DNA from: a virus
Virus record (IMG/VR): IMGVR_UViG_3300023273_000760
Span: 1-64,000 of that record
Direction: 5' to 3' (one strand)
Length of the DNA: 64,000 nt
The position numbers and the translations under genes are program-made. Shown here in pieces: positions 1 through 64,000 of this stretch. The notes under the pieces are model-generated. The model was not told the DNA's origin. It saw only the letters and a program-made list of their open reading frames with translations, and did not search any database. Within the stretch, counting starts at the first letter, position 1, and the number at the start of each line of letters is the position of its first letter.

Positions 1-160
1 TAAACCGTACAACCTATCCCCGCGGGTTAGTGCGATGTGACTCAGCGTATTTCTACTACCAAGCCTGGGTACCACCCCTGGACAGTCAAGTTCGACCCTT
101 CTGGTAAAGGCCTCTTCCTTGCACTATATACATCGGACCGCTAAATCCTTTGTAACTTAT
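1..160 (-). ncRNA. Candidate structured non-coding RNA downstream of the major capsid gene (runs off window start)
   Basis: No long ORF. 73 of the first 140 nt are G+C in an AT-rich genome. Nested minus-strand helices: UAGUGC(121-126)/GCACUA(28-33), UGACU(84-88)/AGUCA(38-42), GUA-GAAA-UAC (47-56), GGGU-GGU-ACCC (67-77). Has its own promoter. Confidence 0.4.
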
Positions 161-167
161 AGTATAT

Positions 168-196
168 AATATAACAAATCTTTGTGAAAAAAGCAA
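168..196 (-). promoter_or_regulatory. Sigma70-type promoter with extended -10
   Basis: Minus strand TTGCTT-N17-TATATT with TG one base before the -10; fires into 1-160. Confidence 0.55.
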
Positions 197-235
197 TGGT
201 TAGGTTAACCAAAATAGATACTTTGAATAGTCAAT

Positions 236-264
236 AAAAAAGGGCGACATAAAGCCGCCCTTTT
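236..264 (-). terminator. Intrinsic terminator of the head operon
   Basis: Minus strand GGGCGGC-UUUAU-GUCGCCC followed by UUUUUU, ~25 nt after the capsid stop. Confidence 0.85.
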
Positions 265-288
265 CTGTGTTTCTATTAATTCTAAGAA

Positions 289-1452
289 TTAACTGAATGT
301 AACACCTGTTACTGATACACGTGACAAGTAGTCTGCCGCATTACCTAGAGATGATGCAGTGTTGTTTAACTCTACATAACCATATCTAGTCATGAAACTT
401 ACTACTGGTTCAAATGTAGTTGGATCTAACACAACACCTGAAGACATTAGCGGGATGTATGGGCAATAGAATGCCGCCGCATCTGATTCTGATGAGCCTT
501 TGTATCCAACAAGTACATCTGTTGTATCTGAAGCATAAGCGTCTACGTAGATTTTCATCGCACCGTTAAGTGTACCAACTAATTTAGTGTTAGTTGGAGC
601 ATCAAAAGTACCTTCAGTTGTTCTTGCGAACGCTGAAGTTGTAGCAGACTGAAGTACAGTTAACGTATGCGGTGAAACCACTGCAAAGTTACCTGCGCCG
701 CGTCTTGTACGCTGTGCAATCTTGTTAGCCGCTCTGTTAATCATAACAGCAAGAGCCGCGTGTTCGTCACCGACGAATGTTGCAGTTCCTGATACAGCAG
801 TTTGATCATACTGTACGTCTGATTCAGCCGCACCAGCCAAGTTACGTAATGAAGCAAGAACTTCTTGATCGATTTCAGCAGTAATTTCTTGTGCTAAAGC
901 CGCCATAATTTCTGCTTCCACGTCAATGCCTTGCTGTGCTTGTGCGTCTTGTGCAGACTCAAAAGTCCAACGTGCTGACAATTTACGTGTTTTCGCTTCA
1001 ACTGTTTGCTTTAAGATTTGAATTGACATACGCTTACCTGCAGTACCTTCAAGTGCCGCTGTTGCGTCTGCCTTATCAGTTGTAGCATTACCTGAATATC
1101 CAAGTGCTAACTTGAATGGTGATAATGCTTCCTCACCTGCTGTGGCGTCATCAAATGTATCTGAATAACGTACACGTAAAGTGTGGATTTGCCCTACTGG
1201 GCCAGTCATTGGTTGAACACCTACGATTTCGTTTGCGATAACCGTTGGCATAACCCTTCTAATTACTGGTAGGATAACTCTGTTTAAAGTAGCAACATTC
1301 CCGGCTGAAGTGGCACCTGCTGTTGCTGACTCTGAAAGATACTTTTTAGTATTTTCAAGAGTAGCATTCATTACAGATTTTTTAGTGCCTTGTAGGCCTT
1401 CAAGTAATGCGCTCTTAGTTTCCTGCCATCTACTTTCTAATAGTTCTGACAT
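289..1452 (-). CDS. gp23: Major capsid protein, T4 gp23 family
   Basis: Motifs VGVQPMTGPVGQI, TVEAKTRKLSARWT, EITAEID, FYCPYIPL, TRYG; follows scaffold and protease; AGGAG RBS. Confidence 0.96.
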   Translation of the reverse strand: MSELLESRWQETKSALLEGLQGTKKSVMNATLENTKKYLSESATAGATSAGNVATLNRVILPVIRRVMPTVIANEIVGVQPMTGPVGQIHTLRVRYSDTFDDATAGEEALSPFKLALGYSGNATTDKADATAALEGTAGKRMSIQILKQTVEAKTRKLSARWTFESAQDAQAQQGIDVEAEIMAALAQEITAEIDQEVLASLRNLAGAAESDVQYDQTAVSGTATFVGDEHAALAVMINRAANKIAQRTRRGAGNFAVVSPHTLTVLQSATTSAFARTTEGTFDAPTNTKLVGTLNGAMKIYVDAYASDTTDVLVGYKGSSESDAAAFYCPYIPLMSSGVVLDPTTFEPVVSFMTRYGYVELNNTASSLGNAADYLSRVSVTGVTFS

Positions 1453-1463
1453 TTTTTTCTCCT

Positions 1464-2563
1464 TTAATTTAATCCTGCAAGACGTCTAATGTCTACAACA
1501 TTGTCTGAAGTTGCAGAATTGCTTGCGCTACTAACGTTAGTTTCTTTATTGCCTGTTACTTCTTTTGCCTCTGTGAGCGTTGCCTTACGCTTCGCTGGAG
1601 TGTTACCGTCAATAACTGATGGTAGATACTTGTCAAACTGCTTTTGAATATTTTCAGTTCTAACAGACTCCAGTAAGTCTAACATTATTTCTTTCTGATC
1701 GTTGCTCAACGGAGCAGTTAATTCAGAAATAATTTCTTTTCTTTTTGCAGAATCTTGTGCTGATTTAATTTCAGCATCTTTTGATTCGACTAATTTAGCC
1801 TTTTCACTAACAGTTGCTTTCGCTTCTGCTAACTGTTTATCTTTCAACTCAACTACTTTCATCAATTTAGCAGTTTCTGATTTCTCATTCAAATATGAAT
1901 GTGAATACTCGTCTGCGAATGTTTCAAATAGTTTACGTCCAAAGTCATTTCTACGTGCCGCATCAATATCTTCCTTAAGTGAAGTAATCTCTTTCGAAAG
2001 TGTTTTTGCAACAGTGTTTTCAACAACTTTAGCGCCTTTCTTAATGAAAGACTCTTTAACAGTTTGTAAGTGCTTTTTAGCCTCACGAATTAATCGAACT
2101 TTTGTTTCTGCAAGGTCTTTTTTATCTTCATGGAACTCTGCAATTTCTTTTGCTAAAGCCTCTACAACGAATTCTTCTAGTTTGCCAAATTTCTCTGACA
2201 TAACTTTTTGATCTTCGTGTAGTTCCGAGACTTCTTTACCAAGTTGAGAAACTACAAAGTTTTTAAGTAAGTCTGCGTTTTCACGCATTGCTACATGGTA
2301 CTTTGCTCTTGCTTCAGCAAGTTGTTTCCTATCGTCTGCAAATTCCGTAATCTCTTCGGCCAGTTTATCATCAAGCATTTTTTCAACTGCTTCAATCATA
2401 ACTGATTTGTCATGCTCATACTTTTGAGCAAACTCTTCTCGAAGTTCGGATGTTACTTGCATACGGTTTTCTTGAATCTTGGTATCCCAAGCCTCTTGGA
2501 TGTCGGCTTTAACTTCTTCTGAATAGCGTTATTCTCAAAAAGTGATTTCAGTGCTTCCAACAT
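1464..2563 (-). CDS. gp22: Prohead core scaffold protein (gp22-like); apparent 1-nt frameshift near 2522
   Basis: Coiled-coil acidic/basic protein between protease and capsid. AAGGAG RBS plus ATG at 2563 gives MLEALKSLFENNAI; adding one T gives SEEVKADIQEAWDTKIQENR, which joins the 1464-2462 ORF. Confidence 0.8.
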
Positions 2564-2573
2564 CTTGTTCTCC

Positions 2574-3200
2574 TTATTTTAATCCTTTGATGATGTTTAC
2601 TAAGGACTCTTTTAAATATTTCTGTGCCTTTGTGTCATTTTGAACTTCGCGAGCCAAGTTAAGTGCCTGATACCCACCGCGGGCATTCATCAAATGCTCA
2701 TAAATTGGTGTCGGATATGCACCAGGAGCAGATGGTTGAGCAACAATATCAACAGTAATAATCTCGAAATCACTTACATTGTTGTCTTCATTAACGTTAC
2801 CACTTCCCCTAGATGAGACTCCTAGTTTAACTCCGCTTTCTAGCATTGTTTTAACTAGTTGTCCCATTGGGGTTGGTAAAATTTTCATTTTTCCGTAACC
2901 GTTTGGTCCATCCATCCACATTTCTGTGATCATATGGCTTACACGATCTAAGTTAATGTTTAGACCTTCTGGATGATCAACTTCTCCGAGAACTGAATAT
3001 CCTCCCGATATTTGATCGTTGAGAGTGTTGACAGCCCTACCGATTTCACTTACAGGATACACACGCTGGTTAGCGTTGCGTACACCGCCTTGGATACAAA
3101 TACCTTTTAAATGAAGGTCTTTGCCGCCATTTTCAGTGTCGGTGGTCTCCAGGACGATCTTTGCCTGGTCGAATGTCAAGTTCTCTCGTAAGTTTAGCAT
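2574..3200 (-). CDS. gp21: Prohead protease, T4 gp21 family
   Basis: NANQRVYP, GEVDHP, LDRVSH, GVSSRGSG, DIVAQPSAPGA motifs. Confidence 0.94.
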   Translation of the reverse strand: MLNLRENLTFDQAKIVLETTDTENGGKDLHLKGICIQGGVRNANQRVYPVSEIGRAVNTLNDQISGGYSVLGEVDHPEGLNINLDRVSHMITEMWMDGPNGYGKMKILPTPMGQLVKTMLESGVKLGVSSRGSGNVNEDNNVSDFEIITVDIVAQPSAPGAYPTPIYEHLMNARGGYQALNLAREVQNDTKAQKYLKESLVNIIKGLK

Positions 3201-3218
3201 CTAATAAAGTCCTTACAA

Positions 3219-4178
3219 TTAAGAGCCGATGATTGATTTATCGTCGACACTTCCTTCGCCTGCGCCTTTTTTCTCAGCGCCGTGGCCTTTGGCATTTGAT
3301 AATGACTTAGAAGCCTTACCGCCTGGAACATTTACGTTACCTGCGTTTTCTTCTTTAGGAGCACTAGCACCAGTTCCGCCTTTTTCTTCTGCTGAACCTT
3401 TTGCAATATTTGCAGTAGTACCACCCATGTCATTTTTGCCAGCAACTGGAGACTTAGACTTATCAGCGTTATTGCTAGGTGCAGAAACTTTTTCTACATA
3501 CTCGCGCATCTGTTCAGCCTGTGATTTTTGTCCTTCGAATGCTGGTTGGTTATCAATACCAAGTTCTGGAGCAAATTGCTCCTCTTCTGGCTCTTCTTCA
3601 CCTTCTTCGTCGCCCATGTCCATTTCAGCGTCGTCGCCTTCGCCTTCATCTTCATCGCCGTCATTTCCGCCGTCCATCATTTTTTCAAATTCGGCTTTAA
3701 GGTCATCTAGAGCATCTTCTAAGTCAACTACACGGTCTTCAATTTCTTCTTCACCGTCTTCGTCGCCTTCATCACCGCCTTCAATATCAGCCATCATGTC
3801 ATCAGTAGCATCGCCACCCATGTCATCTTCTGCTTCTGGGGTAATTTCGTCAAAATTCTCATCAACTTCTTCATCATCTGAAGATTCGTCAACTTCTTTA
3901 TCATCTGAAGATTCGTCAACTTCTTTATCATCTGAAGATTCGTCTACTTTGTCGTCTTCTGCATCATCATCTTTTGATGCTTCATCAACTTCTTCGTCGT
4001 CTTTTGATGATTCGTCAACTTCTTTGTCTTCGATTTCTTCTAGTTCATTCTCTAAAAGATTTTCATAAATTGTTCTTGATTTTTCTACAACGATTTCATG
4101 AAAAAGGTCTTCTGCACCTTTTTTGTCCTCGTTCACTAATTTTTCGAGCATTTCCTCGAATTTATTACGATCTGCCAT
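3219..4178 (-). CDS. Highly acidic prohead core/internal protein (gp67/gp68 position)
   Basis: D/E-rich 319 aa with VDE repeats, located between portal and protease; GGAGG RBS. Confidence 0.55.
   Translation of the reverse strand: MADRNKFEEMLEKLVNEDKKGAEDLFHEIVVEKSRTIYENLLENELEEIEDKEVDESSKDDEEVDEASKDDDAEDDKVDESSDDKEVDESSDDKEVDESSDDEEVDENFDEITPEAEDDMGGDATDDMMADIEGGDEGDEDGEEEIEDRVVDLEDALDDLKAEFEKMMDGGNDGDEDEGEGDDAEMDMGDEEGEEEPEEEQFAPELGIDNQPAFEGQKSQAEQMREYVEKVSAPSNNADKSKSPVAGKNDMGGTTANIAKGSAEEKGGTGASAPKEENAGNVNVPGGKASKSLSNAKGHGAEKKGAGEGSVDDKSIIGS
3874..3944. repeat. 27-nt tandem repeat, ~2.6 copies (encodes KEVDESSDD)
   Basis: tcatctgaagattcgtcaacttcttta at 3874 and 3901, partial copy at 3928. 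Confidence 0.9.
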
Positions 4179-4222
4179 TTCAAATCCTCCTATAAGTTTA
4201 AATATGGTAAGGCTGTCAGTAA

Positions 4223-4230
4223 TATTTACA
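4223..4230 (-). promoter_or_regulatory. T4-type late promoter box (TGTAAATA)
   Basis: Variant of TATAAATA, 45 nt upstream of the acidic core gene. Confidence 0.6.
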
Positions 4231-4251
4231 TATTATTGGAAATATACGTGG

Positions 4252-4284
4252 AAAATAGGCTCAAAACGAATCGTTTTGGAACCC
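4252..4284 (-). terminator. Hairpin, possible terminator
   Basis: Minus strand GGGUUC-C-AAAACG-AUU-CGUUUU-GAGCCU then AUUUU, just after the 198-aa gene. Confidence 0.45.
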
Positions 4285-4292
4285 GAGTGTGA

Positions 4293-4889
4293 TTATTTAA
4301 ATCTTTTAACAAATTCATCAACTGTTATGTGTGATAAATTTGAAAAGTTTTTTAAACTTTTTGGGACGAAGATATCGTCTTCAGCAACTACTCTTATATA
4401 TCTCTTTTTACTATTTCTTTGCAAAATAATACCAACTTGACGTTCCCAGTTACCATAATACGTTGCTGGGTCTGCTTTTCTTTTGTAATTAAATGTGCCT
4501 GCATATATGTTGTTTACACGATCACTAACATCGCCTCTGCCTGTAGTTCCCTTAAAATCAAACCCTATAATATAGATATTTTCATTCCCGTGTTCTGTTG
4601 CTAAATCTAGTGCTGTAGGTCCAGAACTCCATCCTTTTGACGGATTCATAATATTCAATTTGGCAATATCTTTAAAGGTTTTATTATGATTGGTGTATAC
4701 GTTATGCTTCAGATGCCAGTTAGTTTTCACTATTTCTAGAACCATTTTAGCGTCAACTGCTACTAGATAATCTGGTTCATACTCTCGATATAAAGCGTTA
4801 CAGCCGTATACTTTGCCGTATTGTTTTAATGGTTCTAATGGAATTGTTTGTCTGCTTGTGCCGTTACCTAGAACGAATGCTGTGGACAT
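4293..4889 (-). CDS. Maf/DUF115/CstII-like glycosyltransferase-fold protein
   Basis: AFVLGNGTS, VYGCNALY, DYLVAVD, SSGPTA, IYIIGFDF motifs typical of this fold. Confidence 0.6.
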   Translation of the reverse strand: MSTAFVLGNGTSRQTIPLEPLKQYGKVYGCNALYREYEPDYLVAVDAKMVLEIVKTNWHLKHNVYTNHNKTFKDIAKLNIMNPSKGWSSGPTALDLATEHGNENIYIIGFDFKGTTGRGDVSDRVNNIYAGTFNYKRKADPATYYGNWERQVGIILQRNSKKRYIRVVAEDDIFVPKSLKNFSNLSHITVDEFVKRFK

Positions 4890-4907
4890 CTACCTATGCT
4901 CCGCAAC

Positions 4908-5147
4908 TTAAACTTCAGGTTGAGATGCAATACCGTACATTTGTCTTACAAAATGTAATTCTTTTTGTTTTTCTTCATTATGATATTCGCTTGCTCTACG
5001 TGCTTTATTAATTTGCTTTAGTGTAAGTCTTGTTTTGCGAGTATCATCTCTTTGTACAATGGATTCGTCATCAGCCGGATCGTACGACTTATCTTCGTTC
5101 GGTTCCATAGTTTCTTTGTCAAAGTAAAAAAATTCACGTAGTATCAT
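4908..5147 (-). CDS. Small head-operon protein (79 aa, MILREFF...)
   Basis: Start reassigned to the ATG at 5147 so it does not overlap the portal; preceded by GATAAATA. Confidence 0.7.
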   Translation of the reverse strand: MILREFFYFDKETMEPNEDKSYDPADDESIVQRDDTRKTRLTLKQINKARRASEYHNEEKQKELHFVRQMYGIASQPEV

Positions 5148-5152
5148 AAAAG

Positions 5153-5160
5153 TATTTATC
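5153..5160 (-). promoter_or_regulatory. Late promoter box (GATAAATA)
   Basis: 5 nt upstream of the ATG at 5147. Confidence 0.6.
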
Positions 5161-5163
5161 CTA

Positions 5164-6912
5164 TTATGCTGTAGGCACTGGTTCTGCGCCGCCGCCTGTT
5201 GCAGTATCTGGTGGTGTCGCCGCGCCACCGTCTGTTGGTGCTGGTTCTGCATTTGGATCAATGTCTTCCCCTGCTCCCATATCTGCTCCCATTCCTGCAC
5301 CACTAATACCAACATCTCGCATTTCTGCACTTGCATCTGTTGGTAACGGTGTTAGATTTTCATCATTTTCTTCACGCCACATACGTTCGTTTTCTGCAAC
5401 TTCTTCATCGTTCATTCCTAAGAAACGTTTCATTGCAAACCTATTTGATAAGAACGGAACTGCTTGAACTTGTGTAAATGTTGGAATACGTACATTATCA
5501 AGTTCTGATTGTCTGTATGAAGCAAAGTTCATTGGCTCTTGGAATTCAATATCAAACATTGAAATGTCAATATTCATACCTTTTTCTAATAGGTAACGTT
5601 TAAACTCCTCATTAAACTGTGATACAACTAAATTTTGTAAACGTTCGCAATACTTATTAAAACGTAATTCTTGAATATATGCTGTGCCAACTCTACCGTC
5701 ATTGTATTGACTCTGTCCTTCGTCTTGTGCCGCTGTTGGCAAGTAACTACTTGGAATACGCAAACCTCTAATAAGTTTGTTAGTAAAATATTTTAAGTCG
5801 TCAATTTCACCTAAGTTAGTACCACCTGGTAATGTTTCAACTTTAGATCCACGTCCTTCTGCTGTTTGCGGGAAGAAGTAATCTTCGTTTGTTGACAATG
5901 GATTATATGCACTATCAATTACACTTGTTGAGCCGCCTGTGCTACTTGGAATACGTCTTTGATGAATTTCTGTTTTAACACGCTCAACAAATTGCATTGC
6001 CAAGTGCGATGGCATATTACCTACATCAATGTAAAATACTCTACGCTCTGGTGCTCGTTGTGTTCTGTAAATAATAATAGCATCTTCGAGTAATTCTTTT
6101 TGTTTATAAACTTTAAAGATTGATTCTAATAATGAATTACCAAATGGATAGTTGTTATCTAATCCTTCTGATAGCGACAAGTGGACAACGTGTTCTGCAT
6201 CAATAGCATATTCTTGTTGTCCTGTTTGAAATCTACTTCCACCTTGTGATGTTCCAGTATTACCTACCATTCCTTGTGCGCCGCCTGCTTGATAACCTGT
6301 CGCAGGTTGTGAAGCACCGCCGCCTGTTACATTACCTGATGTAACATACGGGTCTGTAATAATTTGATCACGGAAATTAAAATTAATATCTTTTATAATA
6401 TATTGTTCAGGCTTTTTACCTTCGCTTTCGTTTACAATAATACGTGAAACTTTTGCAGGATCTACGTGATACCATTTTTTAGTTTCTGGATCTCTAATGA
6501 AAAAGGAATCTCCGTATTTGAATACATTACGTAAAATACGAAACATTTTTGTATCAAAGTTTTGCAGTTTACTCCATTGTAATAGGTACTGCTGTAAAAC
6601 TTTAATTTCTGAACTGGTGCCAGGCTTGTTAAATTTTAAAGCAAAATTAGTTCCGTTTGTAGGATTTTGATGAGAGCAAAACTCTCCTAAGATATCTAGT
6701 GCCGCATTAACTTCTGAATCGTTATCCATTACATTATATTGACCATAACGTTCAACGCGGTTTGGTGAACCTACATACACATCTGGAAGATAACTTGAAT
6801 AGTTTGATCGTGCCGGTCCTGGCTCCATACCGCCTCGTCCACTAAATGGACTTAATGAACCTGAATTATTATCTCCTGTTGGTACATTTGTAAAATATCT
6901 TTTCCAACTCAT
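5164..6912 (-). CDS. gp20: Portal vertex protein, T4 gp20 family
   Basis: EDAIIIYRTQRAPERRVFYIDVGNMP, EDYFFP, VETLPGG, LRIPSSYL, ELRFNKY motifs. Confidence 0.96.
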   Translation of the reverse strand: MSWKRYFTNVPTGDNNSGSLSPFSGRGGMEPGPARSNYSSYLPDVYVGSPNRVERYGQYNVMDNDSEVNAALDILGEFCSHQNPTNGTNFALKFNKPGTSSEIKVLQQYLLQWSKLQNFDTKMFRILRNVFKYGDSFFIRDPETKKWYHVDPAKVSRIIVNESEGKKPEQYIIKDINFNFRDQIITDPYVTSGNVTGGGASQPATGYQAGGAQGMVGNTGTSQGGSRFQTGQQEYAIDAEHVVHLSLSEGLDNNYPFGNSLLESIFKVYKQKELLEDAIIIYRTQRAPERRVFYIDVGNMPSHLAMQFVERVKTEIHQRRIPSSTGGSTSVIDSAYNPLSTNEDYFFPQTAEGRGSKVETLPGGTNLGEIDDLKYFTNKLIRGLRIPSSYLPTAAQDEGQSQYNDGRVGTAYIQELRFNKYCERLQNLVVSQFNEEFKRYLLEKGMNIDISMFDIEFQEPMNFASYRQSELDNVRIPTFTQVQAVPFLSNRFAMKRFLGMNDEEVAENERMWREENDENLTPLPTDASAEMRDVGISGAGMGADMGAGEDIDPNAEPAPTDGGAATPPDTATGGGAEPVPTA

Positions 6913-6918
6913 ATCTTT

Positions 6919-9420
6919 TTATCCTACGCCCTTCAATAAGTTACCTTGTAACCCTTTTGTTGCATTAACTTGGGCTCTAAGTAATTTGTTTTGTTCTTTT
7001 AATAAATCTATCATGGCTAATGCTGTACTGTTATTTAATCCATCTGAACTACTAACAGCATTAGAAGTGGTTGATGCTGATGCCGTTGTTGTACTATATG
7101 ATTTTGGTTCTGGTTTATCAGTCAATGCTATATCAGTATCTTCTCTTTTTGGTACTGTAGAATTAAACGGTGAATCTGCAGGTACTGGAGTTTTGATTCC
7201 TGTTTCTCTTTCTTTTGCGTCAGCAATTTTGGCTTCTGCTTCATCTTCGTCATCGTCACTGCCAAACCAATTAAACGGATTGAGCATTTTAATTTTATCA
7301 TAAATCCAAGAAACAGTATCACCTACCCAGCCAAACATAGTCATAAATGTATCGTAAATGAACATAATTGGAGTCTTTACCTTATCCCATATCCAACCAA
7401 ATGTATCTCCAATCCATCCAAACATTGTCATAAATGTTGACGTATAAAAATTAATAACCGGTTGTATGAAATCCCAAAGTGCGCCTACCTTTTCAGATAT
7501 CCAACCAAATAGTGTTCCTAATGTATCTGAAAAGAATTGCATTGTAGGACCTACTAGATCCCATAACATTGCCGCTTTGTCACCAATCCAAGAAAATACT
7601 CCCGATAGTGCGTCCCAGGCTCCGCCGATCCATCCTTTAATCGTTTCCCATCCAAACATTGCCAGCAATGCCGCACCGATTGCGAGGAATGGTGCAATAA
7701 TTGGTGCTGTAATAAGAGTTAGTATACCTGCACCTAATCCAATTAAAATAGTATCAAGATTACTTACAATCGCATTCCAAATACCAGAACCAATGTTGCT
7801 TACTAAAGAATTAAATGCTGTTCCAATAGCAGGACTAATTTTTTTATCCCAAACACTGCTGACAAAATTCATAATCTTATCCGTTATGCCTTCACCTTCG
7901 GCCGCTGAATCCCATTCTTCTTTAAGGAATGCAACCGTATCTTTTGCCCAATTAATAAGTCCTGTTGTAAATTCTTCAATCTTACTAACACCGCTTTCAC
8001 CTTTATCAGTAAACCAACTAGTAAATTTTCCAACATTGTCAACTAGCATATCAAACAATCCGCTTTCAACAAACACTTCCATTAGTTTTGCTCTTGCGCC
8101 AGCAATAGCATTTTCAAAGTTTGCGATAGCCGATGTACCTTTGTTACGCTTTTTTTGTTCCTCTTCAATTTCTTTAAAGTTCATGTTGTTTACTTTACCA
8201 GACATTTTTCTATAATCTGAAATTCCACTTAGTAAACCATCAAACCCTTCTTTGCCCATCAACGCCTGAATTGCGGCTGGATCCATATCTTTAAGCATTG
8301 ATTCAATTTGAGGACCAAATGCGGCCATTTTCTTCATGTATTCTTCTTGACCGATAGCACCATCACCCATTTGTTTTTGGAGTTCAGCAAAACCTGGAAT
8401 AGTTGATGCAAGTTTTTGTGCTAGAGGAGTTTGAGCAACACCGTCTGCCATATCTTTAATAGCACCTGCAAAACCTGGTAATTCAGATTCAACAAATGCT
8501 AAGTTGTTTTCAAAGTTTTTAAGATTTTCACCTTCTAATCTCATTTTTAATGCAAGTACGTTTGCTTCAGCATTTTGTTGTTTTAATAATGCTTCTGCTT
8601 CTTTTCGTGATTTACCTGTTACTTTAGCAAGTCGATCAATCTGCATTAAATAATCTTCAGATCCTTTGCGTAATTGTGCATCACTCATGCCTTGCAGTCT
8701 ACCTTGACGTGCTTGCATTTCCATGTATTCAGCAGTATGTTGATTAAGTTGCTCCATGGTAAATCCCATTCCCATAAAGTCTTGTCTGCTATTTCTAATA
8801 TCTTTTGCTAATTGACCAAAACGTTTTGCACCTTCAGTAGTTGTGCCACCAAGTAACATCATCTTGTCAGCATTATTACCAACCATCTCAGCAAACGCAT
8901 CTAGACCTAGTCCTGCTTGTGATGCCGCCATATTCATTTCAACTACGTTGTTACCAAAACTTGCGCCTACATCACTTAAATCTCTAAAAGTATCTACATT
9001 TCCTTCAATAAATCCTGTTAGTCCGCCGAGTGCATTTCCAATAAGTGGAACGTGCTGAGCAAAGTCGCTCATTCTGTTGCCGCCGGCGATGAATTCCATT
9101 CCTAATGCGCCAGCAGAAGTTACAAGACCCATCAAGCCTTTAGTTAACAATCCAGTCGCACTGCTAAGTCCCTTACCAAAGTTGTCTAATAATGTTGTAG
9201 TGTTTGAAATATTCTCACCAAAATCTCCTAATTTAGGAGAAAGGCCAGTTAATACTTTACTAATGCCGCCAGGACCGCCGGCTCCACCAGCACCGCCTCC
9301 GCCACCGGCTCCACCACCGCCTTTTTTAAGGGCGCGAAGTATCTCTTTAAGAGTAGAGTCCTCAGCCGCGTTTTGTGCAACTACGTTACCAAATCCAGGA
9401 ATATCAACTGTTACTGCCAT
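6919..9420 (-). CDS. Probable tail tape-measure protein
   Basis: 833 aa, helical and Ala/Gly-rich, with a hydrophobic segment and periodic F/W repeats (FGWIGD/LWD); divergent from gp26-like chaperone. Confidence 0.7.
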   Translation of the reverse strand: MAVTVDIPGFGNVVAQNAAEDSTLKEILRALKKGGGGAGGGGGAGGAGGPGGISKVLTGLSPKLGDFGENISNTTTLLDNFGKGLSSATGLLTKGLMGLVTSAGALGMEFIAGGNRMSDFAQHVPLIGNALGGLTGFIEGNVDTFRDLSDVGASFGNNVVEMNMAASQAGLGLDAFAEMVGNNADKMMLLGGTTTEGAKRFGQLAKDIRNSRQDFMGMGFTMEQLNQHTAEYMEMQARQGRLQGMSDAQLRKGSEDYLMQIDRLAKVTGKSRKEAEALLKQQNAEANVLALKMRLEGENLKNFENNLAFVESELPGFAGAIKDMADGVAQTPLAQKLASTIPGFAELQKQMGDGAIGQEEYMKKMAAFGPQIESMLKDMDPAAIQALMGKEGFDGLLSGISDYRKMSGKVNNMNFKEIEEEQKKRNKGTSAIANFENAIAGARAKLMEVFVESGLFDMLVDNVGKFTSWFTDKGESGVSKIEEFTTGLINWAKDTVAFLKEEWDSAAEGEGITDKIMNFVSSVWDKKISPAIGTAFNSLVSNIGSGIWNAIVSNLDTILIGLGAGILTLITAPIIAPFLAIGAALLAMFGWETIKGWIGGAWDALSGVFSWIGDKAAMLWDLVGPTMQFFSDTLGTLFGWISEKVGALWDFIQPVINFYTSTFMTMFGWIGDTFGWIWDKVKTPIMFIYDTFMTMFGWVGDTVSWIYDKIKMLNPFNWFGSDDDEDEAEAKIADAKERETGIKTPVPADSPFNSTVPKREDTDIALTDKPEPKSYSTTTASASTTSNAVSSSDGLNNSTALAMIDLLKEQNKLLRAQVNATKGLQGNLLKGVG

Positions 9421-9446
9421 TATTATATGCTCACTTTATCAGACAC

Positions 9447-9476
9447 TATAAATACTTGTGCTATATACTATTTAGC
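9447..9476. promoter_or_regulatory. Face-to-face late promoter boxes for divergent genes
   Basis: TATAAATA (+, 9447-9454) before gp26; GCTAAATA (-, 9469-9476) before the tape-measure gene. Confidence 0.65.
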
Positions 9477-9487
9477 AGGAGATAAAA

Positions 9488-10417
9488 ATGGCAGAAAATA
9501 ATGAAATTGGTAGTTCTATTCAGTCGGGAATTTCAACAGAACTTCCTAAAGGACCTATCAATGCTAACCCGTTAGCAAAACATTTTAGACAGCCTAAAAT
9601 TTATATTAGATTACCATCTGGTGGCAAATACTGGAAACGTGGTTCTTTAGAAGTTACTGAAAGCGGAGAATATCCTGTTTATTCAATGACTGCTAAGGAC
9701 GAACTAGTTTTAAAGACTCCAGATGCTTTAATGAACGGTGAATCAACAGCAACAATGATGTCTAGTTGTATTCCTCATATTAAAAATGCTTTTGATTGCC
9801 CTAGTATTGATCTTGATACAATTTTAGTTGCTATTAGAATTGCAACGTTTGGCGAAAGACTGACTATAACATCAAAAGTTCCAAATACCGAACTCACTAA
9901 AGACTTTGATATTAATCTAGTTGAATTATTAGATCGACTTCAACAGCGCGAGTATCCGGAAAAGTTTACTATTGATGATTTTACATTTACAATGGAACCT
10001 ACAACATATAAGTTGTTTACTGATATGTCGTTATTAAGATTTGAAGAACAACGTAAGTTACAACAAATTCAAGGTAATGATAAAATGGATGATAAAGAGA
10101 AATTAAAATTGTTTAATGCATCTTTTTCAAAACTTACTAATATTGCAGTTGACTTAGTAATTTCACAAATTAAAAGTGTTCAGTATCTTAGTGATCAGCC
10201 TGTTACAGATAAGTCCCATATTAAAGACTTTTTTGAAAACGTTGAAGGAACATTGTACGAAAGAATCCAAAAGTACATCGAAGAATTAAAAGAGGAATTT
10301 ACTATTCCAGACTTTGATGTAACTGCTACCCCAGAAGAAATTGAGGCAGGTGCACCTGAAACTTATAAAGTTCCAGTGTCATTTGATCAATCAAATTTTT
10401 TCGCACGTCAATTGTAA
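9488..10417 (+). CDS. gp26: Baseplate hub assembly chaperone, T4 gp26-like
   Basis: IRLPSGGKYW, MTAKDELVL, IDLDTILVAIRIAT, C-terminal NFF. Confidence 0.75.
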   Translation: MAENNEIGSSIQSGISTELPKGPINANPLAKHFRQPKIYIRLPSGGKYWKRGSLEVTESGEYPVYSMTAKDELVLKTPDALMNGESTATMMSSCIPHIKNAFDCPSIDLDTILVAIRIATFGERLTITSKVPNTELTKDFDINLVELLDRLQQREYPEKFTIDDFTFTMEPTTYKLFTDMSLLRFEEQRKLQQIQGNDKMDDKEKLKLFNASFSKLTNIAVDLVISQIKSVQYLSDQPVTDKSHIKDFFENVEGTLYERIQKYIEELKEEFTIPDFDVTATPEEIEAGAPETYKVPVSFDQSNFFARQL

Positions 10418-10632
10418 GCCAGCCTCTTGACGAAATCCTTCGTAGAACTGAAGCATTAGAAAACGAACAACGGCAAATTAAATACGATATGCTTAAAATT
10501 GTATGGTATATGCGAGGTGGTGTATCGTTAACAGAAGCCTATGATATGGGTCCAGAGGATCGTAAAATTATAGGTAAGATTGTTGAAGAAAATTTAGAAA
10601 CTACTAAAACTTCTAAACTACCATTCTTTTAA
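10387..10632 (+). CDS. gp51-like hub assembly protein, probably the frameshift extension of gp26 (absent from ORF track)
   Basis: Reads ...DEILRRTEALENEQRQIKYDMLKIVWYMRGGVSLTEAYDMGPEDRKIIGKIVEENLETTKTSKLPFF*; first ATG only at 10489, with no clear RBS. Confidence 0.65.
   Translation, partial: SIKFFRTSIVSQPLDEILRRTEALENEQRQIKYDMLKIVWYMRGGVSLTEAYDMGPEDRKIIGKIVEENLETTKTSKLPFF
10393..10402 (+). other. -1 ribosomal slippery site (A AAT TTT / T TTT TTC)
   Basis: Two overlapping X XXY YYZ heptamers in the gp26 frame; -1 frame open 10387-10632. Confidence 0.65.
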
Positions 10633-10652
10633 AATAAAAAGTTTGTTAAAAT

Positions 10653-10682
10653 AAAATAGGGCTCGAAAGGCCCTATTTTTTT
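10653..10682. terminator. Bidirectional intrinsic terminator
   Basis: AAAATAGGGC-TCGAAAG-GCCCTATTTT(TTT) between convergent genes. Confidence 0.85.
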
Positions 10683-12909
10683 ATCTGAATCGTTCGCCTG
10701 GTCGTGTAGTTCTTGCTGGTGCCGCTGGAGTTGCTCCTGCCGCCGCTTTACTTGTCATTGTTTTTGTAACTTGTGCTTGTTTAGTTCCTGCTTTAACACC
10801 TGGTGCTGTTAATTGATCTTTTACAAGTTTAGCAACATTTGCTTTTGTAATCTCTTTAGCAAGTTCTTCAAGGTCTGGTCTACCTAATCCTTTTGTATCA
10901 GCACTTGCTGATTTACCAGTTGCCATGTTTACCCATGATTGACCTAACCAAATATGATCTTGTCCGTTTGCTTGTCTAACAAGTCCAATATTTTTACCGT
11001 CTCTATTTGCTTCAATGGCTCCGTCTACTGCTGGATTTTTAGGATCAACTAGTTTAGCATCACCTTTAACCCATTTAGCAATTTCTTCATCACTTGCACG
11101 TCTTTCGCCTGCTGATGCGCCTGCATTGCCTGCTGATGCGCCTGCACTACCACTTGCACCCTGACCACCGCTTGTTGACGCTGTATCAGCGTTAGAACCG
11201 CCATCTGCTTGTGTTGTATTAGTTCCTGCATCACTTTTAGCGTCACCACCTGTTCCACTAGCGCCACCTTTAGCGTCACCACCTGTTACACCAGCGCCAC
11301 CTTTAGCATCGCCGCCTGTTCCACCAGTTTCGCTATCTGCTGTTTTTCCTGCACTAGCGGCAGGTGCTGGTAAATCTACTTTTTGTTCTTGACCAATTGA
11401 TTTAATATCATCTGAGGATAGACCTGCATCTGCTAGTATGTTTGCAATACTACCTGCATCAGTAGGCTCTCCCATTTTTTTCCATGACTTGTTTAGTTTG
11501 TTAGCAGTAACTTTATTACCTAAGTCTTTACCAACTTGCTTAACACCTGCGGCCGCTTTGCCTGCCGCGCCTTTAACTGCGCCACCAACTGCACTTGCCG
11601 CTTTGCCTAATCCGCGTTTCATCTTTGCGCCAAGCGAGTTTGGATTGTCTAATGGTAATTCACCTTGTGCTGGATCTGCTTCTGCAATATACTGTTCTAA
11701 TAGATATTTGTAAGAAGTTTCGTAATCAATTGACTCTTCTGCTTTTGCTCCGCCGCCTTGTAAATCAAGTTCACCTTGTTCTGGTTCTACTTCTTCGCCG
11801 CCAACTTTGATAGGTGTTTGCTTACCTGAGGCTTGTACACTACCTTGTGCCGCCGCCGCAATGGCGCTGTTTGCCATTTCTAAGTTACTTAAGAATTGAT
11901 CGTTTGCTACCGCAACTGCTTTTGAAATTTCATTTGAAAGATTCATGTCCGCAATGAATTCTGCCTTGTCAAAGGTCTTTGCAAATGTCCATAATTCGTT
12001 AAATGCATTTATGCCTTCTGGACTATTGCTGGTTCCGCCAGCAGTTGCATCTCTCATCACGTCAAGTAGTCTTGTAAATTCTCCCACTTGATCTTCTGGA
12101 ATAACCATAGATCCTAGTTCTTTGACACTGCTGAATCCGGGCACTTCAAATGTTTTTGTAAATCCTACTTCAAGTGTAGTGAGTCCTGGTGCCTTATCAT
12201 AAGGAATTGCATCGTATCTTAATCCTTCTAACCAGTCTCCAATGCCGTCTAATGCCCAACCTGCAATAGCACCGTATGCGGCTGTTTTAATTGACTTACC
12301 AACTGCACTTGAAAGTTTTTCGCCTTGCAATAATTCTTTTGTTGAACGTAGTATTAAACCTGCGGCCGCACCACCTACTGGACCACCGGCAAATGCCGCA
12401 ATCGCTGTTAAGATACCAACTGCTAAACTTGCTTTGCCTGGATTTTCTTTTGCCCAATCACTTACTTTTTGTATGCCTTGTACAATTTTACTGTCTTTGT
12501 TGTTTGCTGTAATTTGTTTTTTAAGATCTTCAAACTTAGCATCAGCGTTTTTAATAGGACCTGCATTTTGTGCCATGCGTCCAAGTTCATTAATTTTAGC
12601 ATCAACCTTTTTAGCAATGTCCACAGGAAGTTTAGCGGCCGCCGCAACACCAGCGCCTACTTTGCCTGCTATTGTTTTATTATCTCCACCGGCCATTGCA
12701 CGTTGTTCAGCACCTTGGAATATAGCATTAATTTGATCAGCAGTTAGTTCTGCTTCTGCAAGTTTAACGTATTCTTCAAGTAGGGGCCAAAGTTCGCGTT
12801 CCCATCTATTAAGATAAATCTTTTGAGTTTCAGTTAGTGTTTGATATGAACTTTCAGTTAATATCTGTGCTGTTCTATTGTTAGGTTTGTTAATTTCGTT
12901 TAAATTCAT
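10681..12909 (-). CDS. Hypothetical protein, probable internal virion protein
   Basis: 742 aa, N-terminal MNLNEI, hydrophobic Gly/Ala segment, low-complexity G/A/S/T linker; downstream of a late promoter. Confidence 0.55.
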   Translation of the reverse strand: MNLNEINKPNNRTAQILTESSYQTLTETQKIYLNRWERELWPLLEEYVKLAEAELTADQINAIFQGAEQRAMAGGDNKTIAGKVGAGVAAAAKLPVDIAKKVDAKINELGRMAQNAGPIKNADAKFEDLKKQITANNKDSKIVQGIQKVSDWAKENPGKASLAVGILTAIAAFAGGPVGGAAAGLILRSTKELLQGEKLSSAVGKSIKTAAYGAIAGWALDGIGDWLEGLRYDAIPYDKAPGLTTLEVGFTKTFEVPGFSSVKELGSMVIPEDQVGEFTRLLDVMRDATAGGTSNSPEGINAFNELWTFAKTFDKAEFIADMNLSNEISKAVAVANDQFLSNLEMANSAIAAAAQGSVQASGKQTPIKVGGEEVEPEQGELDLQGGGAKAEESIDYETSYKYLLEQYIAEADPAQGELPLDNPNSLGAKMKRGLGKAASAVGGAVKGAAGKAAAGVKQVGKDLGNKVTANKLNKSWKKMGEPTDAGSIANILADAGLSSDDIKSIGQEQKVDLPAPAASAGKTADSETGGTGGDAKGGAGVTGGDAKGGASGTGGDAKSDAGTNTTQADGGSNADTASTSGGQGASGSAGASAGNAGASAGERRASDEEIAKWVKGDAKLVDPKNPAVDGAIEANRDGKNIGLVRQANGQDHIWLGQSWVNMATGKSASADTKGLGRPDLEELAKEITKANVAKLVKDQLTAPGVKAGTKQAQVTKTMTSKAAAGATPAAPARTTRPGERFR
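11236..11326. repeat. 33-nt imperfect tandem repeat, ~2.7 copies (GGDAK units)
   Basis: tttagc(g/a)tc(a/g)cc(a/g)cctgtt units start at 11236, 11269 and 11302. Confidence 0.85.
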
Positions 12910-13529
12910 TATATCATACTCGCTAATCGTTTTTTATCTGCATCATTTAACAAATCTAATTGAGACTGTATACTTGCTGGAATTTCACTTGCTGGACCTG
13001 CCGCACTACCGTTTGCTGTTGGAGGTGCTTTACCATCAGGTGCTGTTGAACTACCTGTATCTGTTGATGCTCCAGTTGTTCCGCCTTTTGCACCTTGTTG
13101 TGCGCCAGCACCTGGTGCAGGTGAATCGCCAGTGCCAGTTGGAGCAGGTGTTGCACCACCTCCAACTTTTTTAGAATCTTGTACAACTTTTAATAGGATT
13201 TTGTCTAGCATGGCCTTGTTTAGTTGTCCTGTGCCAACATTGTTGTCAACAGCCTGTTCAGGATATTTTTTGCTTTTAAGCCAAGCACTAAGATCAGTAG
13301 CATCAAACTTGCTAATATTTTGTCCTGTTTGACCCATGTAGTTTTGGAATTCTCCACGAAGTTTATTTGCTTCGTCACCGGTATCAACTTGACCTGCGAT
13401 ACCCATAGCAGTGTCTTTAGCACCTACTTTTGCTAGTGCTTTAGCACCAAATTTCTTTAAACCTTGCTTAATAGCACCTACAGGTGCTTCGGAAACAGGT
13501 TTTTTAACAGCAATCTCGTTTATTTTCAT
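12909..13529 (-). CDS. Hypothetical protein, probable internal virion protein
   Basis: 206 aa, N-terminal MKINEI...VSE; AGGA RBS and TATAAATA upstream. Confidence 0.6.
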   Translation of the reverse strand: MKINEIAVKKPVSEAPVGAIKQGLKKFGAKALAKVGAKDTAMGIAGQVDTGDEANKLRGEFQNYMGQTGQNISKFDATDLSAWLKSKKYPEQAVDNNVGTGQLNKAMLDKILLKVVQDSKKVGGGATPAPTGTGDSPAPGAGAQQGAKGGTTGASTDTGSSTAPDGKAPPTANGSAAGPASEIPASIQSQLDLLNDADKKRLASMI

Positions 13530-13557
13530 TTCAAAATCCTAATCTGTAATGTATTAC

Positions 13558-13585
13558 TATTTATATCAAACTGTAGTAATAAATA
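13558..13585. promoter_or_regulatory. Divergent late promoter boxes
   Basis: TATAAATA (-, 13558-13565) and AATAAATA (+, 13578-13585). Confidence 0.65.
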
Positions 13586-13592
13586 TTCTACG

Positions 13593-13781
13593 ATGAGATA
13601 TACATTTAATATCGTCGATGTGTTGGGCAACATCGTTGAAGAAGGGCTATCCTCAGAGGAAGAAGCATCTACAGTTTTAGGTATTCTTCAACACAATGGA
13701 ATAGACACATCATCTTATATTATCAATAAGATTGAACATTATACAGTTAAGGGTTTAGGAAGAGATCCTGATTTACATTAA
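13593..13781 (+). CDS. Hypothetical protein (62 aa, MRYTFNIVD...GLGRDPDLH)
   Basis: Start reassigned to ATG 13593, 7 nt after a late box; the upstream part of the tracked ORF overlaps the opposite gene. Confidence 0.6.
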   Translation: MRYTFNIVDVLGNIVEEGLSSEEEASTVLGILQHNGIDTSSYIINKIEHYTVKGLGRDPDLH

Positions 13782-13789
13782 TGAATAAT

Positions 13790-14254
13790 CTATCAAACTC
13801 ATATATTGATAAACACAGTGTTTAGTAGATGTGCTAAAGCACATCTTGTTTTCGCTATCGCTCAAACACTTAATTTCTTTTTAATTAACAACAATAATTG
13901 CGAAGCAATTTAGCATCATGTAGATAGTTGAGCCACAATTCGCCCGTTGCCGGACGAATTGAGTAATTTGGGCCATCATGTGAGTTAGCCTTCACCACAC
14001 TGTTAAAGAAGATTACATATAATATGTACAGAGGCGGTAGATCGTCAACCCCTTACTTCAGCATTCGCAGTATCCACGGACGGCAGTTGTTCCTTAACAG
14101 TGCAAAAACACTTGCCGCGTATGTTGTATCTTTTTCACAGAGCATACATCTTTTATGCCTTAAGTTAGCATTTTCCTTGCAACGCACCAGTATCTGAATA
14201 TGGTATCTCACATATCCTCAAGATGAGTCGAGCATCCCCGACCAAACAATGTTG
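13790..14254 (-). ncRNA. Candidate large structured RNA (~460 nt) following the GIY-YIG gene
   Basis: Longest ORF-free gap in the window. Multiple helices use G-U pairs only on the minus strand; GCAA tetraloop; 14-bp long-range helix. Boundaries approximate. Confidence 0.65.
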
Positions 14255-14695
14255 CTATATCTTTGCCTTGATGCTATGTTCTAGCAATGCCTGTCGTAAT
14301 TTGTCTGAACCGCCAACTCTAACATTAATAATACCGTTGTAATAATCATCTCTCTCTAATACACGGCGGTCAAACTGTTCTCGTGCCTCTATGTAGGACA
14401 TTTCGCCCCTACCTTTACATAGGTATAATATTTCTCTTGTGAAGTTTTCTGGACCTAGTGCTTGTACATCAGCATTAAGACGATCTGATGAACCCCAATA
14501 GTCCTTCCAATCGCTTTCCTTAGTGCCTCTGCGTTTATTCTTTTTGCCTTTGAGTGGTGGCTTTGTGGTTTTAAATTTGGCTAGTTTCTTGCCTATATAC
14601 TTTTGCCCAGTGGTTGTATTTGTGATTAGATAAACAAATCCTTCATACTCGTCTGGTATAGTGTTTATCTGTTGTCCTTTGTAAGTCCAGTCCAT
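14255..14695 (-). CDS. Stand-alone GIY-YIG (Seg-like) nuclease domain protein
   Basis: GFVYLITN...KYIGKK, YWGSS, NFTREIL, EAREQ, YYNG; no C-terminal DNA-binding extension. Confidence 0.85.
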   Translation of the reverse strand: MDWTYKGQQINTIPDEYEGFVYLITNTTTGQKYIGKKLAKFKTTKPPLKGKKNKRRGTKESDWKDYWGSSDRLNADVQALGPENFTREILYLCKGRGEMSYIEAREQFDRRVLERDDYYNGIINVRVGGSDKLRQALLEHSIKAKI

Positions 14696-14700
14696 ACTGA

Positions 14701-14708
14701 TACTTACC
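14701..14708 (-). promoter_or_regulatory. Late promoter-like box (GGTAAGTA)
   Basis: TAA(A/G)TA variant 5 nt before the GIY-YIG ATG, same spacing as other boxes. Confidence 0.45.
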
Positions 14709-14713
14709 GTTGC

Positions 14714-14920
14714 CTATTTTTTCTTGTCTTGTTTTTGGTTCTTAAATGTTGTTAGAATCTCATCTGCACGTTGTTTAGCATGATTGCGTATTTCACGAAG
14801 CCATTTTCGAGATTCTTGCATAGTTCGCTCGCCTTTAAAACGCTCAAACTTTTCGTTTGCTTTAAAGTATTCTAAGTAAGCCTTAGTTAATTTGTCATGT
14901 GTATCGTCTTCAATGCTCAT
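14714..14920 (-). CDS. Small basic helical hypothetical protein (68 aa)
   Basis: ATGA-coupled to the gp46 stop; K/R-rich. Confidence 0.7.
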   Translation of the reverse strand: MSIEDDTHDKLTKAYLEYFKANEKFERFKGERTMQESRKWLREIRNHAKQRADEILTTFKNQKQDKKK

Positions 14921-16689
14921 TCTACAATATCAACGTCGTTTGCGTAACTAGTGAAGCCGTTTTCTTTTATAACTTTAAGTACATTTTGTACACGACCTTG
15001 TAGTTCGTCTTTATGTGAAATCAAATAGATATTCTTCTTACGTTCTCTACCCATTTTCTTAAGAATAGCAAGACTGCTTTCAACACCAGCAGTGTCCATA
15101 CCACTATCAATTAACTCGTCAACGAATAATAAGTTAACATTTTGATATAAACTTTCCCAAACATCACGGAATGCAAAACTTAGTCCTAAGATAAGTCTAT
15201 TGCGTTCACCTCTTGACAAGTTATCAAAGTCTAAGTCTTGTCCGAGTTGTGTAATCTCAACATTCAAATCGTTTTGGAATACTACTTGATGCGGTAATCC
15301 GATACGATCTAAATAATATGTTAATCTGTTGTTTAGATATGCAAGATTTTGTTCAATAATCTTTTTACGAATAAACGAATCTTTATTTGTTAATAGTTTG
15401 TATAAAAATTCTTGATGTTCTTTAAGACTTGTTAATTCGTTAATAGTGTCCCATGAAACTTCTTGAATAGCAGTTTGTTGTAATTCTTCAATTTGATCAA
15501 CATATGGATCGTTTTCTGTTTCTTTAGACTCTAATGCTCGTTTTAAATTATCAACATTACTTCGATGCTCGTATGCTTCTTTGGCTGTTTCATAAAATGT
15601 GTTAGGTTTTGCATCTAGATCACCTATTTCATCTAATTTAGATTGCACATTAATATACTTGTCATTAATCTCCATTAAGTATGTCATTGTTTCGCCATAC
15701 TCTTCTTGGAGTTGTAATTCAATTTGATGTTTCTTTTCTTCGTGTAGTTCTTGACCACAACTGTGACACTTCGCATTAACAAGATTTTCTAAGTCTTTTG
15801 TATACTTTGTAATTTGTTTGTCGGTTTGAGTTAATGCACTTTCAAGTGTAGAACGTTCTTTTTCAAGATTAGTTTTTTGCTTATTGTTTTCAGACCAATT
15901 AGCCAATAACTCGTGTGCTTCGAGTTCTTTTTCAATGTCTAAATGTTCTAATTCATCAATGCCTTTTTGTAAACGGTCACAATCTTTAGCATTTGATTGA
16001 CGCCAAGCACTTGATTTAACTTTTAAACTTTCAATAGTTTCTGCAATTTTCTCATTGCTTGTTTGTACTGCATTAATACGAGCAGTTTCATCTGTAATAG
16101 CATCTCGAACTTCTTTTTGTTTTATTTTTAGTTCTTCGGCTTTTTCAGTTAGAATAGTAATACCTAACAACTGTTCAATAATAGCACGTTGATCGTTTGA
16201 TTTCATTGCTAAAAAAGGTTCAGTGTACGTATTAAGAGCAACAATATGCTTAAACATATCATGGCTCATGTGTAATAATGTATTAATTTCGTCTTGTGTT
16301 CGTCGACTGTCGCCTTGTGACTCATCAGTCATCTCTTGTTCGTTATCATCAATGTAGAACTTTAGTAGATTAGGACTGCGTCCACGCTCAATTCTATATT
16401 GTGTTCCGTCTTTTTCAAATTCTAGTGTAACTAACATACCTTTAGAATTTGTTTTGTTAATTAAGTTATTAAGTTTGATATTTGTTAATGCTTGTCCATA
16501 CAAAGCATAACTTAATGCGTTAGCAATAGTAGTCTTACCTGTACCATTTCGTGAACCACTGTCGTCACCACCTTGGTCTAAGTTCTCGCCTAGTACTAAT
16601 GTAAGTTGTCTGTTACTAAAATCTACAGCCTGGGTCTGATTGCCCACACTCATAAAGTTTTTAACAGTTAAATCTTTTAACAAAATCAT
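14917..16689 (-). CDS. gp46: Recombination endonuclease ATPase subunit (gp46/SbcC/Rad50)
   Basis: Walker A NGTGKTT, zinc hook CHSC, signature LSRGE, Walker B LLFVDE, ISH. Confidence 0.95.
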   Translation of the reverse strand: MILLKDLTVKNFMSVGNQTQAVDFSNRQLTLVLGENLDQGGDDSGSRNGTGKTTIANALSYALYGQALTNIKLNNLINKTNSKGMLVTLEFEKDGTQYRIERGRSPNLLKFYIDDNEQEMTDESQGDSRRTQDEINTLLHMSHDMFKHIVALNTYTEPFLAMKSNDQRAIIEQLLGITILTEKAEELKIKQKEVRDAITDETARINAVQTSNEKIAETIESLKVKSSAWRQSNAKDCDRLQKGIDELEHLDIEKELEAHELLANWSENNKQKTNLEKERSTLESALTQTDKQITKYTKDLENLVNAKCHSCGQELHEEKKHQIELQLQEEYGETMTYLMEINDKYINVQSKLDEIGDLDAKPNTFYETAKEAYEHRSNVDNLKRALESKETENDPYVDQIEELQQTAIQEVSWDTINELTSLKEHQEFLYKLLTNKDSFIRKKIIEQNLAYLNNRLTYYLDRIGLPHQVVFQNDLNVEITQLGQDLDFDNLSRGERNRLILGLSFAFRDVWESLYQNVNLLFVDELIDSGMDTAGVESSLAILKKMGRERKKNIYLISHKDELQGRVQNVLKVIKENGFTSYANDVDIVE

Positions 16690-16692
16690 ATT

Positions 16693-17697
16693 TTATAACT
16701 CATGGTAAATGTCTAGTAGTTTTTGTTTGTTGTAATTTTCCGATTCAATTGCTTCAATCTCTTGTGATACAATTTGATCAATACTTTCAAACTTTGTAAT
16801 ATCAATATCTGAATTTATTTCGTCATCTTGTGTACTAGGAATTAATGTAATTTCTCTACACTCGAAATTCTTCATAAATTCTTCTTTAATGAAACTTGCT
16901 TCTTCGTAACTAATTGGAATATCTAGTGTTACTCTTAGATACATATTGGGTTTAATAAGTGTATCTTTTTGATCAATAAGTTGCGATAATTTTACAGTTC
17001 TATACTTAGGACATTGCGGCCAATCAATATACTGTGGTTCGCCACCATGTTCTAAAATCATCATACCGCGTTTATCATCCCAAGCATCAGCATAGTTGTG
17101 CGGAAACGCATTACCAATATATGTAATATTTCCTAATGTTTGACGTTTATGAAAATGTCCTGAGAATACATATTCTTGATGTTTAAAATGTTCTGCTTGA
17201 AGTTCGCCTGTTTCAGGCATTTTTACCATAGCATTCATATAAAAGTTTGGAAGTTCAAAATGCCCAAACATATATTTGCTTTTAACTTTAGGAATTTGTT
17301 TCCATTCTTCGCCTACTAGCCAAGGGACCATTGTACTATCACCAATTGTTGTCATTTTATTAACAACAGTAATACCGTCAATGTGATTAGCAAATTCTAC
17401 AGAATGGATATCCCGTTTATCTTTATAGTATAAATCGTGATTACCGGGAAAGTAAAAGAATTGATCAAATGCTTTTCCTAGTTTTTCCAATGAACGTATC
17501 GAATGGTCCATCGTAATAATATTTAAACTGTTTCTGTTATGGTGCCAGTCGCCCATAAAGATGCCTGTTTCACATCCATTTAATTTTGCTTGTTCAATAT
17601 ACCAATCAACAAATGATTCACAGTCTTCGTTGTGCGTTTTAGAGTTAGATTTTAATCCAAAATGGATATCAGTAAACACTGCCGCTTTTTTAAACAC
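16693..17697 (-). CDS. gp47: Recombination endonuclease nuclease subunit (gp47/SbcD/Mre11)
   Basis: DIHFG, GDWHH, GNHD, GHFE, SGHFH metallophosphoesterase motifs; GTG start with GGAG RBS. Confidence 0.95.
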   Translation of the reverse strand: MFKKAAVFTDIHFGLKSNSKTHNEDCESFVDWYIEQAKLNGCETGIFMGDWHHNRNSLNIITMDHSIRSLEKLGKAFDQFFYFPGNHDLYYKDKRDIHSVEFANHIDGITVVNKMTTIGDSTMVPWLVGEEWKQIPKVKSKYMFGHFELPNFYMNAMVKMPETGELQAEHFKHQEYVFSGHFHKRQTLGNITYIGNAFPHNYADAWDDKRGMMILEHGGEPQYIDWPQCPKYRTVKLSQLIDQKDTLIKPNMYLRVTLDIPISYEEASFIKEEFMKNFECREITLIPSTQDDEINSDIDITKFESIDQIVSQEIEAIESENYNKQKLLDIYHEL

Positions 17698-17722
17698 TAT
17701 ATTTTCTCCAGGTTACTATACA

Positions 17723-17751
17723 ATAATACACTACCTTTATGTAAAAGTCAA
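17723..17751 (-). promoter_or_regulatory. Sigma70-type promoter for gp47-gp46
   Basis: TTGACT-N17-TATTAT. Confidence 0.7.
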
Positions 17752-17756
17752 CTATT

Positions 17757-18596
17757 TTATTTTTCTTGTTCTTCTTTTAATCTTCTTTGAGCATCTGCTT
17801 CTTGACGTTCAAATTCGCCTTGCATCTGTCTAGTATAACTTGGAGTCATATCATTCATTTCAAGGATATCATCTCTAATGTTTTGATTGCGTTTTTCAAT
17901 GTTGATAACACGTACAAACGAGTTTGTAACTGCGGCAGTATAGTAAGCAAAAGGATTATCAGATTTTGATTCGTCAAACTGTAGTCCAATTTGTGCTAGT
18001 TGTAGTATGGCTTGTCCGCGCATCTCGTCATTATACGTATATCCACGAACATTACCACGAGTAGCATAACGATCACATAGTTTCATCCACATACGTGCTA
18101 GTTTTTCTGTTGCTGTACCGCCTCTAAGTGTAAAGTTGCCGTTTTCCATACCACCTGTCCAATGACTCTTACCAACGCAAATCAAATTATCCTTATCGTC
18201 AAACTTAAAGTGTTGGTACGGAGGAAAATTTAATTTAACTTTTGTATCTGCTACAGTCTTTGGATTTTTCTTACGACCTTTTTCCTCAGGAATATGATCA
18301 AATGTCATAATTCTAAAGATTAGTTCTTCTTTGGTAATTTTTTTATAATCTACTTCACATTCTGCTTGTTTAACTTTTTCACCTGCTAGTTTACGTGCGG
18401 CATAATCTGCATCACCTAGGCGCTTTGCTTTGTTACGTTTTGCTTCAGCAATAGTACGAACATTAATTTTATCCAAACTAGGCAGGATAATGTCATATTG
18501 TGCATACTCGTCGTCAGTAAAACTGCTAAAAGACGCCTTAGACTTATGAATCTCTTTCAATATGTCTTTGTTGTTTAAATAATTTACTTTTCTCAA
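17757..18596 (-). CDS. gp55: Late-transcription sigma factor, T4 gp55-like
   Basis: NYLNNKD, RGYTYNDEM, FDESKSDNPFAYYT, FVRVINIEKR; adjacent to gp47 as in T4-like phages; TTG start. Confidence 0.88.
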   Translation of the reverse strand: MRKVNYLNNKDILKEIHKSKASFSSFTDDEYAQYDIILPSLDKINVRTIAEAKRNKAKRLGDADYAARKLAGEKVKQAECEVDYKKITKEELIFRIMTFDHIPEEKGRKKNPKTVADTKVKLNFPPYQHFKFDDKDNLICVGKSHWTGGMENGNFTLRGGTATEKLARMWMKLCDRYATRGNVRGYTYNDEMRGQAILQLAQIGLQFDESKSDNPFAYYTAAVTNSFVRVINIEKRNQNIRDDILEMNDMTPSYTRQMQGEFERQEADAQRRLKEEQEK

Positions 18597-18620
18597 GATA
18601 TTTCTCCAATTTTATTCCTT

Positions 18621-18649
18621 ATTATAAACTACTCTGATAAAAAAGTCAA
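18621..18649 (-). promoter_or_regulatory. Sigma70-type promoter for gp55
   Basis: TTGACT-N17-TATAAT. Confidence 0.8.
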
Positions 18650-18668
18650 TAAATACTTATAACGAGGA
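18648..18668 (+). promoter_or_regulatory. Late promoter plus RBS unit (copy 1)
   Basis: AATAAATACTTATAACGAGGA, identical to 24523-24543. Confidence 0.75.
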
Positions 18669-18677
18669 TTACCAATT

Positions 18678-19526
18678 ATGATATTTGACGAATTTAAAAA
18701 ACCTGAAGCCGGCGGACTTTTAGATACCGCTGAACGCATCATTAAAGATGGAATCGCTGATTTCCAGGAAGGTGCTAAAGGGTTTATGAAATCAATTAGA
18801 TCACGCACTATACCTTCTGACGGTGAACCTAGCGAACTTAAACTAGCAGAAGCAAGTTGGGCAACAGATCCAGCGGGAAAAGATTGGCGTGTCAAATTAA
18901 GTATTCCTAATATTCAGTCTTATAACGAGAGTCCGTTAATTGGACAGTTGAAGAAAACTGGAGGCTTATGCTTTCCATATACTCCAACTATTATTATGCA
19001 ACATAGTGCAAACTACAATGCATTAACCCCGGTACATAGTAATTATCCGTTCTATGCTTATGAGAATTCAAGTGTGGACGCAATGACACTAACTGGTCAA
19101 TTTTATGCTCAAAACTCATTAGAAGGAGCATATTGGTTAGGATGCTTACATTACTTAAGATCTGTAACAAAAATGTTTTACGGTCAAAGTTCAAATCAAG
19201 GAGCACCACCGCCAGTAGTTAAACTAAACGGATACGGTGACTATGTTTTTAAAAATGTTCCGGTAATCATTACAAACTTTACACTAGATATGCCAACAGA
19301 TGTTGATTATATTGCAGTTAACTTAGCACAGTTAGAAAAGAACGCAAAACGCATTGCTAACACAGATACTAGCCCAGATGAAAAAGGCCAAATTGCATAT
19401 GTTCCTGTTGAAAGTCAAATTTCTGTAACACTACAACCAATATACTCTAGATCAGAAGTTGAGAAATTTAGTTTAGATGCATTTGTAAGAGGAGACTATG
19501 TTGGTAAAGATAAAGGATTCATCTAA
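18678..19526 (+). CDS. Baseplate tail-tube initiator/cap (gp48/gp54-like)
   Basis: FPYTPTI, GAPPPVVKLNGYG, NVPVIITNF tube-fold motifs; first gene of the baseplate module. Confidence 0.65.
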   Translation: MIFDEFKKPEAGGLLDTAERIIKDGIADFQEGAKGFMKSIRSRTIPSDGEPSELKLAEASWATDPAGKDWRVKLSIPNIQSYNESPLIGQLKKTGGLCFPYTPTIIMQHSANYNALTPVHSNYPFYAYENSSVDAMTLTGQFYAQNSLEGAYWLGCLHYLRSVTKMFYGQSSNQGAPPPVVKLNGYGDYVFKNVPVIITNFTLDMPTDVDYIAVNLAQLEKNAKRIANTDTSPDEKGQIAYVPVESQISVTLQPIYSRSEVEKFSLDAFVRGDYVGKDKGFI

Positions 19527-19819
19527 TGGCAAATGATTCACCCTGGGGAAAAACAAGAATATCAAGTTCAGGATATTTAGATATCTTATCTATTCGAACA
19601 GTGCCGGCTGACAATGACGATGTGCTATACGAAATTCAATCACAGTATCATCAACGTCCAGATTTATTAGCATATGATATGTACGGTTCACCGAAGTTAT
19701 GGTGGGTATATGCTCAACGTAATATGGATACGTTAAAAGATCCAGTTTATGATTTTAGAGCAGGTGTAAGCATATATGTTCCTAAAGGTAGTCGACTACG
19801 AACCTTGTTAGGAATTTAG
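19526..19819 (+). CDS. gp53: Baseplate wedge LysM-like protein (gp53-like)
   Basis: RPDLLAYDMYGSPKLWWV...N...DP...G.SIYVP. Confidence 0.8.
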   Translation: MANDSPWGKTRISSSGYLDILSIRTVPADNDDVLYEIQSQYHQRPDLLAYDMYGSPKLWWVYAQRNMDTLKDPVYDFRAGVSIYVPKGSRLRTLLGI

Positions 19820-19820
19820 T

Positions 19821-22541
19821 ATGGCAGTAAAGCAACTATACCCGTGGCAAACTGAAGAAGGTAAAAAAGAGTTTAATCAAACAGACGGACTTGATGTCTA
19901 TGATGAAGATTATACAAACCCTACACCACTTCCTAATGGATACACTAGACCAGGACAGCAATCCGACGGTACAATAGCGTTCAAACCAAACAAGTCAATC
20001 GACACTAATGCAGATGCATTATCAGTTGAATCAATAGATAACACAGAAAATAAAAAAGCAACAGATGCCGCGAAAATTTTTAAAGAAATGTCTAAAATTG
20101 AATCAGCCGTAAGAAACTTTAGTGCCACCGGCGATGGTCGAATTATTGCTCTACCTATGCCAAATGTATTAATGCCTTATGCTAGTCACTCTTACAAACT
20201 TGGATTGTATTCCTTGTCAGATCACGAACTTAATAATCCAGATGAAACATACAGAACAAACTATCCTAAAGTTGCTGTATTACAAAGCGGTGGCGGATTA
20301 GGCGATAAAAAAGTAACAACAGCATATGAGATTAACGGTAAAAGGATTGAGTTCTTTATTGATAATTTAGAAATTGAAACTATTATTTCTCCTACTAAGA
20401 AAAAAGGGGTAACTAACGCGGTTGGTTTTAGATTTGAAGTACACGAGCCTTATAGTATGGGATTGTTTCTACAGGCTTTACAAATTGCGGCACTAGAAGC
20501 AGGGCATAAAAATTATACTGAATCACCTTTTCTTTTAACAATTGACTTTGTTGGTTGGAAACAAGATGGAACACCATATTCTGTTCCAGAATCAAAACGT
20601 ATGCTTCCGTTTAAACTTGTCGGAAGTGAGTTAGCAATTAATGGCGGCGGTAGTACATATACTGTAGAAGGAGTTGCCTACAACGATGTTGTACTTACAG
20701 ACCAAGTACAGCGGTTACCGGTTGATGTTTCTATTAAAGGTAGAACAATACAATCAATGATGCAAAGCGGTCCAGGAAGTTTATCTGCCGCTCTTAATTT
20801 ACATCATACTAAAAAAGCAATTGATGACAAAGTTCTTACTGCTGATCAATACTTTATTACATTTCCTAAAACTAGAGCAACTAAAGGCAATAGCAAACCA
20901 CTTGACAGTGAAACTAAAGGTGCTAACGAACAAAGTGAAGTTGGTACAGGAAATACAATTACTTCGAGTTTAAATGAAAATAAAAAAACTAAAGAAGAAT
21001 ATGAAATGTTATGGCACGCTGTTACAAATGCAGGAAAAATTTCTCGTGAAGCATTAGAATATGTACGAGAAAAATTAAGCAGTTTAGTATCCAAAACTTC
21101 TATTGGACAAGAAATTGAAAAGAAACAAACAGGTGAACAAAATTCAAATAATATTGGAAATGCAACTGTGTTTGATCCAGAAGCATTTGGTGTTACTAAT
21201 CAACCATACGGTCTTGCAGGATTTACTTGGGATGAAGAAAATCAAATTTGGAATAGAGATAGCGGACAATTAAAAATTGATCCTGCACTTGGAGAACTTA
21301 AATTTACAAAAGGCACAAGAATACAGGATGTTATTAGTGAAATAATTATTATTTCTGATTATGGTAAAAAGATCGTTGGTGCACCATCAGACGAAAACGG
21401 ATTTAAAGAATGGTTTAGAATTGATACTCAAGTATTTCAGATCTCCGATAATGACACAGAAGATCAAATCGGCCGCAAACCTAGAATTTATGTATTCAGA
21501 GTGTTACCATACAAAGTGCATGAGTCGAGGTTTATAGCGCCAAGTGCCAATGCCGCAGGAATTAGACATCTAAAAAAACAAGTCTGTAAAAAGTATGACT
21601 ACATTTATAGTGGAGCAAATGATGATATTCTTGATTTACAACTTAACATGGATAACACATTCTTTAAAAGCATTTCTCCAGGTAACTATCCTAAAACAAG
21701 TGGTCAAGAATCTGCATCTTCAGATCAAGAAAAGAAAGATGCATTACAAACAGAGACCGGTAATAAAGAAACACTAGGGGGAGAAGGCGGACCAACAGGT
21801 GATAGTGATATGCAAAGCACAGTCGCTCTTTCCACTGGTGCTGTGTCGCCAGATGATGCTAAAATTGATATTGCCCGTAGATTTAACGAAGCCATTGTAA
21901 ACAGTGATGTTGATATGCTCACAGTTGATATGACAATCTGGGGCGACCCTTATTACATTGCAGATAGTGGTATTGGAAATTACAATTCAGAAAACACAGA
22001 ATTTATTAATCTAAGCAGTGACGGAACTATTGATTATCAAAACGGTGAAGTTGACGTGGAAGTAAATTTTAGAACACCTATTGATATTAGAGACAATGGT
22101 ATTATGGGTTTCCCTGGCGATCAAGTCGCAGTTAACCAGTTCAGTGGCTTATATCAGGTAATTAAAGTAATGAACACTTTTGCTGGAGGACAGTTTAAAC
22201 AAGTTCTTGAACTTATACGTAGAAGTAATCAACGACCTGAAGCAGAAACTGATCAATCAGACAAAACTTCTACTAAGATTACAAATGAAGAAAAGAAAAT
22301 TCAAGGACAAAAACCAAAAGAATTTGATAAGAGTCTTATTGTAGTAGATGCAGATTTAATTGACGAATATTTAAAGAACGCAAGTCCTGAAGCATTAGTT
22401 ACCGCAGGAGTAGATGTAAGTCAAATTAGAACAACTAAAAAAGTTGGTCTTCCAGTTCATGTGTATGAATCATTAGTAACAGAAGGCGGAACTGAAATTG
22501 CAAGAAAACGTCTTAATAATAGCGGCAACACAGACATATAA
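19821..22541 (+). CDS. Baseplate hub protein (gp27/gpD-like), enlarged
   Basis: Lies between gp53 and spike; MTIWGDP and FSGLYQVIKVMNTFAGGQFKQVLEL C-terminal hub motifs. Confidence 0.65.
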   Translation: MAVKQLYPWQTEEGKKEFNQTDGLDVYDEDYTNPTPLPNGYTRPGQQSDGTIAFKPNKSIDTNADALSVESIDNTENKKATDAAKIFKEMSKIESAVRNFSATGDGRIIALPMPNVLMPYASHSYKLGLYSLSDHELNNPDETYRTNYPKVAVLQSGGGLGDKKVTTAYEINGKRIEFFIDNLEIETIISPTKKKGVTNAVGFRFEVHEPYSMGLFLQALQIAALEAGHKNYTESPFLLTIDFVGWKQDGTPYSVPESKRMLPFKLVGSELAINGGGSTYTVEGVAYNDVVLTDQVQRLPVDVSIKGRTIQSMMQSGPGSLSAALNLHHTKKAIDDKVLTADQYFITFPKTRATKGNSKPLDSETKGANEQSEVGTGNTITSSLNENKKTKEEYEMLWHAVTNAGKISREALEYVREKLSSLVSKTSIGQEIEKKQTGEQNSNNIGNATVFDPEAFGVTNQPYGLAGFTWDEENQIWNRDSGQLKIDPALGELKFTKGTRIQDVISEIIIISDYGKKIVGAPSDENGFKEWFRIDTQVFQISDNDTEDQIGRKPRIYVFRVLPYKVHESRFIAPSANAAGIRHLKKQVCKKYDYIYSGANDDILDLQLNMDNTFFKSISPGNYPKTSGQESASSDQEKKDALQTETGNKETLGGEGGPTGDSDMQSTVALSTGAVSPDDAKIDIARRFNEAIVNSDVDMLTVDMTIWGDPYYIADSGIGNYNSENTEFINLSSDGTIDYQNGEVDVEVNFRTPIDIRDNGIMGFPGDQVAVNQFSGLYQVIKVMNTFAGGQFKQVLELIRRSNQRPEAETDQSDKTSTKITNEEKKIQGQKPKEFDKSLIVVDADLIDEYLKNASPEALVTAGVDVSQIRTTKKVGLPVHVYESLVTEGGTEIARKRLNNSGNTDI

Positions 22542-22550
22542 GGATTGTAA

Positions 22551-24032
22551 ATGGCAGAAACAAAGCGTACCGCAGGCAGTAAAGGTAAACTAGATCCAGG
22601 CCCGTATATTGCAAGGGTAATTAGCCACCTTGATCCTAACTTCATGGGAGGCCTTGAAGTTGAATTACTAAAAGCAACCGGCAGTGCTAACGACATTGCG
22701 GCAGACGAACAAACATTTAAAGTAAAGTATTCTAGTCCTTTCTTTGGACAAACACCTTATACTGGTCTAAGTAAAAATGAAGATTATGCATATACTCAAC
22801 AAGCGTATGGCTTTTGGGCAGTTCCACCTGATATCGGCTCAAGAGTAATTGTTATTTTTATCGAAGGCCAGCCCAATATGGGATATTACATTGCTTGCGT
22901 TCCTGACAATTATACAAATTTTACAGTTCCCGACAGGGGAGTTGCAACTAGTTATTATAGTGGACAGCCTACTATCTCAGAAGCATTTGGTTCAGCAATA
23001 ACTGGTAAACTAGTTACTGGCGAAATTAATAAAAAGAATATTCAAGACAATACAGGTACCGACCCAACAAAGTTTAGGAAGCCAATTAATCATGACTGGA
23101 TGTCTATGCTTGCACGAGCAGGATTAAACGCTGACGGTACTAGAGGATTAACATCTTCAAGTGCAAGACGCGATGTTCCTAGTATGGTAACAGGAATTAG
23201 TACTCCAGGTCCATATGATAAACGTAAAGGAAAGCCTAAAGCACCGTATGGAACAAAAGGTGCAACAGCAAATATTCCTTATAGTAGATTAGGTGGTACT
23301 AGTTTTGTAATGGATGACGGTGATGAAAATTTTACTAGAATCGGACCTGCAAGCACACATAACAAACAATTTAAAAATTCTGCACTAGGCGAAAGAGGAG
23401 GTGATCCTTCAATTCCGCATAATGAATTAACAAGAATACGCACTAGAACCGGACATCAAATTCTATTACATAATACAGAAGATTTAATCTATATTAATCA
23501 CGGTAGTGGTAATAGTTGGATTCAAATGAGTGCTAATGGCAAAATTGATATCTATTCAAAAGATTCACTAAGTGTTCATAGTGAAAATGATGTAAACTTA
23601 ACTGCTGATAGAGACATCAATATGCAAGCAGGTCGTAACATTAATTTATTAGCCAAGTCTGATATACAACTTGAAACAGATGCAAGTATTAAAACTCTAG
23701 CAGGCATTAACACACACATTACTAGCGGAGCATACAGTTACGTTAATAGTGGAGTAGACCATGTTGAAACAGCATCAAACATTCATATGAACGGTCCAAT
23801 TGCTTTACCGACAACTCCGTTGTCCACTCACGTGGTTCCTGGCGCTACCGCTACCGCTACCGCGTCTCTACACAAACGCTTGCCACAACATGAGCCTTGG
23901 GAACATCATGAAAACGTAATACCTAATGAATACACTCCTGTTAAAACTGATAGAACTACAGCAATGGACATTACAGGCTATAATGATATTGATTCAGTAC
24001 CTGATACCTTTAAAAAACAGTCGAAAAACTAA
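22551..24032 (+). CDS. gp5: Baseplate central spike (gp5/VgrG-like)
   Basis: OB-fold WAVPPDIGSRVIVIF, RTRTGHQILL, beta-helix repeats; no lysozyme motif seen. Confidence 0.8.
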   Translation: MAETKRTAGSKGKLDPGPYIARVISHLDPNFMGGLEVELLKATGSANDIAADEQTFKVKYSSPFFGQTPYTGLSKNEDYAYTQQAYGFWAVPPDIGSRVIVIFIEGQPNMGYYIACVPDNYTNFTVPDRGVATSYYSGQPTISEAFGSAITGKLVTGEINKKNIQDNTGTDPTKFRKPINHDWMSMLARAGLNADGTRGLTSSSARRDVPSMVTGISTPGPYDKRKGKPKAPYGTKGATANIPYSRLGGTSFVMDDGDENFTRIGPASTHNKQFKNSALGERGGDPSIPHNELTRIRTRTGHQILLHNTEDLIYINHGSGNSWIQMSANGKIDIYSKDSLSVHSENDVNLTADRDINMQAGRNINLLAKSDIQLETDASIKTLAGINTHITSGAYSYVNSGVDHVETASNIHMNGPIALPTTPLSTHVVPGATATATASLHKRLPQHEPWEHHENVIPNEYTPVKTDRTTAMDITGYNDIDSVPDTFKKQSKN

Positions 24033-24034
24033 CG

Positions 24035-24042
24035 GATAAATA
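24035..24042 (+). promoter_or_regulatory. Late promoter box (GATAAATA)
   Basis: 5 nt upstream of the gp25 ATG. Confidence 0.6.
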
Positions 24043-24047
24043 TTGAT

Positions 24048-24494
24048 ATGAGCACACTTGAAAAGAATACAGTTCAAACAGTTAGGATTAAAAGTAATGC
24101 TGTAGAGCCAAAACCGGTAAAACAGTCAACTTATAGAGGCCTAAGTACGGTTAATCCTGACAACGAGCAATATACTTTATATGATATTGGTTTAATTAAA
24201 CAAGATCTATTAAATCACTTTCATATTAGGCAAGGTGAAAAGTTAGAAAATCCAGAATTTGGAACAATTATATGGGACGTATTATTTGAACCAATGACTG
24301 AAACACTTAAAGAAGCCATCGTAACTGATGTAACAACCATTATTAATAGTGACCCTCGTGTTAATGCTACAAATGTTATTGTAGACCAGTACGAAAGCGG
24401 TATTCAAATCGAATGTGAGTTATCATATCTACCTTACAATATATCAGAGCAGATGAAATTTTCCTTCGACCAGAATGCTGGGTTCTTAGGTTAA
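24048..24494 (+). CDS. gp25: Baseplate wedge subunit gp25
   Basis: IKQDLLNHFHIRQGEKLENPEFG, LFEP, DPRV. Confidence 0.9.
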   Translation: MSTLEKNTVQTVRIKSNAVEPKPVKQSTYRGLSTVNPDNEQYTLYDIGLIKQDLLNHFHIRQGEKLENPEFGTIIWDVLFEPMTETLKEAIVTDVTTIINSDPRVNATNVIVDQYESGIQIECELSYLPYNISEQMKFSFDQNAGFLG

Positions 24495-24522
24495 AGAATT
24501 AAGTACTCAGTTTACGAAAACA

Positions 24523-24543
24523 AATAAATACTTATAACGAGGA
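24523..24543 (+). promoter_or_regulatory. Late promoter plus RBS unit (copy 2)
   Basis: AATAAATACTTATAACGAGGA. Confidence 0.75.
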
Positions 24544-24550
24544 ATAATAG

Positions 24551-27500
24551 ATGTCAACAACGGATAGACAGAATAGATTACTGCTTGCAGAAGACTGGAA
24601 GAGAGTATATCAAACATTTAGAAACGCAGACTTTAGGTCATATGACTTTGATAGTCTACGTAGAACAATGATCGCATATTTGCGTGAAAACTATCCAGAA
24701 GACTTTAACGATTATATTGAATCCTCAGAATATCTTGCTCTAATTGACCTTATTGCTTACCTCGGGCAAAACTTGGCATTTAGAGTAGATCTTAATGCTC
24801 GTGAAAACTTTATCGAACTTGCAGAACGTAGAGAATCCGTACTACGTTTAGCACGACTACTTTCTTACAATCCAAAGCGTAATCAAAGTGCAAATGGTTT
24901 ACTAAAGTTTGATAGTGTTTCTACAACTGAAGATATTGTAGATGCAAATGGAGTAAACTTATCAGGACAAACTATTGTTTGGAACGATCCAAGTAATCCT
25001 GATTGGTCAGAACAATTCCGTAAAATTTTAAATTCAGCATTACCAGAAAATGGTATTGTTGGCAGACCTGTTAAAAAAGGACAGGTTGACGGCATTACTA
25101 CAGAACAATATAGATTTAATGCTACAAATACTAATCTTCCAGTTTATAGTTTTAGTAAAAACGTAGGCGAAAAAAATGTAGTGTTTGAAGTAACAAGTTG
25201 TACTATTAACTCTAACACAATCTCTGAAGAAACTCCATTACCTGGTAACAGTTTAGCATTCTTATATAGAGAAGACGGTAAAGGAGCAGGTTCGTCAAAT
25301 ACAGGATACTTTGCACATTTTAGACAGGGAGTTTTAGACCAAGGAAACTTTAGTATTAAAAGCCCAATCGAAAATCAATCAGTTGCTATTGACACTACAA
25401 ATATTAATAATTCAGATGTTTGGCTTTATAAATTAGATACCAACGGCAATGAACAAGAATTATGGACAAAGGTTGATAGTGTTGAAGGTAACAATATTAT
25501 CTACAACAGTTTAAATAAAAATCAAAGAAACGTCTTTGCTGTTTTAAGTAGAATTGAAGATAGAATTAGTTTAATTTTCTCAGACGGCACGTTTGGAAAC
25601 TTACCTAAAGGAAATTTTAGATGTTATTTTAGAAAAGGCATAGGAAGTAAACTTACTATTACTCCTGATAGTATGACAAATATTAGTGTCAGTGTTCCTT
25701 ATCTAAGTGCTTCCGGTACTAACGAAGTTCTTAGCATTACTATGTCTTTAAAATATACAGTTGACAATTCAAGTTCAACTGAATCAACAAGAAGTATTAA
25801 ACAAAACGCTCCAGCAACTTACTATACACAAAATAGAATGATTACTGCTGAAGATTATAACGTAGCACCGTTAACAGTTAGTCAAGAAGTTGTAAAAGCA
25901 AAAAGTGTTAATAGAACAGCAAGCGGAGTAAGTAGGTACTTTGATTTAATTGATGCTACTGGAAAATATTCTAGCACTAACATTTATGGTAATGACGGTG
26001 CAATTTATAAAGAAGTTTTAAGCAAACGTATTAATTTTAGTTTTGCTACTAGAACAGATGTTGAAGGTCGAATTGCAAATACAATTCAACCATTATTAAC
26101 TAGTCAAGAAGTTAAGAACTTTTACTTAGGAGAGTTTCCTAAAATTTCCGCTGGCGACTTGTCTGCAAGTTGGACTCAAGTAGCATATCAAACAAATAAC
26201 TCGAGCGGATATTTAACAGATACATTAGGTATCAAATATACAACAGGTCCATTTACAGGTAGTACATTAAGATATTTAGAGCCAAATTCAATTATTAAAT
26301 TTGTTGCTCCAACAGGACAGTATTTTGATACTAAAAATCAAAACAAATTAGAAACTGGTGATGCAACACCAGATGGTGCCGTAACTTACCTTTGGACTAA
26401 AGTAGTTAGAATAAACGCCGACGGTACTGAAAACTTTGAAGATGGTACTGGCCCTATTGTGTTTAACGATGTTATTCCAACAGGCGCAATACTTAACGAA
26501 ATTAAGCCTAAGTTTGCAACTAACATTACAGACGCAGTTAGTTCACAGATGGCAGAACAAATTTTTGCATATAGAACATTCGGTCTAAGATATAATGTTG
26601 TAGACAGAGAATGGAGAATTATTTTCAATAATAACTTAAACGTTAGTAACGCATTTAATATGGGTAAAACAGGTGATACTTCAAATCAGAATTTAGATTC
26701 AAGTTGGGTGTTATTGTTTGAAACTGACGGAGAAAAATATACTATTACATACAGGGGTGTGCGTTATATCTTTGAAAGTGATAAGGAAGTTAAGTTTTAC
26801 TTCGATGAAACAGATAGAATTTATGATAGCAGAAGTGGTAAAGTTATTAGAGATAAGATTAACTTACTTTCTATTAACAAAACTCCTGATAGTGCGGCAC
26901 CATTAACTGTTGATTTTCCTTGGCAAATCACTAAAGAATATAGAGATGCTGAAGGATATATTAATAGTAAAAAAGTAGAAGTAGGGTTTTTTGATTCAGA
27001 CGATGACGGTGTTATTGATAATCCAGAATCGTTTTTACAGTTTGTTGATCCTGACACAAATCCAGATCAGAAATTTGTATTTTTAAAAGAAGTTATTAGC
27101 AATAATAAATCAACAAATTATAATTATATTAATCCTCAAGTTGAAAATATTGTTGTTAGACAAAATGAATCAGCAACAGGACCACTATCTAGTTATGACG
27201 ATGGTGTAATTTTTTACTTCATTGATGCTGATGTTTTTAAACAGTATTCGGGTACAACTTCTACACTTTCATTAGTTACAAATTATAAAGCATATGTTGG
27301 AAGAGGCGATCTTAAATTCCAATATGTACACAGTGCTGATGAAAACAATAGAATTGATCCTAGTTCAACAAATATTGTTGATACATTCTTATTAACAAAA
27401 ACATATGATAGATCATATAGAGAATATTTAACAGGTACTAGAGATACTAAACCTCTACCACCTAGCACTGATGCATTGTTCCAGAGTTTTGGAAGTTCAA

Positions 27501-27997
27501 TTAATAAGATTAAATCGATCAGTGACGAAGTAATTTACCATCCAGTAAAATATAAAATTTTATTTGGAAACAAAGCAGATTTAGATTTACAAGCAACATT
27601 TAAAGTTGTTAAGAATCCAGACATTGTTACTAATGATAACGATATTAAATTACAAATTATCAATGCTATTAATACATTCTTTAGTTTAGAATTTTGGGAC
27701 TTTGGAGACAAGTTTAGTTTTTCAGAATTGTCAACATTTATTATGACATCAACTGCTCCTAATATTAGTACAGTAGTTCTTGTTCCTAAACAAACAGACA
27801 AAGCATTTGGTAGTTTATACGAAATAACAACTGAAAGCGATGAGATTTTTATCTCAGGAGCAACAGTCGACGACGTCGAAATTATCGACAGTGTTACAGC
27901 ATCAAGGTTAAGAGCGACAGGTGCTATAACTACAACGGCTTCCAGTGGAAATGCTGGGATCCAATCTACTTCAAATAGCGGAGGAAGCAGTTACTAA
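24551..27997 (+). CDS. gp6: Baseplate wedge protein gp6-like (1148 aa)
   Basis: DFDSLR, FNDYIESS, LIDLIAY, ARLLSYNP, FSDGTFG, QNRMITAEDY. Confidence 0.85.
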   Translation: MSTTDRQNRLLLAEDWKRVYQTFRNADFRSYDFDSLRRTMIAYLRENYPEDFNDYIESSEYLALIDLIAYLGQNLAFRVDLNARENFIELAERRESVLRLARLLSYNPKRNQSANGLLKFDSVSTTEDIVDANGVNLSGQTIVWNDPSNPDWSEQFRKILNSALPENGIVGRPVKKGQVDGITTEQYRFNATNTNLPVYSFSKNVGEKNVVFEVTSCTINSNTISEETPLPGNSLAFLYREDGKGAGSSNTGYFAHFRQGVLDQGNFSIKSPIENQSVAIDTTNINNSDVWLYKLDTNGNEQELWTKVDSVEGNNIIYNSLNKNQRNVFAVLSRIEDRISLIFSDGTFGNLPKGNFRCYFRKGIGSKLTITPDSMTNISVSVPYLSASGTNEVLSITMSLKYTVDNSSSTESTRSIKQNAPATYYTQNRMITAEDYNVAPLTVSQEVVKAKSVNRTASGVSRYFDLIDATGKYSSTNIYGNDGAIYKEVLSKRINFSFATRTDVEGRIANTIQPLLTSQEVKNFYLGEFPKISAGDLSASWTQVAYQTNNSSGYLTDTLGIKYTTGPFTGSTLRYLEPNSIIKFVAPTGQYFDTKNQNKLETGDATPDGAVTYLWTKVVRINADGTENFEDGTGPIVFNDVIPTGAILNEIKPKFATNITDAVSSQMAEQIFAYRTFGLRYNVVDREWRIIFNNNLNVSNAFNMGKTGDTSNQNLDSSWVLLFETDGEKYTITYRGVRYIFESDKEVKFYFDETDRIYDSRSGKVIRDKINLLSINKTPDSAAPLTVDFPWQITKEYRDAEGYINSKKVEVGFFDSDDDGVIDNPESFLQFVDPDTNPDQKFVFLKEVISNNKSTNYNYINPQVENIVVRQNESATGPLSSYDDGVIFYFIDADVFKQYSGTTSTLSLVTNYKAYVGRGDLKFQYVHSADENNRIDPSSTNIVDTFLLTKTYDRSYREYLTGTRDTKPLPPSTDALFQSFGSSINKIKSISDEVIYHPVKYKILFGNKADLDLQATFKVVKNPDIVTNDNDIKLQIINAINTFFSLEFWDFGDKFSFSELSTFIMTSTAPNISTVVLVPKQTDKAFGSLYEITTESDEIFISGATVDDVEIIDSVTASRLRATGAITTTASSGNAGIQSTSNSGGSSY

Positions 27998-30900
27998 TGG
28001 CTTTTGAAAATGATCAAAACGAGTTTCCAATTCAACCTGGTGATAACGAAAACGAAAAAAGAACCAGTTTACAACACTTACCTCGTTATTTTAGAACAGT
28101 AGCAAACAAGAAGTTTCTTAACAGTACACTTGACCAGTTAATGCAACCTGGCGAGATTGAAAAGATTAGTTCTTATTTCGGCAGAAGAGATGCTAAAGCA
28201 TTTAGACCTGATGACAACTACATTGATGATGTAAATTCAGATAGAGAAAATTATCAGTTAGAGCCTTCTGTAGTTATCAAAGACCAATTTAATAATGTTG
28301 ATTTTTATAAAGACTATAATGACTTTATAAATCAACTATCAGCATTTGGAAATTCTAATACTAACCATTCAAAAATTAATGCACAAGAATATTATGCATG
28401 GAATCCACATATCGACTGGGATAAGTTTGTAAACTTCCGCGAATATTATTGGTTACCAGCCGGACCACAAGTTTTACCTATTTACGGACAAAATAAAGAA
28501 ATTGTTTCAACTTTTAAAGTAACAATAGAGGAGAATGACGACAACGTAGCATATAAATTTACGCCTACGGGCCTAACACAAAATCCTACTTTAAAACTTT
28601 ACAAAGGTCAGACTTACATCTTTGAGGTTGACACCCCTGGGTATCCTATTGCGTTTGCCACTAATAGGGCATTTACTCCAGGACAGGCTATAGTTACAGA
28701 AACAGTCGAAGGTGTTATTGCTCCAGGTAAGTTTGAAGCCGAGTTATATGATTTCGATGGTTACGATACTGGTGAATACATAGTAGAACCTGTAGAAGGT
28801 GGCATCGAGGGATTTACCCAAGGAGATAATATTTCAACACTATGGACTGACGGCATTGAGTCGGCAACTGTGTTTGTTGAAAAGGGTAAAATTAAATTTA
28901 CGGTGCCTTTAGATGCACCTGATAAACTATTTTATATTAGTAAAGACGATGTTAATACTAGTGGCTTAATTAATATTTTTAATATTTTAGAAAATACAGA
29001 AATTAATGTAGAAGAAGAAATATTACAAAAGAAGACATACCAAACAAGAACAGATGTAGAACTTTCAAACGGTATGTTAGTAGAATTTTTAGGAGATGTT
29101 ACACCTGCAAAATATGCTCAAGGTACTTGGTATGTTGAAGGTGTGGGAGATTCTATTAACTTAATTGCTAAATCAGATCTTGAAATTACAGGACCTTATA
29201 GTGAAAGTGTTTTTGTACCTTTTGATAGTGATAATTTTGACAAACTTCCGTTTGGTCAAGCACTAAACTATCCTAAGGATAAAGATTATATCACAATTAA
29301 TCGAGCGGCAATTGACGGAAACCCTTGGACCAGACATAACAGATGGTTTCATAGATCAGTAATTGAAACTGTTGCTAGAGAAAATGGCACTCCAATTGAT
29401 ATTGATCAATCAGCAAGGGCAACAAGACCAATTATCGAATTTGATGCAGGATTAAGACTTTACAATTTTGGATCTAAATTTAAAACAAATGTTGATTTAA
29501 TTGACGACAAGACTATTGATGTATTTTCATTAATTGAAGGTTCGATTGGATATAACATTGATGGTATTGATTTAGCAGATGGTTTGCGTATTCTATTTAC
29601 AGCAGACCCAGACCAGCGTGTTAATGGTAAGATTTATAAAGTTAAATTTATCGATCATAACAGTATACGTCAAATTGCATTACAAGAAGAGTCAGATACA
29701 GATCCATTAACAAACGAAACTGTTTTGATTAAAGCAGGTATTGAAAATCAAGGCAAAATTTATTGGTACAATGGAACCAAGTGGATTAAAGCACAAGAAA
29801 AGATTTCTGCAAACCAACCACCATACTTTAATTTGTATAGTTCTTCAGATGAAAATTTTGATAGTTATATATCAACTACATTTAAAGGAACAAAACTTTT
29901 TAGTTATAAAGTTGGAACTGGTACTAACGATAGTGTGCTAGGATTTCCGTTAAGTTATAGAAACATTGAAAATAGTGGAGATATACTTTTTAACTTTGAT
30001 CTGTTAAATGACGAATTTACATACCAAGTAAATCAAGTTCAATATACTCAAAAAACAGATACTACTACTTTAAGAAAGTATACAGATTTAAACACTTATG
30101 AAAATGTAAGTGGTTGGAAAAAAGCAACAACAGAAAGTCAGCAAAAAGTTATTCGTCAATATGTTGTTGAAGGTCAAAAAAATAACTTTGCTATCGATGT
30201 TTATAATCGCAGTGGAGATCTTAACGAACTAGAAGTTAGTGTTTGGGTTAACAATGAGCGTAGAGCAGATTGGGAAATTAACAGAGAAAACGGTGTTGCA
30301 TATATTACGTTTACTAACGATCTTACAACCGGTGATAATATTATTTTACGCTGTACTAGTGAAGCAGATAAAAACAGTAATGGCAAATATGAGTTTCCAA
30401 TTAACTTACAAAACAATCCGTTGAATCAAAATATTGTTAACTTTACATATGGTGAAGTTAATGATCATGTTAATAGCATTATTGAAAATGTTAATGAGTT
30501 TTCAGGAGTGTTTCCTGGAGTTAGTAATTTAAGAGACTTAGGCCAACTTTCAGAATACGGTACTAAGTTTACTCAACATAGTGGTGCATTACCTTTAGCA
30601 ATTTATCATATTACTAATAAAGATTTTAATATGGTTAAAGCCATCCGTTATGCTAGAAAAGAATATGCTAAGTTTAAACGATCATTTATTAACATTGCTT
30701 CAAATTTAGGTATTGATGGATCTGCAAGAACTTTAGTAGATAAGATTATTGAAAAATGGCAATCGGACAAATCAAAACAGTCAGCATTTTATTGGACTGA
30801 TATGATTGGTAACGGCGCGAAAAAAGTTCGCGAGTTTAATGTTGTTGATACAGGTAATAGGTTTTACAGTTTAACAACTCCGTTTAGTTTATTAGATATT

Positions 30901-33900
30901 AGTGCAAAAGCAGTTTACGTTTACAAAAACGATCAACAACTAATGCACAGTGTAGATTATACATTTACAGATGAAGGATTTATTCGTTTAGAAGACAGTT
31001 TAGAAATTGCAGTTAACGATGTAATTACAATTTACGAATATGAATCAACTGATGCTTCATATATTCCGCCAACTCCAACAAAATTAGGATTATGGCCATT
31101 ACATTTTCCTGTAAAATATACTGACAACACTTACAGAACTCCGCAAGTTGTTATTAAAGGACACGACGGTAGTATTATAAAGGCATACGGAGATTATAGA
31201 GATGATGTTATTCTTGAATTAGAAAAACGAATCTATAATAATATTAAAGTTCAATACGATAAAGATATTTTTGATATTGATAGTTTTGTAGGCCATCGTT
31301 CAAGAGAAACTCAATTTACTAAAAATAATATCGATGATATTATTATTACAGACTTTATCGAATGGTTAAGCATTGCAGGCGATCCTGATTATACAGATTT
31401 TAGTTTTTATGACAGAGAGGATTCATTTACTTGGAATTACTCTATTATGTCAGATCCAGATGGAAAGCCATTAAATGGTTTCTGGCGTAGTGTTTATAAT
31501 GAATATCTAAGTACAGATACTCCGAATACAACACCTTGGAAAATTTTAGGGTTTGTTGAAATGCCGACTTGGTGGACAGAAGTATATGGTCCAGCCCCGT
31601 ACACAAAAGAAAACTTAATTCTTTGGGAAGATTTAGAAGTAGGCAGGGTTAGAGAACCTAATAAGCCAATTAGATATCGTCCTAATTATGCACGTAAAGA
31701 TCTTACAAAATACGTTCCAGTAAATTCACAAGGACAATTAGTAAGTCCGTATGAAAGTGGATATGCTAGAGGACTTATTGCTCCTGATACAAATAAAGCA
31801 TTTGTGTTTGGCGACGAAGCACCAACTGAAACAGCATGGCGCAGAAGTTCAGAATTACCGTTTGCATTAATTAATGCTTGGCTAATTTGCCAACCAGCAA
31901 AAGTTATTGGAACAGGATTTGATAGAGCAAGAATAGTTCGCTCTGCGGCAAATGAACTCATTTATAATACAAGCAATAAACGTCTTACACCAACAGATAT
32001 TATATTCCCTAATACAGCGGAATCACAAACTCGTGTTACTACTGCTGGATTGGTCAACTATATGTTCAATTACATTAATGCAGATGTTACAAAGTTAAAT
32101 GAAACATATAGTGAACAAGTAAAAACTATCGGAGTACAACTAGGATTTAAAATGGGAGGCTTTAGCACTCCTGCTAAGTTTAAGTTGTTACTAGACTCAA
32201 GAACACCTAGCAATAAAGGTAATGTTTTTATTCCTGAAGAAAACTACAAGATTTTCTTTAACGTTTCAACACCTATTGATACTGTTTCATACAGTGGTGT
32301 TATTATTGAAAAGAATGCTTCGGGTTTTGTTGTTAAAGGATATGACAGAAGTCGTCCATACTTCTTATATAATAAACCAATTGACCGTGCTTCAGATCCT
32401 GTAGTTAATATTGGCGGAGTAAGCGAACCATTCCTTGAATGGCAAAATGGCGAGCAGTATAGAGTTGGTCAAATTGTCCGCAACGGCGACAACTTCTTTA
32501 GAGTAAAAGTAACACACACTGGTGCTGGATTTAATTTAGATAACTTTACTAGACTAGCAGAGTTACCAATTGAAGGCGGCGTTGAAGGTGTTATTAGAAG
32601 AAACTTTGAACTTGATGCGACACAATTAAAGTACGGAACATTAATGCGTACACCTCAAGAAGTTATCGACTTCCTATTAGGATACGGACAATGGTTAGAA
32701 TATAAAGGGTTTTCTTTTGATAATTTTAATCGTGAAATTGAAACTATTGAAAACTGGGAACTAAGTGCTAGGGAGTTTTTATTCTGGACCACACAGAACT
32801 GGAGTTCAGGTGCATTACTTACACTTTCACCTAGTGCAAGCAATTTAAAATTTAGTAAAGACTATGCAGTTGTTGATAACATCTTTGATAATTTTTATGA
32901 TTATACATTATTAAAAGCAGATGGACAAAAATTAAGTGAAAACTTTGCTAATACTATTAGAACAAATCAAAACGAATTTGGATTAAAACTTAAAAATACT
33001 GCTGATGGAATATACTTTTTAAAACTTCCATTAGTACAAAAAGAACACGTTGTATTAATTGATAATACAACAGTCTTTAATGATACAATTTATAGTCCAG
33101 CATCTGGTTATAGACAAGCACGTATTAAAGGTGTTGGCTATCGTACTAGCGGTTGGAATGGAAGTTTTGATGTTCCTGGCTTTACGTACAATGATGTTAG
33201 AATTAAAGACTGGGAAGAAAATACTGATTATGCTATTGCTGATATTGTAAAGCATAAAACATTTTATTATAGTGCTAAAAAGAAAATTCCAGGAAGTTTA
33301 AATTTTGATGATACAGAATGGTACAGATTACCTCAAGAACCTAAATCAGAACTTATTCCAAACTTTGATTATAAAGCAAATCAGTTTGCAGACTTTTATG
33401 ATCTTGATACTGACAACTTCGATAGTGAACAACAACGTATTGCACAACATTTAATTGGATATCAAAAGAGACAATATTTAGAAAATATTATTCCTGATCC
33501 AGTTAGTCAATATAAATTCTATCAAGGATTTATTCAAGATAAAGGTACACAAAATAGTTTAAGTAAATTGTTTGATGCTCTGTCTAATACAGAAAATTCA
33601 AGTTTAGAATTTTTTGAAGAGTGGGCATTTAAAGTAGGTCAATATGGAGCAAGCGGTGGCTTTGAAGAAGTTGAATATTTAATTGACGAATCAAAGATGC
33701 GTTTACAGCCACAGCCATTCCAGTTGGTACAAAATATAGATCCACAAGCAACAGACTTAGTATATAGATATGCTAAAAATGATGTTTATTCTAAACCTGA
33801 AAATTATAATCATACACCATTCCCAACTAAAGATTTAAGCGATTCAGATTCGTATATTAAAACTGCTGGGTATGTTGCTGAAGATGATATTGATTTTAAA

Positions 33901-36900
33901 TTTACAAACTACGATAGTATTTTAGACTTTTCTGTAAAATCAGTTTCAGTAGGTCAGTATGTTTGGGTTAGTAAACGTGGACAATCGTGGGACGTTTTAC
34001 GACAAACTGAAACACCATTCAAGGTTAAAAGTATTATTAATAGTGATAGTTCAAGTTCTATTGAGATTGAACTTAATAGAGTCCCGCAATTTGAAAAAGA
34101 TGACATTATTGGTGTACTAGGAACAATACCAGATTCAGAAAGATTTTATAAAGTTAAACGAGTAAGTCTTAATATTGTATATGCTGAAACTACAGGAGAA
34201 GTACCTGACGTTCCAGAAGCAAACGGATTCCTTGTTAAACTTAACTCAGTAAGAGTTCCGTCATTGACAGATGTTAATGCAGTTGTTACCCGAGATAATT
34301 ATTCAGCAAATGAGCGTGTTTGGGTTGATTCAGATGAAGTTAACCGTTGGACTGTTTTAGAGAATACAAACAATTATAAATTAAATCAAAAAAGTTATAA
34401 TGCTACACTCGATGGAGTGTTTGGCAGTGATACTAGACGTTTTGGATCAAGCATTTCTGCTAACGATATTAACACAGTAGTTGCCGTAGGTGTTCCTAAT
34501 CCTACTAACACTAGTTTAGGTAGAGTAGACATTCACTATAGAGCGGCAGAAAACTTGAATATGATTCAATCACAAGTACTTGACTGTCCTCCAAACTTGT
34601 TTACAGGTGGCGAAAGTTTTGGTAGTTCTACAGCAGTAAGCACTGACGGTAAGTTTATTGTAGTTGGAATTCCTTATGCTGGCAATGTTAAAACAACATA
34701 CAAAGGTACATTTGATCCTGTTTCAACATATCAACAAGATGACATTGTACAGTATACTAATCAATTCTGGAAAGCAAAAACAACAGTATTTCCAAGTGAT
34801 GACAGTTTAGCATATCCAAGTTTTGCATCTCATGTTAACGCAGTTGTCGGTACAGATGACGACGGAGTCTATGATAACCTTTGGTTAATTTTACGAGGAA
34901 ACTTTACATTCCAAGAAGAAGTAACTGATCACGTTTTAATTAGAGCCCAATCAGTTCAATACGAAGGAAGTGCAGTTGGCGACAAATTACAGTTAATTTG
35001 GAACTCTAAAAATACTAGATATCCATCAGGTGTTAATCCATTTAATGACAGCAATATATTATCATCAGACTTCTTTACAGGAGAACACATCATTGAAGAA
35101 AAGGTTGATGATATACTATTAGTTGACAATACACAAGCAATTCCAGATATTGGAGAAACAATTAGTAGTGATATTGCATTAGGTATTGTTGTATACAAAT
35201 ATACAACTGGTGACAATAGAACACTTATCTATGTTAATGAAACAAATGGCGATTTTGCAGATGAAGGTACATTAACAGTTGGCGATATTAATATCGGTAG
35301 TTACGAACGTGCAGTACAACAACCTAATGATGATCTTGCAGGTTGGTGGAAAATTCCAGTCGGTCAGACATTTAACGTAACACAAACTATTGAAACTAAA
35401 CCATATTTAATTGTTCAAGACATTATTAAACAAGCAGAAGTTCGTACAGTTAATTATTGGGAAAATGTTTATAACATTGTAGATGACGCTGATCCTGGAG
35501 TTCCGTCATATATTGAAACATTAACATGGAATAGTGAAGCAGGATATGAAATCTCAGACAAGTGGGTATTCAGATTACCTAAAACACTTGAAAATGATAT
35601 TACAGCACCGAACGATGAATTTCAATTTTGGTTTAATGAATATCGTAATGCAGATGGAATTGTACAAGAGCCATCAGTTATTGCTCCTGAATTAGACCAC
35701 GATTATCTGAATAGAACAACTCACAGAGTTTATGATATCTGGGACGGTTGGGCGAATGTAAACTTAACTAACTTTGATAATAGTGGTTCGCCAACACCAG
35801 GCGATCCTGACTACAATCCCAATTATGGTAATCCGTATATTCCAGTTGTTGGCGATATTGTAAGAGATAACGATACTCTTGCAACAGGTGAAGTCATGTA
35901 TGTCGAAAAGGTGTTTAATAACTTAAGACTCTTCCTTAGAAATACAACAGGAACATGGAAGAAAGGTAGTGAATTTGGGAACATTTCAAGTTTAAGTATA
36001 GTTGAAGGTTCACAAGGTGCAGGAACTATTAGACTTGTTGGTACTACAATAGGAGTATATTTAACAAACAATACAGTGGGTCCACTTATTGTTATTGATA
36101 GAGGCGAAAACCTTACTCCAGGAAGTACTAGAACATTACAAAATTTTGAATACTGGGTTTATAAACAAACAGTAATACAAGGTTCTCCAAGAGAGGCAAA
36201 TCCACCTTCATTATCAAATAATGATTGGACTAGAGTCTATAACATACCTGTAACTGAAACAGGGATAGCAAGCGGACTTGTGCGTCAAGGAGCATATGCA
36301 GTTTACGAAAGAAATGCTAGTAACTTCTATGTATTAACAAACGTCTATACAATGCCAGATAGTACTAACTACAAACATCTTGGAGCAACTATAGATTTAA
36401 TTACTCGACCAGATGGAAGTCGTGCAATTTATATTTCAAGTAAGGGTAATAACACATTTGCAGAACCTGGTAGAATTAATATTATTAATTACGATGAGTC
36501 ACTAGGCTGGCAATTAGGTTCAGATGAAAACTATCGTGGAGAACACGATCCGACTATTACATATTACGAAGGTGAATATGTAAAATATGCAGAAGAAATT
36601 TATCAAGCAACTACTAATGTTTTACCTAGAGCATTTAATTTAGCAGACTGGGTGTTAGTTGAAACAGGCGTTGACTTAAACGGATACATTCCTAACAATA
36701 CAGGATTTATTGTTGGCAATGATAGTGCATTAGAAACTTCTAATCTATTACAGTTTGGATCAAATTATGATGTAAGTAAAAACGGACACGTATTAGCATC
36801 AGTAGTTAAGTATGGCGATCAAGTTGACAGTGCATTAAGTACTCCTAAACTTGCGATTTACAGATTAATTAACGGACAGTTCCTTTGGGATCAGTTAGTT

Positions 36901-39900
36901 GATTCGGAGAAAGTAGATATTAACTACGGATCAAGTGTTGCTGTTTCTGATGATGGCAAATTTATTGCTGTAGGTGCAACTAATTGGAGCACAACTTATA
37001 CAAATGCTGGTGCAGTTTATCTATATGAATCAATTCACGGAACATTTAGTCTAGTACAAACACTAACTGGTCCAAAAGGATTACCAAATGAAAAGTTTGG
37101 TTCTAAAGTAAAATTTAGTGGAGACAGATTAGTTATTACATCATCAGGCGGAGATTCAACAAGCATAACAGAATTTGATGCAAACTTAACATTATTTGAT
37201 AACGGAACAACGTTGTTTAATACAACACTTACTGATACAGGTGAGATATTTGTATTTGAATTAACAGGAAATAGATATGTTTATGCTGATAAAATTAAAA
37301 ACTCAGATCCAAATGTTGTATACTTTGGTGAAGTATTAGCAGTTAGCAATAATCACATTTATGCAGGATTACCTACTTACTTAAACGAAGAAGAAAATAG
37401 TTCTCCGGGCGCAGTATTTGATTATAGAAGCCCTTCAACAGGTAAGTTATGGACAAGAAAGCGTCAAGCAAGACCAGTTGTTGATGTTAACAAAATTAAA
37501 AGTGTTAGTATTTACAACAAACAAACTAATGTTGTAGATGAGTATCTTGATTATATTGATCCGCTACAAGGAAAAATTGCCGGACCGGCAGAAGTTGAAT
37601 TATCATATAAAACTACATATGATCCTGCAAGTTATAATATTGTAGATGATAGTGTAGTAGGGGTAGTTAAAGATGCTACTATTTTTAATACAGTTGATAT
37701 AGTTGGTAAACTATGGTGGGATATTGATGCTGTAAGATTTATTAATCCTTATAGTAATACTGGAAATATTTTTAGTGTTACAAATCAGTTTAATACAATT
37801 TTTCCAGGTACTGAAGTTGAAATTTATGAATGGGTAGAGACAACATTATTACCAAGCGAATGGGACGAAGATGCAGATACAGAAGAAGGACTTACACGTG
37901 GTATTAGCGGAAAATCTAAATACGGCGACAGTGTATATTCAACTAGAAGAGTATATGACGAACCTGCACAAAAGTTTACAAATTACAATTATTTCTGGGT
38001 AAGAAATAAAAAAACAGTTCCAGATGTACCAGGTAGATCAATTAGTGGTGCCGATGTTCAAGAATTAATTAGAGATCCTAATGGTCAAGGATACAAATAT
38101 GTAAACTTATTAAGAGATAATGAGTGGGCGTTACATAATTTAGGATCAAGTATTACAGGAAAAGATAGTGTTATTAAATTTAGTTATTGGACTATTGATA
38201 ACCTTGAACAGAATATTCATAATCAGTATAATATTATTACTGATGGACTTGGTACAAGTATTCCTAAATCAGACTTAGAAGAAAAATGGTTTGATAGTTT
38301 AATTGGGTTTGACAAACAAGGTAGAGAAATTCCTGACAGACAGTTAGGAAATCAAGACAAATACGGAGTACTAAACAACCCACGACAAACTATGTTTGTT
38401 AACAGAGTTGAAGCACTTAAACAAGCAATTGAAAGAGTAAACATTGTATTAAAACAAAATGTATTAATTGATGATTTTGATTTATCAGATCTAGATAGTA
38501 ATGATCCTAAACCAACCCTAGCATCAAGACTTTATGATTTGACAATTGATACAGATTTAGAACTTCAATATGTTTCAGTTAGTAAAGTAAGAACTGCACA
38601 ACTTAATGCAACTATAATTGATGGTAAATTAATTAGAGTAGATATTGTTGACGGAGGAAGAGGCTATAAAACAAATCCAACAGTAGAGTTTGTTACTACA
38701 GCAGGAGAAAATGCTGAAGTTGCTCTTGAAATTAACAGCATTGGATCGGTTATTAGTGCAACAGTAATTAATCAAGGTTCAAATTACAGCAGTACAGACG
38801 TAATTACCGTACGTAAGTTTTCTGTGTTAGTTAATACAGACACTTCTTATGCTAATAGATGGTCAGTTTACGAGTACGTTGGCGGCAATTATCCGTGGAA
38901 TAGAATTATTAGTCAAAGTTATGATGTAAGAGATTATTGGAGTTATGATAATTGGTATGCAGAAGGTTATAATGAATTAACTAAAGCAGATTTCGTAATT
39001 GACGAAACATACGAATTAGAATCGTTAGATGACGTTTATGGTCAAATTGTAAAAATTAACAATGTAGGTTCCGGCGGCTGGTTACTTTTACGTAAAATTG
39101 ACGAACAAGTAAATGTTGATTATACTATTAACTATGAAACAATCGGTAGAGAAAATGCTACAGTACAACTATCTAAAGCATTGTACGATTATAGCGATGA
39201 ATTAGTTGGTTATGATAGTTTTGGATATGATGATAGTGCGTTTGATTTAATACCAGTTCAAGAATTAAGAATTATACTGTCATCATTACGTGATAAAATA
39301 TTTGTTGATGACTTAGCAATTCATTATAATGAATTATTCTTTGCACAAATGCGTTATATTTTAAGTGAACAACCATTTATTGATTGGGCATTTAAAACTT
39401 CATTTGTTAAAGCAAAGCATAATGTTGGTAAACTAAGAAAAGACATTACATTTAATAATGACTTCTTAGAAAGTTATGAAGAATATGTAAAAGAAGTTAA
39501 ACCTTATAAAACTAAAATTAGAGAATACTTATCAACATATGAAGGTGATGATAATACTCAAACAATCGTTACTGATTTTGATTTGCCACCTTACTATAGT
39601 GATGCTAGAGGAAAAATTGTTCCTGTAGATACTAGAGTAGTAAATGATACTGTACAAGTAAACGGTATCACATCTTATCCACAAAAGCACTGGTTAGAAA
39701 ATGTAAGTTTTAAAATTAAAGAAATTAATATTTACGAAGCAGGTTCGGGTTATCTAAATGCACCATCAGTTGAAATATCCGGCGGCGGCGGCACCGGCGC
39801 TGTTGCTGAAGCGTACATTGGTAAAAACGGATCTATATCTGAGATTAGAATTACTAATCCGGGTACAGGATATATTTCAGCACCTACTATTACTTTAAAT

Positions 39901-42885
39901 GGTTCTCCAGGAGATAACGGAACAGTTGCTAAAGCAAGTGCAGTTATTGGAGATTCAAATTTACGTGCTACACACTTAGCCGTTAAGTTTGATAGAGTAA
40001 CTGGTGCGTTCTTTATAACAACACTTGATGAAACAGAAACATTTACTGGAACAGGCGGAAGATATAAATTTACTTTAAAATGGCCAGTAGATTTAAGAAC
40101 AAATAAAATTAAAATTACTATCGGAGACGACGAAATACTGTCAAGAGATTATACTATTACTAATGTTAATGACAGTAATGGTAGAACACATGATAGAAAA
40201 ATAGGCCAAATTGTTTTTAATACTCCTCCTGCTAATAACAAAACTATAACAATTGAGTATTTTAAAGATATATCATTATTAACTGCGGCAGATAGAATTA
40301 ACTTATTCTACAATCCAACTACAGGACAGTTAGCAAATGACTTAGGGCAATTACTTGACGGCATTGACTACGGTGGTGTTCAAGTTAAGAGTTTCAACTT
40401 TGGCGGTGGCTCGGGTTGGAGTGCAGATTCGTGGTTTACTTCTGCATATGATACATATGATAATACATATGAAGATGAAGTATTCCGTTTAAGTGATGAC
40501 AGTACAAAAATTTACGACTTTGCTAAAGCATTAGAAACAGGTATTGAATATAATGTTTATAAAAATGGTATAAGAATTGATGATCCTAACTTTGGAACAG
40601 GAAATCCTGTTACAAATCCAAATGCAATCATCCAAAGTATTACTGGAGCAAGCCAAACAGGATTTATTTTAACTGATGATGGTACTATTGTTGAGTCTAC
40701 GGTAATCAAATTTGATGAAGAGATTTTACCAACACAATCAGGCGATGTAATTGTTATTCGCAAAAATACATCAGACGGTTCGTTTATTCCTGATCCAAGA
40801 GCATATGATACATTAATTACCGGCGGTGACTTAGCATATGCAACTGCTTCAGGTATAAATCCAGAAGATATTGTTATCGACGGTGACGGATTTGTTACAC
40901 CTACAACATCTAAAGGACCAGAGGAACTTATTCCTGGACAAGTTCTTGATACATTAGATATTAAAGTATACGATAGAGTTGGTGAAGGCGGAAGTAGAAT
41001 TGAAAGTGTAGCATATGTTGGAGATAATGTTACAAAGATATTTAACTATGATGGTCAACCACAAAGTAAGTTTGCTATTTTTGTTAAAGTAAACAACATT
41101 GTTAGAACAGATTATACAGTAGATTATAAAAACAAAACAATAACATTTACTTCAGCACCAGCAATTAATAGTTCTGTAAACATTATTACAATGAGCGGCA
41201 ATGGTGAGGAAATATTAGATCTAGATACATTTACTGGAGACGGCTCAACAATTCAATTCCTTACAAGAGTTGACTGGAAAGATGAACTTAACAGTTTAAT
41301 CACAGTTAATGGCGAGAAAGTTGATTATATTTTAGAAACAACAGACAGTTCATATGATACTGCTAACAAAGTTGCAATTACATTTGGTCAAGCACCGGCT
41401 GAAGGTGCAGTAATTAATTATGGAATTTATGCAAGTAACGCACAAACATTTAGTGAAATTAAAACTGATAATATTAGATCAGATGGAAGTACATCAACAT
41501 ATGAATTAAGTTTAACTCCATTTAGTAGTTTACCAGCAAGTCATAACTTAATTGTTAGAGTTGGTGATAACATTCTTAACGCAGGATACAACGAATCATT
41601 TATTATTGATGACAGAGTAGAATATGCATTACGTAACTGGCAACAACCAGGCGGTACATTAGGTGCTAATGATATCTTAGTATTATTGAACGGCGTAGAA
41701 CTTACATATACTATAGATTATATTTTCCGTCCTGCAAACTCTAGTGTTGAAATTTTTGAAAACGTTAAAGTTCCTGGAGCAAGACTAGATGTGTATGTAA
41801 CTGTTGACGGAGAATACACAGTAAGTGGAAATACAATTACACTTAACACAGTTCCACCTGAAGACGAAATTTTTAGAGTAACACATTTTAGTAGACACGA
41901 TATTCAAGAAATTGATCGTAAAAATTATGACATTGTAACAAGAACTACACTAAACTTTGAAAGTGCTGGCGATATTGAATACAATCATTTGAAAGCAGGT
42001 CTAATTAAACTTGAGAGACAAACTATTGATGCTGAGTATGTTTGGATTATTGTTAATGGAAAGATTCAAACACCTAGTGTTGATTATAAAGTAACAAATG
42101 ACAGATTCTTTGTGCGTATGGCAACACCGTTAAATGAAAACGATGCTGTTGAAGTAATTCAGTTTGCTGAATCAGGACCAACAGTTTCTAAGTTTGGATT
42201 TAGACAATTTAAAGATATGTTGAATAGAACAGTTTATAAACGTTTAGGTGATGTGAATAAGTATAGACTACAAGCAGATTTAAAACAGTTTGACAAAGAA
42301 ATTTTAGTTGAAAACGGTGAAACCATGTTTATACCTGATAAAGCCAATAATGTTCCAGGTGTTATATTTGTTAACGGCGAGCGTATTGAATATATGGTTA
42401 AAGACGGTAACAGTTTACAACAGTTACGTAGAGGTACATTAGGTACAGGTGTTAGAGACATTCATAATGTAGGAGACGAGTTGTTTGATCAGGGATTCCA
42501 ACAAACAATTCCATACCAAGATAAAACATTAGTTAATACATATGAAGGTGATGGCACTACATCAGAATTTACACTAGATTGGACTCCGGCTAGTGTTAAT
42601 GAATTTGAAGTATTTGTTGGTGGCAAGCGTCAACGCAAGAATGCTATGTATATGTTTGACCCAACGGTTGATCAAGATTCACCAGAAGGTGACGTATTGC
42701 AACCAGCGCAATATAGCATTTTAGGTAATACAATGACGCTATTAACTGCACCAGCAGATGGAGTTCGAATAACAGTAATTAGAAGGGTTGGAAAAGTATG
42801 GAATGACCCTGGAAAAACACTAGGTAAGACAGAAAATGCTATCGCACAGTTCTTAAGAGCGGAAGAGGTTGACTTACCTAAATAA
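27997..42885 (+). CDS. Giant baseplate wedge/adhesin protein (gp7 position, 4962 aa)
   Basis: Uninterrupted ORF after gp6; FVNFREYYW, beta-propeller-like FGSS.AVS.DGK repeats, I.(N/D).G.GY repeats, GDG(S/T)T repeats, VKPY.TK. Confidence 0.75.
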   Translation: MAFENDQNEFPIQPGDNENEKRTSLQHLPRYFRTVANKKFLNSTLDQLMQPGEIEKISSYFGRRDAKAFRPDDNYIDDVNSDRENYQLEPSVVIKDQFNNVDFYKDYNDFINQLSAFGNSNTNHSKINAQEYYAWNPHIDWDKFVNFREYYWLPAGPQVLPIYGQNKEIVSTFKVTIEENDDNVAYKFTPTGLTQNPTLKLYKGQTYIFEVDTPGYPIAFATNRAFTPGQAIVTETVEGVIAPGKFEAELYDFDGYDTGEYIVEPVEGGIEGFTQGDNISTLWTDGIESATVFVEKGKIKFTVPLDAPDKLFYISKDDVNTSGLINIFNILENTEINVEEEILQKKTYQTRTDVELSNGMLVEFLGDVTPAKYAQGTWYVEGVGDSINLIAKSDLEITGPYSESVFVPFDSDNFDKLPFGQALNYPKDKDYITINRAAIDGNPWTRHNRWFHRSVIETVARENGTPIDIDQSARATRPIIEFDAGLRLYNFGSKFKTNVDLIDDKTIDVFSLIEGSIGYNIDGIDLADGLRILFTADPDQRVNGKIYKVKFIDHNSIRQIALQEESDTDPLTNETVLIKAGIENQGKIYWYNGTKWIKAQEKISANQPPYFNLYSSSDENFDSYISTTFKGTKLFSYKVGTGTNDSVLGFPLSYRNIENSGDILFNFDLLNDEFTYQVNQVQYTQKTDTTTLRKYTDLNTYENVSGWKKATTESQQKVIRQYVVEGQKNNFAIDVYNRSGDLNELEVSVWVNNERRADWEINRENGVAYITFTNDLTTGDNIILRCTSEADKNSNGKYEFPINLQNNPLNQNIVNFTYGEVNDHVNSIIENVNEFSGVFPGVSNLRDLGQLSEYGTKFTQHSGALPLAIYHITNKDFNMVKAIRYARKEYAKFKRSFINIASNLGIDGSARTLVDKIIEKWQSDKSKQSAFYWTDMIGNGAKKVREFNVVDTGNRFYSLTTPFSLLDISAKAVYVYKNDQQLMHSVDYTFTDEGFIRLEDSLEIAVNDVITIYEYESTDASYIPPTPTKLGLWPLHFPVKYTDNTYRTPQVVIKGHDGSIIKAYGDYRDDVILELEKRIYNNIKVQYDKDIFDIDSFVGHRSRETQFTKNNIDDIIITDFIEWLSIAGDPDYTDFSFYDREDSFTWNYSIMSDPDGKPLNGFWRSVYNEYLSTDTPNTTPWKILGFVEMPTWWTEVYGPAPYTKENLILWEDLEVGRVREPNKPIRYRPNYARKDLTKYVPVNSQGQLVSPYESGYARGLIAPDTNKAFVFGDEAPTETAWRRSSELPFALINAWLICQPAKVIGTGFDRARIVRSAANELIYNTSNKRLTPTDIIFPNTAESQTRVTTAGLVNYMFNYINADVTKLNETYSEQVKTIGVQLGFKMGGFSTPAKFKLLLDSRTPSNKGNVFIPEENYKIFFNVSTPIDTVSYSGVIIEKNASGFVVKGYDRSRPYFLYNKPIDRASDPVVNIGGVSEPFLEWQNGEQYRVGQIVRNGDNFFRVKVTHTGAGFNLDNFTRLAELPIEGGVEGVIRRNFELDATQLKYGTLMRTPQEVIDFLLGYGQWLEYKGFSFDNFNREIETIENWELSAREFLFWTTQNWSSGALLTLSPSASNLKFSKDYAVVDNIFDNFYDYTLLKADGQKLSENFANTIRTNQNEFGLKLKNTADGIYFLKLPLVQKEHVVLIDNTTVFNDTIYSPASGYRQARIKGVGYRTSGWNGSFDVPGFTYNDVRIKDWEENTDYAIADIVKHKTFYYSAKKKIPGSLNFDDTEWYRLPQEPKSELIPNFDYKANQFADFYDLDTDNFDSEQQRIAQHLIGYQKRQYLENIIPDPVSQYKFYQGFIQDKGTQNSLSKLFDALSNTENSSLEFFEEWAFKVGQYGASGGFEEVEYLIDESKMRLQPQPFQLVQNIDPQATDLVYRYAKNDVYSKPENYNHTPFPTKDLSDSDSYIKTAGYVAEDDIDFKFTNYDSILDFSVKSVSVGQYVWVSKRGQSWDVLRQTETPFKVKSIINSDSSSSIEIELNRVPQFEKDDIIGVLGTIPDSERFYKVKRVSLNIVYAETTGEVPDVPEANGFLVKLNSVRVPSLTDVNAVVTRDNYSANERVWVDSDEVNRWTVLENTNNYKLNQKSYNATLDGVFGSDTRRFGSSISANDINTVVAVGVPNPTNTSLGRVDIHYRAAENLNMIQSQVLDCPPNLFTGGESFGSSTAVSTDGKFIVVGIPYAGNVKTTYKGTFDPVSTYQQDDIVQYTNQFWKAKTTVFPSDDSLAYPSFASHVNAVVGTDDDGVYDNLWLILRGNFTFQEEVTDHVLIRAQSVQYEGSAVGDKLQLIWNSKNTRYPSGVNPFNDSNILSSDFFTGEHIIEEKVDDILLVDNTQAIPDIGETISSDIALGIVVYKYTTGDNRTLIYVNETNGDFADEGTLTVGDINIGSYERAVQQPNDDLAGWWKIPVGQTFNVTQTIETKPYLIVQDIIKQAEVRTVNYWENVYNIVDDADPGVPSYIETLTWNSEAGYEISDKWVFRLPKTLENDITAPNDEFQFWFNEYRNADGIVQEPSVIAPELDHDYLNRTTHRVYDIWDGWANVNLTNFDNSGSPTPGDPDYNPNYGNPYIPVVGDIVRDNDTLATGEVMYVEKVFNNLRLFLRNTTGTWKKGSEFGNISSLSIVEGSQGAGTIRLVGTTIGVYLTNNTVGPLIVIDRGENLTPGSTRTLQNFEYWVYKQTVIQGSPREANPPSLSNNDWTRVYNIPVTETGIASGLVRQGAYAVYERNASNFYVLTNVYTMPDSTNYKHLGATIDLITRPDGSRAIYISSKGNNTFAEPGRINIINYDESLGWQLGSDENYRGEHDPTITYYEGEYVKYAEEIYQATTNVLPRAFNLADWVLVETGVDLNGYIPNNTGFIVGNDSALETSNLLQFGSNYDVSKNGHVLASVVKYGDQVDSALSTPKLAIYRLINGQFLWDQLVDSEKVDINYGSSVAVSDDGKFIAVGATNWSTTYTNAGAVYLYESIHGTFSLVQTLTGPKGLPNEKFGSKVKFSGDRLVITSSGGDSTSITEFDANLTLFDNGTTLFNTTLTDTGEIFVFELTGNRYVYADKIKNSDPNVVYFGEVLAVSNNHIYAGLPTYLNEEENSSPGAVFDYRSPSTGKLWTRKRQARPVVDVNKIKSVSIYNKQTNVVDEYLDYIDPLQGKIAGPAEVELSYKTTYDPASYNIVDDSVVGVVKDATIFNTVDIVGKLWWDIDAVRFINPYSNTGNIFSVTNQFNTIFPGTEVEIYEWVETTLLPSEWDEDADTEEGLTRGISGKSKYGDSVYSTRRVYDEPAQKFTNYNYFWVRNKKTVPDVPGRSISGADVQELIRDPNGQGYKYVNLLRDNEWALHNLGSSITGKDSVIKFSYWTIDNLEQNIHNQYNIITDGLGTSIPKSDLEEKWFDSLIGFDKQGREIPDRQLGNQDKYGVLNNPRQTMFVNRVEALKQAIERVNIVLKQNVLIDDFDLSDLDSNDPKPTLASRLYDLTIDTDLELQYVSVSKVRTAQLNATIIDGKLIRVDIVDGGRGYKTNPTVEFVTTAGENAEVALEINSIGSVISATVINQGSNYSSTDVITVRKFSVLVNTDTSYANRWSVYEYVGGNYPWNRIISQSYDVRDYWSYDNWYAEGYNELTKADFVIDETYELESLDDVYGQIVKINNVGSGGWLLLRKIDEQVNVDYTINYETIGRENATVQLSKALYDYSDELVGYDSFGYDDSAFDLIPVQELRIILSSLRDKIFVDDLAIHYNELFFAQMRYILSEQPFIDWAFKTSFVKAKHNVGKLRKDITFNNDFLESYEEYVKEVKPYKTKIREYLSTYEGDDNTQTIVTDFDLPPYYSDARGKIVPVDTRVVNDTVQVNGITSYPQKHWLENVSFKIKEINIYEAGSGYLNAPSVEISGGGGTGAVAEAYIGKNGSISEIRITNPGTGYISAPTITLNGSPGDNGTVAKASAVIGDSNLRATHLAVKFDRVTGAFFITTLDETETFTGTGGRYKFTLKWPVDLRTNKIKITIGDDEILSRDYTITNVNDSNGRTHDRKIGQIVFNTPPANNKTITIEYFKDISLLTAADRINLFYNPTTGQLANDLGQLLDGIDYGGVQVKSFNFGGGSGWSADSWFTSAYDTYDNTYEDEVFRLSDDSTKIYDFAKALETGIEYNVYKNGIRIDDPNFGTGNPVTNPNAIIQSITGASQTGFILTDDGTIVESTVIKFDEEILPTQSGDVIVIRKNTSDGSFIPDPRAYDTLITGGDLAYATASGINPEDIVIDGDGFVTPTTSKGPEELIPGQVLDTLDIKVYDRVGEGGSRIESVAYVGDNVTKIFNYDGQPQSKFAIFVKVNNIVRTDYTVDYKNKTITFTSAPAINSSVNIITMSGNGEEILDLDTFTGDGSTIQFLTRVDWKDELNSLITVNGEKVDYILETTDSSYDTANKVAITFGQAPAEGAVINYGIYASNAQTFSEIKTDNIRSDGSTSTYELSLTPFSSLPASHNLIVRVGDNILNAGYNESFIIDDRVEYALRNWQQPGGTLGANDILVLLNGVELTYTIDYIFRPANSSVEIFENVKVPGARLDVYVTVDGEYTVSGNTITLNTVPPEDEIFRVTHFSRHDIQEIDRKNYDIVTRTTLNFESAGDIEYNHLKAGLIKLERQTIDAEYVWIIVNGKIQTPSVDYKVTNDRFFVRMATPLNENDAVEVIQFAESGPTVSKFGFRQFKDMLNRTVYKRLGDVNKYRLQADLKQFDKEILVENGETMFIPDKANNVPGVIFVNGERIEYMVKDGNSLQQLRRGTLGTGVRDIHNVGDELFDQGFQQTIPYQDKTLVNTYEGDGTTSEFTLDWTPASVNEFEVFVGGKRQRKNAMYMFDPTVDQDSPEGDVLQPAQYSILGNTMTLLTAPADGVRITVIRRVGKVWNDPGKTLGKTENAIAQFLRAEEVDLPK

Positions 42886-42888
42886 ATA
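42881..42888 (+). promoter_or_regulatory. Late promoter box (AATAAATA)
   Basis: Upstream of AGGA RBS and ATG 42907. Confidence 0.55.
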
Positions 42889-42906
42889 CAATGTAGGAAA
42901 ACACAA

Positions 42907-43521
42907 ATGACAGATAATTTATTAGATAAAAACGGAGTGTTAGTGCAGGGTCATATTAAGATATATAACCCCGAGACTAGCGAAATTTACATTGATAAGC
43001 GCAATGCAATTCACTATGAGAATATGAGTATTGCACTTGCTGAATCATTGGCCAACGCAGGACAGGGATTTGTATACGAAATGGCATTTGGGAACGGTGG
43101 TACTAGTGTTGATCCTACAGGCATTATTACATACTTAACACCAAATAGCACTGGTACAAATGCTTCATTATACAACCAAACTTATAAAAAGGTTGTTGAT
43201 GACAGATCAGCAAATAACGTAGATCCAAATAGAAACAAAATTGAAACACGACACGTTACAGGCACTAGTTATACAGATATCTTAGTAAGTTGTTTGTTAG
43301 ACTACGGTGAACCAAACGGGCAAGAAGCAAACGATACTGCTACTAATACAGAAAGTTCATTTGTATTTGACGAACTAGGATTAGTAAGTTATAGTCCAAC
43401 TGGTGACGGCAAACTTCTTACACACGTTATTTTCCATCCTGTACAAAAGTCGTTAAACAGATTAATTCAAATTGATTATACAGTTAGAGTACAATCATTA
43501 ACTGGTTTTAACGAGGGGTAA
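42907..43521 (+). CDS. Baseplate/tail structural protein (gp8 position)
   Basis: MAFGNGG, FDELGL, LLTHVIFHPVQK; lies between wedge and fibre genes. Confidence 0.55.
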   Translation: MTDNLLDKNGVLVQGHIKIYNPETSEIYIDKRNAIHYENMSIALAESLANAGQGFVYEMAFGNGGTSVDPTGIITYLTPNSTGTNASLYNQTYKKVVDDRSANNVDPNRNKIETRHVTGTSYTDILVSCLLDYGEPNGQEANDTATNTESSFVFDELGLVSYSPTGDGKLLTHVIFHPVQKSLNRLIQIDYTVRVQSLTGFNEG

Positions 43522-43525
43522 TTAG

Positions 43526-45595
43526 ATGGCATATACTATTAACTACACTGACATTACTAATAAAGGTAGTATAGTCATTGAGGATAACACAGTTGATACG
43601 TCAACTAGTTTAAGTATCCCAGGAAGATTTACTACTGATTACGGTACGTTAATTGGTCAAAACTTTTTACAACTATTAGAAAACTTTTCAAATACAACAG
43701 CACCACAAAGACCAGTAGAAGGTCAGTTATGGTATGATACATCTATCGGTGTTAACATTCTTAAAATTTATGACGGCACTAACTGGATTGAAGCCGGAGG
43801 ATTAAAAAGAGGTGAGTCAGCACCAGATGTTGCTAATTCAGTTGCTGGAGATTTATGGGCAGATACAGACAATCAACAGTTATATTTGTATACAGGTTCA
43901 GGTTGGATTTTAGTTGGTCCAGAATTTAGTGACGGTTTAGCCGCAGGTGTTCGACCTTCAACATTAACAGGAACAGACAACGTTAATTATACAGCACTTA
44001 AAGTTGAAATAGGCGGCAAAGTACTTGCCATTTATGCTACAAGTGCATTTACTCCAAAGGCAACAATACAAGGATTTAGTTCGCTGAAGGCAGGCTTTAA
44101 TATGAGTTCTGCTGATATTACTGGCGCTGGTGTTGCAAAGTATTACGGTATTGCAGAAAAAGCAGAAAGTTTAATTATTGCTGGAGAGGCTAACCCTGTT
44201 TCAGCAGAAAATTTCTTAAGAGGCGATAAAGAGTCAATTTCTTCTAAAGGATTAATTATTAGAAATAACTCAGGTGTACAAGTTGGAAGTGATGCAGTTG
44301 TTCAAATTGGTATTGAAGGACAGAATGCAATTATTTCAAATAATACTTCTGGTGCAAACATTGACTTAAGAATTAATAATGCAGGTAACCTACAACCTGT
44401 TATCAGAATTGACTCAACACAAAAAGTTGGTATTAATAACTTATCACCAGCAGAAGCATTAGACGTAACTGGTAATGCTATTATTAGTAACAACCTTATT
44501 ATTAATGGAATTGCAGAAGCAGTTAATATTTCAACAGGTGCTATTACAACAAAAGGCGGACTTGGTGTTGCTAAGAGTGCAAGGATTGGAAATGAATTAG
44601 AAGTAGGATCAACCGCAACGTTTGGCGGATCACTACTTCCAGATACATCAAACACAAGAAGCATTGGATCTGCAATATTAAAATTTGCAGAAGTTAATGC
44701 AAATACTTTTAAAGGTAACTTAGTAGGTAATGTAACTGGAACAGTTACAGGACGTTCAGGAAGTTCAGATAAACTTGCTTCAAGAACAACATTCCAAGTT
44801 ACAGGTGACGTAACTGCTCCGAACATTATTTTTGACGGACAGTATACAGCACCAGGCGAAACTACACTAGTTAAAACATTTGATATTAGTGTTAATAGTA
44901 CATTTGTTACTAATAAGCCAAACGTTCCAACATCGAGATTTGATGACGAACTTTTAATTAATAGACTTAATGACGAAAATGGTAGCGGAACAGGTCTTAA
45001 AAAAATATCAAGAAGTAACTTGTTTAGTGCATTACCAGTTAATCCAGTTGGAATGATAGTTCCATATGCAGGAGATAACAGTACAGCATCAGATTTAAAT
45101 GGATGGTTATTATGTGACGGTAGAGAAGAATTTATTGTTGATTGGCCTCAATTGTATGAAATTATCGGAACAAAATATAAAGCAAATCCGGCGTTAGGTA
45201 AATTTGCATTACCAGACTTACGTGGTAGATTCCCGCTAGGCCAAGACAACATGGGTACACAACAAGGATCAGCAAATAGAGTTACTGATGCTAACGCTGA
45301 TACACTTGGCGGCACAGCAGGATTTGAAAAGAAACCAATTAAAGTTGAAAACTTACCAGAACACGAACACGATTTACGTGGACCAAGTGGTACACAATAT
45401 TACGTATCACGTGATGTTCAAGGTGCACCAGTAGATGCAGATGCTACAGTAGCCGATGCTCCAACAGGAACAAATGCAGGACAGAAGTTTCCATTCTCAG
45501 GAGGCGTGGTAAGTACAACAACAGTAGGACAAGATTTTGATATTATGAATCCTTACCTGGCTGTTAACTATCTAATTTACGCGGGGGCAAAATAA
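43526..45595 (+). CDS. Baseplate/short fibre protein with tail-collar domain
   Basis: PVGMIVPYAG...GWLLCDG...FALPDLRGRFPLG...NPYLAVNYLI; N-terminal LLENF/GQLWYD module. Confidence 0.8.
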   Translation: MAYTINYTDITNKGSIVIEDNTVDTSTSLSIPGRFTTDYGTLIGQNFLQLLENFSNTTAPQRPVEGQLWYDTSIGVNILKIYDGTNWIEAGGLKRGESAPDVANSVAGDLWADTDNQQLYLYTGSGWILVGPEFSDGLAAGVRPSTLTGTDNVNYTALKVEIGGKVLAIYATSAFTPKATIQGFSSLKAGFNMSSADITGAGVAKYYGIAEKAESLIIAGEANPVSAENFLRGDKESISSKGLIIRNNSGVQVGSDAVVQIGIEGQNAIISNNTSGANIDLRINNAGNLQPVIRIDSTQKVGINNLSPAEALDVTGNAIISNNLIINGIAEAVNISTGAITTKGGLGVAKSARIGNELEVGSTATFGGSLLPDTSNTRSIGSAILKFAEVNANTFKGNLVGNVTGTVTGRSGSSDKLASRTTFQVTGDVTAPNIIFDGQYTAPGETTLVKTFDISVNSTFVTNKPNVPTSRFDDELLINRLNDENGSGTGLKKISRSNLFSALPVNPVGMIVPYAGDNSTASDLNGWLLCDGREEFIVDWPQLYEIIGTKYKANPALGKFALPDLRGRFPLGQDNMGTQQGSANRVTDANADTLGGTAGFEKKPIKVENLPEHEHDLRGPSGTQYYVSRDVQGAPVDADATVADAPTGTNAGQKFPFSGGVVSTTTVGQDFDIMNPYLAVNYLIYAGAK

Positions 45596-47694
45596 TGGCA
45601 TATCAGATTAACAAAACGAATGGTGATTTATTAGTAGAACTAGTTGATGGACAACTTAATACACAAACAACAGATATTTCTCTAATTGGTCGTAACTATT
45701 CAGGCTTTGGTGAATCTATTAATGAAAACTTTGTCAAGATGTTGGAAAACTTTACCAACACACAAGCACCTGCTAATCCTTTAACTGGACAATTATGGTA
45801 CGACTCAAGCGAGTCACGTTTAAAATTATATGACGGCGCACAATTTAAAAGTGCCGGCGGACCTATTGTAAGTCCAACACAACCACAAATGGTTACAGGT
45901 GATCTTTGGATCGACAATTTAAACAACAAGTTATATTTCTATGATGGAACTGATTTAGTTCTTGTAGGACCTCCATATGCAAGTTCAGAAGGACTGTCGG
46001 GATTTTCAACCGAAACAGTTCTTGATAATACACAAAGTAACAGAACAATAGTAAAATTAAATGTAGGAGGTACAACAGAAGCAGTACTTTCTAATATTAG
46101 ATTTACTCCAGATTCAAGTAATACTATTAATGGCATTAACGGCGCAGTTGAAAAAGGAATTAATATAATTAATGACGATTTTAAATTCCACGGAACAGCA
46201 ACGTCAGCAGATACTATTATTAATGCACAAGGTATTAAGAAAAACGCATCACAGTTTTTACCTACAGATGCTAATGGTGTAACCAATGGAACAATTACTA
46301 CTATTAATAACGGTGGTATTACAATTGGTCCAGAAGATAATATTGTTATTAAAATTGTAAATAACCAAACATTAATTGAAAATACAGTTCGTGATAGAAA
46401 CTTAGAAATTAAAGTTAGAAAAGCAACAGGTTCCACAAGTGCAATTAAAGTTAATACTGCAAATAGTTATATAGGAATTTTTAATAATAATCCTCAAGCA
46501 ACATTAGACGTTGGCGGTGATGTAAAAATTGCCGGTAACCTAACTATATCTGGCGAAACATTCCAAACAGATGTAGAAAACATGAGGATTCAGGATAAAA
46601 ATATTGAACTTGCTATTGCAAGTGATAGTACATTATTAACAGATCCAGAAGTTGATAATGCTGGTTTTATTGTAAAAGCAACTCCGAACGATAAAGAGTT
46701 ACTTTGGAAAAATACAACTAATTCTTGGACATCAAATGTTTATTGGGATTCAGACCTAGGGTACAAGTTAAACGGTAACACAGTGTTTAGTGGTACAGAA
46801 ATGACTTACATTGCAAGTGCTCCTGATTTAACATCAGTTGGTACCCTTACTAACTTGAATGTAGATAATGTTAACATTAACGGAAACTTAATTTCATCAG
46901 TTGTACAACCTTTACAATTAACAAGTGCAACAGCAATTATTGAAATTGTTGATAGCAAAATAATTAGAGGATTAGGAACACCGGCACAAGATACAGATGC
47001 GGCAACAAAACTTTATGTTGATAATGCAATTGATAACGAAGGTGTAGTACTGGCATTAAACATTACTGGATTAGGATATGATCCAGCACAAGGTGGCGGA
47101 GCAACATTTGCGGCAAAAATTACAACATTGTTAGAAGAAATTGTTCCAGCAAGTACAAAGATTAATGGAGTTCAAGCAAAGATTCATGCAACAGATCAAA
47201 CATCAGCATCAGCATTGTTTACTGCAAGTGATCTAAACACTGCATTAGAAGAGTCAACAGTTGAAGTTGATCATACTGTTTCAGCAAGTTCAAATCTTAT
47301 TACGAGCATTATTAAAGGTACAACAACTACAATTACTACTAATGGTGTTCACAAATACACAGCAGGTAGACAAATTGATATTACAGGTGCTACAGTAAAT
47401 AGCGGTACACCTATGGCTTCGCTAACTGGAACATTTACAGTAGACAGTGTATTGTCAACTACTGAAGCAATTATTTCTGCAAACACAAGTGGTGAAGCAG
47501 GAACATACGATGCTAATTCAGCAACAGCAACTAGAGTTTCTGAAGTAGGTAATGAGAACGAAAGTGTACTTAAAGACGTAGAATTTAGTGATGTTAACGG
47601 TGCAGTTAGTTTAACTGTTTCAAGATACAAACTAATTTGTACAGTAAACGGGGGCGTATGGACTTATACTAGCGGACAAAGTTCTGCGGTATAA
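45595..47694 (+). CDS. Tail fibre-like protein (paralog 2)
   Basis: Same MAY.IN.T/ENF/GQLWYD N-terminal module; DAATKLYVD fibre motif. Confidence 0.75.
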   Translation: MAYQINKTNGDLLVELVDGQLNTQTTDISLIGRNYSGFGESINENFVKMLENFTNTQAPANPLTGQLWYDSSESRLKLYDGAQFKSAGGPIVSPTQPQMVTGDLWIDNLNNKLYFYDGTDLVLVGPPYASSEGLSGFSTETVLDNTQSNRTIVKLNVGGTTEAVLSNIRFTPDSSNTINGINGAVEKGINIINDDFKFHGTATSADTIINAQGIKKNASQFLPTDANGVTNGTITTINNGGITIGPEDNIVIKIVNNQTLIENTVRDRNLEIKVRKATGSTSAIKVNTANSYIGIFNNNPQATLDVGGDVKIAGNLTISGETFQTDVENMRIQDKNIELAIASDSTLLTDPEVDNAGFIVKATPNDKELLWKNTTNSWTSNVYWDSDLGYKLNGNTVFSGTEMTYIASAPDLTSVGTLTNLNVDNVNINGNLISSVVQPLQLTSATAIIEIVDSKIIRGLGTPAQDTDAATKLYVDNAIDNEGVVLALNITGLGYDPAQGGGATFAAKITTLLEEIVPASTKINGVQAKIHATDQTSASALFTASDLNTALEESTVEVDHTVSASSNLITSIIKGTTTTITTNGVHKYTAGRQIDITGATVNSGTPMASLTGTFTVDSVLSTTEAIISANTSGEAGTYDANSATATRVSEVGNENESVLKDVEFSDVNGAVSLTVSRYKLICTVNGGVWTYTSGQSSAV

Positions 47695-47695
47695 C

Positions 47696-47703
47696 GATAA
47701 ATA
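47696..47703 (+). promoter_or_regulatory. Late promoter box (GATAAATA)
   Basis: Intergenic, upstream of 47728. Confidence 0.55.
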
Positions 47704-47727
47704 TATACAATAAAGGGGTTAGAAACT

Positions 47728-49206
47728 ATGGCATATATTATTAATAAAACCGACGGTTCGCAGATTGCGGTAGTTGAAGACGGTACAGTCGATCAAACTA
47801 CTAGTCTTAAACTAGTTGGTAAAAACTATGCTGGTTACGGTGAAATCCAGAACGAAAATTTCGTTCATTTACTAGAAAATTTTTCAAGTGCAAATTCACC
47901 ATCCAGAGCAATAGCAGGTCAAATTTGGTTTGATTCAGGAGTAAGCAAACTAAAATTTTATGACGGCACAAAATTTAGAACAACTGGCGGTGCTGAAGTA
48001 AGTTCTTCACAACCATCAGGACTTACTGAAGGTGACTTTTGGTGGGATAATGCAAACAATCAGTTGTATGCAAACACAGGAACAGGTTTTATCCTAATTG
48101 GTCCACAATCACAAGGTGATACTTTAACTAGTTTTGTTACTGATACAGTAAGAGATATTTCACAAGCACAACGAACAGTTATTAAAGGTACTGTAAACGA
48201 TGAAGTAGTTGTTGTACTTTCAGCGTCAGACTTTACGATTGACTCATCCGACCCCGACAATGCCATAACAGGATTTGATGTCATTCATAGAGGTATGACT
48301 ATGAAGAACACAACAAACGCTACACAAGGTGTTACTTCAACTGCTCATAGATGGTGGGGAACTGCTACTAACTCAGAAAAATTAGGCGGAAGAGATGCAA
48401 GCGAATACGTTGTAAGTATTCCGGGACAAGAATCATCATTTACTGAAATTGTAAGATTTAGTGATACAGGCTTTACTGTTGGTGCATCAAATGATTTAAG
48501 AGTTTCAATTGAAAATGATAACCAAGGTGTTATTGCAAACGAAGTTGGAACTGTAATTAGATTTAAAGTTGACAACGATCAGTCACAAGTAACAGAACCA
48601 ATGCAAATTAAAGCAGAAGGTATTGTTCCTGGTGCAAACAACACTTACAACTTAGGTAATACTAATAGCAAGTGGAACAACGTTTGGGCAACAACATTTA
48701 ACGGTACAGCAACTACAGCAAACGCAATGGTAGTTGGTCAGAATAACAGAACAGCAAGTACTTCGGCTACTGCTGATACAGTTGCAGTTAGAGACAGTCA
48801 AGCAAATCTAAATGCAAACCTATTTAACGGTACTGCTACAACAGCACGTTACGCTGACTTGGCAGAGAAATACACAACTGATGACGAGTATCCAACAGGT
48901 ACTATTATGGCAGTTAGTGATAATGAAGACTCAGAAACTACATGGTGCCAAATTGACGGAATGCCAATTGGTGTTATTTCTGCTAAACCTGCTTACTTAA
49001 TGAATGCAGATGCAGAAGGTCAAGCGATTGCACTTAAAGGTAGAGTACCAGTAAGAGTTGTAGGACCTGTTAACAAAGGCGACAAACTATACGTAGGTGC
49101 TAACGGTACTGCACAAAAAGCCAACGAAGGCGAATTAGTAGGTGTTGCACTAGAGTCTAATGATAGACACGAAGAAAAATTAGTAGAAGTTGTACTAAAA
49201 GTTTAA
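47728..49206 (+). CDS. Tail fibre-like protein (paralog 3) with C-terminal intramolecular-chaperone-like domain
   Basis: Shared N-terminal module; ADLAEKY...GVIS.KPAYLMN...ALKGRVPVRVVGPVNKGD. Confidence 0.75.
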   Translation: MAYIINKTDGSQIAVVEDGTVDQTTSLKLVGKNYAGYGEIQNENFVHLLENFSSANSPSRAIAGQIWFDSGVSKLKFYDGTKFRTTGGAEVSSSQPSGLTEGDFWWDNANNQLYANTGTGFILIGPQSQGDTLTSFVTDTVRDISQAQRTVIKGTVNDEVVVVLSASDFTIDSSDPDNAITGFDVIHRGMTMKNTTNATQGVTSTAHRWWGTATNSEKLGGRDASEYVVSIPGQESSFTEIVRFSDTGFTVGASNDLRVSIENDNQGVIANEVGTVIRFKVDNDQSQVTEPMQIKAEGIVPGANNTYNLGNTNSKWNNVWATTFNGTATTANAMVVGQNNRTASTSATADTVAVRDSQANLNANLFNGTATTARYADLAEKYTTDDEYPTGTIMAVSDNEDSETTWCQIDGMPIGVISAKPAYLMNADAEGQAIALKGRVPVRVVGPVNKGDKLYVGANGTAQKANEGELVGVALESNDRHEEKLVEVVLKV

Positions 49207-49219
49207 AGGGAAGAAGTAA

Positions 49220-50152
49220 ATGGCAGTTGTAACAGCGGCAAGGTATAATACATTACAAGCAAAGGTGGCTAACGTTTTAGGTAACGGAAGCGGTCAATTT
49301 GGATATGGACAAGTGTTAGCAAGTTCACAAGTAGCCGCAGAAACAGTTATCGATTCGACACACATGGCTGATCTGTACACTGATTTAGTTGCAACAAGAG
49401 TACACCAAGTTGGAAGTGTTCCACAGTCTATTGCAACAGTAGCGGCAGGCCAAGTTATCGAAGAAGATTCGGCTGATACTGGAACAGGTAGAGGTATTCT
49501 TCAATATGAAGATTTAGCAACTACTCTTGAAACAGATAAAGATTTAATTTATACTGTAGATACATCACAAAGCACAATTACTAATAGTAAAACTTCAAGT
49601 ACTAGAACTACTTCATGGTCTGGTATTGTTGATCATGTTGTTACAGTTACTTTTGCAAGTGCTGATGCACGTAGACACTTCTTTAATGCAGGCGGAGAAA
49701 TTCGTTTTACAGCAGACTTAGATCCTGATGTTTCAAACGGTAAGAACAACGATTGGAATAACTTATTATCATCAATGGGAACAGTTCTTTTTAAATCAGA
49801 TGACTGTACTTCAAATGGTACTACTCCAGGAACTCCACAAGGTCTTGGAAACTTTGATTTAACATCAACTTATCAACTTGTATTTCAGAAAGACGGAACT
49901 GGTGTATATTCAATGAACGATTATAATATCAAAGCAAAAGAGAATACAACAGCACAAATTGAATTTTTAATTGAATTTAGAGACGACGATGTTGGTTCTG
50001 ATGCTGGCGACTCAAATAATGATGGCGCAATTAACCCAATTGACGAAAGTGTAACTGGTACATTAGAGAGTGTAGTTGGCGAAAGATTACCAACTGGTCT
50101 TTATGTAGCATTAACTAGTCCAACATTTGCTACAACAAATAACTTAACATAA
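49220..50152 (+). CDS. Virion structural protein
   Basis: T/S/G-rich, GYGQ, RHFFNAGGEIRF; last gene before terminator. Confidence 0.6.
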   Translation: MAVVTAARYNTLQAKVANVLGNGSGQFGYGQVLASSQVAAETVIDSTHMADLYTDLVATRVHQVGSVPQSIATVAAGQVIEEDSADTGTGRGILQYEDLATTLETDKDLIYTVDTSQSTITNSKTSSTRTTSWSGIVDHVVTVTFASADARRHFFNAGGEIRFTADLDPDVSNGKNNDWNNLLSSMGTVLFKSDDCTSNGTTPGTPQGLGNFDLTSTYQLVFQKDGTGVYSMNDYNIKAKENTTAQIEFLIEFRDDDVGSDAGDSNNDGAINPIDESVTGTLESVVGERLPTGLYVALTSPTFATTNNLT

Positions 50153-50155
50153 GAA

Positions 50156-50195
50156 TTCCTACTACCTTAGGAACCGTGATGTTGCAAGGCGTCAC
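50156..50195 (+). other. Two-hairpin RNA element in 3' UTR
   Basis: UUCCUA-CUACCU-UAGGAA then GUGAUGUU-GCAA-GGCGUCAC (three G-U pairs, GNRA loop). Confidence 0.55.
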
Positions 50196-50198
50196 ACT

Positions 50199-50229
50199 AG
50201 AGTCACTTTTTAAGTGACTCTTTTTTTTT
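50199..50229 (+). terminator. Intrinsic terminator of the tail module
   Basis: GAGTCACTT-TTT-AAGTGACTC followed by T9. Confidence 0.9.
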
Positions 50230-50232
50230 GAC

Positions 50233-50240
50233 TGTAAATA
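50233..50240 (+). promoter_or_regulatory. Late promoter box (TGTAAATA)
   Basis: 7 nt before ATG 50248, heading the glycan island. Confidence 0.55.
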
Positions 50241-50247
50241 CAGTACT

Positions 50248-50592
50248 ATGGACGAGAAGTTATCAAAAGCCCTTGAATTTGGCAATTATTCTGCTACACT
50301 AGAAAATCAAAAGCGTATGTTACAAGAAAAATTTGTAACAGATACGATTTATTTCTGCGCAGGTGGACAATTTACTATTACTAAAGAACTTATTAATTAT
50401 TGCCAAACATTACTAGGTAGCGGACAAGAGTCGTTTATATTAATTGATGATAATAGTATTCCTATTGAAATACAAAGTATTGAAAAATTTAAAGAAGAAA
50501 TTTTTGACAAGTACTTTGTTGCTCTTAATGAATATCATACGTCTTATCAAAAATTAACAAAAAGTAGGTCCGTTGACGGATTAGTAGAATGA
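50248..50592 (+). CDS. Hypothetical protein
   Basis: 114-aa ORF, ATGA-coupled to the next gene. Confidence 0.7.
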   Translation: MDEKLSKALEFGNYSATLENQKRMLQEKFVTDTIYFCAGGQFTITKELINYCQTLLGSGQESFILIDDNSIPIEIQSIEKFKEEIFDKYFVALNEYHTSYQKLTKSRSVDGLVE

Positions 50593-51428
50593 CAAATGGG
50601 ATTCTTTTATTTGCATACAATAATGAACAAATAGATTACGTTGCTCAAGCGTGTTATCTAGCCAATCGTGTAAAACAGTACATGAACCTTCCTACTACTT
50701 TAGTTACTGATGATAAAGCAAGGGTTGAAAAATATTATAATGGTAATGAAGTATTTGATAACATTATAGAAGTTTCATCTATTAGATATAATAAAAAACG
50801 CTATCATGATGGAGCGTTGTCGTTCAAACTTCTTAACTTTAAGAATTTTAATAGAGATAATGCTTATAATGTTTCGCCATACGATCAAACACTAGTACTA
50901 GATACTGACTATATTATTTCCAATGACTTATTACTAAGTTGTTTTAATAGTGTTAATGACTTAATGGTTTATTCAAAGAGTCTTGATATTTCGGGATGGA
51001 GAGAAGCAGAAGAATTTGATTTAATAAGTGAAACTAGTATAAAATTTTATTGGGCCACAGTTGTGTTTTTTAGAAAAACAAAATCTAATAAAGTGTTCTT
51101 TGATCTAATAACACATATTAAAGAAAATTATGAACACTATCGAAACTTGTATCAACTTACTAACAGTGTTTATAGGAATGACTTTGCTTTTAGTATAGCA
51201 ATACATATTATGGCAGGACACTATGGATCTGGATTCGTAAAAGAATTACCAGGAAAGATGATTTATAGTACAGGTAAAGATATCTTAGAAAAAATTAAAG
51301 ATGATGAATTAACTTTATTAGTTGAAAAACAAAATAGATCGGGAGAGTATACCCTTTTAAAATCTAAAGGCTTAAACTTACACGTAATGAATAAGTTTAG
51401 TTTGAATAGGAACATTTCTAATGCCTAA
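50589..51428 (+). CDS. Glycosyltransferase, GT-A fold (GT8-like)
   Basis: SPYDQTLVLDTD (DxD), RNDFAFS. Confidence 0.65.
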   Translation: MTNGILLFAYNNEQIDYVAQACYLANRVKQYMNLPTTLVTDDKARVEKYYNGNEVFDNIIEVSSIRYNKKRYHDGALSFKLLNFKNFNRDNAYNVSPYDQTLVLDTDYIISNDLLLSCFNSVNDLMVYSKSLDISGWREAEEFDLISETSIKFYWATVVFFRKTKSNKVFFDLITHIKENYEHYRNLYQLTNSVYRNDFAFSIAIHIMAGHYGSGFVKELPGKMIYSTGKDILEKIKDDELTLLVEKQNRSGEYTLLKSKGLNLHVMNKFSLNRNISNA

Positions 51429-52242
51429 CTTTACTTTTCTTGCACAAAATAATGAACAAGACAATTATGTACGTCAAGCAGAATTACTAGCAATGAGTAT
51501 TAGAAAAACTAATCCAGACAGTAAAATTTGCTTAATAACTAATGAAGACACTGAATGGATTAAAGAAGGACTGTTTGACGATATTGTACCTATTCCGTGG
51601 GAAGATAAAGCAGATGAGCACAAATGGAAAGTACAAAACAGATGGAAAATTTATCATGCTTGTCCATATGACGAAACTTTTGTATTAGATACAGACATGA
51701 TAGTATGTCATAACTTAACACATTGGTGGAATTTAATGCAAAATTATGATGTATTTTATACAACTAATGTAACAGATTATAAACAGTGTAAACTTAATGT
51801 AACATACTATAGAAAAATGTTCGAAGCAAACAACTTACCAAACATTTATGTCGCATTACATTATTTTAAAAAGTCAGAATTTGCAAAACAGTTTTATACT
51901 TGTTTAGAAGAAGTAATGAAAAACTGGGAATACTATTATGAAAGGTATGCACCTAAGAAAATGCAAAAGTTTTTAAGCGTTGACGTATGTACAGCAATAG
52001 CAATTAGAGTGTTAGGTGTTGAACATATAGTTACAAATACTAAACTACCATTTCCTACGTTTGTACATATGAAACCGTATGCACAAAGTTGGAAAATACA
52101 AACAACAAAATGGCAAGACCGTGTTAGTTGCTTTATTGATGATAAACAACAACTTAAAATAGGTGGACATTTGCAGGACACAGTGTTTCATTATACTGAA
52201 AAAGATTTTACGGAGAAATATTATGACAGATTCAATAATTAA
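51421..52242 (+). CDS. Glycosyltransferase, GT-A fold (GT8-like), paralog
   Basis: CPYDETFVLDTD (DxD), FVHMKP. Confidence 0.65.
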   Translation: MPNFTFLAQNNEQDNYVRQAELLAMSIRKTNPDSKICLITNEDTEWIKEGLFDDIVPIPWEDKADEHKWKVQNRWKIYHACPYDETFVLDTDMIVCHNLTHWWNLMQNYDVFYTTNVTDYKQCKLNVTYYRKMFEANNLPNIYVALHYFKKSEFAKQFYTCLEEVMKNWEYYYERYAPKKMQKFLSVDVCTAIAIRVLGVEHIVTNTKLPFPTFVHMKPYAQSWKIQTTKWQDRVSCFIDDKQQLKIGGHLQDTVFHYTEKDFTEKYYDRFNN

Positions 52243-52777
52243 TTTTCCAGTTAAAGTTCAGAAATTTAAAGAACATAGTGTTCTTAAAGAATTATTATTA
52301 ACAGCAATTAATGAACAAAAAGAAGTAGAACATTTAATCGGACCTAATAATGATATTACTCGTTGTGATTGGCAACCTGCAAGATTTAATACTAACCGAC
52401 GTTGGGTAAAGGATATAAAAGATCCGTTAACTGAACATATTGCAAAGTGGGCAGAGTCGTTTGGATATGCAAATTTTAAAGTGCTTGAAATTTGGTTTCA
52501 ACAATATGCACAGAACAGTAAACACTCTTGGCACACACATGGCGGAAATTTTACGTGTGTGTATTATCTAGATTTGCCTAAAGATACTCCACGTACTCAG
52601 TGGATTAATCCTACAACTCTAAATGAAGAAACTTTTTGTGTTGCAGAAGGTGATATTATTATATTTCCAAGTTGGTTAATACATAGAGCACCACAAAATG
52701 AATCAAAAAATATGAAAACAATTATTTCATGGAACATTGAAGTTGGGATATCTGACTTCTACGGAGAAGGTCAATGA
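52223..52777 (+). CDS. 2OG-Fe(II) oxygenase-like protein
   Basis: HSWHTHG, CVYYL, EGDIIIFPSWLIH, IISWN; probable start MTDSII at 52223 (track start 52163). Confidence 0.75.
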   Translation: MTDSIINFPVKVQKFKEHSVLKELLLTAINEQKEVEHLIGPNNDITRCDWQPARFNTNRRWVKDIKDPLTEHIAKWAESFGYANFKVLEIWFQQYAQNSKHSWHTHGGNFTCVYYLDLPKDTPRTQWINPTTLNEETFCVAEGDIIIFPSWLIHRAPQNESKNMKTIISWNIEVGISDFYGEGQ

Positions 52778-53349
52778 CAATGTCTTGGAAAGAAGTTCCG
52801 TTAAAGCCATCACAAACTTGGCTTGATTTTGATTTAGATAGTGGTGTAATAAAAACTATCGGAGCAACACCGTTAAGTAAACATAGTATCGAAGTTGACT
52901 ATGAGCAAGTTAAAGATTTAATTGAAGGTAAAGTATATTTTAAACACTTTTTAGTTCAATTTAATCCAACTAGCACAATGTATGAGTTGGTTAATAAGCA
53001 CGACGAAAAGAAATACGAATATAACGTTAATTCTAGTTTATATAAAATACAAAAAACTAATAAAGCAGATATTATAATTTGTAAAAATTATAAAAAGAAA
53101 CAATGGGAATTAAAGTTTGGTGATTTATTTGCAAAAACATTGCTCAAAAACAACGTTACATTACAAACAGTAAAGCATTTTAGTGTAGTAGAAAAGAATA
53201 ACCCATTTGTACTATACAGAACATTAACATTCAATTTAGCGTCAAATAATTTAGTCTTGCAATTTAATGATAATGATGCTATAATAGAATTTGACATTTA
53301 TACGAATAAACTTTTTAACAGTTATGGGATACAAATTGAACAAGATTAA
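52774..53349 (+). CDS. Hypothetical protein
   Basis: 191-aa coupled ORF, no motif recognised. Confidence 0.65.
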   Translation: MTMSWKEVPLKPSQTWLDFDLDSGVIKTIGATPLSKHSIEVDYEQVKDLIEGKVYFKHFLVQFNPTSTMYELVNKHDEKKYEYNVNSSLYKIQKTNKADIIICKNYKKKQWELKFGDLFAKTLLKNNVTLQTVKHFSVVEKNNPFVLYRTLTFNLASNNLVLQFNDNDAIIEFDIYTNKLFNSYGIQIEQD

Positions 53350-54223
53350 GATACAAGATGTTGATATTATCTTTCTAAGTTATGATGAGCCTAATGCTGA
53401 AGAAAATTGGGCAGACTTACAACGGAAGATACCTTGGGCAAAACGTGTACACGGAGTAGAAGGATCAGATGCGGCACACAAAGCCTGTGCAGATTTATCT
53501 GAAACAAAACATTTTGTAACTGTAGATGGTGACACTATTGTCGACCCTAAGTTTATGCAAGTTGAATTAGACTTAGATAAGTTAGGTGTAGACGATGACT
53601 ATCAATTTAGTTGGTGTGGTAAAATTGATGTTAACGGACTTATGTACGGCAATGGAAGTTTAAAGATGTGGACAAAAGATTTTGTTAAAAATATGAAGAC
53701 ACATGAAAACACTGACGGATCAGATGAAACAAGTATTGAATTTTGTTACTTTGACAACTATTATCAATTAAATGAAAACTATAGTAAAAGTATTATTACA
53801 GCAACTCCACATCAAGCATGGAGAGCAGGATTCCGTGAAGGCGTTAAAATGAGTCTGGATAGGGGAAAGCCAACAGAAGATATTAATTCATTATGGTGGC
53901 AAAATAGACACAGACTTTTTATTTGGCAAATGGTAGGTTGTGATGTTCCTAATGGTATCTGGGCGGTATATGGCGCACGACTTGGAACATATATGAATAT
54001 GTGTACAGATTGGGATCATACACAGACAAGAGACTTTACTTACCTCAATGAGTTATGGAAAGAACACGAGACTGTTACAGTCGCAGAAGAATGTAAAGAA
54101 CTAGGAAAGAAATTAATTAATGAATTAGAATTACCTATTGCCGTTGTTCCGTTTGATAAATTACAAAGTGAATTTTTTAAGACAGTATACATAAACGGCG
54201 ATAGAGTAATTAGGCGTAAATGA
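53324..54223 (+). CDS. Glycosyltransferase-like protein (GT-A)
   Basis: DIIFLSYDEP, AAHKACA, FVTVDGD (DxD), AWRAGFREGVK; start uncertain (53291, 53324 or 53336). Confidence 0.6.
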   Translation: MGYKLNKIKIQDVDIIFLSYDEPNAEENWADLQRKIPWAKRVHGVEGSDAAHKACADLSETKHFVTVDGDTIVDPKFMQVELDLDKLGVDDDYQFSWCGKIDVNGLMYGNGSLKMWTKDFVKNMKTHENTDGSDETSIEFCYFDNYYQLNENYSKSIITATPHQAWRAGFREGVKMSLDRGKPTEDINSLWWQNRHRLFIWQMVGCDVPNGIWAVYGARLGTYMNMCTDWDHTQTRDFTYLNELWKEHETVTVAEECKELGKKLINELELPIAVVPFDKLQSEFFKTVYINGDRVIRRK

Positions 54224-54465
54224 AAATAAGATATTATCATAATATTGATGGTTGGCGTTGGCTAGGATTTGTATTAGCAATGGTTAGTGCATTTTTATTA
54301 AGTGGCGGTAATCCTGCAATACAATGGTTAGGATGGGGCATCGCTTGCTTTAGTTGTAGCATATGGATTTACATGGGATGGAAAGATGGTGATACTCCTA
54401 GGGCATTAATGGAGTTAATGTATTTGCTTCTTGCTATAAGAGGCGTTTGGAATTGGATTCAATGA
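54220..54465 (+). CDS. Small 3-TM membrane protein (PnuC/semiSWEET-like half transporter?)
   Basis: Three hydrophobic Trp-rich segments, ends RGVWNW. Confidence 0.5.
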   Translation: MKIRYYHNIDGWRWLGFVLAMVSAFLLSGGNPAIQWLGWGIACFSCSIWIYMGWKDGDTPRALMELMYLLLAIRGVWNWIQ

Positions 54466-55829
54466 GTGAATTAGACAGAATTAAAACAGTAATGCCAGAA
54501 ATTGATAAAATTTCTCCTTCATTCTGTTTGGCTAAATGGCATCATGTTACTATCTATTTGCAAACAGGCGAAACACACAGTTGTTATCATCCAGCACCTC
54601 ACAAGATTCCTTTAGAAGGATTAATAGATAATCCAAGCCAATTGCATAATACTCCGCAAAAGAAACTCGAACGTAGAGAAATGTTAGCAGGATTAAAACC
54701 TAGTGGTTGTCAATACTGTTGGAACATTGAATGTATGGGTAAAGATTACATTAGCGATAGACATATTAAAACAGCAAGTATTCATACACCAGAACGTATT
54801 GAAGAAATTACAAGTAATCCTTGGGACTATAATATTAATCCCGAATATATTGAAGTAAACTTTAGTAATGAGTGTAATTTTAAATGCGGTTATTGTCATC
54901 CTAAGTTTAGTAGTAGATATTGGAACGAAATTAAACAACACGGACCATATAAAGATAGTACAGCACATCGTAACGATATTGACTGGATAGAATTATATGA
55001 AGAAGAATCTAATCCTTATGTAGAAGCATGGTGGAAATGGTGGCCTGAAGTTAGTAAGACATTGAACATCTTACGTGTTACAGGTGGAGAGCCTTTGATG
55101 CATAAAAGTACTTGGAGGCTTTTTGAAGAATTAAAATCAAATCCAAAGCCGCATTTAAATATTGAACTTAACAGCAATATGGGTGTAAAGCCTGCACTAG
55201 TTAAAAAATTAACACAAGTCGTAAAAGAACTTAGAGAAACTAATTGTATTGCAAGTTTTAAATTATATACAAGTATAGATACATGGAGTAACCGTGCAGA
55301 ATATACACGTACTGGATTAGATTTAAAAATTTGGGAAACAAATTTAGATTATTATCTATCCAACACACCCTGGCCTGTAACATTTATGATTACATTTAAC
55401 ATATTCTCTGTTACAAGTTTCAGTTCTTTGTTAGAAAAAATATTAGAATGGCGTAAAAAATATAATACAGATGAACAAACAAAATGGCAACGTATAAGGT
55501 TTGATACGCCATACCTAACTGATCCTATTCAGTTTGATATAAACATACTTCCTAAAGATGAATTCATGCCTTATATGAAAAAGCACTTAGAGTTTATTGT
55601 TAATAATTTAGATGACACAAACAGAACTAAATTTAGTAGTTTGGAATATGAAAGATTTAGGAGAGTAGTTGACTATATGGAAACAACAAACTATTCTGAG
55701 AAAAAACTATTAAACGGAAGAAAAAACTTTCATACATGGTTTAGAGAATACGATAAAAGACGCAATACTAATCTTGTAGAAACGTTTCCTGAATTTAAAG
55801 AATTTTACAATTTTTGTAAAACTTGCTAA
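54462..55829 (+). CDS. Radical SAM protein with N-terminal SPASM/twitch-like cysteines
   Basis: CNFKCGYC, TGGEPL, CLAKW...SCYH...CQYCW; ATG 54462 coupled to previous stop. Confidence 0.9.
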   Translation: MSELDRIKTVMPEIDKISPSFCLAKWHHVTIYLQTGETHSCYHPAPHKIPLEGLIDNPSQLHNTPQKKLERREMLAGLKPSGCQYCWNIECMGKDYISDRHIKTASIHTPERIEEITSNPWDYNINPEYIEVNFSNECNFKCGYCHPKFSSRYWNEIKQHGPYKDSTAHRNDIDWIELYEEESNPYVEAWWKWWPEVSKTLNILRVTGGEPLMHKSTWRLFEELKSNPKPHLNIELNSNMGVKPALVKKLTQVVKELRETNCIASFKLYTSIDTWSNRAEYTRTGLDLKIWETNLDYYLSNTPWPVTFMITFNIFSVTSFSSLLEKILEWRKKYNTDEQTKWQRIRFDTPYLTDPIQFDINILPKDEFMPYMKKHLEFIVNNLDDTNRTKFSSLEYERFRRVVDYMETTNYSEKKLLNGRKNFHTWFREYDKRRNTNLVETFPEFKEFYNFCKTC

Positions 55830-56940
55830 CTAATTTCTGATTGTGTATTAATACGTCTTCTATATCTTGTAAGTTACAATCATTATTAGCAATGTGTTCA
55901 ATTAATTCAAAAATAGCAATTAACCTATCTGTAGGATTTTCAATACTGTCGTAGTCTTCACTCCACAAACTATCAAATGTTTTAAATCCAAGTTCTTTAA
56001 TATATTTTAAAGTATGCGGCGGTCCAACCATAACAAACGGTCTACCATATAACATTGCATTAAATGTTTTTTCACTAAAGTTAGCAGTAGGTTGTGCAAA
56101 ACGTGTTTCGTTAACAATAGCACACATACTATCTAAATAAAATGCTTCTAGTCCTCTACCTTGAGGAGCAAACACAGGCCATTGCTTCATGCTGGCATCA
56201 GTTGTTTTTGCATTTTTATAATCTAATACATATGGAATATTTTGATTTAATGTATCGATATTTTGTTTAATTATTGTTTCGTAATTAGTACCACTCCATT
56301 TGTCTAGTTCAATCCAAGTGCGGTCCATTAATAATTCATAGTTAGTTTTAAAGTTCCAACTTAAATAACAATCTTTGTCTACAAGAAATGCAGATAGTAA
56401 ATGACGATGTTTAGTATAACGCCAGTTTGGACAAATAAATTTTTTATTATAATTTAAATCAAGTGTAGTATTACCACCACAAAAGAAATCACGTAAAAAT
56501 ATATCCATGCAAAATAAGTTTAATGTTGGATAATTTTTAGCATAATATTTTTGTATATTATAATCTCCTGTATATACATTGATATTTTTAATACTGTTCT
56601 TTTGTTGCCAATTAACAATACTATCTAATTCGTCTGCATAAAGATTATCAAATGTATTAAATTCACTATAGAAATGGTTGTTATGGATCGTATCTTTTAT
56701 ATATGGACTAACAGGCTCGTACAAGTAGATATCAACACCCTTACTTAATTTTTTATATGTTTTAGGAGACAGTTCTAAACTGTCAAACTGTTTGATATGA
56801 TTAGTACCTGTGTAAACAAAAGTAGGACGAGTTGTATCTTTTAATAAAGATTCACGGAATAGTTCAGTTAACATTCCTTTATCTTTGTTGCGTATATTTT
56901 TCTGTGGAATATTTTTCCAGAATAAGTCCTGGACAAACAT
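55795..56940 (-). CDS. Putative glycosyltransferase (GT10-like C-terminal motif)
   Basis: IVNETRF...FSEKTF...RPFVMVG...GFKTFD...YDSIEN; paralog of 59679-60626. Confidence 0.5.
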   Translation of the reverse strand: MFVQDLFWKNIPQKNIRNKDKGMLTELFRESLLKDTTRPTFVYTGTNHIKQFDSLELSPKTYKKLSKGVDIYLYEPVSPYIKDTIHNNHFYSEFNTFDNLYADELDSIVNWQQKNSIKNINVYTGDYNIQKYYAKNYPTLNLFCMDIFLRDFFCGGNTTLDLNYNKKFICPNWRYTKHRHLLSAFLVDKDCYLSWNFKTNYELLMDRTWIELDKWSGTNYETIIKQNIDTLNQNIPYVLDYKNAKTTDASMKQWPVFAPQGRGLEAFYLDSMCAIVNETRFAQPTANFSEKTFNAMLYGRPFVMVGPPHTLKYIKELGFKTFDSLWSEDYDSIENPTDRLIAIFELIEHIANNDCNLQDIEDVLIHNQKLVSKFYKNCKIL

Positions 56941-57431
56941 TAGTAACTTCCTGTAATTTGTAAAGTGTATCTTGGATCTACGCCAATGTTACTTGCGGCG
57001 TGTGGAGCATCGGCATCCCATAAAACATATTCTCCTGCTTTATAGTTTACAACACCAATACCTTCTACTTCAAAGTAATGACCTGGTTTCCAATCTTCTA
57101 AAAATACAATAGCACGTCTTACATTTTTTCGTTCTTGATTAAACACACGACAATATGTATTAAAATGATCAACGTGTGTAGGCATAATATCTAATGTATC
57201 CATTCTATAAAACACAAATCCAGGATTATGTAAATTTAATAATGATGCAACTTTTTCTACCCATTCAGGCATTGGATTTTTACTGTCATACATTTTGCCT
57301 GTTGTAGTAGTATGTGTATATCCTTGTTCACGCCAAGCATCTGCTTCTTCACCTGTAATAGGTTGTCTAACGTAATTAAAATCTTTGAAATCATCATTCC
57401 AAAGTTTGCTAATAATCCCTCTATAAAACAT
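56940..57431 (-). CDS. Cupin/2OG-Fe(II) oxygenase-like protein
   Basis: PTHVD (HxD)...PHAASN...RYTLQITG. Confidence 0.7.
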   Translation of the reverse strand: MFYRGIISKLWNDDFKDFNYVRQPITGEEADAWREQGYTHTTTTGKMYDSKNPMPEWVEKVASLLNLHNPGFVFYRMDTLDIMPTHVDHFNTYCRVFNQERKNVRRAIVFLEDWKPGHYFEVEGIGVVNYKAGEYVLWDADAPHAASNIGVDPRYTLQITGSY

Positions 57432-58389
57432 CTCTATGTGTATCCAGTGTTACGCAGTGAAATCCACCGCCAAGTGTTCTTTGATGTCTTGTTGGCAACA
57501 TAGCACAATCAATACCTTGTGCTTCAAGAACTTTACGTAGTGGCTCCTGATGTTTCTCAAGTGCTACTAACTTAGTATTTACACTAAACAAGTTCATATT
57601 AATCCATGTACTTGCATTACACCATTTAGGATAGTGACCGATATCAACAGGTTCAGGACACCATAATATATCCCAGTTTCTAAAAGGTTCTGGCAAATCG
57701 TCTTTACTTTTAATCCTACTTGGGTTAGCAAGTAATAATCCTTCACGTAAGAATGCTATAGTACTATCAATATGCATATAACTATAAACGTCTTGTAATA
57801 AATGCACTTTGGCTCTATCACCTAATGCATCTTGCAGTAGTGTTGCACCTAGTTTATTTCCGCTATTACTTACAAGATATAAAACGTGATCGTTAGCACG
57901 AATAACATTTGCGGCATCGAAAGCAGGTTCAAATTCGTTTAATGCAAGTATGTCTTTATTGCCAATGCAGTCAGTGTTATACAATGCACTTTCGTAATAA
58001 CAACGTATTTCTTTAGGATTATTTAAATGTTTTTCAAATGCTTTCCATTCGCCTTTTCTTGCACGAATAGGCATAGGTGTTGCAAGTGTTAAATCTCCAT
58101 GTACAAATACACTATCTCGAGGACAATAATTATAATAATTACAATCAGTAGCATCTGGCCGTACAACCTCAACTGATTCTCCTTTTAAAAAATCTACAAA
58201 AACTTCTAAATCTTCATTTGCTTCATCGATAACTTGTTGCGGATAAGAGCCTTTAATAATTTCTGTTTCGTCAGATTTATCTGCAAAGTTTACACAGCGT
58301 AAACTAATATCAATGTCATTTGGAATTTTAGCATTATCTGCAATTCCTACAATTACTTTACGAAGTTGTCCCCATTCGTTACTAGACAT
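57421..58389 (-). CDS. Amidinotransferase (glycine/inosamine-phosphate amidinotransferase family)
   Basis: NEWGQLRKVIVG, CPRD, FDAAN, MHIDST, GGGFHCVT: Asp-His-Cys triad motifs intact. Confidence 0.9.
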   Translation of the reverse strand: MSSNEWGQLRKVIVGIADNAKIPNDIDISLRCVNFADKSDETEIIKGSYPQQVIDEANEDLEVFVDFLKGESVEVVRPDATDCNYYNYCPRDSVFVHGDLTLATPMPIRARKGEWKAFEKHLNNPKEIRCYYESALYNTDCIGNKDILALNEFEPAFDAANVIRANDHVLYLVSNSGNKLGATLLQDALGDRAKVHLLQDVYSYMHIDSTIAFLREGLLLANPSRIKSKDDLPEPFRNWDILWCPEPVDIGHYPKWCNASTWINMNLFSVNTKLVALEKHQEPLRKVLEAQGIDCAMLPTRHQRTLGGGFHCVTLDTHRDVL

Positions 58390-59062
58390 ATGATTTACGT
58401 CCTTCCCAATGTTCTAAAATTAAATCTTCTAATTCAAGATTACTCATTCGAGAATTTTCGCCTTTTAATTGTTGAATAATTATTTCCATGTTAGAACACC
58501 AGTCTTTTGTTGATTGTTTTAAATGATATCCAAGACTTGGATAAATTGTATTTTCCACATAATCCATATGTTCTAGTACACTAGGGTGTGAGTCATCTTG
58601 ATATACGCATTTTGTTTTAGGAAATATATTATTTGAACCTGGCAAATGATTTGGAACACTTGTAATATGCCCATTAAAAATATCTTGTGTAAATTGTTTT
58701 ATATAAGCATTGCCTTGTAATATAGCAGTTTCGTTTCTTATGTCGTCGTTTTCTACACTCCAGTGTTTTTGTAGGTATTCGTTTGAATAATAATCACTGT
58801 TTAGTATGTTGCCTTCAGTAATCCATTTTTCGTCTTTAAGTAAATCAACTCTAGTCCAACTACTCCAAACTATACAAATAATATCTTCTGTCTGAAAACT
58901 ATGTTTGCGATTTGCTTCCACTAGTCTACAAGCAATGCCCTGATTCCCCATACCTGCTTTTCCATAGTTATGATTTTCACAGCCTAAATCTTTTGCAACA
59001 ATATCACTCCATGTAGGCCAAATGTATTCGGTATACGAGCAACCAAAAGTAAACAATCTCAT
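58382..59062 (-). CDS. SGNH-like hydrolase/acyltransferase
   Basis: FGCSYT, NYGKAGMGN, DSHPS. Confidence 0.6.
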   Translation of the reverse strand: MRLFTFGCSYTEYIWPTWSDIVAKDLGCENHNYGKAGMGNQGIACRLVEANRKHSFQTEDIICIVWSSWTRVDLLKDEKWITEGNILNSDYYSNEYLQKHWSVENDDIRNETAILQGNAYIKQFTQDIFNGHITSVPNHLPGSNNIFPKTKCVYQDDSHPSVLEHMDYVENTIYPSLGYHLKQSTKDWCSNMEIIIQQLKGENSRMSNLELEDLILEHWEGRKSYV

Positions 59063-59643
59063 TTAAAAACATCCATATCTGGCAGATACGGATAATCATC
59101 ACTACTCCATATTTTGCCTTTTTCTAAATCGTTAATTTTATCTAAACCAAGTTGTGCAGTTTCTGGAGTCATATAATAATGATATCCTACAAATTTAATA
59201 TTTTGTTCCGCCCAAGGTTTGTCGTCTGTTCGTCCATCATATGCCATTTGTTTTAGAATATTATAATCTCTCTCACTAGGACAAAGTATTGCACCGCCTC
59301 TGCCTAAACTTAATGCTTTTTTATATTGAAAACTTAAACACATAAACATATTATTAATGTATGAGTGTCTTTCAAACATTGTAGCCGCATCGATTATTCT
59401 TGTATTACCTAGAGGATAAGATCTAGTCCATTCAATGTCTTGAAATTCCCAATCAAGGCCGAGTTTTTCTAAGGTAAAGGGTATGCTAATATATGTCCTA
59501 CTTGGAACAGTAATTTTAGTTTGTGGCTGTAAGTATCTTAGGCTCAACTCAATAGCATGAGTGCAACTATCTACAGCAACAGCATAAGGAGAACCATAGT
59601 ACTCTGCTATTGCTTTTTCAAATTTATTGACGGTTTCAAACAT
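59059..59643 (-). CDS. DegT/DnrJ/EryC1/StrS-family PLP aminotransferase, short form
   Basis: AVDSCTHAIELSL, IIDAA, SFQYKKALSLGRGGAIL, GYHYYM; start at ATG 59643. Confidence 0.85.
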   Translation of the reverse strand: MFETVNKFEKAIAEYYGSPYAVAVDSCTHAIELSLRYLQPQTKITVPSRTYISIPFTLEKLGLDWEFQDIEWTRSYPLGNTRIIDAATMFERHSYINNMFMCLSFQYKKALSLGRGGAILCPSERDYNILKQMAYDGRTDDKPWAEQNIKFVGYHYYMTPETAQLGLDKINDLEKGKIWSSDDYPYLPDMDVFK

Positions 59644-59648
59644 ACACA

Positions 59649-59673
59649 TATTTATATACGCAGATAATAAGTA
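59649..59673. promoter_or_regulatory. Divergent late promoter boxes
   Basis: TATAAATA (-, 59649-59656) and AATAAGTA (+, 59666-59673), each 5 nt from a start codon. Confidence 0.65.
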
Positions 59674-59678
59674 TAAGT

Positions 59679-60626
59679 GTGAGTGAAATGAGTTATAACA
59701 ACATCGTTATGTGGTCAAAGCATTGGAGTCTAACCAACTTCTTGAAGACTATTGACAATAATCCAAATTCTAATATTGTAATATTAGGTGCAGAAGAATT
59801 TAGTATGTTAGGTTGGGAAAATTATCCTAATCAAAAAAAAGTTAATAAGCATATTAAAGGAAAGAATGTTCATTTTGTTGCAGGACATTTTGGAGGCAAC
59901 AATAACTTTTGGCCTAAGTATGGAAATTTGATTGTTTGGAAAAGTTTTTGGCCGGCAAACACAGTTTACGAATTTAACAAATTTAATCATTCAATTTCTA
60001 ATAAAGATATATCAATTCCATTTATTAGTATGAACAACCAACCTTGGCAACATCGTTGTCTAATGATGGATACACTTGCAAAACATAACTTAATTGATAA
60101 GGGTAGTATTAGTTGGAATAATCTTATTAATGATTATGATTGGAAGTATTGGAAACAAGAACGATTAATTATTGATAAAGAGTATGCTAGTACAACTGCT
60201 CAATACAGTACGTTGCCAAATGATTATAATTTTAGTTTAGTAAGTCTAGTTAATGAATCAACAATGGAAACAATGTTTCCTACAGAAAAGACTTACGCTC
60301 CTATATATTATAAGAAACCATTTTTGGTTTTTAGTGTACAAAACTATCACAAGATGTTAAGTGAAGAATTTGGATTTGAAATGTATGATGAATTATTTGA
60401 TTATAGTTTTGATTCAGAGCCAAATCAAGAAAAACGTGCAGATATGATTGCAATTCAAATTAGAAATTTAGTTAATCAAAACTATAACGATCTTTATAAA
60501 AAGGTTGCACAAAAAGTAGAAAGAAACTATAATAAACTAATAGATATTAGTTTAGATAAAAGTCGTGTTCCAAAAATTGTATTGGAATGCGGTGCGTATA
60601 AAAAATTAATTGAGGTTATGAAATGA
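59679..60626 (+). CDS. Putative glycosyltransferase (GT10-like C-terminal motif)
   Basis: LVNEST...FPTEKTY...KKPFLVF...GFEMYDELFDYSFD. Confidence 0.5.
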   Translation: MSEMSYNNIVMWSKHWSLTNFLKTIDNNPNSNIVILGAEEFSMLGWENYPNQKKVNKHIKGKNVHFVAGHFGGNNNFWPKYGNLIVWKSFWPANTVYEFNKFNHSISNKDISIPFISMNNQPWQHRCLMMDTLAKHNLIDKGSISWNNLINDYDWKYWKQERLIIDKEYASTTAQYSTLPNDYNFSLVSLVNESTMETMFPTEKTYAPIYYKKPFLVFSVQNYHKMLSEEFGFEMYDELFDYSFDSEPNQEKRADMIAIQIRNLVNQNYNDLYKKVAQKVERNYNKLIDISLDKSRVPKIVLECGAYKKLIEVMK

Positions 60627-61816
60627 GTATTATTGGATATATTGGTGTAGGTAAATTAGGTGTACCCTGTGCTGAGGAAATTGTTAAGAAAGGTCATAAA
60701 GTAAATGGATATGACATTTCGCCAATTGTTTCTGATTTAATTAATCAGAAAGACACTATTGAAGAAACTGTTAAAGATGCTGATATTGTATTTGTTGCTG
60801 TTCCAACACCTCACGATCCTGCATATGATGGGAAACGTCCGACAAGTCATTTAGAACCTAAGGATTTTAATTACGACATTGTTAATACAGTATTAGAAGA
60901 GGCAAACAAATATATGAATAAAAAACAGTTGCTTGTTTTAATATCAACTGTATTACCTGGAACAACACGTAGAGAATTTGTACAACGTGTAACTAATACT
61001 AGATTTGTTTATAATCCTTACTTAATTGCAATGGGTACTGTAGGTTGGGATATGATTAATCCCGAGATGATTATGATCGGTACTGACGACGGTAGTGAAA
61101 CTGGCGATGCAAAACAGTTACGTGATTTTTATGATACCATAATGGAAAATAATCCTCGTTATGTAATTGGAACATATGATGAGTGCGAATGTATCAAAGT
61201 ATTTTATAACACATTTATTTCAACAAAACTAAGTCTTGTTAATATGATTCAAGATGTAGCCGAACGTCAAGGAAATATTAATGTTGACGTAGTTACTAAA
61301 GCACTTGCTGAATCAACAATGCGTATTATGAGTGATCGTTATATGACAGCCGGCATGGGAGATGGCGGAAGTTGCCATCCAAGAGATAACATCGCTTTAC
61401 GTTTTATGGCAAAAGAACTTAATCTTGATTATGATATATTTGATAGCATTATGACAGCAAGAGAAGTGCAAGCAAAGAACCTTGCTAAATTTGTTGTTAA
61501 AACAAAAGAGAAATATGGTGGAAGTATTTTGTTAAATGGAGTTTCTTACAAACCGGGTGTTTCTTATACTGACGGAAGTTATGCATTATTAGTAGATTAC
61601 TACATTCGAGAACTGGGTGAATCGGCAATTTACATTGATCCGTTAGTATCTGAAATCCCAAGTAGTGCATACAATCCTACTGGAGTAATTTTATTGTGCC
61701 ATCCAGAACCATATGTAGAGTATGGAACAGATTCTGTGTTTATCGACCCTTGGAGACAAATGAAACCTGACTCTAACTATATGGTTATTCATTACGGGAA
61801 TACAAGAAAGAAATGA
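60623..61816 (+). CDS. ugd: UDP-glucose/GDP-mannose dehydrogenase family protein
   Basis: GYIGVGKLG, VAVPTP, STVLPGT, IKVFYN, GGSCHPRD, SYKP. Confidence 0.9.
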   Translation: MSIIGYIGVGKLGVPCAEEIVKKGHKVNGYDISPIVSDLINQKDTIEETVKDADIVFVAVPTPHDPAYDGKRPTSHLEPKDFNYDIVNTVLEEANKYMNKKQLLVLISTVLPGTTRREFVQRVTNTRFVYNPYLIAMGTVGWDMINPEMIMIGTDDGSETGDAKQLRDFYDTIMENNPRYVIGTYDECECIKVFYNTFISTKLSLVNMIQDVAERQGNINVDVVTKALAESTMRIMSDRYMTAGMGDGGSCHPRDNIALRFMAKELNLDYDIFDSIMTAREVQAKNLAKFVVKTKEKYGGSILLNGVSYKPGVSYTDGSYALLVDYYIRELGESAIYIDPLVSEIPSSAYNPTGVILLCHPEPYVEYGTDSVFIDPWRQMKPDSNYMVIHYGNTRKK

Positions 61817-62634
61817 TTTATTCAAAGTCTAAACCTTTATTATATTTTGAGGAAGTTGCAGGAAAGTCATTACATTGGTATTGCGGAGATGATTCTGAAA
61901 ACTATGTAATACATAATAAACCAGATTGGAAATATTATTCTACTGCTGACAAGTTAGATTACACTTTTAATAGTTTAGGTTATAGAACTAAAGAGTTAGA
62001 CAAATTAGATAATGACTATATTCTTGTTTTTGGATGTAGTTATACTGAAGGCGTTGGGTTATTTGAAAACGAACTATGGTGTAATATATTAGGTAAAGAT
62101 TTAAACATTGACGTTGTTAACTTAGCCAAAGCAGGTACTGGACCTGACATTATTAATATTAACACACAATTATTTGTTAAAAATAAATTTGTTAAACCTC
62201 GTGCAGTTGTAATACAATGGCCACAAGCATCAAGAAAAAGTTTTGGTTATATAGAACGTGAAGGACTATTTAAAAAAGCAATTAGATTAGAAGATAGAAA
62301 TATTCAATGGTCTAATGTTTTAGACGAACCGGCTGACACTTACGAAATGTTAGATTCTCAGTGGTATTTTAAACGTTGGGCGTTAGAAGACGGTCAAATG
62401 TTATTTGAAAATAGTTTACATATTAATAGTGTAAACAACTTATGGAACGCACTAGGCGTTCCAGTCTTTCATTGGACCTTCCAAGGAGACTTTGCTACTT
62501 CTTATGATAAGGATATGTTTGCTAAACTTAATTTAAAAAATGAAGATAGAGCCAGAGACAATGCACATGACGGTCCGTTGATTCATCAGGAAGTAGTAGA
62601 TAAAATTAGGGATAACGTAAGATGTATGATATAG
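61813..62634 (+). CDS. SGNH-like hydrolase/acyltransferase
   Basis: NSLGYR, FGCSYTEG, NLAKAG, RDNAHDG. Confidence 0.6.
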   Translation: MIYSKSKPLLYFEEVAGKSLHWYCGDDSENYVIHNKPDWKYYSTADKLDYTFNSLGYRTKELDKLDNDYILVFGCSYTEGVGLFENELWCNILGKDLNIDVVNLAKAGTGPDIININTQLFVKNKFVKPRAVVIQWPQASRKSFGYIEREGLFKKAIRLEDRNIQWSNVLDEPADTYEMLDSQWYFKRWALEDGQMLFENSLHINSVNNLWNALGVPVFHWTFQGDFATSYDKDMFAKLNLKNEDRARDNAHDGPLIHQEVVDKIRDNVRCMI

Positions 62635-63308
62635 TTTTTATTAGTTATGGTGAGCCTCATGCTGATCAGAACTTTGAATTTTTAAAAAGTAAATTTCCAA
62701 TGGCAAAGCGTGTAAAAGATATAGAAGGAATACATCAAGCACATATACTTGCGGCAAAGAAATGTTTTACTAAAATGTTTTGGGTAGTGGATGGCGATGC
62801 AGTATTGCAAAACGATTTTAATTTTGATTACGAGGTTTCCGAGTGGGATTTAGAAACAGTTCATGTATGGAGAAGTCTAAATCCTGTAAACAACTTGGAA
62901 TATGGATACGGTGGGGTTAAACTTCTCCCTAGATCACTCACACTGAACATGGACACCACCGTACCCGACATGACAACAAGTATTAGTAGTAAGTTTAAAG
63001 CAATGCCTGAAATAAGCAACATGACTGTTTTTGACACCGACGAGTTTGCAACTTGGAAGAGTGCGTTTAGAGAATGTGCAAAATTAGCAAGTAGATCTAT
63101 TAAAGGCCAAGTAGATGAAGAAACAGAAAAGCGTTTAGAAACTTGGTGTACTGTAGGAAACGGACAATACGGCAAATATGCTATTCATGGTGCTCTAATA
63201 GGAAAACATTGGGGAGAACAATATAAAGATGACAAAGAAATGTTATATAAAATTAATGATTTTAAATGGTTAAAAGAACAATTTAATGACTATAGCGATT
63301 CCATTTAA
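62622..63308 (+). CDS. Glycosyltransferase-like protein, paralog of 53324-54223
   Basis: DIVFISYGEP, AHILAA, WVVDGD, YGYGGVKL, WKSAFRECAK. Confidence 0.6.
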   Translation: MYDIVFISYGEPHADQNFEFLKSKFPMAKRVKDIEGIHQAHILAAKKCFTKMFWVVDGDAVLQNDFNFDYEVSEWDLETVHVWRSLNPVNNLEYGYGGVKLLPRSLTLNMDTTVPDMTTSISSKFKAMPEISNMTVFDTDEFATWKSAFRECAKLASRSIKGQVDEETEKRLETWCTVGNGQYGKYAIHGALIGKHWGEQYKDDKEMLYKINDFKWLKEQFNDYSDSI

Positions 63309-64000
63309 AGATATTAACAAGTTCGGTCAACGCACAATGTTAGACACACAGTTGTTTAATGTTAGTTGGATACTTGGACGTTTTTGTAATTACAAATGTA
63401 GTTACTGCTGGCCATATGCTAATACAGATAAACCTGATCATCAAGACTTAACCGTTTATAAAAATACTATTGATGAAATAAAACGTCAAGCACGAGAAAA
63501 TGGATTCACTGATTTTCATTTTAGTTTTAGCGGAGGAGAACCTACTGCCTATAAATACTTTGGGGAGATTATAGATCATTACTGTAGTGATACAGTACCT
63601 GAATATCAAAGTATACACATGACTACAAATTTGTCACCGGGCAGTAAGTGGTGGAATACTTTTATAAAGAATACTAAGAGTTTACAACGTCGAAGTGTTA
63701 CAGCAAGTTTCCATGCAGAGTTTGCTAATGAACAAGAGTTTGGAGATAAATGTCTTCAATTAATGAAGGACGGAGTATATGTTACAATTAATCAAGTTAT
63801 GGTTCCAGAGCAGTTTGACGAGTATCTTGAAAGATGTCAAAGATTTGCCGACAGAGGAATCAATGTTACGGTTAAGCCGCAATCAGATCCTACTGCGTCA
63901 TTTGTGGTCAATAGTTACACGGAAGAACAGTTAAAAATTATGCAACAAGGATTTCCACAACATATACAAGATGAGGAAGTCTATCAGATTAAATTAACAG
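63286..64000 (+). CDS. Radical SAM protein (partial, runs off window; not in ORF track)
   Basis: Manual translation MTIAIPFKD...WILGRFCNYKCSYCWP...FSFSGGEPT. Confidence 0.88.
   Translation, partial: MTIAIPFKDINKFGQRTMLDTQLFNVSWILGRFCNYKCSYCWPYANTDKPDHQDLTVYKNTIDEIKRQARENGFTDFHFSFSGGEPTAYKYFGEIIDHYCSDTVPEYQSIHMTTNLSPGSKWWNTFIKNTKSLQRRSVTASFHAEFANEQEFGDKCLQLMKDGVYVTINQVMVPEQFDEYLERCQRFADRGINVTVKPQSDPTASFVVNSYTEEQLKIMQQGFPQHIQDEEVYQIKLT

What the first reader, a model, noticed from the sequence alone, without database searches (positions are those of the whole stretch)
13790..14708. Minimal GIY-YIG nuclease immediately followed by a ~460-nt highly structured RNA: candidate ribonucleoprotein system
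Seen: the 146-aa protein is a bare GIY-YIG domain with a K/R-rich insert (KFKTTKPPLKGKKNKRRGTK) and no DNA-binding tail. Directly after its stop, on the same strand, is the longest ORF-free gap in the window. Its helices work only as minus-strand RNA: GGUCGGG-GAUG-CUCGACU (14226-14243); CAAUUCGUCCG-GCAA-CGGGCGAAUUG (13936-13961, G-U pair and GNRA loop); and a 14-bp long-range helix GCACUGUUAAGGAA (14090-14103) with UUCUUUAACAGUGU (13997-14010) containing two G-U pairs. One strand of that helix sits inside the GCGGCA/UGCCGU stem (14113-14118/14080-14085), implying a pseudoknot. Established: homing GIY-YIGs normally need a separate DNA-binding domain, and IscB/TnpB nucleases get specificity from an adjacent structured RNA. 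Inference: an RNA-associated, possibly RNA-guided, GIY-YIG nuclease, or a large ncRNA tied to the gp46/47 recombination operon. RNA guidance itself is not shown by the sequence.
Basis: partly seen in the sequence, partly recalled or inferred. Interest (0 to 1): 0.85.

Follow-up and report, generated by a model that had tools for sequence, protein, structure and literature searches.

The report
Twin-box structured phage RNA beside nuclease
The gene-free stretch behind a small DNA-cutting enzyme gene of this uncultured giant T4-like phage encodes a real, knotted RNA of about 370 bases that hundreds of related aquatic phages share; its job is unknown, and the enzyme looks like a mobile neighbour, not a partner that the RNA guides.

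Summary
The 146-aa ORF (14255-14695, minus) is a bare SegE-type GIY-YIG domain. The 473-nt gap behind it is the longest internal ORF-free stretch of the window. It encodes a minus-strand structured RNA (about 14256-13887) that ends in a terminator-like hairpin.

The structure's covariation score is 0.444, against 0.186 for shuffles and about 0.09 for slid controls.

The RNA matches no Rfam family. It belongs to a large family found only in uncultured viral contigs (at least 164 distinct copies here). Each copy carries the same 7-nt word twice, ACAUGAU in this window. This scan has met the family many times on other DNA.

RNA guidance is not supported:
- Five complete cultured phages carry the nuclease family but no such RNA.
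- The RNA also occurs beside a PD-(D/E)XK nuclease, or beside no nuclease at all.
- No end-located guide segment exists.
- RNA and nuclease alleles are shuffled. One contig has a 97% identical RNA with a 68% identical nuclease gene; another has an 88% identical nuclease gene with a different RNA form.

Best reading: an independent trans-acting RNA with a mobile nuclease gene parked at its 5' border.

The parts
14255..14695 (-). 146-aa stand-alone GIY-YIG nuclease gene (PHROG 447 family, often mislabelled 'NAD synthetase')
   Evidence: Pfam PF19835 E 1.2e-35; phrog_447 E 8e-40, profile length 148; GIY/YIG tyrosines and conserved R87, E103/E106 and N120 are invariant in 5 homologues
13887..14256 (-). 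twin-box structured non-coding RNA, whole extent as inferred (conserved 5' leader overlapping the nuclease stop codon, through terminator hairpin and U-rich tail)
   Evidence: Covariation on alignment A1; no Rfam match; contigs of four RNA libraries cover 13931-14413; ends are inferred, not mapped
14226..14243 (-).
   Evidence: Whole-stem swaps in relatives, e.g. GAUCCGC/GCGGAUC and GCUGAGU/ACUCAGC
14185..14225 (-). P2 (CAUC/GGUG) enclosing hairpin P3 (14196-14217)
   Evidence: Changes on both sides in 4 of 4 pairs (P2) and 7 of 7 pairs (P3)
14119..14147 (-). P5 hairpin with the near-invariant loop GCUCUGUGAAAAAG
   Evidence: Changes on both sides in 4 of 5 stem pairs; loop bases invariant in 23 sequences; a related motif, CUGUGGAAAAAG, occurs in the other RNA form
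14082..14116 (-). P6 stem (GGCA..UGCC plus UGUU..AACA); its loop supplies the 5' strand of the pseudoknot
   Evidence: Changes on both sides in 8 of 8 pairs
14092..14102 (-). PK1 5' strand CACUGUUAAGG (in the P6 loop)
   Evidence: Pairs with 13998-14008; changes on both sides in 9 of 11 pairs; at least 6 different helix sequences among relatives
13998..14008 (-). PK1 3' strand CUUUAACAGUG
   Evidence: See PK1 5' strand
14014..14053 (-). P8 (AGGGG/CCUCU, 14030-14053) and the variable hairpin P9 (14014-14028)
   Evidence: P8 is 96.5% paired, with changes on both sides in 2 pairs; P9 has such changes in 5 of 5 pairs but only 62% of cells are paired (alignment is poor there)
13975..13981 (-). box 1, ACAUGAU, in the loop of a short hairpin (GGCU/GGCC, 13971-13990)
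   Evidence: Box identical to box 2 in 119 of 123 RNAs; 10 box variants in 164 RNAs; the flanking stem covaries by eye in A3, but its register shifts and the column count failed (25.8% paired)
13936..13961 (-).
   Evidence: Changes on both sides in 6 of 11 pairs; replaced by GAUGGAACC..GGUUCCGUC in the other RNA form
13915..13921 (-). box 2, ACAUGAU
   Evidence: covariance model R1 scores 67.2 bits on 13909-13997 (the window's sequence was in the training alignment)
13887..13910 (-). P12 hairpin AAUUGC-UUCG-GCAAUU plus U-rich tail: probable intrinsic terminator of the RNA
   Evidence: Changes on both sides in 4 of 6 pairs; a hairpin with a U-rich tail stands at the same place in relatives; termination itself is inferred
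13827..13867 (.). separate conserved module (GUUUGAGCGAUAGCGAAAAC plus hairpin); on the plus strand it reads as the terminator of the convergent small ORF 13593-13781
   Evidence: Terminator-like site on the plus strand at 13827-13846; module conserved in most relatives whatever the direction of the next gene
14714..14920 (-). 68-aa ORF between gp46 and the nuclease gene, part of the conserved block gp47-gp46-s68-GIY-YIG-RNA
   Evidence: tblastn finds it in most related contigs; no family match

Best explanation
The gap encodes a stand-alone, trans-acting structured RNA of about 370 nt on the minus strand: the 'twin-box' RNA. It has about ten helices and at least one pseudoknot. It begins at or just before the nuclease stop codon and ends at an intrinsic-terminator-like hairpin. 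It shows the same 7-nt word (ACAUGAU here) twice, once in a hairpin loop and once 3' of the central hairpin. The two words change together between phages and have no complement inside the RNA. The RNA therefore most likely binds two copies of an outside partner, or two sites on one partner; that partner could be a nucleic-acid loop or a dimeric protein. The GIY-YIG gene is a separate module. It is a small free-standing nuclease gene that moves between phage backbones by recombination and habitually sits at the 5' border of this very conserved RNA gene, as free-standing homing-type nuclease genes sit beside conserved targets. It does not need the RNA, and the RNA does not need it. Shown: the RNA structure, its strand, its distribution, the twin boxes and the mosaic ancestry. 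Inferred: trans action through the boxes, the RNA ends, and homing-like behaviour of the nuclease.
For: RNA reality: 80.9% of cells are paired against 63.8% in shuffles; 294 cells carry changes on both sides against 114; the covariation score is 0.444 against 0.186 for shuffles (0 of 500 reach it) and 0.07-0.10 when partners are slid. The 60 sequences of the other RNA form also show helices with changes on both sides. RNA blocks are 90-99% conserved where flanking genes are about 75%. Twin boxes. No internal complement and no third copy within -2.6 to +1.2 kb. Independence from the nuclease: the RNA lies behind a PDDEXK_15 nuclease in L119 and L161 and next to one in L152 and L182; no nuclease lies within 1 kb in L171, L178, L185, L359, L361, L363 and L413. 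The conserved RNA 5' leader (..CACAUAAGGUUGG..) is present whatever lies upstream. The nuclease family occurs without the RNA in five complete cultured phages. Mosaic ancestry by nucleotide identity to the window: L123 has RNA 97%, GIY 68%, gp46 77%; L004 has GIY 88%, RNA 48% (a different 5' form), gp46 70%. A metatranscriptome contig joins a window-like nuclease 3' end to the other RNA form at 14262. Presence in RNA libraries: contigs of four runs cover 13931-14413.
Against: The adjacency is far stronger than chance. 93 of 99 RNAs have this nuclease gene directly upstream on the same strand, and a second genomic context has it directly downstream. When the GIY-YIG gene is absent, another small nuclease often takes its place, so a functional link to nucleases in general is not excluded. 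The sample is phylogenetically non-independent and comes from pattern-based searches. No partner for the boxes was found. Transcript ends, abundance and independent transcription are not shown, because the RNA-library evidence is assembled contigs that may include DNA. Near-universal, intact nuclease genes are unusual for a purely selfish element.
Confidence: 0.6

Rival explanations
1. The nuclease and the RNA form a working ribonucleoprotein. The RNA guides, activates or restrains the GIY-YIG nuclease; for instance, the twin boxes pair with a target and compensate for the missing DNA-binding domain.
For: Same-strand adjacency in 93 of 99 cases, and adjacency kept in a second gene order and context (L085, L159). 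The nuclease has no DNA-binding tail and has a K/R-rich insert. RNA-library contigs bridge the nuclease stop codon into the RNA.
Against: The nuclease family, with the same K/R insert, lives without the RNA in complete cultured phage genomes. The RNA lives without the nuclease. Nuclease and RNA alleles are shuffled, not co-inherited. There is no terminal guide segment, 7-nt boxes are too short for specific targeting, and no box-matching site was found nearby.
Confidence: 0.12
2. The structure is a cis-acting element: a long 3' UTR that stabilises, processes or times the nuclease mRNA, or a barrier between convergent transcription units. It would not be a free RNA with its own function.
For: It starts at the stop codon, on the same strand. 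RNA contigs run from the ORF into it. It sits between convergent genes in this window, with terminators on both strands.
Against: It keeps its sequence and fold behind unrelated upstream genes and in other genomic contexts. It is far more conserved than the nuclease mRNA that it would serve. About ten helices, a pseudoknot and co-varying twin boxes are far more than stabilisers or terminators need.
Confidence: 0.1
3. It is a catalytic RNA or an intron relic: a group-I-like ribozyme whose homing endonuclease gene lies beside it, or another self-processing RNA.
For: GIY-YIG genes are classic passengers of phage group I introns (established knowledge). The RNA's size and pseudoknotted core would fit a ribozyme.
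Against: No match to group I or II introns, RNase P or any ribozyme family, even at E up to 10 on the 391-nt stretch. No interrupted host gene: upstream is the nuclease stop codon, downstream a terminator and a convergent ORF. No joint skipping exactly the RNA stretch was seen in RNA-library contigs; the one joint in the region (14145 to 14478, with 315 other letters between) replaces rather than excises sequence and looks like a related strain.
Confidence: 0.05

Closest known systems
GOLLD and ROOL RNAs (large ornate ncRNAs often carried by phages and prophages; Rfam RF01998, RF03087; cryo-EM study PMC12286853)
   Same: Large, heavily structured, phage-borne non-coding RNAs. They were found by comparative genomics in metagenomes, have no known function, and are more conserved than neighbouring genes.
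   Different: No sequence or structure match. This RNA is smaller (about 370 nt). It has the twin 7-nt boxes and sits habitually next to a small nuclease gene rather than next to tRNAs. Self-assembly was not tested.
HEARO / omega-RNA with IscB, and TnpB with its omega-RNA (OMEGA systems)
   Same: A structured RNA encoded directly beside a small nuclease gene on the same strand.
   Different: The nuclease fold differs (GIY-YIG, not RuvC/HNH). There is no terminal variable guide, no transposon ends, no obligate co-occurrence and no co-inheritance.
Free-standing homing-type endonuclease genes of T4-like phages (seg and mob genes, e.g. segB in the T4 tRNA gene cluster; my own knowledge, not tested here)
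   Same: A GIY-YIG gene of the SegE Pfam family sits in an intergenic slot beside a highly conserved (here RNA) gene. Its ancestry is discordant with its flanks, and it is replaced by another nuclease family at the same slot.
   Different: It has only 146 aa and no DNA-binding domain (T4 Seg proteins are about 200-220 aa). It is present in nearly all members of the clade rather than sporadically. No cleavage site is known.
Polynucleobacter-1 RNA motif (Rfam RF01718; Weinberg et al. 2010, PMC2864571), named as closest relative in earlier notes of this scan
   Same: An orphan structured RNA from freshwater or estuary samples (table in PMC2864571). Earlier agents reported that the first third of some freshwater family members matches it.
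   Different: The match was not reproduced here. There was no RF01718 match on the window's RNA at E up to 10, nor in 25 related loci covering all RNA forms sampled: 12 loci at E up to 1 and 13 at gathering score.

Membership tests
GIY-YIG nuclease superfamily (Pfam PF19835 SegE_GIY-YIG; PHROG 447) | Profile match above the curated cut-off | tested here: met
   122.9 bits against a cut-off of 25, residues 3-123 on profile positions 1-123; phrog_447 E 8.2e-40
GIY-YIG nuclease superfamily (Pfam PF19835 SegE_GIY-YIG; PHROG 447) | GIY and YIG motifs plus conserved Arg, Glu and Asn of the active site | tested here: met
   GFVY..KYIG; Y22, Y33, R87, E103, E106 and N120 are invariant among 5 homologues of 51-69% identity. 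Which residue plays which role is inferred.
Free-standing homing endonuclease of the T4 Seg type | Separate C-terminal DNA-binding domain | tested here: not met
   146 aa; only 23 residues lie beyond the catalytic domain; no second Pfam domain; the family profile is 148 long
Free-standing homing endonuclease of the T4 Seg type | Mobility: ancestry discordant with flanking genes, sporadic presence | tested here: inconclusive
   Ancestry is discordant: the GIY gene is 88% identical to L004 where gp46 is 70%, but 68% to L123 where gp46 is 77%. Presence, however, is near-universal in the clade (93 of 99).
Free-standing homing endonuclease of the T4 Seg type | Cleaves the nuclease-less allele near its own insertion site | not testable with these tools
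   Needs purified protein and nuclease-less junction DNA (e.g. the type seen in L359 or L178)
RNA-guided nuclease system (OMEGA/CRISPR-like) | Variable guide segment at one end of a conserved RNA scaffold | tested here: not met
   Both ends are conserved: a 5' leader and P1, and a 3' box 2 and terminator. Variable parts are paired stems or internal linkers.
RNA-guided nuclease system (OMEGA/CRISPR-like) | Nuclease and RNA occur only together and are co-inherited | tested here: not met
   Nuclease without RNA in 5 complete phage genomes; RNA without this nuclease; alleles shuffled
Any Rfam 15 family (including group I/II introns, RNase P, tmRNA, GOLLD, ROOL, HEARO, RF01718 Polynucleobacter-1) | Covariance-model match | tested here: not met
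   No match at E up to 10 on window 13880-14270. Only chance-level snoRNA/lncRNA hits appear elsewhere in 12500-16000. Nothing lies on the RNA in 25 related loci. ARAGORN finds no tRNA or tmRNA.
Twin-box phage RNA (provisional family of this scan, not published) | Two identical 7-nt boxes flanking a conserved hairpin, preceded by a pseudoknotted core | tested here: met
   ACAUGAU at 13981-13975 and 13921-13915. Boxes are identical in 119 of 123 family members. PK1 covaries. Caveat: four box positions were fixed by my search patterns.

The most novel reading that the evidence does not exclude
The twin boxes may be a programmable reader. Each has the form N-N-A-U-(G/A)-A-N: a codon-like AUG or AUA followed by an A. 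This recalls the specifier codon plus purine of T-box leaders, and box 1 is displayed in a hairpin loop. The RNA could therefore grip two anticodon loops (tRNA-Met or tRNA-Ile with a CAU anticodon), or two copies of another nucleic-acid loop. Through this it could control translation or tRNA-directed defence during infection, possibly handing the bound partner to the neighbouring small nuclease. Nothing tested here excludes this, and nothing shows it. Four of the seven box positions were fixed by my search patterns.
Probability: 0.08. Interest if true: 0.9.

Novelty: new variant of a known kind. Interest (0 to 1): 0.62.

Why it matters
Large, intricately folded RNAs with no known function are rare, and each one solved so far has revealed new biochemistry. 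This one is widespread in uncultured aquatic jumbo T4-like phages and more conserved than their core genes. It has a feature that invites direct experiments: two identical boxes that change together. It is also a clean case for separating 'always next to' from 'works with'. The nuclease-RNA pairing looks like IscB/TnpB at first sight, yet the comparative evidence points to a mobile nuclease gene parked beside a conserved RNA gene. If the minority reading were right, it would be the first RNA-dependent GIY-YIG enzyme.

Tried and rejected
- **Rfam:** five searches found nothing on the RNA. The only near-hit was a beta-tmRNA match at E 0.15 inside gp46 of L007, which is chance.
- **blastn against cultured phages:** neither the window's RNA nor the other RNA form gave a match among 50,697 genomes.
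- **Genome contigs pattern scan:** this returned almost only chance matches. nhmmer kept one (L208), the same phage block binned into a Crocinitomicaceae MAG.
- **Promoter motif:** TATAGGCA-like words recur just upstream of many family members, but the motif is not enriched in the window (40 found, 55 expected). I dropped the idea.
- **Box partners:** I found no internal complement of the boxes and no third copy or complement within -2.6 to +1.2 kb.
- **L161:** I first took the PD-(D/E)XK gene for a pseudogene. It is intact with a GTG start, so there is no 'RNA outliving a decayed nuclease' argument.
- **Structure-aware MAFFT (Q-INS-i):** not installed. A single RNAalifold run over all RNA forms gave only a partial structure, so I curated the helices by hand.
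- **P10 (the stem closing box 1):** it failed the column count because its register shifts between sequences (25.8% paired). I keep it as a by-eye observation only.
- **Metatranscriptome contigs:** no RNA-library contig covers 13840-13933, and the contigs stop at different places (13931-13991). Contigs cannot show RNA ends, so I draw no conclusion on the 3' end.
- **AAAUGAA-box clade:** the 328-375-aa gene upstream has an SGGYDS-like motif but no Pfam match. No link to tRNA modification can be claimed.

Full report
**Setting.** The window is part of a 98.7-kb IMG/VR viral contig that CheckV estimates to be 28% complete. It carries T4-type genes. The closest gp46 in cultured phages is only 48-49% identical and comes from jumbo phages such as PA5oct and Phosso. 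The finding lies in a minus-strand block: gp47 (16693-17697), gp46 (14917-16689), a 68-aa ORF, the 146-aa ORF (14255-14695), then a 473-nt ORF-free gap. A small convergent plus-strand ORF ends at 13781. The gap is the longest internal ORF-free stretch of the window.

**The protein.** It matches Pfam SegE_GIY-YIG over residues 3-123 (E 1.2e-35) and PHROG 447 (profile length 148, mislabelled 'NAD synthetase'). The GIY/YIG tyrosines and conserved Arg, Glu and Asn residues are invariant in homologues of 51-69% identity. The K/R-rich insert is also present in the homologue of Methylophilales phage Melnitz. tblastn finds the family in 776 cultured phage records. 'Minimal GIY-YIG without a DNA-binding tail' is therefore correct, but it describes a whole populous family.

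**The RNA is real.**
- The minus strand folds better than shuffles (z -2.83), while the plus strand reaches only z -1.49.
- Eighty viral contigs with an 87-94% identical nuclease keep the same synteny and an ORF-free stretch of 450-570 nt behind the stop codon.
- In most of them that stretch has blocks 90-99% identical, where the flanking genes are about 75% identical. Variable parts change as whole stems.
- The window and a few contigs carry a different form of the RNA. I collected relatives of this form with a motif from its invariant hairpin loop and aligned 23 of them (A1).
- On A1 I scored a structure of 13 helices written from the window's sequence. 80.9% of cells pair against 63.8% in shuffles. 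294 cells carry changes on both sides against 114. The covariation score is 0.444 against 0.186 for shuffles (0 of 500 reach it) and 0.07-0.10 when partners are slid by 1-3 columns.
- The 5' strand of that long-range helix lies in the loop of the GGCA/UGCC stem, so the pseudoknot is confirmed.
- G-U is the commonest pair at about ten positions, which places the RNA on the minus strand.
- A hairpin with a U-rich tail (13910-13887) looks like its terminator.
- The remaining 13827-13867 is a separate conserved module that reads as a plus-strand terminator.

**Family and twin boxes.**
- No Rfam family matches the window's RNA, even at E up to 10 on the 391-nt stretch alone. None matches on the RNA in 25 related loci.
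- Cultured phages have no similar DNA.
- Earlier notes of this scan had described the same family on many other genomes. They pointed to two 'boxes' and to Rfam RF01718 as a relative.
- I tested both leads. RF01718 is not detectable in any locus I sampled.
- The boxes hold. The 7-mer after CUC and the 7-mer after UCU are identical in 119 of 123 RNAs. Across 164 distinct RNAs there are ten box variants, each changed in both boxes. Four box positions were fixed by my search patterns; positions 2, 5 and 7 were free.
- In the window the box is ACAUGAU (13981-13975 and 13921-13915).
- No complement exists inside the RNA, and no third copy lies nearby.

**Is the nuclease a partner?**

The adjacency is striking. 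Of 99 distinct RNAs with at least 900 nt on both sides, 93 have the GIY-YIG gene directly upstream on the same strand. In another phage context the order is reversed (L085, L159).

Four lines of evidence argue against dependence:
1. In L119 and L161 an intact PDDEXK_15 nuclease gene occupies the slot, and L152 and L182 have one alongside. L171, L178, L185, L359, L361, L363 and L413 have no nuclease within 1 kb. The conserved RNA 5' leader is present whatever lies upstream.
2. A covariance model of the twin-box module scores 67 bits in the own genome but at most 16.5 bits (E 0.31) in five complete cultured phage genomes that encode the nuclease family. In two of these the gene abuts coding sequence.
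3. The modules have different histories. Contig L123 has an RNA 97% identical to the window's, but a nuclease gene only 68% identical and a gp46 77% identical. L004, L005 and L018 have nuclease genes 87-89% identical, but the other RNA form (41-48%) and gp46 at 64-70%. A metatranscriptome contig joins a window-like nuclease 3' end to the other RNA form exactly at 14262. Many IMG/VR contigs break 35-200 nt into the RNA, as expected where strains share conserved blocks.
4. Neither RNA end is variable in the way a guide is.

**Expression.** Six salt-marsh metatranscriptome runs hold the stretch. Contigs of four of them cover 13931-14413, and two bridge the stop codon. These are assembled contigs from RNA libraries. 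They show presence, not transcript ends or level, and DNA carry-over cannot be excluded.

**Reading.** The best-supported picture is an independent trans-acting structured RNA that works through its twin boxes. A mobile small nuclease gene habitually sits at its conserved 5' border, in the way free-standing homing-type nuclease genes sit beside conserved targets. I give this 0.6. A true nuclease-RNA partnership keeps about 0.12, because the adjacency recurs in two gene orders and nucleases of two families occupy the slot. A cis-acting 3' UTR gets 0.1 and a ribozyme or intron relic 0.05.

**Novelty.** This is an uncatalogued family among the large structured phage RNAs of unknown function. The scan has found it repeatedly on other DNA; this window adds a divergent form of the RNA and the module-shuffling evidence.

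Noticed in passing
window 13827-13867: A conserved module (GUUUGAGCGAUAGCGAAAAC plus an 8-bp hairpin) follows the RNA's own terminator in most relatives, whatever the direction of the next gene. Only on the strand opposite to the RNA does it read as a hairpin plus U-tract. It may shield the RNA gene from antisense transcription.
   Followed up: partly
window 13593-13781 (+): A small convergent ORF (62 aa from its ATG) matches no family. Its last 30 nt (13752-13782) are 97% identical in otherwise diverged contigs (L004, L006-L009), which is unusually conserved for a coding 3' end.
   Followed up: no
L004-L083, 35-200 nt after the nuclease stop codon: At least 15 of 80 IMG/VR contigs end inside the first 200 nt of the RNA gene. 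This is an assembly break point, consistent with co-occurring strains sharing the conserved RNA blocks.
   Followed up: partly
L119:8216-8725, L161:1529-2032, L152:2183-2680, L182:3532-4041: A phage PD-(D/E)XK endonuclease (Pfam PDDEXK_15; PHROG 'RusA-like resolvase') replaces the GIY-YIG gene at the slot in front of the RNA, or sits next to the RNA.
   Followed up: partly
L119:8730-8930 and L171:13737-13943: A 67-69-aa ORF with a zinc-ribbon-like motif (GK(I/V)(V/I)CN(S/T)C) lies directly upstream of the RNA in two unrelated contexts. It matches no family.
   Followed up: no
L359:4266-5249, L363:4193-5317: In the clade whose boxes read AAAUGAA, no nuclease lies beside the RNA. The upstream same-strand gene (328-375 aa) carries an SGGYDS motif reminiscent of PP-loop ATPases but matches no Pfam family.
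   Followed up: partly
L185 (IMGVR_UViG_3300002144_000453), around 7523-7726: A family member lies among genes that look cellular: a class II aldolase (Pfam), plus IscU-like, YccA-like, cytochrome c-like and SHMT-like ORFs (these four by eye). No nuclease is nearby. It could be a bacterial island or a phage rich in metabolic genes.
   Followed up: no
window 10681-13529 (-): The two genes downstream of the locus (742 aa and 206 aa) are Ala/Gly/Lys-rich, low-complexity proteins. The 206-aa one has no Pfam match; the 742-aa one was not searched.
   Followed up: no
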